NCBI GenBank assembly: GCA_043810925.1
Contig: JBDRNT010000067.1
Location: 1-38,373 of the forward strand
Length of the DNA: 38,373 bases
Direction of reading: 5' to 3'
Source of the DNA: Candidatus Eiseniibacteriota bacterium
GTDB lineage: Bacteria > Arandabacterota > Arandabacteria > Arandabacterales > Arandabacteraceae
Below are positions 1-38,373 of the stretch, piece by piece. Numbering within the stretch: the first letter of the stretch is position 1; the number at the start of each line of letters is the position of its first letter. The notes beneath the pieces are model-generated. The model was given only the letters and a program-made list of their open reading frames with translations, made no database searches and had not been told where the DNA came from. The translations under genes and the position numbers were made by a program.

Positions 1-18
1 CCCCCAGATTGTCACCAA

Positions 19-40
19 TTTAGCTCTGACCCCAGCTAAA
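19..40. repeat. REP-like palindromic repeat copy (TTTAGCTCTGACCCC) at window start
   Basis: 19-33 is the exact reverse complement of GGGGTCAGAGCTAAA found at 38258 and 38288; TTTAGCT (19-25) can also pair with AGCTAAA (34-40). Confidence 0.75.
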
Positions 41-158
41 GATGATGCGCTCTGGTGTCGAAAAGCATTGAGGGGAAAACGATCATTGCGTCACAGGAGC
101 AGCCCTGGACTACCTGTAGTCACCGACGAGCTGACTCCACACAGCGGGGGCACGCGAA

Positions 159-2468
159 ATGACAGAAAACGACCGGGTTGAAACACAGCTATTGGATAAT
201 CTTACCGACGCTCTCAAGCGGGTAGAGAAGAGCGTAAATGTGCTGGACTGCATTGCAGAGCTCGTGGTGCACCACGACATGGACCTGACAGTGCTGTGGG
301 CGAACAAGGCAGCACGCGACTCTGCGGGCCTCTCGGTCAATGAACTGGCCGGACGCCACTGCTACGAGGTCTGGCACCAGCGCAGTCAACCCTGCACAGG
401 ATGCCCGGTCCTGGAGACCCTCGAGACACGCGAACCGACGTCGAGGGAGATGACCGGTCACAGAGGAGAAGTGCGGCTGATAAAGGCATACCCCGTCCGG
501 GAGGCCGACGGTGAAGTCACCGGGGCCGTTGCGGTCACGACGGATCTGACCGATCTGAAGCTGGCCGAGATGGGCCGCAGGGAATCCGAGGCAAAACACA
601 GAGACCTCGTTGAGCAGTCCCTCCAGGCCATTGTTGTGATCCAGAAAATGCGTATTGTCTTCGCCAACGAGGTGCTGGCAAAGATCACGGGTTTTTCAAT
701 GGAAGAGATTCTTGGATTCGGACCTGAACAGGTGAAAGCGTTCGTACATCCCGAGTGTCAGAACCTGGTTTGGGAGCGATATGCCTCACGTCTGTCAGGC
801 AAGGATGTACCCCCCCACTATGAGTTCCGGGCCTTGAGAAAGGACGGCACCATCTGGTGGGCGGAGATGCACTCCAATCTGGTCACATACCAGGGCGAGC
901 CGGCCATACAGTGCGCCATACTCGATATCACGGAACGCAAGCTCGCGGAGCAGGCCCTCAGAAGATCCGAAGAGCAGCACCGGTCGCTTGTGGAAAACAT
1001 CAACGAAATCATCTTCACCCTGGACACCCAGGGCCGTTTCACCTATGTGAGTCCGGTGGTCGAACGAATCCTGGGGTACCAGCCGGCCGAGATCATCGGT
1101 CAGCCGTTCAACTGGTTCGTCCATCCCGACGACGCGCCCGGTTTGCTGGTCGCATTCGAACGCAGTTTCTCGGCCCACAACAAGCCATACGAGTTCCGTG
1201 TCATTGACAAGAACGGTTCGACTCACTTCGTCCATGTCTCATGCCGACCGGTCAGCGACGAGGGACATATCGAGGGGCTCACGGGCATCATGGCGGACAT
1301 CACTGAAAGCAAGATGGCGGGGGCCGTGCTAAAAGAGTCCGAGGAGATGTACGAGACGCTCGTCAGGGCGACGACGGACGCGGTGATCGTCACCGATCTG
1401 CAGGCAAATCTCACACAGGTGTCGAATCGCACTGTTGAGCTCTTCGGCTATGACACTGCCGACGATCTTGTCGGACGGAACTGGTTCGAGTTGATGGTGG
1501 CGACGGAGCACCAGCGGGCTCTCACAAATCTCAAGATGGCTCTCAAGCAGGGATTCGTACGAAGTACCGAGTATGAAGTGCTGCGACAGGACAGAACCCG
1601 GTTCTCGGCCGAGGTGGATGCCGCTCTTATACGGGATGCGGTCGGCAGTCCCAAGTCGCTCATCATCACGTTGAGGGACATCACCGAACGCAAGCGCGCA
1701 GAGAAGGCGCTCCGGAAGAGCGAGCAGAGATTCAGCGATATCGCCGAGAATGCATCCGAGTGGATCTGGGAGGTGGACGCCGGTGGGACGTACACTTATT
1801 CCAACCCGGTTGTGGAGAAGATCATGGGGTATACGCCGCAGGAAATACTCGGTAAGTGCTTCACCGATTTCTTCCACCCCGAAGATAGAGAGCAGCTGAA
1901 GAAGGCCGCATTCGATACATTCCTGACGAAGAAACCTTTCAGTGACTTCACCAACCGGAACCTGCATAAGAACGGCAAGACGGTGTGGCTTTCAACCAGT
2001 GGTGTGCCTGTCCTCGATGAGAGCGGGGAACTGCTCGGATACAGAGGGGCCGATACCGACATAACCGAACGCAAGTTGTCGGGTGAAGGCCTCTCCGCGG
2101 AAAGGGAACGCCTGGTGAGTACCCTGCGTGCAATCGACGATGGTGTGATCGTCGCCGATCTCACGGGAACCGTGCTCCTGATGAACGAGGCCGCCCTCGG
2201 CTTCACCGGTTGCACGGAACGCGATGCTTTCGGAAAGGATATCAGCGAGGTGCTCCGGTTCGAGACCGACGTTACCGAGGAGACCCCCGCCCGCATCCTT
2301 GCGACCGTCGCTGAAGAGGTCGACAACCCCCGGGTAACAGGCCAGGCTGTACTGATCTCGAAAGACTCCGGGCGGAAACCGATCGCTTACACCGTAGCGC
2401 GCATCTGCGAACGCGATACCGATATCTCGGGGGTAGCGATAATCTTCAAGGATGTCCAGGCCACCTGA
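159..2468 (+). CDS. Cytoplasmic multi-PAS/PAC sensor protein (about 6 PAS domains, no output domain)
   Basis: 769 aa; repeated PAS-PAC units ending in DITE(R/S)K followed by coiled-coil 'AE.ALR.SE' linkers; HP(E/D)D-type motifs; no HisKA, GGDEF or TM segment. Confidence 0.9.
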   Translation: MTENDRVETQLLDNLTDALKRVEKSVNVLDCIAELVVHHDMDLTVLWANKAARDSAGLSVNELAGRHCYEVWHQRSQPCTGCPVLETLETREPTSREMTGHRGEVRLIKAYPVREADGEVTGAVAVTTDLTDLKLAEMGRRESEAKHRDLVEQSLQAIVVIQKMRIVFANEVLAKITGFSMEEILGFGPEQVKAFVHPECQNLVWERYASRLSGKDVPPHYEFRALRKDGTIWWAEMHSNLVTYQGEPAIQCAILDITERKLAEQALRRSEEQHRSLVENINEIIFTLDTQGRFTYVSPVVERILGYQPAEIIGQPFNWFVHPDDAPGLLVAFERSFSAHNKPYEFRVIDKNGSTHFVHVSCRPVSDEGHIEGLTGIMADITESKMAGAVLKESEEMYETLVRATTDAVIVTDLQANLTQVSNRTVELFGYDTADDLVGRNWFELMVATEHQRALTNLKMALKQGFVRSTEYEVLRQDRTRFSAEVDAALIRDAVGSPKSLIITLRDITERKRAEKALRKSEQRFSDIAENASEWIWEVDAGGTYTYSNPVVEKIMGYTPQEILGKCFTDFFHPEDREQLKKAAFDTFLTKKPFSDFTNRNLHKNGKTVWLSTSGVPVLDESGELLGYRGADTDITERKLSGEGLSAERERLVSTLRAIDDGVIVADLTGTVLLMNEAALGFTGCTERDAFGKDISEVLRFETDVTEETPARILATVAEEVDNPRVTGQAVLISKDSGRKPIAYTVARICERDTDISGVAIIFKDVQAT

Positions 2469-2489
2469 GGGAGAGCCCGGTGACGGTCG

Positions 2490-5400
2490 TCACCCGGAAC
2501 TCGGCCCGGTGCCGGCGGTTTTGACCGGCGCCTTGCCTTTCAGGTAGTCTATCATCGGCTGTGTGACCAGAGGTACAACATCGCCGATCATGTGAGGCAT
2601 CAGGTTTTCCATGACCCTCGGCATCAGGTCCGGCATTTGCTCCTTCATGTAGTCGGGCATGGGTATCCGCTCGGCGACACGATCCAGCATGGTCGGCATA
2701 ACCGCCGGCAGCATCTTCGGCAGCAACCTCGGGAAGAGGACCGGAAACATCGGCTTCATAAGGTTCAGAGCACCGGGGATCTTGCCCATGGCGCGCATCA
2801 TACCGCCCATACCGAACGGCATTGCGTCCACGAGCTCCGGCCACATCGTGCCCATGAGATCGGCAAAACCCTGAGGTGTCATCAAGGCTATCATCGCCTC
2901 GAACACGGCCCATTGCCTCTTCACCTCGGGGTGCGGATCCGGAAACTCATGCCCCAGGGCCGAGGCTGCGAACCTCGCCAGATCCACAACTTCAATGGGC
3001 ACCTTCTTCTTGTCCGCGCTCACCCTCAGCTGGAACTCACAACACGGACACAGCGCGAGCACTTTTTCAGCGCCTGCTTCAACCGCCTCGTCGAGCTTCA
3101 CCTTGCCGACATCCGCAGCCACCGGGGGGTCCTTTATCAGCGTGAGGACGCTGCCGCAACAGTGTGCCTCCTCACGATTGTGGCTCATCTCGACAAGGTC
3201 CACGCCGGGGATGGCACGTATGAGATCGCGCGGCGGATCATAGACACCCGAAACCCGCCCGATGTGACAGGAGTCATGCCAGGTTACCTTGACGCGCTCC
3301 TTGCCGTTATCCGGAAACTTAAATTCGCCTGCATGAATCTTCTCACTGACTATCTCCGAGTAATGCCTGGTCTTGATGTCATAGTCGATCCCAAGCTTCT
3401 CGGCCCATTCCGCGTAGACGTGCCGCCACATCATGTCGCAGGCCGGGCACGAAGTCACAACGGTGTCGGCACCCGACTCCTTGACGGCCGCGATATTCCT
3501 CTTTACGGTATCAGCAAACACATCCCACTTGCCGGCGACCAGCATCGGGGTCCCGCAGCAGGTCTCCTTGTCCCCGAGGTATGTGAAATCCACACCCGCG
3601 GCGTCGAGCAACCGGACGGCGGCCATACCTATGTCGTGCTCGACATAGCTGGCCGTGCAGCCGGCGAAGTATACGTTGTTGGACCGCGTTCCAGGCCCGT
3701 GCCTGGCTGCGAGGTCCTCCGGGAACCAGGCCGCACGATCCTTCCGGTAGCCCGCCCAGATGTCTCCTTCTTTACGAAGTGCGGCCGTCATCATCTCAAA
3801 TGGCGGAAAGGTCATACGCTTCTGTTCGTGAATGAGCTCGCCCCTGAGCGCAAGCCACGACGTTTCGATAGGAAGACTTGTGGAACACCGGCTGTTGCAG
3901 AGCTCGCACGTGGTGCATGCGAGGATGGTATCGACCATGAACTGGTTCCACTTCTCCCGCCCCGCCATGTGCTCGCGGAGCCAGTACCACTTGCCGCGCG
4001 GGCTCTGGCTCTCCCATCCCCTCCCGTAGAACTGATCGCACTCCTCAACACAGTAGCCGCACTGGGAACAGCTGTAGGCATACCAGGCAACATCCGCCGG
4101 AATGTCCCCTACCGGCCCCGAGGGTCTCTCGCCCACGTGGGTTATGACGTAATTCCCGAACGGTCTTATCAGCGGCTCAAAAATACTCGCAAGATTGAGA
4201 GCCGTCCCAACGATGCCGTTTCCGATCACCTTGCCGGGATTGAGCAACGCCTTCGGGTCGATCTTCGCCTTGTAGGCCTTGAGCCGGCGAACCCGTTCCT
4301 GTCCCAGGACCGTAGCCGCCTTCTTGGCGAAATACAGACCGGTCGAATACGGCCGGCCTCCATGCTTCTCGGCGATATTGACGATAGTCATGACCAGCCC
4401 GAAGACGAAGTTGTAGCTGAACTTGCGTTCATCACTCGGTATGAAGCCAAGTATCACCACCTCCGGCTCGCCATCCGCGCCCTCGCGTATGATCACGCCC
4501 TCCTTTACGATGGGCTGATTCACCTTGCGCTCTATTTCGGTCATCACCACACCAAGATTGGAAAGCGGAACAACAACTTCTGCGGGCACAAGGCTCGGAC
4601 CGAGGCGCTTTACAACCATCAGGTTGAAGCGGTGTTCCCACTCATGCCGGGCTATGCGGTCGCTCAGGATCTCGCCTGCACAGGGTTTGAGGAGCTCCCT
4701 GAGTTTCGACACGACCGACTCCCGGTCGCCGGCCCTGAAGGCCAGCGTTGTTATATATGAAGCAGGCAGAAGCACCCGTTCCTCCGCGGGCTTTCCGTGA
4801 TGCATTCTTAAGGGGGCCTTGTTCTTGAGCTCGGCCATACGCGGGTTTATGAATACCATCGACCAGATCGGAAGTTCCTCGGCGACAATGGTCTCGACGA
4901 GTTGCTGAAGCTCGTGCGCACCCGGACAGCCGATCGCGACGACGCCCAGGTCCTCAAGCGGCTGCACCCGGATAGTGACCTCACTGATTATGCCCGTCGT
5001 ACCCTCGGCATCGGCCACCAGATCGAGCTCGCTTCCACCGAACTCCTTCACCGAGCCGTCGGGAAGCACAACTCTCGCGCTGACCACATTGTCTTTGAAC
5101 CATCCGGCCTCATACGACCCTATGCCAGCTCCTCCCTGGGCCAGCCAGCCGGCGACCGTCGACGCCGGGTAGCTCGTAGGGTAAAGACGCAGAGTAAGTC
5201 CCTGCTTCGCCAGTTCTTTGTCAAGCTTCTCCCAGACCATACCGGCCTGGACCGTCACGGTCTGCGCCGCCTTGTCGAACCTGACGGCCTTGTTCAAATG
5301 GTAGGTGTCTACAACAATACCGTTCTTGATCGGCAGCACACCACCATAGCCCGAGGTGGCCTTGCCACGGGGCGTAAGCGGTACTCCGTGCTCACCGGAC

Positions 5401-5603
5401 CACCGGGAAAGGTAAACCAGATCCTCCTCGGTCTCGGCAAGCACAACAGCGTCCGGGATCGTGCTTCCGACAAGCGGTTTGAAGAGCCCGGGCATGACGG
5501 CTATGTCATGACCATAGAGTTTACGTTCGAGCCTGTCGAAATTTACCCTGTCTCCGAACTTCTCCTCGAGCGATCTTCGCTGTGACACTTTAAGGCCCGC
5601 CAT
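2490..5603 (-). CDS. FAD-binding oxidoreductase fused to 4Fe-4S dicluster and two CCG domains (GlcD/GlcF-like fusion)
   Basis: PRGKATSGYGG FAD-binding motif, AEGTTGIISE, LLNPGKV; CSQCGYCVEEC and CTTCELCNSRC ferredoxin motifs; YFAGC...TCCG...SCPAC and HDSCH...HCCG...LCPCC CCG repeats. Confidence 0.9.
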   Translation of the reverse strand: MAGLKVSQRRSLEEKFGDRVNFDRLERKLYGHDIAVMPGLFKPLVGSTIPDAVVLAETEEDLVYLSRWSGEHGVPLTPRGKATSGYGGVLPIKNGIVVDTYHLNKAVRFDKAAQTVTVQAGMVWEKLDKELAKQGLTLRLYPTSYPASTVAGWLAQGGAGIGSYEAGWFKDNVVSARVVLPDGSVKEFGGSELDLVADAEGTTGIISEVTIRVQPLEDLGVVAIGCPGAHELQQLVETIVAEELPIWSMVFINPRMAELKNKAPLRMHHGKPAEERVLLPASYITTLAFRAGDRESVVSKLRELLKPCAGEILSDRIARHEWEHRFNLMVVKRLGPSLVPAEVVVPLSNLGVVMTEIERKVNQPIVKEGVIIREGADGEPEVVILGFIPSDERKFSYNFVFGLVMTIVNIAEKHGGRPYSTGLYFAKKAATVLGQERVRRLKAYKAKIDPKALLNPGKVIGNGIVGTALNLASIFEPLIRPFGNYVITHVGERPSGPVGDIPADVAWYAYSCSQCGYCVEECDQFYGRGWESQSPRGKWYWLREHMAGREKWNQFMVDTILACTTCELCNSRCSTSLPIETSWLALRGELIHEQKRMTFPPFEMMTAALRKEGDIWAGYRKDRAAWFPEDLAARHGPGTRSNNVYFAGCTASYVEHDIGMAAVRLLDAAGVDFTYLGDKETCCGTPMLVAGKWDVFADTVKRNIAAVKESGADTVVTSCPACDMMWRHVYAEWAEKLGIDYDIKTRHYSEIVSEKIHAGEFKFPDNGKERVKVTWHDSCHIGRVSGVYDPPRDLIRAIPGVDLVEMSHNREEAHCCGSVLTLIKDPPVAADVGKVKLDEAVEAGAEKVLALCPCCEFQLRVSADKKKVPIEVVDLARFAASALGHEFPDPHPEVKRQWAVFEAMIALMTPQGFADLMGTMWPELVDAMPFGMGGMMRAMGKIPGALNLMKPMFPVLFPRLLPKMLPAVMPTMLDRVAERIPMPDYMKEQMPDLMPRVMENLMPHMIGDVVPLVTQPMIDYLKGKAPVKTAGTGPSSG

Positions 5604-5919
5604 CTTTTCCCCCTGCCTCCGTTGGCCGGCCCGATCTCTCCCACATCCGGCGGTTTTCGTCAGGCGCTTTGGCTACTGCTGTGATTCCGTCAAGGTCGAC
5701 TCCGTTTCAGGATCGGCGGCTTCAGACCCGGATAGTCACGTTGCTGAGGCCAAGAATGCTCTGGTGTGAGGTGACTTCGCCCAGCGCCTCGCTTCTCTGT
5801 AAGACACCGGGAGCTTCGGCGCGACCCGAATAGACTCCGTAAGGTCACCGGGCGAAGTCGATGCACATGAGTTGCTCTTGGTACTCCTCACATTGCCTGT
5901 CAACCCCACATGAAGCACT

Positions 5920-5948
5920 TAGTAACCGACCATCTTGATCGGTTACTA
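5920..5948. promoter_or_regulatory. Perfect 10-bp inverted repeat, candidate transcription-factor operator
   Basis: TAGTAACCGA-N9-TCGGTTACTA in an AT-rich patch between divergent genes. Confidence 0.45.
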
Positions 5949-6228
5949 TTATGATTACCTTTTTGCTGGAAGGTTTCACCAATGTTGGAGATTTGGGATG
6001 AAAAATGGGCTCCCCACACTCGGGACGTTTCCGACACGGCTGAGCCCAGGGGCGCTTACGCTTCTATTCGGCTTTTTTAGGTCAAACCCGTGCAGGATCT
6101 CGTCCCTTGCAGGGAGCCTGCTTAGTTAGATTCCGACGAGGCGGGCAGGATTCACCGCGAACCACAAATAAGCTGATCCTTGACGGGTTCACACATGGCA
6201 TGTGCCGATGCCCGCGACGGTGATCGAC

Positions 6229-6259
6229 TTGACAAACCATGCGTTGAAGTGGTATCAAT
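6229..6259 (+). promoter_or_regulatory. Candidate sigma70 promoter for tldD-pmbA
   Basis: TTGACA at 6229-6234 followed ~18 bp later by TGG-TATCAAT (imperfect -10). Confidence 0.4.
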
Positions 6260-6277
6260 TTCTTCTTTGGAGCAGAT

Positions 6278-7693
6278 ATGAAAGAACATGCAACAGGCTT
6301 TCCGGTTAGGGAAGATATAGAACGAGCCCTTGCGGCGACCCTGGCAAAGGGCGCCGAGTTCGCCGAGGTCTATCTCCAACGGAGAACCACCGATACGGTA
6401 CAACTCGAGGCGCAGATCGTCCGTGAAGCTTCACGAGGGATAACGGCGGGCGCGGGTATAAGAGCTATATCCGGTGAGAAGATCGGCTACGCCTATACGG
6501 ACGACCTTGACCCCGCTCGGCTGATCGAAGCAGCGGGGATGGCAGCTGAGATCGCCACGGGGAGTGACAGACCACTGGCCGTTGAGCTCGGAGCCCTATC
6601 CGAGGCCCGGCCGCGTTCGGCAATCGGGATATTTCCCGTTGAAATCGAGGCGGCCGACAAGATCGAGACGGCGCGTTCGGCCGATCAGGCCGCGAGAGAC
6701 TACGATAAGCGGATAAGCGAAGTGCTTGTCGGTCTGACGGACTCAGACAAGAGGTTCCTCATTGCGAATTCCGAGGGAACCCATGTCAGTGACCGGCAGA
6801 TTCTGACATCGCTGAGGATCACGACCGTGGCGGAGGCAAAGGGTCTGAGGCAAAGAGGCTTCAGGTCCTTAAGCGGCACCGTGGGTTATGAGATCTTCGA
6901 CAAGGAGTCGCCAAAGGACTGTGCCCGGGACGCGGCACGGCAGGCGGTCGGTCTCCTCGATGCGCAGGAAGCACCCGCGGGCAAGATGGTGCTTGTGCTT
7001 GGAAGCGGAAGAGGAGGTGTGCTCCTACATGAGGCCATCGGACACGGCTTTGAGGGGGATTTTATCCGCAAGAAGACATCGCTTTTCACCGGAATGATCG
7101 GTGAGAAGATTGCTGCTGAGACATGCACGATCGTTGATGACGCCACAATCCCGGGCCTCAGGGGAACCATCAATGTCGATGATGAAGGGACGCCCGGCGG
7201 CCGTACCGTGCTGGTTGAGAGAGGGATTCTCAAGGGTTTCCTTTTTGACAAACTCAACGGCAGATTGATGAACAGCGCATCGACCGGTAACGGACGGCGG
7301 CAGTCTTACAAGTACATGCCGGTTGTGAGGATGACCAACACGTTCATGCAACCGGGCGAGACTCCACCCGAGGAGATAATCGCGTCGGTCAAGCAGGGTT
7401 TCTATGCCAAGCGGATCGGCGGCGGCCAGGTGGACATCGCAAGCGGCAATTTCGTGTTCGAAGTGATGGAGGGCTACCTTATAGAAGACGGCAGGGTCGG
7501 ACCACCCGTCAGAGGGGCCAATCTCATCGGCAACGGAGCAGAGGTTCTTAAGAAGATCGAGATGGTCGGAAACGATTTCGCATATGATCCCGGCGGTGGG
7601 ACCTGCGGCAAGGCGGGGCAGGCGATGCCGGTCGGCAACGGTGTTCCAACAGTCAAACTTTCGGAGATCACTGTCGGAGGAACCAGGTCATAG
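6278..7693 (+). CDS. tldD: TldD metalloprotease subunit
   Basis: LLHEAIGHGFEGD zinc motif, DDEG, STGNGRR, RMTNTF, GGQVD, CGKAGQ..PVG.G.PT. Confidence 0.95.
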   Translation: MKEHATGFPVREDIERALAATLAKGAEFAEVYLQRRTTDTVQLEAQIVREASRGITAGAGIRAISGEKIGYAYTDDLDPARLIEAAGMAAEIATGSDRPLAVELGALSEARPRSAIGIFPVEIEAADKIETARSADQAARDYDKRISEVLVGLTDSDKRFLIANSEGTHVSDRQILTSLRITTVAEAKGLRQRGFRSLSGTVGYEIFDKESPKDCARDAARQAVGLLDAQEAPAGKMVLVLGSGRGGVLLHEAIGHGFEGDFIRKKTSLFTGMIGEKIAAETCTIVDDATIPGLRGTINVDDEGTPGGRTVLVERGILKGFLFDKLNGRLMNSASTGNGRRQSYKYMPVVRMTNTFMQPGETPPEEIIASVKQGFYAKRIGGGQVDIASGNFVFEVMEGYLIEDGRVGPPVRGANLIGNGAEVLKKIEMVGNDFAYDPGGGTCGKAGQAMPVGNGVPTVKLSEITVGGTRS

Positions 7694-7695
7694 AG

Positions 7696-9033
7696 ATGGA
7701 CTATATTGAGCTCGCAGCCGAGGTGACGCGCAAAGCCGGGAAGCAGGGCGCCGATGAATGCGACTGCCTGATGGAGGTGGGACACGAACTGACAGTCAAG
7801 GTGAGACATGGAGAAGTCGAGAGCATTGAACGCGCGGACTTCAGGGGTCTCGGTATGAGAATCTTCATCAACAAATCCCTTGGCTTCGGATTCACCACGG
7901 ATTTCTCCGCCGCTTCCATCGACGGCCTCATCGAGCAGTCCCGCGCCTTCGCCCGGACTTCCACACCCGATCCCGATGCCGGCATACCCGAGTTCGAGCA
8001 GACCGAGTTCGACGACCTTGATCTTAACGATCCCGAATTGGATGAGACACCGCTCCGCACCAAGACCGATCTGGCACTGACCTGCGAGCAGGCCGCCTAT
8101 GACCACGACAGGAGGATCAAGTATACCTACGGCACCTCCTACAGCGATCAGAAAGGAAGAGTGATCCTGGCGCGGATGGGGGCAGACCCAATCGTCCGCG
8201 AAGGTACCCACGTCGACATCACCTGTGTTCCGGTTGCGGAGGACGGTGGTGAGAAGCGAATGGGCGTCTGGCTTTCGGCCGAGCGGTTCCTGTCGGATCT
8301 TGAGCCTGCCGCAGCCGTGGGGACGATCGCGGCCCAGAGGGCCGTCTCGATGCTCGGTGCCAGTACCGTACCCACGCAGAAGGCGGCGGTTGTCTTCGAC
8401 CAGAGGACCGGAACCCAGGTTGTGGCCAACATATTCGAAAGCCTTGACGGCGAGCGAATAATCCAGGGCATGTCCTTTCTCAAGGACAGGATCGGGCAGA
8501 AGGTCGGATCCGATTCAGCAAGCCTGGTCGATGACGGCAAAATGGCCCGGCGGATAGGCTCACGGCCATTTGATTCCGAAGGTACGCCTACACGAAGAAC
8601 ACTGGCTATCGACAAGGGTACGGTTAAGTCCTACTTCTACGATTTCCGTTCGGCGAGGAAAGCGGGTGCAGAGCCGACCGGCAATGCAAGCAGGGGGTTT
8701 GCCTCCATACCATCCGTGGGGGCCAACAACTTCTGCCTCATACCCGGTAAGACCTCCAGGGAGACCGTCATAGGCGGGGTCGAGAACGGCCTTCTGGTAA
8801 CCAACCTCCTCGGGTTCGGGGTGAACATAACCACGGGTGACTTCTCCCGGGGCGCCGAGGGGATGTGGATAAAGGACGGCAAGATAAGCCACCCCGTGCA
8901 CGGCGTAACCATCGCCGGAAACCTTCTCGATATGCTTAGGGACATGGAGGCGGTGGCATCCGATCTGCGCTTCTTCGGCAGAATCGGTTCCCCGACATTC
9001 GTGGTGCGCGAAATGACGATTGCAGGTGACTAG
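7696..9033 (+). CDS. pmbA: PmbA/TldE protease partner subunit
   Basis: Directly follows tldD; lacks HExxH; SFL..RIGQKV, RPFDSEG, PTGNASRG, GVNITTGDFSRGAEG, TIAGN motifs. Confidence 0.93.
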   Translation: MDYIELAAEVTRKAGKQGADECDCLMEVGHELTVKVRHGEVESIERADFRGLGMRIFINKSLGFGFTTDFSAASIDGLIEQSRAFARTSTPDPDAGIPEFEQTEFDDLDLNDPELDETPLRTKTDLALTCEQAAYDHDRRIKYTYGTSYSDQKGRVILARMGADPIVREGTHVDITCVPVAEDGGEKRMGVWLSAERFLSDLEPAAAVGTIAAQRAVSMLGASTVPTQKAAVVFDQRTGTQVVANIFESLDGERIIQGMSFLKDRIGQKVGSDSASLVDDGKMARRIGSRPFDSEGTPTRRTLAIDKGTVKSYFYDFRSARKAGAEPTGNASRGFASIPSVGANNFCLIPGKTSRETVIGGVENGLLVTNLLGFGVNITTGDFSRGAEGMWIKDGKISHPVHGVTIAGNLLDMLRDMEAVASDLRFFGRIGSPTFVVREMTIAGD

Positions 9034-9867
9034 TCAGTTGTTCGCGTTCCACCCATCGCTGTCACTGTGGTACTGAGGATACGGCGTCATAGACACGACC
9101 CGGGCTGCCGGGACCTCCTCTACCTGACGGCGACCAAGCATCATCCGGGCTCTCCGGGCGCTCATGTAAGCCAGTCTTTCAAGGAACGTACCGATAAAGG
9201 CAGGCCAGAGAAATGCCGGCGCCTTCAGGGCGACACTCAATGTGACCCCGACAAACACAAGTCCGAGTCCGAAAACCCTGCCGATCGTGGCTGCAATCGT
9301 AGTTGCCTTGACGAAACTCCCGGTAAGCTTCCAGAGAATAGCCCTCAGCACTCTGCCGCCGTCGAGTGGATAGCCGGGAACCAGGTTGAACCCCGCCAGA
9401 ACCATATTGGCGTAGGCGGCGTACTCTGCAATCAGCCAGGGGGCCGTGCCCGGGTTACCCTTGAAGACAACAAATCTCAGGAAAGCAAAGACGGTTGCGA
9501 TCGCGAGACTGGCGACCGGCCCGGCGATCGCCATCCTGAATTCCACACCGGGGGTGGCAGGCTCCTTTTCCATGTGAGCCACACCACCGAAGATGAAGAG
9601 CGTGATCCTCCGTATCGGAAGACCGTTCTTGAGAGCGACGAGCGAGTGGGAAAGCTCGTGCGTTAAGACCGACGCAAAGAGAACAAGCGCGCCGACGGCA
9701 CTCACCACCCAGCTTGTGATAGGCCCGAGGTCCGGGGCCTTCTCAATCACATAACCGTTCCGGAGCCAGTATACAAGGAGGCCAAAGACGACGAGCCATG
9801 TGACGTTGACGTTTATCTCGATTGACTTGATACTGCCTAACCTGAGCGAACCCGCCCTGAACATCAC
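9034..9867 (-). CDS. Site-2 protease (peptidase M50) without CBS domains
   Basis: Multiple TM segments; THELSH zinc motif; LFIFGGVA; IAGP; FNLVPGYPLDGGR. Confidence 0.92.
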   Translation of the reverse strand: MMFRAGSLRLGSIKSIEINVNVTWLVVFGLLVYWLRNGYVIEKAPDLGPITSWVVSAVGALVLFASVLTHELSHSLVALKNGLPIRRITLFIFGGVAHMEKEPATPGVEFRMAIAGPVASLAIATVFAFLRFVVFKGNPGTAPWLIAEYAAYANMVLAGFNLVPGYPLDGGRVLRAILWKLTGSFVKATTIAATIGRVFGLGLVFVGVTLSVALKAPAFLWPAFIGTFLERLAYMSARRARMMLGRRQVEEVPAARVVSMTPYPQYHSDSDGWNANN

Positions 9868-9873
9868 AACCTC

Positions 9874-10401
9874 TCAATCGATAAGAACGACTCCGAAGTA
9901 GTCGCCCTTCTGCTTTTTCGTTCTAACGACCTCAATGTTGAATCCGTTGGTCCGCGCGGTGCGAAACACATCTATCCCGCAGGCTTCCATGGACGGTCTC
10001 GCCAGGTAGGGATGTCTGCAGCGGGTCTTGGTGTCACACTTGCTGCAAAGGTAACAGGGACCCGACCCCAGACCCAGAGCCTTGTAGTAACCGGCAAGGA
10101 AGATCTTGCGTTCCAGATGGGGGATTATCTCATTGATGATGTCGTTGTCATCCGCATGGATGAGCACCGCCTGCTTGTAACAGGCAATCGCGCTCGCCAT
10201 CTCTTGCGGTGTAGGCGTATAGGGAGGGCACATCAAACGCTTGTTGTACCCGGAGCAGCCGAATTGACACTTAAGTCTCACCCAGGGTTCGCACCTGATG
10301 GTCGATGCCTTTATGATCCCGGCCTTGCCGGCACCCATCTCAAGCGCAAGCCGGGAAAACCTGCCGACACCGGTACTCTCTCTCTTCGTCTTTTGAACCA
10401 T
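9874..10401 (-). CDS. DUF2284-family predicted metal-binding protein
   Basis: VRLKCQFGC..Y..RLMCPP, GPCYLCSKC, CRHP..ARPSMEACGIDV..T. Confidence 0.85.
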   Translation of the reverse strand: MVQKTKRESTGVGRFSRLALEMGAGKAGIIKASTIRCEPWVRLKCQFGCSGYNKRLMCPPYTPTPQEMASAIACYKQAVLIHADDNDIINEIIPHLERKIFLAGYYKALGLGSGPCYLCSKCDTKTRCRHPYLARPSMEACGIDVFRTARTNGFNIEVVRTKKQKGDYFGVVLID

Positions 10402-10404
10402 CGG

Positions 10405-11016
10405 TCAGCGTGCCTCCATCTGTATACGCTTGCTCCCGGGTTTGACTAGGGTCACCCCCGCTTTGCAGAGCGGACAGTTTTCCGGATCATGATTCTCTAT
10501 CTCGGCCCTGACCAGCCAGGCAAGCGGAACTCCGAGTGAGAGACTCTTTGCCCTGTTTACTATCAGACCGACACCTACGACCTCTCCCCCACCTTTGGAG
10601 ATCACCTCGACCACCTCCCGGATCGAACCACCGGTGGTCGTCACGTCTTCAACCACGACGGCCTTCTCACCTGTTTCGATTCCGAAACCTCTCCGCAGGC
10701 TCATCTTACCGCTTACCCTTTCGGTGAAGATCGACCTCGACCCGAGTGCCCTGGCCACCTCATGACCGATCACCACACCACCGAGCGCCGGACTCACGAC
10801 CACCGACGGATCTATGCCGCCGATTTCATCCTTAACAGCTGCGGCCAGCTCGCACCCTACCCTCTCCGCTCTCGAAGGATCCTCAAGCAAGAGAGCGCAC
10901 TGGATGTACTTCTCACTATGGAGACCGGAGGCCAGCTCGAAATGGCCGGTCAGCAGGGCTCCCGATTTCGTCATCAGGTCGATGATCCCGGATGACGGCC
11001 GCGTCTCTTCAAGCAT
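10405..11016 (-). CDS. pyrE: Orotate phosphoribosyltransferase
   Basis: GHFELASGLHS..YIQC, PALGG, PRPP-binding VVVEDVTTTGGS; pyr operon context. Confidence 0.95.
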   Translation of the reverse strand: MLEETRPSSGIIDLMTKSGALLTGHFELASGLHSEKYIQCALLLEDPSRAERVGCELAAAVKDEIGGIDPSVVVSPALGGVVIGHEVARALGSRSIFTERVSGKMSLRRGFGIETGEKAVVVEDVTTTGGSIREVVEVISKGGGEVVGVGLIVNRAKSLSLGVPLAWLVRAEIENHDPENCPLCKAGVTLVKPGSKRIQMEAR

Positions 11017-11704
11017 CTTCGACCTCCTTTAAGATCCTGGCCAAGGCCTCTTCAGGAGCACTCGCGCCCGTCACGCTTCTGCCGACGACCAAGAAGTCGG
11101 CTCCATCCCTGACGGCCTGGCCGGGTGTACCCACTCTCGCCTGATCGTCCGCCTCATCCCCGCCCAGCCTTATACCCGGGACGACTGCAAGAAGCCGGTC
11201 ACCGTGCGCTTCCTTGACACGGCCCACCTCAAGCGGCGAGCATACGACACCATCTATCCCTGCTTTCGCGGCATCACCTGCAAGATTGAGAACTTGTGTG
11301 AGTGTATCGCCTTGCCCTGCCATGCTCGTCAGTACCGTTACTCCGATTATCAGCGGGCGCTCTGTGGCGAATGCCTTCGATCCTTCTTCCGCACCCTCGA
11401 GCGCGCCGCGCATCATGTCGATGCCCCCCGAAGCATGAATCGTAAGCATGTTCACACCGAGGGACGTGGCGGCGCGAACCGCTCCTCTTACCGTGTTGGG
11501 GATGTCGTGAAACTTGAGATCGAGAAAGACCTTCACACCGGTGTTCTTGGCGAACTCGACTATCCCGGGTCCGAAGCGAGTGAAGAGAATCGGACCGATC
11601 TTGTAAACATCAACCTGTTCGTGTGTGACTTCCACCATGCGCTCCGCTTGATCGAGACGATCGAAATCAAGAGCGAGGATTATCCCGGTCTCACCCTTCG
11701 CCAC
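11009..11704 (-). CDS. pyrF: Orotidine-5'-phosphate decarboxylase
   Basis: IILALD, FLDLKFHDIPNTV, VTVLTS, PGIR, DDQAR, VVGRS; GTG start at 11704 chosen because GAGGAGG precedes it (ORF track starts at 11755). Confidence 0.95.
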   Translation of the reverse strand: MAKGETGIILALDFDRLDQAERMVEVTHEQVDVYKIGPILFTRFGPGIVEFAKNTGVKVFLDLKFHDIPNTVRGAVRAATSLGVNMLTIHASGGIDMMRGALEGAEEGSKAFATERPLIIGVTVLTSMAGQGDTLTQVLNLAGDAAKAGIDGVVCSPLEVGRVKEAHGDRLLAVVPGIRLGGDEADDQARVGTPGQAVRDGADFLVVGRSVTGASAPEEALARILKEVEDA

Positions 11705-12620
11705 CTGTGTCCTCCTCTCCGGCTGCCTTCCCCTTGAGATCTTCGAGGCCGCCATAGCCCTTCTCCTGCATGTAAGTTCTTAAGCCCTCGACTATCATCG
11801 AGGGTGCCAGCATGTCCCTTAATACAACGCTTCCGATCTGGAATGCAGACGCACCGGCGAGCAGGAACTCAACGGCGTCATCTGCGGTCTCGATACCCCC
11901 CGCACCGATCACGGGAATGTCCACGATCCCCGCAGCCTTCCATACAAGGGCAAGCGAGATGGACTTTATCGCTCGCCCACTGAGTCCGCCCGTCACACCA
12001 CCAAGCGCGGGTCTCGCCCGGTCGATATCGATCGCCATTGCCGGATACGTATTGGCGACCGTCAAAGCGTCGGCACCCGCATCGCATGCGGCGCGGCAAA
12101 CGTCTCCCACGCCCGCTACAAGCGGAGGGATCTTGACGATTACCGGTAGGGCCGTCTCCACCCGCACACCTTCGACTACTCTGTATGTACTCTCCGGATC
12201 GCTTCCGAATGCGATCCCGCCCCGTGCGACATTTGGGCACGAGATGTTGACCTCAAGTGCGTCTACCCGGCCGCTCTCCCCGAAGAGGCCGGCGATCTCC
12301 CGGTACTCGTCCGGGGTCTCACCGCCGATGCTGACAAAGAGCTTGCAGGGTATGTCTATCGCCGGGAGAATCTCGCTCAGGAACACGCTGCTTCCGACAT
12401 TCTCAAGCCCGATGGAGTTGATGATGCCCACACCGACATCCACGATTCTCGGTGGCGGGTTGCCCTGCCTGGGCTTCGGCGTCACGGTCTTCGTCACTAT
12501 CGCGCCGAAAGAAGTGAAGTCAAGAAGTCCCTCGTATTCATTCCCGTAGCCGAACAGACCGGATGCACCGACGAGCGGTGACGCGAGCACGGTTTCGCCT
12601 ATCTTGACTTCAAGGTTCAC
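11691..12620 (-). CDS. pyrD: Dihydroorotate dehydrogenase class 1B catalytic subunit
   Basis: ASG.FGYG, KTVT..PRQGNPPPRI, NSIGLEN.G, EVNISCPNV, GGLSG.AIK. Confidence 0.95.
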   Translation of the reverse strand: MNLEVKIGETVLASPLVGASGLFGYGNEYEGLLDFTSFGAIVTKTVTPKPRQGNPPPRIVDVGVGIINSIGLENVGSSVFLSEILPAIDIPCKLFVSIGGETPDEYREIAGLFGESGRVDALEVNISCPNVARGGIAFGSDPESTYRVVEGVRVETALPVIVKIPPLVAGVGDVCRAACDAGADALTVANTYPAMAIDIDRARPALGGVTGGLSGRAIKSISLALVWKAAGIVDIPVIGAGGIETADDAVEFLLAGASAFQIGSVVLRDMLAPSMIVEGLRTYMQEKGYGGLEDLKGKAAGEEDTGGEG

Positions 12621-13420
12621 GTATCAAGCCACCTCTCCCAGTCTATCAGACCGCTATCGAAGACCGGCCCGTCCTTGCAGGCGTGATGATAACCACCCTT
12701 TGCCGCGGGCACGGCACACGAAAGACAGGCGCCGATTCCGCAGGCCATAATCTCATCAACACTCACCTGACAGGACACATTGCGCTCCCGGCACAGCCGG
12801 GCGATCTCGAAGAGCATTTCACGCGGTCCACATGCGACCACCTGAACCGCGTCCTGTTCCATGGCCATCTCGCCGATCGCCCCGGCGAGACCGTCGAGTG
12901 CCGTGCCGCGGGACCCTTTTGAGCCGTCCTCGGTATAGGTCGCTATCTTCACACCCTGGACGACGAGACCGACCGGCACAAGCAGTTCCTCACGCGTCGC
13001 GGCACCCACTACGAGCGTGACGTGCTCGTAGAGATCGACATACTTCTGACAGTAAAAAGCAATCGGCGGAAGCCCCATACCCCCGGCGACGGCTATTGCA
13101 TGCGTACATGTCTCGTTCGGAGTAAAGCCCTCACCAAGAGGTCCGACAACATCAAACTCCCCCCCCGCATCCATCTGTGACATGATCGATGTCGCACGCC
13201 CGACGACTTTGTATATGATATCGACCATGGATTCGCCGTCCGATGAATAGACCGAAAACGGCCGTCTGAGATAGGGCCATCCGGCCACAAGCCCGCGAAG
13301 CATGATGAACTGCCCGGGGGCGCAGTTCCCTGCAATCGAAGGCGCTTCGAGTCTCAAGGTGTAGTAACCGTTGCGGAGCTGCTCGTTATCCACGATCTTC
13401 GCGATCGAGCAGTATGTCAT
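12617..13420 (-). CDS. pyrK: Dihydroorotate dehydrogenase electron-transfer subunit
   Basis: PGQFIM, LRRPFS, GPLGEGF, AGGMG, ACGP..M, 2Fe-2S motif MACGIGACLSC...CKDGPVF. Confidence 0.95.
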   Translation of the reverse strand: MTYCSIAKIVDNEQLRNGYYTLRLEAPSIAGNCAPGQFIMLRGLVAGWPYLRRPFSVYSSDGESMVDIIYKVVGRATSIMSQMDAGGEFDVVGPLGEGFTPNETCTHAIAVAGGMGLPPIAFYCQKYVDLYEHVTLVVGAATREELLVPVGLVVQGVKIATYTEDGSKGSRGTALDGLAGAIGEMAMEQDAVQVVACGPREMLFEIARLCRERNVSCQVSVDEIMACGIGACLSCAVPAAKGGYHHACKDGPVFDSGLIDWERWLDT

Positions 13421-15186
13421 CGGCCGGGTTCCTCGGCTTGGGGTGGTTCAAGCGTGTCCTCGGGAGCGCCGGCTCCTTCACGGGCCGCCGCGCTGTCCAA
13501 CGGCACCTTCTCATGGGGAGGAAGAACGGGCACTTCAGGGGCGGCCTCGTCGACGGGTTCAAGGTCTTCCGGCACCGGCGGTCCGATTTCCTGGGAACGA
13601 TCAACAACCCGCTCCGGCGTACGTCCCGGGCGCCTGTCATCGGGACGGCTCACCTTCCGGTGCGTCTTCGAATCCCTGCCGGAGTCCTCAAGCAGGCTAT
13701 CCGGGAGAACCACAGTCGGTATCTCGACTTCGCGAGGCCTGAGCGCCTCCGGAATGGGCACCGTCGGTATCTCTGATAGCGAGAGCGTATCGGGGGGCGT
13801 CTCCGTCACTATGTCCGCAAGCGGAAGACCGAGGCCGGAGCGAGCCAGGTTCGCATAGACGGTGTTGGGAAACGAGTCGATCACCGTGCGATAGTAGACC
13901 CGGGCCACAGTGTCTTCTCTCGCTTCCAGAAGGGCTGCGGTTGCGATCATCGACTTGGCGGCATATGTGCTGGCCGGAAAACTGTCGGCTATGCTCTTGT
14001 ATTGCTCCAGAGCCTTGTCCTTCAGACCCAGATCCTCAAGATAGATCTCGGCAAGCAAGAACCTGCTGAGTGCCTGTTCATCGGGTGAGTCCGGTATCGA
14101 ATCCGATAGAGATTCCTGGTACTTGTGCATATCACCGATTGCCTTGGTTTTCTTCGCTGCGAGGATGCTGAATTCAGTCTGAGAGCCGCCGGCCCGTCCA
14201 TAGGCGACCTTGGCCGCATCAAAATCGCCAAGATGCTTCTCATGAATCATGCCTATCTTGTAGCTGAGCTCGGCTTTGAGTTCCCGGTTCTCATTTGCAA
14301 GCAGGCTGTCCGCTTCCGTCAGAATGGAGATCGCACTGTCGGGCTTTCCCTGCTCGATGAGGACTCCGGCCGTCTCCATTCTTGCCCGCGCCTTGAGTGT
14401 GTCTTCCTCCGATTTCACTATGATTCCTTCGAATATGGATATGGCGGTCTCATACTCGCCCAGCTGTTTGTGTGCCCTCCCGATTTGAAGACCGGCGATC
14501 AGTCCGTTCTCACCCGCCCGACCTCGAACCACCTCAAGAACTTCGATCGCTTCTTCCGGCCTACCGGTTCTGAGCAGGCTCGCGCCCAGATCGAGCCTGA
14601 CCCGTGCCGACTTTCTTCCGTTGGGAAACTCGGTCATGTAGGTTTTCAGATGGGTTATGGCATTCTTATGATCCAGATTGTTGAGATACACACGACCACG
14701 CAGAAAGACAGATTTCTCTCTGACCAGTTTGACATCCGTCTCAGCAATGAGACCGGCGAGCGCGGTCAGAGCCTGCGGCTCTAACTCCTGAAGAATCAGG
14801 GTGTACGCTCTCATGTATCTCGCCTGATCGACCAGCTCGCTCTCCGCATACAGATTGATCAGTTCGTCGAATTTCCTCATTGCGCTCGGGTATTCGCGCT
14901 TGAGAACAAAACAGTTGCCCATCAGAAGCAACGCGTCATCCACCCACTTGCTCTTAGGATAGAGAAGGAGTATCTTGCCGCACCTCTTGGTAACCGAGGT
15001 GAGAAGCTTGGCGTTCTCACCGGCGACCCTTTCCTGGGTATAAGGGTCCCAGAAATCAGAGATGCTTGGATCCGACATCACCCTCTTGTATTCATCATTG
15101 GCCGTCCAGAGGATGTTATAGTAGGCGCATGAGGCCACGACTGCCGCAGCGAAGAGAATCCAGGTCAGGCGAAACCGCATCATCAC
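13417..15186 (-). CDS. TPR-repeat lipoprotein, PorW/SprE-like
   Basis: Lipobox VASC followed by AYYN; KILLLYPKSKWVDDALLLMG; many TPR helices; Pro/acidic disordered C-tail. TPR lipoprotein call is solid, PorW similarity is recognised by eye. Confidence 0.75.
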   Translation of the reverse strand: MMMRFRLTWILFAAAVVASCAYYNILWTANDEYKRVMSDPSISDFWDPYTQERVAGENAKLLTSVTKRCGKILLLYPKSKWVDDALLLMGNCFVLKREYPSAMRKFDELINLYAESELVDQARYMRAYTLILQELEPQALTALAGLIAETDVKLVREKSVFLRGRVYLNNLDHKNAITHLKTYMTEFPNGRKSARVRLDLGASLLRTGRPEEAIEVLEVVRGRAGENGLIAGLQIGRAHKQLGEYETAISIFEGIIVKSEEDTLKARARMETAGVLIEQGKPDSAISILTEADSLLANENRELKAELSYKIGMIHEKHLGDFDAAKVAYGRAGGSQTEFSILAAKKTKAIGDMHKYQESLSDSIPDSPDEQALSRFLLAEIYLEDLGLKDKALEQYKSIADSFPASTYAAKSMIATAALLEAREDTVARVYYRTVIDSFPNTVYANLARSGLGLPLADIVTETPPDTLSLSEIPTVPIPEALRPREVEIPTVVLPDSLLEDSGRDSKTHRKVSRPDDRRPGRTPERVVDRSQEIGPPVPEDLEPVDEAAPEVPVLPPHEKVPLDSAAAREGAGAPEDTLEPPQAEEPGR

Positions 15187-15188
15187 AT

Positions 15189-15827
15189 TTAAAACCCCAG
15201 CTCTTCATTCACAAGGATAACCGACATTCTTCCCCTGGTCCTCTGCTTCTCGACAATCAGGGTGAGATTGCAGATCCGCTGAGGGGAGCTGCAGTCGCTG
15301 CAGCGCCCGGTCTTGACACACGGGGTGCTGAGACCGAATCGTATCGCGTTCATCGGCGCCGCCACGTTTCTGACTCTGTCAATTGCGGCTTCCACGTCGG
15401 AAACTATCTTGTTCCGGCCGACTATGATTATCACCTTTTCAGGTCCGAAGCAGAATGCAGCAAGTCTGTTTCCAAGACCATCGATGTTTACCAGTTTGCC
15501 GTCCTCGGTGACTGCGTTGGTGCCCGAGACGAAGTAGTCGGCGTGAGTCCCCTGCTTTCTCGCTTCAAGCGAATCCTTCTCGCTTAAGCGGCCCGCATAC
15601 TGGTCAAACATTCTGTAATTGCCGCGTCTGAGAGCATCCAGCAGGCCGATCTCTTCCGCCGACCTCGACCCGCCGATCCCGACCGTTGCACCCTTCCGTA
15701 CCAGGGACAGGGCTTTCTTCCTGGCATCCGCGGAAGTCTTTGCCACGTATGCATCCATACCGTTCCTGGTAAGCGCCCTCTTCACATTTCGCAACTTCGT
15801 AAGATAGTAAGAATCTCGCTCCAGCAT
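15189..15827 (-). CDS. LUD-domain protein (lactate utilisation, LutC/YkgG-like family)
   Basis: GIGGSRS...IGL, ADYFVSGTNAVTEDGKLVNIDG.GNR, GPEKV...GRNKIV, C-terminal TPCVKTGRC.DC.SP.RICN. Confidence 0.85.
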   Translation of the reverse strand: MLERDSYYLTKLRNVKRALTRNGMDAYVAKTSADARKKALSLVRKGATVGIGGSRSAEEIGLLDALRRGNYRMFDQYAGRLSEKDSLEARKQGTHADYFVSGTNAVTEDGKLVNIDGLGNRLAAFCFGPEKVIIIVGRNKIVSDVEAAIDRVRNVAAPMNAIRFGLSTPCVKTGRCSDCSSPQRICNLTLIVEKQRTRGRMSVILVNEELGF

Positions 15828-15842
15828 CCTTGGCTCTCCTCC

Positions 15843-17112
15843 TTAACCCAGCTCGCCGTCTCTCATGAGGACCCTGCCTCCTACTATCACACTAACCGCC
15901 CGTCCTTTAAGCTTCCAGTCCGAAAATGGCGTATTTCGTGATTTGGAATGGAACCGCGTGGGATCGACGGTCCACTCGCAATCCGGATCGAAGACCGTTA
16001 TATCACCCGGAGAGCCCTCCTTCAGCGTGCCCTGCGCAATCCCGAGTATCCCCGCCGGGTTTGTGCTCATAAGCCGGACGAGAGCGGGAAGCGTTATGAT
16101 CCCCTCATGATATAGACACGTGCACGCCAACCCGAGTGCGGTCTCAAGACCGACGACACCAAACGGCGCGGAGTTGAATTCCTGGTCCTTCTCTTCCGGA
16201 CTGTGAGGCGCATGATCGGTCGCTATGGCGTCAACGAGACCACTTCTCAGCGCTTGTCTCAATGCAGCCATGTTTCTCTCGTCTCTGAGCGGCGGATTCA
16301 TCTTCGCATTTGTGTCGTACGACCGGACCGCCTCATCCGTCAGAGCGAAGTGGTGTGGGGTCACTTCGCACGTTACACATACACCCGAGGCCTTGGCGTC
16401 CTTTATGAGCGCCACGCTCCGGCCCGTCGAGACATGGCAGACGTGGAGTCTGGACCGGGCAAGTTCGGTAAGCATTATGTCCCTTGCCACCATCACAGAT
16501 TCACTTTCCGGGGGCATGCCTTTAAGACCGAGTAATGTGGACATCCTGCCCTCATTCATTACCCCATTGGCGCTCAGCGAAAGGTCCTCGCAGTGCGCGA
16601 ACACGGGCCTGCCGAACATCTTCACATACTCAAGCGCCCGTCTCATCAAGGCCGAGCTCGTCACCGGCCGGCCGTCGTCACTGACACCGACCGCCCCGGC
16701 CTTCAGCGCGGTCCCCATTTCAGCAAGCGTCTCACCCTTCAGACCCCTGCTGAGTGCGGCCACCGGGTAGACCCTTGCAAGATTCGCATCCTGCGCTTGC
16801 GCCAACACGAACTTCACACCTTCATCACCCTCAATCACAGGTTCGGTATTGGGCATGCATGCAATCGACGTGAAGCCGCCCGCTATGGCGGCGCGTGCAC
16901 CGGTCTCGATCGTCTCCTCGTCTTCGCGCCCCGGTTCTCTCAGATGTACATGCATGTCGATAAGACCGGGACACACAATGAGCCCTTTGCTATCAAGCAC
17001 GGTCGCATCATCAGCTTCGATCGAGCCGCTGACGCGGGCGACCACGCCATCATCGATCAGAACATCGGACACTTGATCCAGGCCCTGGGACGGGTCTACT
17101 ACTCTACCACCC

Positions 17113-17129
<17 letters not shown>
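15843..17129 (-). CDS. pyrC: Dihydroorotase (type I)
   Basis: PGLIDMHVHLREPG, GGFT....MPNT, HCED, HVCHVS, EVTPHH, KMNPPLR, IATDHAPH, SKSRNTPF. Confidence 0.96.
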
Positions 17130-18728
<1,599 letters not shown>

Positions 18729-18737
18729 ACCGCGCCT

Positions 18738-18766
18738 ACTCTACGACCTGTGCCTCCACGTTGCAA
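18738..18766 (-). promoter_or_regulatory. sigma70 promoter of the pyr operon
   Basis: TTGCAA-17bp-TAGAGT placed just upstream of the PyrR hairpin. Confidence 0.65.
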
Positions 18767-18838
18767 GCTAAATCTTCAGGCCTTGTTGCAATCCGCATAT
18801 ACACAGGCCTACCGGCCCTCACGGATCGTGGGAAATTC

Positions 18839-18857
18839 AGACCGGCAATGCCGGTCT
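18839..18857 (-). terminator. Hairpin directly downstream of DUF4846 stop (possible terminator)
   Basis: AGACCGGCA-A-TGCCGGTCT perfect inverted repeat; U-tract is weak. Confidence 0.35.
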
Positions 18858-19801
18858 CAGTCAGATGTCCGGTCTCCATCTCTTTCACATGCCGTGTATG
18901 AAAACCGTTTCAGTTCACGGTAGGAGAAAGTCCACTCCGGCGTGTTCAAGACCCCTTCCGACCTCGCCGTGTACCAGGGGGTGAATCGATCAAAACTCTT
19001 GAGGATGTGGATATCCTGCGCCGGCATGTAGCTCTGCGCAAGCAGAAACACGCGTTCGCCCGCAGCATCTTCCGCAACGTCGACTACAAGAACGGCATGG
19101 CCGGGGGACCCACCTTCGATAAAGATATCCCCGATTTCCGGTTTTGACGGGTCCGCCACCGCATCCAACTCCTGCTCAAGAGACGCCGAACCCGCATAAG
19201 TGAAGACGGTATCAAGATATCTTCTGAAATTCATATAGCTGTCATCATACCGGGCGGTTTGCGCCCACACTACATGATTGCCTGTAACTTGCGGCCGACT
19301 TCCATTTCGCCAGTCTGCCCAGCGCGCTGTGTGGCCGCTCGTAAAGTTAAAGGCGATCTCGTCCGCGCACGACCCTGAAAACAGAAATTCGGCACGAAGA
19401 CGAATAATCGCATCAGCACACTGCTGCAGGTCTTTGGAACCCACATCCACATCCAGGACGGCGAAGTGCGCAGCTTGATTCATCTTCATCCGGCCGTTAT
19501 AGAGATACACGGCCGGCCGGCCGGGCCTGAGAGGCAGACCTCTGAGCCATGCGCCGAAACTTCCCACTCTTGCCGGTAATCGGTCGAATCCGGATGGTGT
19601 TGGGATACGGGACTGAATAACCGTGGCATCTACACCGCGACTGGCTACGGGTAGCGGCTGGTTCTTGGGCGCGCCGGCCGGAGTATCGGGCCTAACCTCC
19701 GGCGGTGACTCATCAGACGTAGAGGTGGCACACCCGCCGATAACCATAAGTAACACCGTAAGAGCCAGATGAGAAGCACGCACGCTTGCTGTCCTGTTCA
19801 T
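18857..19801 (-). CDS. DUF4846-family lipoprotein
   Basis: Lipobox IGGC; DLQQCADAIIRLRAE, YAGSASL, GDIFI.GGSPGHAV.VVD, LLAQSYMPAQDIH; ATG at 19801 preceded by GAGGA. Confidence 0.85.
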   Translation of the reverse strand: MNRTASVRASHLALTVLLMVIGGCATSTSDESPPEVRPDTPAGAPKNQPLPVASRGVDATVIQSRIPTPSGFDRLPARVGSFGAWLRGLPLRPGRPAVYLYNGRMKMNQAAHFAVLDVDVGSKDLQQCADAIIRLRAEFLFSGSCADEIAFNFTSGHTARWADWRNGSRPQVTGNHVVWAQTARYDDSYMNFRRYLDTVFTYAGSASLEQELDAVADPSKPEIGDIFIEGGSPGHAVLVVDVAEDAAGERVFLLAQSYMPAQDIHILKSFDRFTPWYTARSEGVLNTPEWTFSYRELKRFSYTACERDGDRTSD

Positions 19802-19864
19802 CAGATCCTCTTCGAACACCTGACGACCTGCGTACGATCCCGCAGGCGCGCCGGCTCAGTGCGC

Positions 19865-20710
19865 TCAATCACTCCGGAACAGAAAGCGGAGCCCATTATG
19901 AAGAGCGATCGGCATTGCCCCGACATGGCCGGCTGAATCTATGATTTCCGCTTTTACTCTCGAGTCTTCAAAGCCCTTCTCGTGGAACGCAGATCTCAAA
20001 ATACCAAAACCTTTCAGCATCTCCCAGGATTCCTCTTCTCCCACGCTAAGGTACACCTTCTTGATCGTCTCGAGGCGGTCCGCCGACATCTCCTCAAGGT
20101 CAGAAGCAAGATAATAATCGTTGAACCATAGTGACGGGCTCCCCAACAGATAGTACTGGAACAGTTGTGGATTACGAGTCACAAGATGAACGCCCAACAG
20201 GCCGCCGAGAGAGTATCCAGCGAAGCATCTCCGGGCTGGATCGCTCGGATATTCCGATTCGATACGGGGTATTAACTCTTCTTCAAGGAAGGTGGCGAAT
20301 CTCGCTGCACCACCGGTCATCTCCAAAGCCTTTGAGTACATGTTGCTTTTCGAATACTCGTCCGTGGGGTGGGCCGGGGTGAAGTCTCGCGTTCTCATGA
20401 CCGCCCAGTCATCCGTGTTTTTACCCTGTGTTATACCTACGAGGATATACGGCTCCGTCAATCGGCCGAGATCCATCAGCCCGGGCAGGGCCTTGAGATA
20501 GTCTCCCAGGATGAACCAGTCCATGCAGTAGACAACAGGATATACCGTTCCCGGCGGCGGTGTGCCCGGAGGAACCACGACTTCGATTTCATACCGGGTC
20601 CGGACGGCCTCTGACTCAATTTCAAATCGGTTTGCGTCATCTTGTCCATAGGAGGCCCCGATCATAGTCCAAACCAGGATAACGCCGAACCAGAGTAATG
20701 AGCGTCTCAC
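19865..20710 (-). CDS. Secreted alpha/beta-hydrolase-fold esterase (IroE/BesA-like)
   Basis: Signal peptide; YPVVY..D, RTRDFTP, GGA..F..FL.EELIP.IE, nucleophile elbow GYSLGG, SPSLW, C-terminal His. Confidence 0.85.
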   Translation of the reverse strand: MRRSLLWFGVILVWTMIGASYGQDDANRFEIESEAVRTRYEIEVVVPPGTPPPGTVYPVVYCMDWFILGDYLKALPGLMDLGRLTEPYILVGITQGKNTDDWAVMRTRDFTPAHPTDEYSKSNMYSKALEMTGGAARFATFLEEELIPRIESEYPSDPARRCFAGYSLGGLLGVHLVTRNPQLFQYYLLGSPSLWFNDYYLASDLEEMSADRLETIKKVYLSVGEEESWEMLKGFGILRSAFHEKGFEDSRVKAEIIDSAGHVGAMPIALHNGLRFLFRSD

Positions 20711-20741
20711 CGTAACATCCCCCTTGATGAACCGATCGCCG

Positions 20742-21206
20742 TCAGTCCAGGTGCTTTTCCATCATAGCCATGTTCAACCCGGCAAGCGCGCCGGCCGGGG
20801 TTCTGTGACTCACTACCTCGAGACCCATTCGCTCATAGAAGGGTACAGCTGTCGGAAACGCACCGAGTTTCACGCGTGTATGGCCACCCGCGCGAATCGC
20901 GGATTCCGCCGCCTCGTAGAGCAGACGGCCTACCCCCTTCCCCATGTGCTCAGGACCCACGTACAGTTTGGTCACCATTTCGCCTGAGACCGCGACCACC
21001 CCCACGATGCGCGCGCCGTCCCGGGCAACCAGGTATGACTGGGCCTGTGACTCGTTGCGGACGTGTTCGAGCGAACCCCGTTGTGATACCAGGAAGTCCG
21101 TTTGAGCGTCAGTGAGGCCCTCGCGTTCTCCCAGCCAGGTGTATGATGACTGAAGAAGCTCGTTCACCGCTTCGGTCTCAGCGTCGGTCATCCGTGTCAT
21201 TGTCAT
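20742..21206 (-). CDS. GNAT-family N-acetyltransferase
   Basis: KLYVGPEHMGKGVGRLL acetyl-CoA motif, AVPFYERMG; start uncertain among ATGs at 21206, 21200 and 21191. Confidence 0.85.
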   Translation of the reverse strand: MTMTRMTDAETEAVNELLQSSYTWLGEREGLTDAQTDFLVSQRGSLEHVRNESQAQSYLVARDGARIVGVVAVSGEMVTKLYVGPEHMGKGVGRLLYEAAESAIRAGGHTRVKLGAFPTAVPFYERMGLEVVSHRTPAGALAGLNMAMMEKHLD

Positions 21207-21636
21207 CCAGAATCTCCATGACCATCTTCGTGACTTCCTCAGCATACAGCACGCATTGCCCGAGCAGATTGCCGGCTTCAAACTTCTGCATCCCCTCGTC
21301 AGTATCCAGGTCACATCCTGTCAGTACTTCACAGTCAGTGGATCCGTACTTGGTCTGGAATCGTCCAATCAAGTCCCGAACACGGTCATAGCAGTCTGCT
21401 ACGGTCTCATGAGGAGAGGATCTGCCTGTAAACAGACCTATCGCCATGATACCGCCGCTTATGGCTCCACACATCCCGGACGTTCTCGCAATACCGCTGC
21501 AAAAACCGGTAGCTATCCTCGGAATAAGATCGCTCTTGATTCCCTTGCTTTCAGCCACGGAAAGCAGAATGCTCTCCGCTCAGTAATAACCGGACCGAAA
21601 CAACTCGCCACTTCTTCGCGATGTCTTCTCACTCAT
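21178..21636 (-). CDS. C_GCAxxG_C_C-family redox protein, probable selenoprotein (152 aa, UGA at codon 19)
   Basis: ATG 21636 with AAGGA RBS reads MSEKTSRRSGELFRSGYY-UGA-AESILLSV and continues in frame into the ORF-track ORF 21178..21558 (GFCSG, MCGAISGG, GSTDC..L, QC). Confidence 0.85.
21546..21566 (-). promoter_or_regulatory. Candidate bacterial SECIS hairpin
   Basis: UGCUUUC-CGUGGCU-GAAAGCA starting 13 nt after the UGA (21580-21582); apical loop ~20 nt from UGA with G in loop position 2. Confidence 0.6.
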
Positions 21637-21936
21637 CCGATCGATCCTTCCATCATTCTCATCTCAACACCTACACTGTCTGGTTATCCGAATCCCGGAC
21701 ACTTGTCAACACAATCGTGATCTGAGCGACCGGGCAAGCGTGTTGACGAGTGGTTGAGATTACGGTAACTATAAAGTGGAGGGCAAGATCAGGTTATCCC
21801 TGATTCTTTTCTGTCCGGGCTTTCTGACTTCGCAACCCGGTGTTGCCGATGCGGGCGCGACCGGCGTTCGGGCCGATGAAGCAGTTTGGAGATCTCCGGG
21901 TTCCTGATTGGGCCGGAAACAAGAACGGGACACTCG

Positions 21937-22587
21937 ATGCAAAGCAGCAGGCTTAAGCCATCAGTGACTACCTCGTTGACAAAGAAGAGCCTGATGGAGG
22001 GTGCAGCATACTTGGCTGCACGCGACAAGGACCTTGCACGACTTCTTAAGACCGATGGTGTACCACCGCTCTGGGCACGAAGGCCCGGTTTTTCGACATT
22101 GATCCAGATCATTCTGGAGCAGCAGGTATCTCTTGCTTCAGGCAAAGCCGCGCACCGTCGACTGGTCGATAACGTGATGCCGTTTACGCCGGCCCGCTTT
22201 CTGGAAGCAGGCTCATCATACCTGAGGACGCTTGGCATTACTCGCCAGAAATCCGGCTATTGCATCAATGTTGCCGAAGCAATCCTCGAGGACCGGCTTG
22301 GCCTCAGATCTCTATCCAGGATGGATGATGTTGCTGTCGCCGAAACGCTCACCCGAGTCAAAGGTATCGGTACCTGGACGGCTGAGATCTATCTCCTCAT
22401 GGCCTTACGCAGGCCGGATATCTGGCCCTCCGGGGATATTGCGCTTATAAGAACGATGCAGAAGATCAAGAAACTCCGTAAGTACCCATCTGCAAGCACA
22501 CAATCCAGAATCGTTCGAGCGTGGCGACCGTTCCGGTCGGTTGCGGCCAGGATGCTTTGGCATCACTACTTGTCTAATGAGCTTTAG
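21937..22587 (+). CDS. DNA-3-methyladenine glycosylase II (AlkA-like, HhH-GPD)
   Basis: ILEQQVSLAS, HhH motif LTRVKGIGTWTAEIYL, RPDIWPSGDIAL, W.PFRSVAAR.LW; start uncertain. Confidence 0.9.
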   Translation: MQSSRLKPSVTTSLTKKSLMEGAAYLAARDKDLARLLKTDGVPPLWARRPGFSTLIQIILEQQVSLASGKAAHRRLVDNVMPFTPARFLEAGSSYLRTLGITRQKSGYCINVAEAILEDRLGLRSLSRMDDVAVAETLTRVKGIGTWTAEIYLLMALRRPDIWPSGDIALIRTMQKIKKLRKYPSASTQSRIVRAWRPFRSVAARMLWHHYLSNEL

Positions 22588-22590
22588 CGG

Positions 22591-23154
22591 TCACCGGAGG
22601 TAATGAAACCGCATCGAGGCTACCCGCCCCGCGCTATCGAAGCGTATCCCCTCCTTCTTAAGCAAGGCCCGTTTCATCTCGGGCCCTCCCTGGTAGCCAC
22701 CGATATGCCGGTCCGAGCGAACGGCCCGGTGACAGGGCACGATAATGGGAAACGGGTTAGTCGCAAGGGCATTTCCAACAGCCCGTGCTCCGTTTCTCTT
22801 TCCCAGGTATGCTGCGATGAGTTGATACGTACTTACACTCCCGCGTGGAATCCCGTGCTCCGCGCGCAGAACACGCTGTTGAAACTCGGAACATAAACTC
22901 AGGTCTGCAACGTCGAGTGAGAACTCTATCTCCTCTCCTTCCAGAAACCTCCTGATTGAAGTAGCTACGGCATCGATTTCTGCGCAGGAGACCGCACGCG
23001 AATTCGGGTAGAGCTCAAACACCCGGTCTTGAGCGGACAGCCCGGACTTTGAGAGTAAGACCCGGACGATCCTGGCGTTGCCACCGGATCCGCTCCAGAT
23101 GACAGCCACAGGCCCGTAAGGAGTTTTCCTGATGGTCTTTCCATTCATATGCAT
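22591..23154 (-). CDS. ogt: Methylated-DNA--protein-cysteine methyltransferase
   Basis: IPRG..STY..IA, ARAVGNALATNP.PIIVPCHRAV, GGY.GG..MKR.LL..EG; start uncertain (23154 or 23148). Confidence 0.9.
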   Translation of the reverse strand: MHMNGKTIRKTPYGPVAVIWSGSGGNARIVRVLLSKSGLSAQDRVFELYPNSRAVSCAEIDAVATSIRRFLEGEEIEFSLDVADLSLCSEFQQRVLRAEHGIPRGSVSTYQLIAAYLGKRNGARAVGNALATNPFPIIVPCHRAVRSDRHIGGYQGGPEMKRALLKKEGIRFDSAGRVASMRFHYLR

Positions 23155-23226
23155 ACTACATGTACCGCACTTCCAAATATGTATCAATGATATATCGACG
23201 ACTCGACTACCCTCAGCAGCCAATTG

Positions 23227-26200
23227 TCAGTGGATACGAAGGATCTTCTCGGTGGCAGTGAATGAAGCGGACCTGAGCATGACGAAGTAAAGCCCGGGAG
23301 AGACCCGGCTCCCCGATACGCTTCTCCCCGACCAGCGCACGTTGTGGCGGCCCGGGGGAAGTACCTCGTCTACCAGAGTGGCAACGTGACGGCCGTTCAC
23401 GTCCCAGACGGTGATGTGGGCCGGACCTCGCTCGGCCAAGCCGAAGGCGATGCTCGTCGTGCTCGTAAACGGATTGGGCTTGCCTGCCGCCAAGAAATAG
23501 GTGTGCCTGCCGGGTGGGAGATCGGGGACAGATGTCAGGCTGGCATCAAGCGCTGCATCGGAACTCTCGTTCCCGGTGGAATCCGTGGCAGTCACGTGGT
23601 ACCACAGGTAGGGGTGGTCGGTTACATCCATCAGTGGCAGAACAGTCTGGTCGATCAACACAGCGCTTCCGAACTCACCGTCATCCGATCCATACACCGA
23701 AAAACGACGGAAGTCCGGCTGAGGACATCCATCCCAGCTGAGCAGGCTGTCCGCCAGCATGAGACCCGTCGGGACGGATGGAGCAAGATTATCCACAGAG
23801 ACACCGCTATCCGGTTCACTGACATAGTAAACCGCGGTATCCGCCGTTTGGGCGGTGACTACGAATACTGAGCAGTGCCCGCCGGCTTCGCCTGAATCCA
23901 CGACGGTCTGTGCCGTGACGGTATACTCCTGCTCGTGGGTGGCGGGTGCACTCCCTGCGACCATCCACTGACCGGGCGGGAAGCCCACCGGCGTGGACCC
24001 ACTATCTACCCGACGCCAGACGCCGTAGCCGATGATGGAGTCCGGCTCGGAAGCAAAGTCATACGCCGATCTGTTGAAACGCACACTGACCCAGCCTCCC
24101 TCATCCCCCGGCACGTCTGTGATGGCCTCGATACCGGGTTCCGCGTCGAGCCACTCCAACATGAGGGAGGCCACGGCGGGGTTAATCTTGTAACCGGTAT
24201 AACGGTGCATAGAGCGCCAGTAGAGCTCCGTCTCCGGCCACTCGAGGTCGGTCCAGACACCCACCGGGGTGTCTTGCCAATGGATGCTGTCGGCGCTTAC
24301 CTCCCACGTTACACTGTCGGTCTGTGAGGTCGTCAGGCGGACCGAGCGGATCGTGTCGGCGGGCGCGGTGACCGGAAGCCTGAGTGACTGCCCGGCATCC
24401 GCATCGGTGTCAACGAAGCGGTTAAGGATATTCACGATCTTGATGCCTATATCGTCAAAGGTTACAAATGCAAGGTCACCGGAGACTGCTATGTCCTTTG
24501 CGTGCCCCTCTATGACATAGCTTGCCACTTCAATCACCTTGACCGGGTCTGAAATATCAAAGACCATGAGGCCGCCGTCAGTCCCGTACCAATTAGCTGC
24601 GTACGCATAGTTCCCTGCAAGTGAAATACTGTAGACGGCAGTCCCGGTCCATTTGTTACCACGCTTTACCGGACTCGTGGGGTCGGACACATCGCATACA
24701 ATCACCCCGCCCGTCGCATCGGCAATGTACGCGAAGTCCCCCGACACTGCAACGTCCCTGGCAAACACGTAGGTATCGCAGGAGCCGACGGGAGCCGGGT
24801 TTGAAGGAACTGAGATATCAAACACGATGAGGCCGCTGTCGCGGTCGGCAACATAAGCATGGTCGCCGGCGACCATGATGCCTATCGCAATCCCGTCGGT
24901 ATCGTGATAGCCCACCTGTACGGGACTTGACGGAGTAGAGATATCAACCACGACCAGGCCGCCATAACTACTTACTACATAGGCATGGTCGCCGGATATT
25001 GTGACATCATATGCCGGGTCGTCGGTAACAAGGGCACCTACTCCCACAGGTGCGGATGGAGTCGAGATGTCAATAATGATAAGACCATTATCACCGGCAG
25101 CCACGTATGCATAATCGCCGTCCACCTCCACCTTCTTGGCATCACCACCGGTGTACCACGAACCAACCTCGATCGGGTTTGTGGGATCTGAAATATCGAA
25201 CACCACAAGACCGGTCTGGCGGCTGACCATGTATGCATGATCGCCGGACACCGCAATCCCCTCCGCGTAGCCGATATGATAGCCCCAGCCAATCTCTTCA
25301 GGAATCACCGGGGTCCCGATATCGATCTTCATGAAGCCACCGGTACCATTCGCAACACAGGCGTACTCGGCGGCAACGGCAACGCCGCCCGCGTTTCCGC
25401 CGGTATCAAACGAGCCGATCTCAGCGGGGTTTGACGGGTCGGAGACATCCATCGCAATGAGGCCGTTCAAGTCATCAGCCACATATACATGGTCACCGCT
25501 GACTCCAACGTCCCTTGCACTCCCATCTGTATCGCATGAACCGATTTCACCAGGACTTGAGGGGACAGAGATATCGAGGACGACGATACCATTGCTTCCG
25601 TCGGCAACATATGCGCAGTCCCCCGATACCGCCACCGCACTCGCAAGGCCGTCCGTATCGTAGGAGCCGACCTCAGTCGGACTGGAGGGGTCGGAGATAT
25701 CGAGGACGACGATGCCGTTGCTGCCGTCGGCGACGTATGCCCGGTCGCCTGCAACCGCAACATCACCGGCCTCCCCGTCGGTGTCGTATGAACCTATCTT
25801 GACGGGATTCGAGGCAACCGAAATATCGAACGTGGTGAGGCCGTGCGTTCCATCCGCCACATATGCACACTTGCCCGCAAGCGCTATTCCCGAGGCTGAT
25901 CCGCCGCTGCTTGAGGACCCGGCAAGCGTCGGGCTGGAGGCAATCGAAATGTCTATGACGACCAGGCCCCTGGCTCCGTCAGCCACATATGCCCAATCCC
26001 CGGCCACCGCTACATCGTTGGCTTCCCCGTCAGTATCATAGGAGCCAATCTCGATAGGGGCAAACGGAGCTTTGATTTGGAGTACAACCAGCCCCCCGGG
26101 GCCATCTGCTATGTACGCGTACTTCCCTGCAATTGCAACTCGTCTGGCATCGCCGCCCGTGGCACAGGAACCCAGCGCTGCCATTTCGTATTCCGGAAGC

Positions 26201-26364
26201 CTGAGCTCGCCTGCGCCCGTATCCCAGTGGGCTTTGGTCCAGAGGGTATCAGTGTAGTCCAAGGATGTGAAGTCCTCAGTCCACGATCCGGCCGAGGCTG
26301 GAGATATCTGGAATATTATGAGGTTTGCCGCAAGAGCTGCCAGAGCCGCGATCCGCAGGGTCAA
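23227..26364 (-). CDS. Secreted LVIVD-repeat protein (14 repeats) with C-terminal FlgD-Ig-like domain
   Basis: TTG start with AAAGGAG RBS; signal peptide ending ASA; 14 ~42-aa repeats 'A..VAVSGD.AYVADG..GL.V.DIS.P..P..VG..DT'; C-terminus PNPF...VWDVNGRHVATL...W.G......SPGLYFV. Confidence 0.88.
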   Translation of the reverse strand: MTLRIAALAALAANLIIFQISPASAGSWTEDFTSLDYTDTLWTKAHWDTGAGELRLPEYEMAALGSCATGGDARRVAIAGKYAYIADGPGGLVVLQIKAPFAPIEIGSYDTDGEANDVAVAGDWAYVADGARGLVVIDISIASSPTLAGSSSSGGSASGIALAGKCAYVADGTHGLTTFDISVASNPVKIGSYDTDGEAGDVAVAGDRAYVADGSNGIVVLDISDPSSPTEVGSYDTDGLASAVAVSGDCAYVADGSNGIVVLDISVPSSPGEIGSCDTDGSARDVGVSGDHVYVADDLNGLIAMDVSDPSNPAEIGSFDTGGNAGGVAVAAEYACVANGTGGFMKIDIGTPVIPEEIGWGYHIGYAEGIAVSGDHAYMVSRQTGLVVFDISDPTNPIEVGSWYTGGDAKKVEVDGDYAYVAAGDNGLIIIDISTPSAPVGVGALVTDDPAYDVTISGDHAYVVSSYGGLVVVDISTPSSPVQVGYHDTDGIAIGIMVAGDHAYVADRDSGLIVFDISVPSNPAPVGSCDTYVFARDVAVSGDFAYIADATGGVIVCDVSDPTSPVKRGNKWTGTAVYSISLAGNYAYAANWYGTDGGLMVFDISDPVKVIEVASYVIEGHAKDIAVSGDLAFVTFDDIGIKIVNILNRFVDTDADAGQSLRLPVTAPADTIRSVRLTTSQTDSVTWEVSADSIHWQDTPVGVWTDLEWPETELYWRSMHRYTGYKINPAVASLMLEWLDAEPGIEAITDVPGDEGGWVSVRFNRSAYDFASEPDSIIGYGVWRRVDSGSTPVGFPPGQWMVAGSAPATHEQEYTVTAQTVVDSGEAGGHCSVFVVTAQTADTAVYYVSEPDSGVSVDNLAPSVPTGLMLADSLLSWDGCPQPDFRRFSVYGSDDGEFGSAVLIDQTVLPLMDVTDHPYLWYHVTATDSTGNESSDAALDASLTSVPDLPPGRHTYFLAAGKPNPFTSTTSIAFGLAERGPAHITVWDVNGRHVATLVDEVLPPGRHNVRWSGRSVSGSRVSPGLYFVMLRSASFTATEKILRIH

Positions 26365-26484
26365 TCATACTCCTTTCCAGCCAACGCAACACTCATCCAC
26401 GGTACGGCAGGATACCCGGTGCCGTTATCGGACGATCCCGGATCAGCGCTTTCGGTCATGCCCGCCAACTGCCCTAAGAAGTCC

Positions 26485-26513
26485 ATTATATCACACGCGT
26501 GGCCCTGAGTCAA
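26485..26513 (-). promoter_or_regulatory. Near-consensus sigma70 promoter of the LVIVD gene
   Basis: TTGACT-17bp-TATAAT with extended TG. Confidence 0.8.
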
Positions 26514-26628
26514 TGCCGCGGTTCTACTAGCAGTGTAACGTATTGTGTGCGGGATTGGTGGGGGGTGGTAGCATGGGGTGTTTTCGAACACCGAACCCGG
26601 GACTAACCCGGAGAAAGGAGGTACACCC

Positions 26629-26857
26629 ATGCAAAACTGTGTTTGCACATAGGAGTTTACACGAGGCGATCAAGGAATTCTATGGGTTTCTTGCTGAGCA
26701 CATTGAAGACCGTGCCCGGCAGAGGACCGAAGAGTTGCCTCCATCAAGGCCAACAGCTCCCGCCAAGACCTTCCCCCAAAGAGACCAACCTCCCAAGCCA
26801 CCCAGAGGGGTCACCTTGTCTCTTCCTGTTCCCAAGGACACTACCCATTCGCCTTGA
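26629..26857 (+). pseudogene. Possible frameshifted ~75-aa small protein, or 7-codon micro-ORF
   Basis: AAAGGAGG RBS precedes ATG 26629, which stops at TAG 26650-26652 (MQNCVCT); removing one base gives MKTVFAHRSLHEAIKEFYGFLAEH... open to 26857. Confidence 0.3.
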
Positions 26858-26882
26858 CTGGAGGGCTCTTCTATGGTATGAT
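26854..26882 (+). promoter_or_regulatory. Near-consensus sigma70 promoter of the PD40 gene
   Basis: TTGACT-17bp-TATGAT with extended TG. Confidence 0.75.
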
Positions 26883-26951
26883 GGCAGAGTCAGGAGTGTA
26901 GGAACTATCCGCACTTGGAGCGAAACCACACAGACAGTCTGGAGGAATCGG

Positions 26952-27965
26952 GTGGGTACCGTCATGCGCATGTTGCTCCTCGGAGTTCTTCTTCTCGGCT
27001 TCGCCGGGGGCTCCTTCACCCTTCTCGCCGGCGACGCACTGGCTGATGACGGTGCTGTCCCGCTGGTTACTGATGCCTCTGAAGACGCATACCCCGATTG
27101 GTCTCCCGATGGGAGCTGGGTCGCCTTTGAATCGGACCGGAGCGGAAACTGGGATATTTGGATCGTGCCCGCCACCGGCGGGATCCCAACACAGGTGACC
27201 GCCGATACGTCCTACGACGGACGGGCCTGTTGGTCTCCCGATGGGAGTGAGATCGTTTTCGAGTCCGACCGGGACTTGGTGAGTTTGCTTGCTGCCTATC
27301 CTGTGTGTGAAATCTACACGATACCGGTCACAGGTGAACCCGCGACCAGAATCACCTATTCGGCGGGCTACGACGAGCGGCCTGATTGGTCTCCCGACGG
27401 CAGTCAGATAGCGTTCAGCTCGGACCGGGGCGCGGGACCGACCATGCTTGCATCGGACGGCGAGGACCCGTTGCATGCGGCTGATTTGTTCCTGATCCCG
27501 GTGACGGGTGAGCCGGCCACTCAGATTACGTTTGATCCGGGCTACGAGAATAACGCCAACTGGTCGCCCGACGGCACCCAGATAGCCTTCGAGGCGGATT
27601 ACAGTGGAAACTGGGACATTTGGGTCATGCCCTCCGGGGGGGGCACGCCCACGCAGATAACTACCGATCCGGCCGATGACTTCATGCCCGACTGGTCCCC
27701 GGACGGCCACGACATAGCATTCTACTCGAACCGCTCAGGCAATACCGACATATGGACGATTCCCGCGACGGGCGGAACCGCCATACAGATCACCACGGAT
27801 ACACATGGGGACTGGACACCGTCGTGGTCGCCGGACGGCACCCAGATCGTCTTCTCTACGGGGCGCGGCGCGAGCGTGGACATCTATGTGATTGCTGTGG
27901 ACAGGTCGGGGATAGTCACCGGAGAGAGCACAACCTGGAGCCGGATCAAGAGCATCTTCCGTTAG
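26952..27965 (+). CDS. Secreted TolB-like PD40 six-bladed beta-propeller protein with C-terminal TWxxIK motif
   Basis: GTG start 6 nt after GGAGG; signal peptide ending ALA; six WSPDG repeats; ends ESTTWSRIKSIFR; no TolB N-domain. Confidence 0.88.
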   Translation: MGTVMRMLLLGVLLLGFAGGSFTLLAGDALADDGAVPLVTDASEDAYPDWSPDGSWVAFESDRSGNWDIWIVPATGGIPTQVTADTSYDGRACWSPDGSEIVFESDRDLVSLLAAYPVCEIYTIPVTGEPATRITYSAGYDERPDWSPDGSQIAFSSDRGAGPTMLASDGEDPLHAADLFLIPVTGEPATQITFDPGYENNANWSPDGTQIAFEADYSGNWDIWVMPSGGGTPTQITTDPADDFMPDWSPDGHDIAFYSNRSGNTDIWTIPATGGTAIQITTDTHGDWTPSWSPDGTQIVFSTGRGASVDIYVIAVDRSGIVTGESTTWSRIKSIFR

Positions 27966-28014
27966 ATCGAGAGCCGGAGTCCCACTCCCTCATCCTTTCA
28001 TCCCTCTGCTTACC

Positions 28015-28830
28015 TTAAGATTGCCTGAGTGATTCGGCGATGGCGGTTGCGGTATCCCGGACACGTCTTGGCTTGCCCCGGACCGGTAGCCCGGCGCCCC
28101 GGATAGCCCGGAGGGCGAGGATGTATTCGGGAAGCAGATCATGATCGGGCTCGTGTTCGGGATGGAGGAAATCATCCGTCCCGAGCGGTCCCGTTACAGT
28201 CTTCTCAGCGGCAATCGTTACCGTATCGCCGATCTCGCTTATGATATCGGTCTCGTGGGTCAGAATAATCGTGGTCAGACCCTGGTCATTGAGATTCTTG
28301 ATGGCGTCTATCAAGTTCTGTCTGCCTCGCCAGTCAAGACCGGCAAGCGGTTCATCCAGCATGAGATATTCAGGCTTGAGCGCTATTATGGAGGCGAGGG
28401 CGAGTTTCCTGCGTTCACCGAAACTGAGCTTACCGGGATCGCGCGGCAGCATTTCACTCGGGAGACCCACGCACTCGAGTGCCCAGTCACGCCTCTCGAT
28501 GATTTCACCGGGATCGAAACCGAAATTCCTGAGACCGTACTCGAGTTCCTTCTCGACGGTCATCTCAAAGATCTGGCTTTCGGGAAACTGAAACGCGAGT
28601 TGCACACGGCTTCTTTCGAAATCCTTCGCCGCAGGATCAGAACCATCAATACGGACGCTTCCGCACCGGGGCTTGAGAAGCCCGGCCAGAACAAGAGCCA
28701 GCGTGGTCTTACCCGAGCCTGTTCGCCCGAAGAGGAGGTGAACCAGGCCCTTGGCGAGTGTGATATTCACATTGCAAAGCACATCGTCTTCAAAATACGC
28801 GAAGGAGACATCTTCGAGTACTACCGACAT
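28015..28830 (-). CDS. ECF transporter ATPase (EcfA2/CbiO-like)
   Basis: GRTGSGKTT, FQFPESQIFEMTVEKEL.YGLRN, LSFGERRK, LDEP.AGLD, LTH. Confidence 0.88.
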   Translation of the reverse strand: MSVVLEDVSFAYFEDDVLCNVNITLAKGLVHLLFGRTGSGKTTLALVLAGLLKPRCGSVRIDGSDPAAKDFERSRVQLAFQFPESQIFEMTVEKELEYGLRNFGFDPGEIIERRDWALECVGLPSEMLPRDPGKLSFGERRKLALASIIALKPEYLMLDEPLAGLDWRGRQNLIDAIKNLNDQGLTTIILTHETDIISEIGDTVTIAAEKTVTGPLGTDDFLHPEHEPDHDLLPEYILALRAIRGAGLPVRGKPRRVRDTATAIAESLRQS

Positions 28831-29675
28831 GTGCGGCCACCTTCGCGGTTTCCACCCAGCCCGATCACTGTTTCAGAGACCGCAGCCGCTGAAAGCTCAC
28901 GCCACTCTGCCATCTTGGCTGTGATACCTGGAACACCATCCATCAGTTCACATGCGAGGCGCGCCATACCCGACAAGGGATGACCGTGCTCCTTAAGATA
29001 CTTGAGAAACTCCACCTTGTTCCCGTCGAAGCCGATAGTCCCATCCTTGAGGAAGACCACACGGTCACAAAGCCAGACATCCTCAAGCCTCATTGAGATG
29101 AATGCAAGTCCAGCACCTGTCTCTTCAAGCAGGCGATCCAGCACCCCTATGAGCTTCCTTCTTGATACAGAGTCGAGAAGCGAGGTTGACTCATCGAGGA
29201 TGATATAGTCCGGGCGCATCGCGTAAATCGACGCAACCGTCACTGTTTGCTTCTCGCCAGCCGAGAGGAGATTGCACGATCGCTTCCTCAGGTGCCCGAT
29301 CCCGAAAACATCGAGTGCTTGATCCACGCGCCGCCCGACTTCCGGGACATCGAGTCCGAGATTCCTGAGACCAAATCCCAGCTCCCGTTCAACCGTCGTC
29401 TCCACGATCTGATCGTCGGGATCCTGAAACACGATGCCGACTCTGCGGCGTATGTCATAGATGCGCTGCGGATTCGCAGTATCTGCGTCACCGACTCTTA
29501 CCACACCCGCAGTGGGTTTCAAGAGGCCGCACAGAAGCCGGGCAAGCGTGGTCTTGCCGCTGCCATTTTCCCCGACCAGGGCCAGGCTCGAGCCGCGCTC
29601 AAGCGAAAGCGTCATACCGCGTATCACTTCGGGACCGCCGGGATAACCGAATCGGAGATTCTGGACGTCAAGCAT
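28821..29675 (-). CDS. ECF transporter ATPase (EcfA1/CbiO-like), partly degenerate motifs
   Basis: GENGSGKTT, VFQDPDDQIV.TTVE.EL.FGLRN, LSAGEKQ, ILDESTSLLD; start at ATG 29675 (ORF-track extension overlaps the upstream gene). Confidence 0.88.
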   Translation of the reverse strand: MLDVQNLRFGYPGGPEVIRGMTLSLERGSSLALVGENGSGKTTLARLLCGLLKPTAGVVRVGDADTANPQRIYDIRRRVGIVFQDPDDQIVETTVERELGFGLRNLGLDVPEVGRRVDQALDVFGIGHLRKRSCNLLSAGEKQTVTVASIYAMRPDYIILDESTSLLDSVSRRKLIGVLDRLLEETGAGLAFISMRLEDVWLCDRVVFLKDGTIGFDGNKVEFLKYLKEHGHPLSGMARLACELMDGVPGITAKMAEWRELSAAAVSETVIGLGGNREGGRTCR

Positions 29676-29682
29676 GGAGCCG

Positions 29683-30453
29683 CTACCTGTGCTCGAGTCT
29701 ATCGAGGTGCATCCGGGCCTCATCCGACCAGACTGAATCCTGATCGAGCTCCATGTACCTCTGCCATGCCCGTCTGGCCTGTCTTCGCTTCCCGAGATCC
29801 TCAAGGGTGAGTGCCATAGCGTACTGGGCCTCCCTGTATTCCGGGTCGATCTCAAGAGCCCCTTCAAACGCCTCCAGGGCGTCGCCGGCCTTACCCGACT
29901 GACGGAGTGTCGCCCCAAGACTGTAATGGTAGGTCTTCTCAGAAGGATAGGTTTCAGCAAGCCGCGTCAGGATCGAGAGCGCCCTTTCGGGCTTTTCGAG
30001 CTTCCCATAGACCAGCGCGAGGTTATACCAGGCGTCGACGTGCGAGAAATCGGCCTCGACTGCGCTCTCAAGGTAACGCGAAGCTTCTTCGTATTGGCCT
30101 GTCCTGGCGAGCACCGTCCCGCGGTTATAGAGCATATTGGCATCCTGGATGACCTTCAGGTCCTCGAGCTCTCCCCGGTCGAAAGGTACGAGCAGCGTTC
30201 TGCCCGGCTCGAGCGGCGCGAGCGGATCGATCCCGTTATATTCACCAAGCGGTCCGCCGAGACCCCGGTCGCCGTAATACTTCTCGGCGATCGACTCGAG
30301 TGTTTCTCCCCTGGAGACAATATGGGTGTAGCCTTCCTTACCCACAACCATCTTAACACCCGGCTTCCGGCACGATGGCACGGCGAGAAGAAGGACTATT
30401 ATGAGGAATGCTATGAGTGCGGGGTCAATCCGTGAGCGAGTGCCGGAAGACAT
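29683..30453 (-). CDS. LysM + TPR lipoprotein
   Basis: Hydrophobic stretch and VPSC lipobox; LysM H.VSRGETLESIAEKYYG...N.I......PG..L.VP; 3-4 TPRs (AWYNLALVY, YHYSLG, AQYAMA). Confidence 0.85.
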   Translation of the reverse strand: MSSGTRSRIDPALIAFLIIVLLLAVPSCRKPGVKMVVGKEGYTHIVSRGETLESIAEKYYGDRGLGGPLGEYNGIDPLAPLEPGRTLLVPFDRGELEDLKVIQDANMLYNRGTVLARTGQYEEASRYLESAVEADFSHVDAWYNLALVYGKLEKPERALSILTRLAETYPSEKTYHYSLGATLRQSGKAGDALEAFEGALEIDPEYREAQYAMALTLEDLGKRRQARRAWQRYMELDQDSVWSDEARMHLDRLEHR

Positions 30454-31594
30454 TTCTGGTTTCCTCCATGACCTCATTTACAGGTACACCGCTCGCCCTT
30501 GCCACACGCAGACAGTCGTCGTATTCGGGTGCGCAGCGTCTCTCCGTGTCAAGTTTGAACACCTTGGCCTTGACCTTGCCATACCTGGTTTCCACCTCTA
30601 TCGACTCCCGGTCGAGTTTGATCCTCTCCACTTCCCTAAGCCTCACCCCCGATGTAGTGGTTCCGGAGAGTATGCAGTCTGCGAGCTCGGTTACATGCTG
30701 GCTTTCCGCAAGCACGCCCAGGAGAAAACCGGGTCGTCCTTTTTTCATAAGTATGTTTGTGACCCAGACATCAAGTGCACCGCGTGAGAAGAGATCGTCA
30801 TAGATGTGCGAGAAAAACTCCGGGTTCATGTCATCGATGTTGGTCTCGATGAGGGTCACCGTGTCAAACCTAAAGGCCCGGGTCTCGCCTATGATCAACC
30901 GCAACACATTGGGAACACCCTCAAGTTCACGTGAGCCCGCACCGTACCCGACATCGGTCACTGTCATCGACGGTATGGGCCCGAACTCAGAGGCACACGT
31001 TTTGAGTATGGCCGCACCGGTCGGTGTCGTGAGTTCCCCGGTAAGACCCCAACTCCTCACCGGGAGGCCCCTGGCGATCTCAAGCGTGGCCGGAGCAGGA
31101 ACGGGGAGCGTACCGTGCTGGCACTCGACCCGCCCGCTTCCTAAAGCAAGCGGTGAGGAGACCATCTTCTCGATTCCAAGCGCCTCGAACCCGATAAAAC
31201 TTCCCACGACATCGACTATGGAATCAACTGAACCGATCTCATGAAAGTGCACATCACTCTTCGGGACACCGTGAATACGCGACTCGGCTGCTGCAATTGC
31301 ATCGAAGGCCATAACCGATTTCGCCTTCACCCCGTCCGGCAGACCGCTTGACTCAACTATCTCGACTATGTGCTTAAAACTCCTCTGTACGGGGTCGGCC
31401 CGGTGGGTGAAAGAAAAGGACTTCGCCCGGACCGCACTTCGCATGACATCACCCACGACAACTTCGATGTCCTCTATCTTGAGGCTGGCGAGCCCGCTTG
31501 TGAGATCGGATTGCTTGAGCCCGACATCAAAGAGGCTTGCCAGGATCATGTCCCCGCTTGCCCCTGCAAAGCAGTCGAAGTAGCCGAGTTTCAC
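30425..31594 (-). CDS. larC: Nickel-pincer cofactor biosynthesis protein LarC (nickel insertase)
   Basis: YFDCFAGASGDM, AESRIHG, VHFHEIG.VDSIVD, HG.LPVPAPAT, ELTTPTGAA, IETNIDDMNPE, MKKGRPG, PEYDDC. Confidence 0.93.
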   Translation of the reverse strand: MKLGYFDCFAGASGDMILASLFDVGLKQSDLTSGLASLKIEDIEVVVGDVMRSAVRAKSFSFTHRADPVQRSFKHIVEIVESSGLPDGVKAKSVMAFDAIAAAESRIHGVPKSDVHFHEIGSVDSIVDVVGSFIGFEALGIEKMVSSPLALGSGRVECQHGTLPVPAPATLEIARGLPVRSWGLTGELTTPTGAAILKTCASEFGPIPSMTVTDVGYGAGSRELEGVPNVLRLIIGETRAFRFDTVTLIETNIDDMNPEFFSHIYDDLFSRGALDVWVTNILMKKGRPGFLLGVLAESQHVTELADCILSGTTTSGVRLREVERIKLDRESIEVETRYGKVKAKVFKLDTERRCAPEYDDCLRVARASGVPVNEVMEETRNVFRHSLTD

Positions 31595-31598
31595 CCCG

Positions 31599-32345
31599 TC
31601 AGCTCCCCTTTGAATTGATCAGACTTGCCGCCACACCGGCACCGAAGCCGTTATCGATGTTGACGACGGTCACCCCGGGGGCACAGGAATTGAGCATCGT
31701 GAGCAGCGATGCCAGACCATTGAAGCTCGCCCCATAACCCACGCTCGTGGGGACGCCTATGATCGGACCACCGACAAGACCACCCACCACGCTCGCAAGA
31801 GCCCCTTCCATGCCTGCAACCACGATGATCACATTGGCTTCCTCCAGTACATCCAGGTGGCCGAAGAGCCGGTGGATACCCGCCACACCAACGTCAAAGA
31901 GCCGCTCGACACGGTTTCCGAGGAACTCGGCAGTTACCGCAGCTTCTTCCGCGACCGGGATATCCGAGGTCCCGGCGCTGACTACTGCGATCTTCCGTTT
32001 TGAGAGTTTCCTGTGGGGAGCGACGACTATCGTTCTGGCGGTCTCATTATAAACGGCCCCGGAAATTGCCTTATTGACGCGTTTGTAAGCCTCCTGGTCC
32101 GCCCTCGTGGCAAGCAGTCTCTTGTTCCGCTTGAATATCGTCTTGGCAATCGATGCGATCTGCTCGTAGGTCTTGCCCTCACACAGCAGGACCTCCATCA
32201 CGCCGGTCCTCGCCTTCCTCCCCACATCAACCCGTGCGAACCCGAGTGATTCATAGGAGGTCGAGAGTTTCCCGATCGCCATCTCCATGCTTATCTTACC
32301 GTCCTTGACATCGGCCAGAATTCGTTTGACCGCCTTCCTCTCCAT
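31599..32345 (-). CDS. larB: Nickel-pincer cofactor biosynthesis protein LarB (NaAD carboxylase/hydrolase)
   Basis: SAGTSDIPVAEEA, DVGVAGIHRL, VAGMEGALASVVGGL, VPTSVGYGA, MLNSCAPGV.VVNIDNGFGA; ATG 32345 with GAGGA. Confidence 0.95.
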   Translation of the reverse strand: MERKAVKRILADVKDGKISMEMAIGKLSTSYESLGFARVDVGRKARTGVMEVLLCEGKTYEQIASIAKTIFKRNKRLLATRADQEAYKRVNKAISGAVYNETARTIVVAPHRKLSKRKIAVVSAGTSDIPVAEEAAVTAEFLGNRVERLFDVGVAGIHRLFGHLDVLEEANVIIVVAGMEGALASVVGGLVGGPIIGVPTSVGYGASFNGLASLLTMLNSCAPGVTVVNIDNGFGAGVAASLINSKGS

Positions 32346-32353
32346 AGCTGTCC

Positions 32354-33316
32354 TCACTCCACCGTGCCAGGAAAGACCCGGTCCAGTAGGCCTGAAACCT
32401 CCGCCCTCGTTGACACCGTCGACATTGACGGTCTCAATGCTACCACACGGGGTATGCCCCGTGTATACCACAAAAGATGCTTTCTGAACCTCACGGTCGC
32501 AACCCTCTCGCCGAATTCTGCTATCCCGAGATCGAGGTGCCCGAGTACGGTCCGGACGATCTCACTTGGGCCGGGTCCGGCATGCGGCCTACCATCAAGG
32601 TGGTCCAGGATCTCCCGGAATATCCATGGGCGCCCGTACGTCCCGCGTCCCACCATCACGGCGTCGCACCCGGTCTCATCAAACGCCCGCTCGGCGTCTT
32701 CAGGGGTCGCGACATCGCCGCTTAAGACCACGGGTATGCCGACACCCTGTTTGACCCGGGCTACTTCATCCCACGATGATCTGCCTGCGAAACCCTGTCT
32801 GAATGTGCGGCCATGGACGCTCAGCGCCGTAACACCGCTATCCTCAAGCACCCGGGCTACCTCCAGGACGTTTATGCTTGTTTCGTCCCATCCGATCCTG
32901 AGTTTGGCTGTTACGGGAAGACCCGTCGCCCCCACAACTGCAGCAGCGATCTCACCCGCCTTTTCCGGTTCGCGCATGAGTGCGCAACCCGCACCTCGCT
33001 TGACTATCTTCCTTGAAGGACAGGCCATATTGATGTCGATGAGATCGGGCTTGACCTCTTCCACCATGGCAGCCGCCTCGGCCATACGCTTAGGGTCCTT
33101 CCCGAAGATCTGAACACCTATGGGCCGCTCCTCATGATGAAACCGCAGATAATCGATGCTTCTCGGCTGAGCCCGCGCGAGTCCTTCGGAGCTCACCATT
33201 TCACTATAGACGGCATCCGCACCGAATCTCTTGCATATGCGTCTGTAAGGCGAGTCCGCCACACCGCTCAGGGGAGCAAGGAAGATCCTACCCAATTCAA
33301 GTGATTTCAACTTCAT
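32354..33316 (-). CDS. dusB: tRNA-dihydrouridine synthase (DusB-like)
   Basis: [29 protein letters not shown]...V...GAG.ALM, KLRIGWD, VHGRT, VMVGRG..GRPWIF; ATGA overlap with upstream stop. Confidence 0.9.
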
Positions 33317-33981
33317 TGGCGCGATTCGAGGGAACTGCCTATGTCCGACGACCTTATCCGATCCGCCACGTCGCCCAGGGTCTCGAAGACGAAATGCGCT
33401 ATGTTGTTCGCCTCGCAGTAGATCTTGAGATCCCGCTTTGCAAAGACCACATCGGTCTTCGAGGCCGCACACGTGTCCGAGAGCCCGTCTCCCACGTAAA
33501 TCGTGAGCATGTCACCCGACTTGACACGCTCGACATGGCCGGACTTGCAGTTGGCGCAGCTCCCACAGGCCTCGTTGTAGTGAGGAAAGCTCAGGACCCT
33601 CTGTCCGCCTGCGACCTCAAGCTTGTTTGAGAAGAAATCGACCTGGACGCCGTGGGCTGCCAGGAAGGGCTCGATATAGAAATCGAGCCCGTCGCTCACG
33701 ACGACTACGTCTATCCCGCGTTGCCTGCACTCCTCCTCAAGCAGGGTGAAGCCCTCGTCAATCGGCTGGTTTCGGGCAAACTCGCGGAGGCGCTCGACGT
33801 CTCCCTTATATGCGTCGAGCTCGCGCTTCAGGCAGTCACGGGAGCTGATCAGGCCCTTCTTCCATTCCCTGACGGCAGCAGGTGCATCGCTGCCGGCGAA
33901 TTTCGTAAAGAAGGTATTCGAGATATCGACAGGCGATATCGTCCCGTCGAAATCTATGAAGAGCGTTGCCCGGGGCATCAC
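33313..33981 (-). CDS. MtnX-like HAD-IB phosphatase
   Basis: [33 protein letters not shown]. Confidence 0.88.
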
Positions 33982-35537
33982 TCAGTAACTTTGGAAAACT
34001 GCGCCGCCGATGCGAAGAGATCTGAGAGTGTGCCGACCTTGCTGATGATATCAACGGTCTTCTTAAGCTGGCTGTCTCCCTCGAGCGATATCGTGTACGC
34101 TGCGTGGTTCCCCCAGACCTTCCTGGCAACCTCCGACCTCAGCATCACACCGATGAATTCCTCGCCCTCGGCGAACTCCTTCTCCGTGTACTCGAACTCC
34201 TTCTCCGCGAGGAACTCCTTGAAGTTCTCAAAGAGGGCGGGGCCTTCGCCGAAGTCCTCGCGTATGTCGGTGTGGTCCGCAACATAGTGCACCGCGAACT
34301 CAAACACCAGACCCTTGCGGGCAAGCCTGCTGGCCATCTTCGGCATATCTTCAGGCTCGATCTCGATATCCGGACGGATACCGCCGCCACCGTACACGGC
34401 CCTTCCACCCGCTGTGTAATAGGTGCGGGAGGAATCCGGCATTTCGTCTTCCGGCAGCACAATCGCCGATTCATCGTTTGGATCGTCTTCCTTGTTTATG
34501 TTTCTCCCGCTTGGAGTGTAGTACTTCGCGGTGGTCAGTTTGAGAGCGCCGCCACCCGCGAGCCGCATCACACTCTGCACCGTGCCTTTCCCGAAGGTCG
34601 GCAGGCCGACAACGAGGCCCCTGTCAAGATCCTGTATCGCACCGGCAACGATCTCCGAAGCGCTTGCGCTCTGGTTGTCGACGAGGACTATCAACGGATA
34701 ATCGCCGCCCACGGCCCGTGAGCCTGCGTTGTACTCGCGATTCTGTTCCGGGCGCCGGCCCTTGGTCGATACCACGGTCTGACCCGGTTCGAGAAAGTGC
34801 TCGCTGACCTCGATAGCCTGGGTGAGAAGACCACCCGTGTTCCTGCGCAGATCGATAATCAGCTTCTGCATGCCATCCTGCTTGAGTTCCCTGATCGCCC
34901 GCCTGAGTTCATCAGCCGTGTCATCCGAGAACCCGGCGAGTCTCACGTAACCGAGCTCGTCATTCAGCATCGATGAGAACGGGACACTCTTTATTTTTAT
35001 GTTGTCGCGGACGATCGTGTAATCGAGAAGCTCCGTCTCGCCCTCACGCTGGATCGTAATCGTGACCTCGGTTCCCTTCTTCCCTCTGAGCTTCTGCACC
35101 GCTTCGGTCATGGTGATCCCGCGCGTCGAGTTGTCTTCTATCTTGACGATCCTGTCACCGCCCTGTAAGCCCATTCTGTGTGCGGGAGTCCCCTCGATCG
35201 GGGCAATCACGGTAAGCCAGTCATTCCGGATATCTATCTCGATACCCAACCCCCCGAAACTGCCGTGTGTGCTCACCATAAGATCGTCATACTGCTTCTT
35301 AGAGAGGAATTGACTGTGCGGATCAAGGGTGCCGAGCATGCCGTTTATGGCGCCCTCGAACAGTTTGTCGAGATCCGTTCTTGTGACGTACTCCGACCTG
35401 ACCTTCTTCATCACCTCATCGAAGAGCATCACGCTCTCAATCGCGTTCGATGATCTCGCCAGGACCAGACTTGCGATACCGACGGTGATTATGGCCGCAG
35501 TGATAATGAGTACTCTCGAGCCCTTGCTCCTTAGCAT
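33978..35537 (-). CDS. C-terminal processing peptidase (S41A, CtpA/Prc-like)
   Basis: [64 protein letters not shown]. Confidence 0.93.
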
Positions 35538-35542
35538 CGCGT

Positions 35543-36175
35543 TTACCTCGCTTTCTTCAGGGGAAGCAGGTCTTCAACTATCGTTTTGACCTTGGCAAAT
35601 ATCTCCTCGGGCGGTCCGGAGGCATCAACTACCTTGACCCTCTCGGGCTCGGCCTTCGCTATCTCAAGATATCCCTTTCTAACCTTCTCGTGAAAAGCAG
35701 TCGTCTCTCCCTCGATCCTGTCGAGATTCTGTCCGAGTCTCTTGAGCCCGACGCTGACGGGCAGATCGAGTACAATAGTAAGATCGGGCTTTTTACCGGC
35801 CGTGGCAACTAGATTCAAATCGGCAACGGTCGGCGCGCCGATACCTCTCGCATACCCCTGGTATGCAGTCGAGGCATCGTAAAACCGGTCACATAGGACG
35901 GCCTTGCCCGCCTTCAGGGCCGGTCCGATCACCTCTTCGACATGCTGCGTCCTGCTGGCCTCGTAGAGGAAGAGCTCGGTGAGGGGCTCCATTGCAGCAT
36001 TGGCCGTGTCGAGCAGGATATGCCTTATCTTCTCACCTATGGGCGAACCACCGGGCTCTCTGGTAAGCAGAACCTCAAAGCCGCTCGCCGTAAGCAGATC
36101 CTTCAGGAGCTCGACCTGGGTTGTCTTGCCGCTCCCTTCTATACCTTCCAGCGTAATGAATATTCCGGTTCCCAC
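35543..36175 (-). CDS. tmk: Thymidylate kinase
   Basis: FITLEGIEGSGKTTQ, TREPGG, LCDRF..ST.AYQG..RG, PDLT..LD, DRIE; GTG start chosen at 36175. Confidence 0.95.
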   Translation of the reverse strand: MGTGIFITLEGIEGSGKTTQVELLKDLLTASGFEVLLTREPGGSPIGEKIRHILLDTANAAMEPLTELFLYEASRTQHVEEVIGPALKAGKAVLCDRFYDASTAYQGYARGIGAPTVADLNLVATAGKKPDLTIVLDLPVSVGLKRLGQNLDRIEGETTAFHEKVRKGYLEIAKAEPERVKVVDASGPPEEIFAKVKTIVEDLLPLKKAR

Positions 36176-36304
36176 CCTGAATCTAACCCCCGAATCCCGT
36201 TGCGGTTCCCCTCCAGCCCGGCTCACGTACAAGTCCTCTGCTGCGGCTTCGCATCTGCCGGCGCCGGCTGAAAAAGACCGAGGCTCCGGTTACCTTGTGC
36301 TATC

Positions 36305-36333
36305 ATTCTAATCGGTAACGGAGCCCGCTTCAA
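36305..36333 (-). promoter_or_regulatory. Candidate sigma70 promoter of the tmk-to-ecfA operon
   Basis: TTGAAG-17bp-TAGAAT. Confidence 0.6.
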
Positions 36334-36393
36334 GAAGCAATAATTCGGTACCAGCTTACAAATTATCAAGTCACCCCGAGAAAAGCCCGGTCG

Positions 36394-37548
36394 TTACCTC
36401 CTTGTGGTTCTCTTCTTAGTAGCTCTTTTCTTCGGCTTCCCGGCGGTCTTCTTGCGTGCCGTCTTCTTCTTCGGCCTGCCGCATTTGACGATGAAGTCTT
36501 CAACCAGCTGCCTTGCCTCGTTGTCGGTGAACTGCTTTGGCGGTGACTTCATGAAGTAGGAGCTCGGGGCCTCCAGCGCTCCCGAGATTCCGGCATCCAG
36601 GGCGAGCTTGCAGCACCTTATCGCATCGATCATCACGCCGGCGGAGTTGGGTGAATCCCATACCTCGAGCTTCAATTCCACATTCAGAGGCACGTTACCG
36701 AAGGTTGTGCCTTCAAGCCTTATGTATGCCCACTTCCGGTCGCTGAGCCACGCGACATAGTCGCTCGGGCCGATGTGAACATTGCCCTCACCGATATCAT
36801 AGTCCAGCTGCGATGTGACGGCATTGGTCTTTGAGATCTTCTTGGATTCGAGCCTTGCCCGTTCGAGCATGTTGAAGAAGTCCGTGTTGCCTCCAACGTT
36901 GAGCTGGCTCGTCCTTTCAAGCTTCACACCCCGATCCCGGAAGAGACGGGTCAAGATCCTGTGTATGATTGTGGCTCCGACCTGGCTCTTGATGTCGTCC
37001 CCTATTACAGGCAGCCCCTTGGCTATGAAGCGCTCCTGCCAGTATTCCTCGCGGGCTATGAAGACAGGGATGCCGTTCACGAAACCGCAACCGGCTTCGA
37101 GAATCTGCTCGACATACCACTTGGTCGCCTCTTCACTGCCGACGGGTAGAAAACTGACGACCACATCCACCCCGTTGTCCTTCAGGAGCTTGACGATATT
37201 GTGGGTTTTCCCGGGAGCCTTCCTTATTATCTTCGACAGATAGATGCCCAACCCGTCATGGGTCATGCCTCTCGCCACTTTGACCCCGGTCTTCGGCACA
37301 TTGCAGAATCTGTAGGTGTTATTCGGTCGCGTGTAGATGGCCTCCGAGAGGTCTTTGCCCACCTTGTTGGCGTCAATGTCTATCGCGGCAGCGAATTCGA
37401 TGTCGCCTATGTGGTATCCGCCGAGATTGGTGTGCATGATACCGGGTACGATCTCACCCTCTTTGGCGTTCTTGTAGAAATGCACACCCTGCACCAGGGA
37501 GGATGCACAGTTTCCGACACCGATAATTGCTGCTCTTACCTTTGCCAT
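36394..37548 (-). CDS. ino1: myo-Inositol-1-phosphate synthase with basic C-terminal tail
   Basis: [74 protein letters not shown] 37548 with GGAGG. Confidence 0.95.
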
Positions 37549-37579
37549 TTCAGACCTCCCGTCTTGATCTCCGCTTGTG

Positions 37580-38164
37580 TCACCTGGATGCACCCGTCAG
37601 CGCCTTAACCCGAAGGAGCCTCTGCAGGGCCGTTATGTTCGCAAGTACTGCGACTATCCAAATCGCCCATCTCAGGTAGGCCATACCGAGCAGGGCTCCT
37701 ATAAGGATGATCACCATCCTCTCGGGACGTTGAAGCATCCCCACTTCACACTCGACGCCGAGCCCTTCGGCGCGAGCTTTCACATAACTTACCATCAATG
37801 AGCCGGCCAATGCAAGTATGACGCCGTAGAGGCTCACGGACCCCCTGTAGAGGACCGCAAGCCCTATGAATATGACAGTCTCAGCGTATCTATCAACCGT
37901 GGAATCAAGCATGGCCCCGAACTTGGTCTGCCTGTCGCCGATCCTGGCCACGACCCCGTCCAGCATATCGAACACGCCCGAAACCGCAATGAAGATGCCA
38001 CCGAGTCTGACCATTCCTTTAGCGAAGGCAAAACCCGACGCCACGGCGGGGATGAACCCAAGCATGGTGATCACATTGGGATCGACCCGGCCCGACGACA
38101 GCACCCTCGCCAGAGGGGCCAGTATACCCTTGCATTTCAATCTTATACTGAGGGGAATCAGCAA
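37580..38164 (-). CDS. CDP-alcohol phosphatidyltransferase, phosphatidylinositol-phosphate synthase-like
   Basis: PN.IT, signature DMLDGVVAR......[32 protein letters not shown]; directly upstream of ino1. Confidence 0.88.
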
Positions 38165-38200
38165 GTACTCCTCCCCATTCTTGCCCGTTATGGACGCAAG

Positions 38201-38229
38201 ATGTTAGCAACCACCCCAATCCCTGTCAA
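38201..38229 (-). promoter_or_regulatory. sigma70 promoter of the phosphatidyltransferase-ino1 operon
   Basis: TTGACA-17bp-TAACAT with extended TG. Confidence 0.75.
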
Positions 38230-38257
38230 GAAGCCTTTTCCATCGGGGTTTCCCATC

Positions 38258-38358
38258 GGGGTCAGAGCTAAAAAAGTCGCAGAAGTTGGGGTCAGAGCTA
38301 AAAAGCAGACATATTTGGGTGTGACCCCACCTTATGCGACTTTTTTAGCTCTGACCCC
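38258..38358. repeat. REP/REPIN-like cluster of GGGGTCAGAGCTAAA repeats forming a long hairpin
   Basis: Direct copies at 38258-38272 and 38288-38302, inverted copy at 38344-38358; 38258-38281 and 38335-38358 form a perfect 24-bp inverted repeat extending to ~37 bp with 2 mismatches. Confidence 0.8.
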
Positions 38359-38373
38359 CGCAAATGCAGCTTT

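Follow-up and report, generated by a model that had tools for sequence, protein, structure and literature searches.

Recoding of UGA as selenocysteine (Sec) by way of SelB and a SECIS hairpin has its paradigm in E. coli fdhF. The only strong structural relative of the protein described here is split-Soret cytochrome c (1H21), the structure of which was reportedly published by Abreu et al. in 2003, its centre being reported as a [2Fe-2S] cluster bound by Cys residues of the N-terminal domain. The C_GCAxxG_C_C family appears among the selenoprotein families in the review tables of PMC9312934 and PMC13188914, the motif column for the family being '-' in both, and the latter, a 2026 review, gives two forms of C_GCAxxG_C_C selenoprotein, form 1 and form 2. 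Within the main texts of PMC1976440 and PMC2398784 the family is not mentioned by the names searched. For the bacterial SECIS (bSECIS), the model given in PMC13188914 consists of an apical loop of 3-9 nt on an upper stem of 4-16 bp, a G within the first two loop nucleotides, a UGA-to-loop spacing of 16-37 nt, and a minimum free energy (MFE) of -7.5 kcal/mol or lower. Together with the NCBIfam name of TIGR01909, "C-GCAxxG-C-C family (seleno)protein", the tables of both reviews bear out the statement of the earlier note on this DNA that Sec-containing members of the family are known. The gene described here is a further member of this already catalogued selenoprotein family, from a small uncultured phylum, and not a discovery.

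The window, by which we mean the whole stretch of 38,373 nucleotides that was analysed, was read directly and translated. On its minus strand an ATG at 21636-21634 opens a frame of 152 codons, in which 18 sense codons are followed by an in-frame TGA at 21582-21580 as codon 19. Past this TGA the frame stays open to the terminal TGA at 21180-21178, and with codon 19 read as Sec the product is a protein of 152 residues containing ...LFRSGYY[U]AESILLSV.... A Shine-Dalgarno-like GGAAGGA is located at 21651-21645, 8 nt 5' of the ATG, and the frame is bounded upstream by another in-frame TGA, 10 codons before the ATG. The table-11 ORF listing holds solely 21178..21558, a 126-aa ORF starting at GTG 21558 and lacking the first conserved Cys/Sec. 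Sequence, translation and listing agree in these respects with the earlier note, which had read an RBS-led ATG at 21636 in frame with the downstream ORF, and had held that the ORF track truncates the gene to 126 aa. The features of the locus are as follows.

21178..21636, minus strand: probable selenoprotein coding sequence of the C_GCAxxG_C_C family, 152 residues, Sec at codon 19 (sequence, translation, PF09719, TIGR01909)
21580..21582, minus strand: in-frame TGA, probably Sec, residue 19, in the column of the family's first invariant Cys (homologue alignments)
21546..21566, minus strand: proposed SECIS hairpin H2 (folding, bSECIS criteria, comparison of Sec and Cys forms)
21557..21579, minus strand: alternative hairpin H1 (folding)
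21645..21651, minus strand: Shine-Dalgarno-like GGAAGGA (sequence)
21178..21558, minus strand: 126-aa ORF of standard calling, GTG start (ORF listing)
20742..21200, minus strand: downstream GNAT acetyltransferase gene (frame, ATGs, PF13673 E 4.8e-16)

We propose, with a probability of about 0.88, that 21636-21178 of the minus strand is one gene, encoding a 152-residue C_GCAxxG_C_C selenoprotein, the UGA of which is decoded via hairpin H2. The orthologue in a genome of the same genus is 85% identical to the window protein, and over the 18 codons upstream of the TGA the two genes differ by five synonymous changes and one non-synonymous change. As judged from this ratio, the 18 codons are under purifying selection and therefore translated in the frame of the ATG. 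Decay of the gene, which the earlier note had named as a finding that would speak against its reading, is not seen.

Membership in the family was tested with Sec entered as Cys for the profile searches. Residues 17-142 were aligned on the complete profile of PF09719 (C_GCAxxG_C_C; positions 1-118 of 118) with an E value of 1e-26 and a score of 93.7 bits (cut-off 27), and TIGR01909 was matched with 66.8 bits against a cut-off of 47.4, both scores placing the protein in the family to which the earlier note had assigned it. Three narrower profiles stayed below their cut-offs: the DVU_1555 family (NF045669; 59.7 bits against 103), the HUGP/GUXX-star fusion selenoprotein (NF045501; 50.4 bits against 325) and split-Soret cytochrome c (NF047622; 16.3 bits against 400). 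The four-Cys pattern of the family is present, U19, C56 (in MCGAISGG) and C102 being invariant columns and C127 being aligned with Cys wherever a homologue fragment extends to that column. Compared with the known Sec-containing C_GCAxxG_C_C proteins, the window protein has the same full-length domain, the same four-Cys pattern and, like 27 other homologues that we found, Sec at the first Cys, and in both a hairpin with a G/U-containing loop lies 17-24 nt past the UGA. There is no difference of kind; the host phylum comprises 18 species genomes. The same genome also carries a paralogue (contig C104:80006-80770), in which two tandem C_GCAxxG_C_C domains lie in one 256-aa frame that is free of in-frame TGA; a tandem-domain paralogue arranged alike occurs in the same-genus genome (contig C7).

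The residue-19 column was then followed through homologues for pairing of Cys and UGA. A protein search of 61 related genomes gave 12 homologous places in 11 genomes, and with TGA read as Sec the column was invariant in all 12: five places had TGA and seven had TGC or TGT. The five TGA places were the window, the same-genus genome, one genome of the same order, and two places in one distant genome. A scan of named genome records gave 16 loci, and their codon for residue 19 was TGA in six (one of them being the same-genus genome again) and Cys in 10. Family matches were also detected in 85 of 151 genomes sampled from another phylum, that of one named record. Among the 150 matches listed, with 17 more besides, 19 carried an in-frame TGA, and in 18 of these 19 it was located at the first-Cys column, so that at least 18 Sec forms were present among the 150 matches listed. 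The 19th had Cys at the first-Cys column, and its two TGAs fell where the sequence is no longer family-like; this match (L074, contig C78:20231-20512) is a degenerate copy, probably a pseudogene. In another homologue, a Sec form (L037:3001-3437; 70% identity in the best segment), the family frame is lost after about residue 77, which is a frameshift or an assembly error.

All sets together gave 28 distinct Sec forms with Sec at the first-Cys position, and in every set examined the first-Cys column was either Cys or TGA. Judged from these alignments, the position of the TGA at residue 19 is not a matter of chance, and Sec at the first Cys is common in the C_GCAxxG_C_C family. The placing of UGA 21580-21582 on the family Cys by the earlier note was thus confirmed by 5 TGA to 7 Cys, by 6 TGA to 10 Cys and by 18 of 19 at the column, and the Cys/UGA pairing for which it had proposed a search was found in all sets. 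Nor is the UGA unique to this strain, since the same-genus genome and 26 further homologues have it in common.

The genome was next inspected for the machinery of Sec insertion, which the earlier note had supposed the organism to encode. In this assembly (91.7% complete, 185 contigs) all of selA, selB, selD and tRNA-Sec were identified, as in bacterial SelB/SECIS recoding: selA at 506.8 bits, selB by its wing-3 domain within a 636-aa frame, and selD in two copies. One selD is a selenoprotein gene itself (contig C89:56288-57423), with a single in-frame TGA at the classical ...SCAGU... position, followed by a SECIS-like hairpin of 7 bp with the loop CGGGU, a spacing of 16 nt and an energy of -10.0 kcal/mol, the same geometry as that of H2. 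The gene for tRNA-Sec, which was scored with Rfam at 74.2 bits and for which ARAGORN gave the anticodon TCA, is located about 120 nt downstream of this TGA-bearing selD. The second selD copy (contig C38:32076-32999; 395.5 bits) has no in-frame stop and lies inside an open frame of 738 aa, about twice the normal SelD length, which suggests fusion with another domain. Throughout the phylum, selA was detected in 17 of 18 species genomes, the one without it being 57% complete. TGA ends 496 of 1200 long stop-to-stop frames; since it is the commonest terminator and also ends the selenoprotein gene itself, TGA has not been globally reassigned.

Downstream of the UGA, two mutually exclusive hairpins were identified, designated H1 and H2 (positions are numbered from the U of UGA as +1). 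H1 (+4 to +26) has 10 bp, a loop of UUC and an energy of -14.2 kcal/mol, and is the MFE fold of the free RNA; with a loop without G and a spacing of 10 nt, it falls outside the bSECIS model. H2 (+17 to +37) has a stem of 7 bp, +17 to +23 pairing with +31 to +37, and its apical loop CGUGGCU (21559-21553) is located 20 nt past the UGA. A lower stem of 4 bp, +13 to +16 with +41 to +44, is possible in addition, and the structure then extends over 21570-21539. Loop size, stem length, loop G and spacing of H2 are all within the ranges of the model, the loop fits N1-G-[G/U]-N-N2, and the SECIS-like hairpin that the earlier note had seen after the UGA thus has the expected geometry (7-nt loop, 7-bp stem, 20 nt). 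Its energy, -7.1 kcal/mol without and -7.4 kcal/mol with the lower stem, narrowly misses the limit of -7.5, this being a hairpin-only energy that may differ from the one computed by bSECISearch. When the 12 nt following the first base of the UGA, assumed to be covered by the decoding ribosome, were excluded, H2 was the unconstrained MFE fold of the remainder. In the MFE fold a third hairpin of 5+4 bp with the loop GCGA lies 3' of H2 (21520-21543, minus strand; +40 to +63). It was rejected as a SECIS, being 46 nt from the UGA and too far for the model.

Comparison between the Sec forms and the Cys forms was then made at the same site. A hairpin fitting the three geometric bSECIS criteria was present in all 28 Sec forms, the spacing being 17-24 nt in 26 of them, and GU was included in the loop in 23; in the window the loop GUG is the conserved Val codon. 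For the contiguous stem alone, an energy of -7.5 kcal/mol or lower was reached in 16 of the 28 Sec forms and in none of the 15 Cys forms, three weak Sec cases having interrupted stems, which are beyond the scoring of a simple contiguous-stem scan. Among the Cys forms, a set that left out two near-identical Clostridium loci, four had no fitting hairpin and the median was 0. By this comparison, the hairpin at the Sec-form site is found only in the Sec forms. When the alignment cells of each hairpin were examined, those of H2 were paired in 75% for eight Sec forms versus 28.6% for three close Cys forms, and those of H1 in 82.5% versus 50%. The window gene and that of the same-genus genome, which differ in 57 of 141 codons overall, have no nucleotide difference over codons 17-33, the segment covering the UGA and H2; we count this identity as a probable sign of constraint at the level of RNA.

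Folding of the single sequence gave a different level of support. The 58-nt stretch folded no better than expected by chance (z = -0.69; 41 of 200 shuffles as good), and a SECIS-fitting hairpin at least as stable appeared in 71 of 1000 shuffles, so that H2 alone is not significant. For covariation in H2, between 49 and 232 of 500 shuffles reached the observed values, depending on the measure, which is not above control; for neither hairpin did the pair counts exceed the shuffled controls, and H1 and H2 were not discriminated in this way. The general MFE of +10 to +48 did not separate Sec forms from Cys forms. Since covariation did not exceed the control level, H2 was chosen on the SECIS model and on its position. 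Support for the hairpin as a SECIS is comparative, and does not come from the folding of the single sequence. Set beside bacterial SelB/SECIS recoding, the locus is alike in having an in-frame UGA and a hairpin within the coding region, with G at loop position 2, 20 nt past the UGA; it differs in the hairpin energy, -7.1 or -7.4 as against -7.5, and in that the proposed SECIS shares 5'-arm sequence with the stronger, competing H1.

Based on these observations, we propose the following order of events. Translation would start at ATG 21636, and a ribosome arriving at UGA 21582-21580 would have unwound H1, which begins 1 nt past the UGA, if unwinding follows the order supposed here. With H1 unwound, the sequence would be free to fold into H2, which, rather than H1, would be the SelB-binding element; SelB with Sec-tRNA(Sec) would bind there and selenocysteine would be inserted. 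Selenium is probably incorporated at codon 19. The gene would then end at the second TGA, which has no such hairpin. In the finished protein, Sec19 would perhaps coordinate an iron or iron-sulfur centre, and the protein would then be a small cytoplasmic protein of electron transfer or metal handling.

The selenoprotein gene heads a run of minus-strand genes, followed by the GNAT acetyltransferase gene, a gene for an esterase-family protein and one for a DUF4846 protein. The GNAT gene starts at ATG 21200 or 21191 and overlaps the 3' end of the selenoprotein gene by 23 or 14 nt, for which reason it is a probable operon partner. An overlapping ORF of 168 aa occupies the GNAT position at the same-genus locus, where it was placed by position alone. 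Upstream are a gene for an HhH-GPD glycosylase (21886-22584, plus strand) and one for O6-methylguanine-DNA methyltransferase (22594-23223, minus strand). The latter has the usual PCHR Cys and is the Cys form of an enzyme for which Sec forms in other organisms are given in a review table. Farther upstream, an ORF of 1045 aa (23227-26364, minus strand) repeats the unit ...GD.AYVAD...GL.V.DIS.P..P... many times. Neither a sigma-70-like promoter nor a terminator of note was found around the selenoprotein gene. The neighbours differ among seven homologous loci and are not shared with more distant homologues, and because of this the context yields no function. The sole recurrence is an ArsR-type regulator beside the gene in three of the seven loci (L034:1799-4587, L036:1836-4570 and L032:2439-3011), accompanied in two of these by a SAM methyltransferase (Methyltransf_31) and by a DsrE-like gene. 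Such neighbours hint weakly at a connection with the handling of metalloids or sulfur, and the ArsR recurrence, 3 of 7, was set aside as too little to build on as a conserved neighbourhood.

The fold of the protein was predicted by AlphaFold2 using 12 sequences, and the model was all-helical with a pLDDT of 90.2. The best structural match in a VIA-align wide search was 1H21_A (chain residues 25-195), with a Z score of 15.9 and an rmsd of 3.6 A over 139 of 152 residues; the matching part is the iron-centre (N-terminal) domain of split-Soret cytochrome c. CyuA and L-serine dehydratase were rejected as fold relatives, their Z scores of 5.8-5.9 being below a meaningful level for helical proteins. 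Foldseek against the PDB gave 1H21 a probability of 0.99 but an E value of 0.27, and no match at E 0.001 or better. By sequence, the family profile found 1H21 with an E value of 0.0024 and the CGAxxG motif in alignment; the similarity is weak, and the single protein reached 1H21 only at E 0.39. A split-Soret-like protein (116 bits, short of the NF047622 cut-off), encoded in a genome that also carries a homologue, has Cys at all four positions corresponding to U19, C56, C102 and C127. The likeness to split-Soret cytochrome c thus includes the fold of the N-terminal domain, the aligned CGAxxG motif and, via this split-Soret-like homologue, the four Cys positions. Unlike split-Soret cytochrome c, the window protein has neither a haem domain nor CXXCH, as read from its sequence. 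No Tat signal is evident in it by eye, whereas the split-Soret-like homologue has an SRRDLI motif, and at the putative first ligand position the window protein has Sec where the split-Soret system has Cys.

Two explanations would remove selenium from this locus altogether. The UGA might be a true stop, which would leave an 18-residue leader peptide and a 126-aa protein from GTG 21558, or else a pseudogene of a Cys form. Standard ORF calling yields exactly this split, and the SECIS hairpin by itself is not significant; yet 28 distinct homologues, belonging to several lineages, have TGA in this column, the 18 upstream codons, with five synonymous changes to one non-synonymous, are kept by purifying selection, the 126-aa product would miss an invariant residue of the family, and the Sec machinery is complete. 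We therefore regard termination at codon 19 as very improbable. Alternatively, the TGA might stand for TGC or TGT owing to a sequencing or assembly error, or a near-cognate tRNA for Trp or Cys might decode it with no selenium involved. The assembly is in 185 contigs, and the public contigs that match part of the stretch, all from one study, end short of the codon region or differ there: an identical one stops at 21579, a single base before the TGA is reached, and a second one, about 85% alike, touches the TGA with six differences. Against this stand the TGA at the identical codon of the same-genus genome, within an identical stretch of 51 nt, the TGA of the 26 further homologues, the occurrence of SECIS-position hairpins in the Sec forms but not in the Cys forms, and the presence of tRNA-Sec and selB, so that an error or selenium-free read-through is hardly credible. 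Decoding of codon 19 as Sec in a single gene of 152 residues is the reading that we retain.

The remaining alternative accepts this decoding and concerns only the role of the residue. Sec19 might be a free redox-active selenol, in line with the redox-active site supposed by the earlier note, forming a selenenylsulfide with another conserved Cys in the manner of thiol oxidoreductase-like selenoproteins and binding no metal. Such a role accords with the Pfam description of PF09719, 'Putative redox-active protein', and with papers mentioning family members, in which they 'could be redox-active' and nothing further is said. On the other side, residue 19 is not part of a UxxC/CxxU-type motif, and the family motif is given as '-' in the review tables (PMC9312934, PMC13188914). 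Four invariant and widely spaced Cys suit a metal site, the sole strong structural relative is an iron-centre domain, and the split-Soret-like homologue keeps all four Cys. The free selenol is accordingly a possibility that we place somewhat below even odds. Because of the match to the 1H21 fold and the alignment of the four Cys, Sec19 is perhaps a ligand of a metal centre; from the model and the conservation of Cys, we give an about even chance to its coordinating an iron or iron-sulfur centre, and such a role appears at least as likely as that of a free redox selenol. More tentatively, and a little short of even odds, residue 19 could be the selenolate ligand of a [2Fe-2S]-like centre in a stand-alone split-Soret iron-centre domain, in which a change between Cys and Sec from lineage to lineage would tune the potential or reactivity of the cluster, and H1 could gate the formation of the SECIS at decoding.

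For annotation, one 152-residue selenoprotein should replace the 126-aa fragment, and the same correction of the gene model is due in the same-genus genome and in at least 26 further homologues. The locus also bears witness to a Sec system at work throughout a small uncultured phylum, in which selA was present in 17 of 18 genomes. The link in fold and the four conserved Cys lead to a testable hypothesis on the function of the family, namely a Cys4 or Cys3Sec metal centre. If residue 19 is indeed a ligand that alternates between Cys and Sec at a [2Fe-2S]-like centre, the family would be a natural and widespread series of selenium- versus sulfur-ligated Fe-S proteins.
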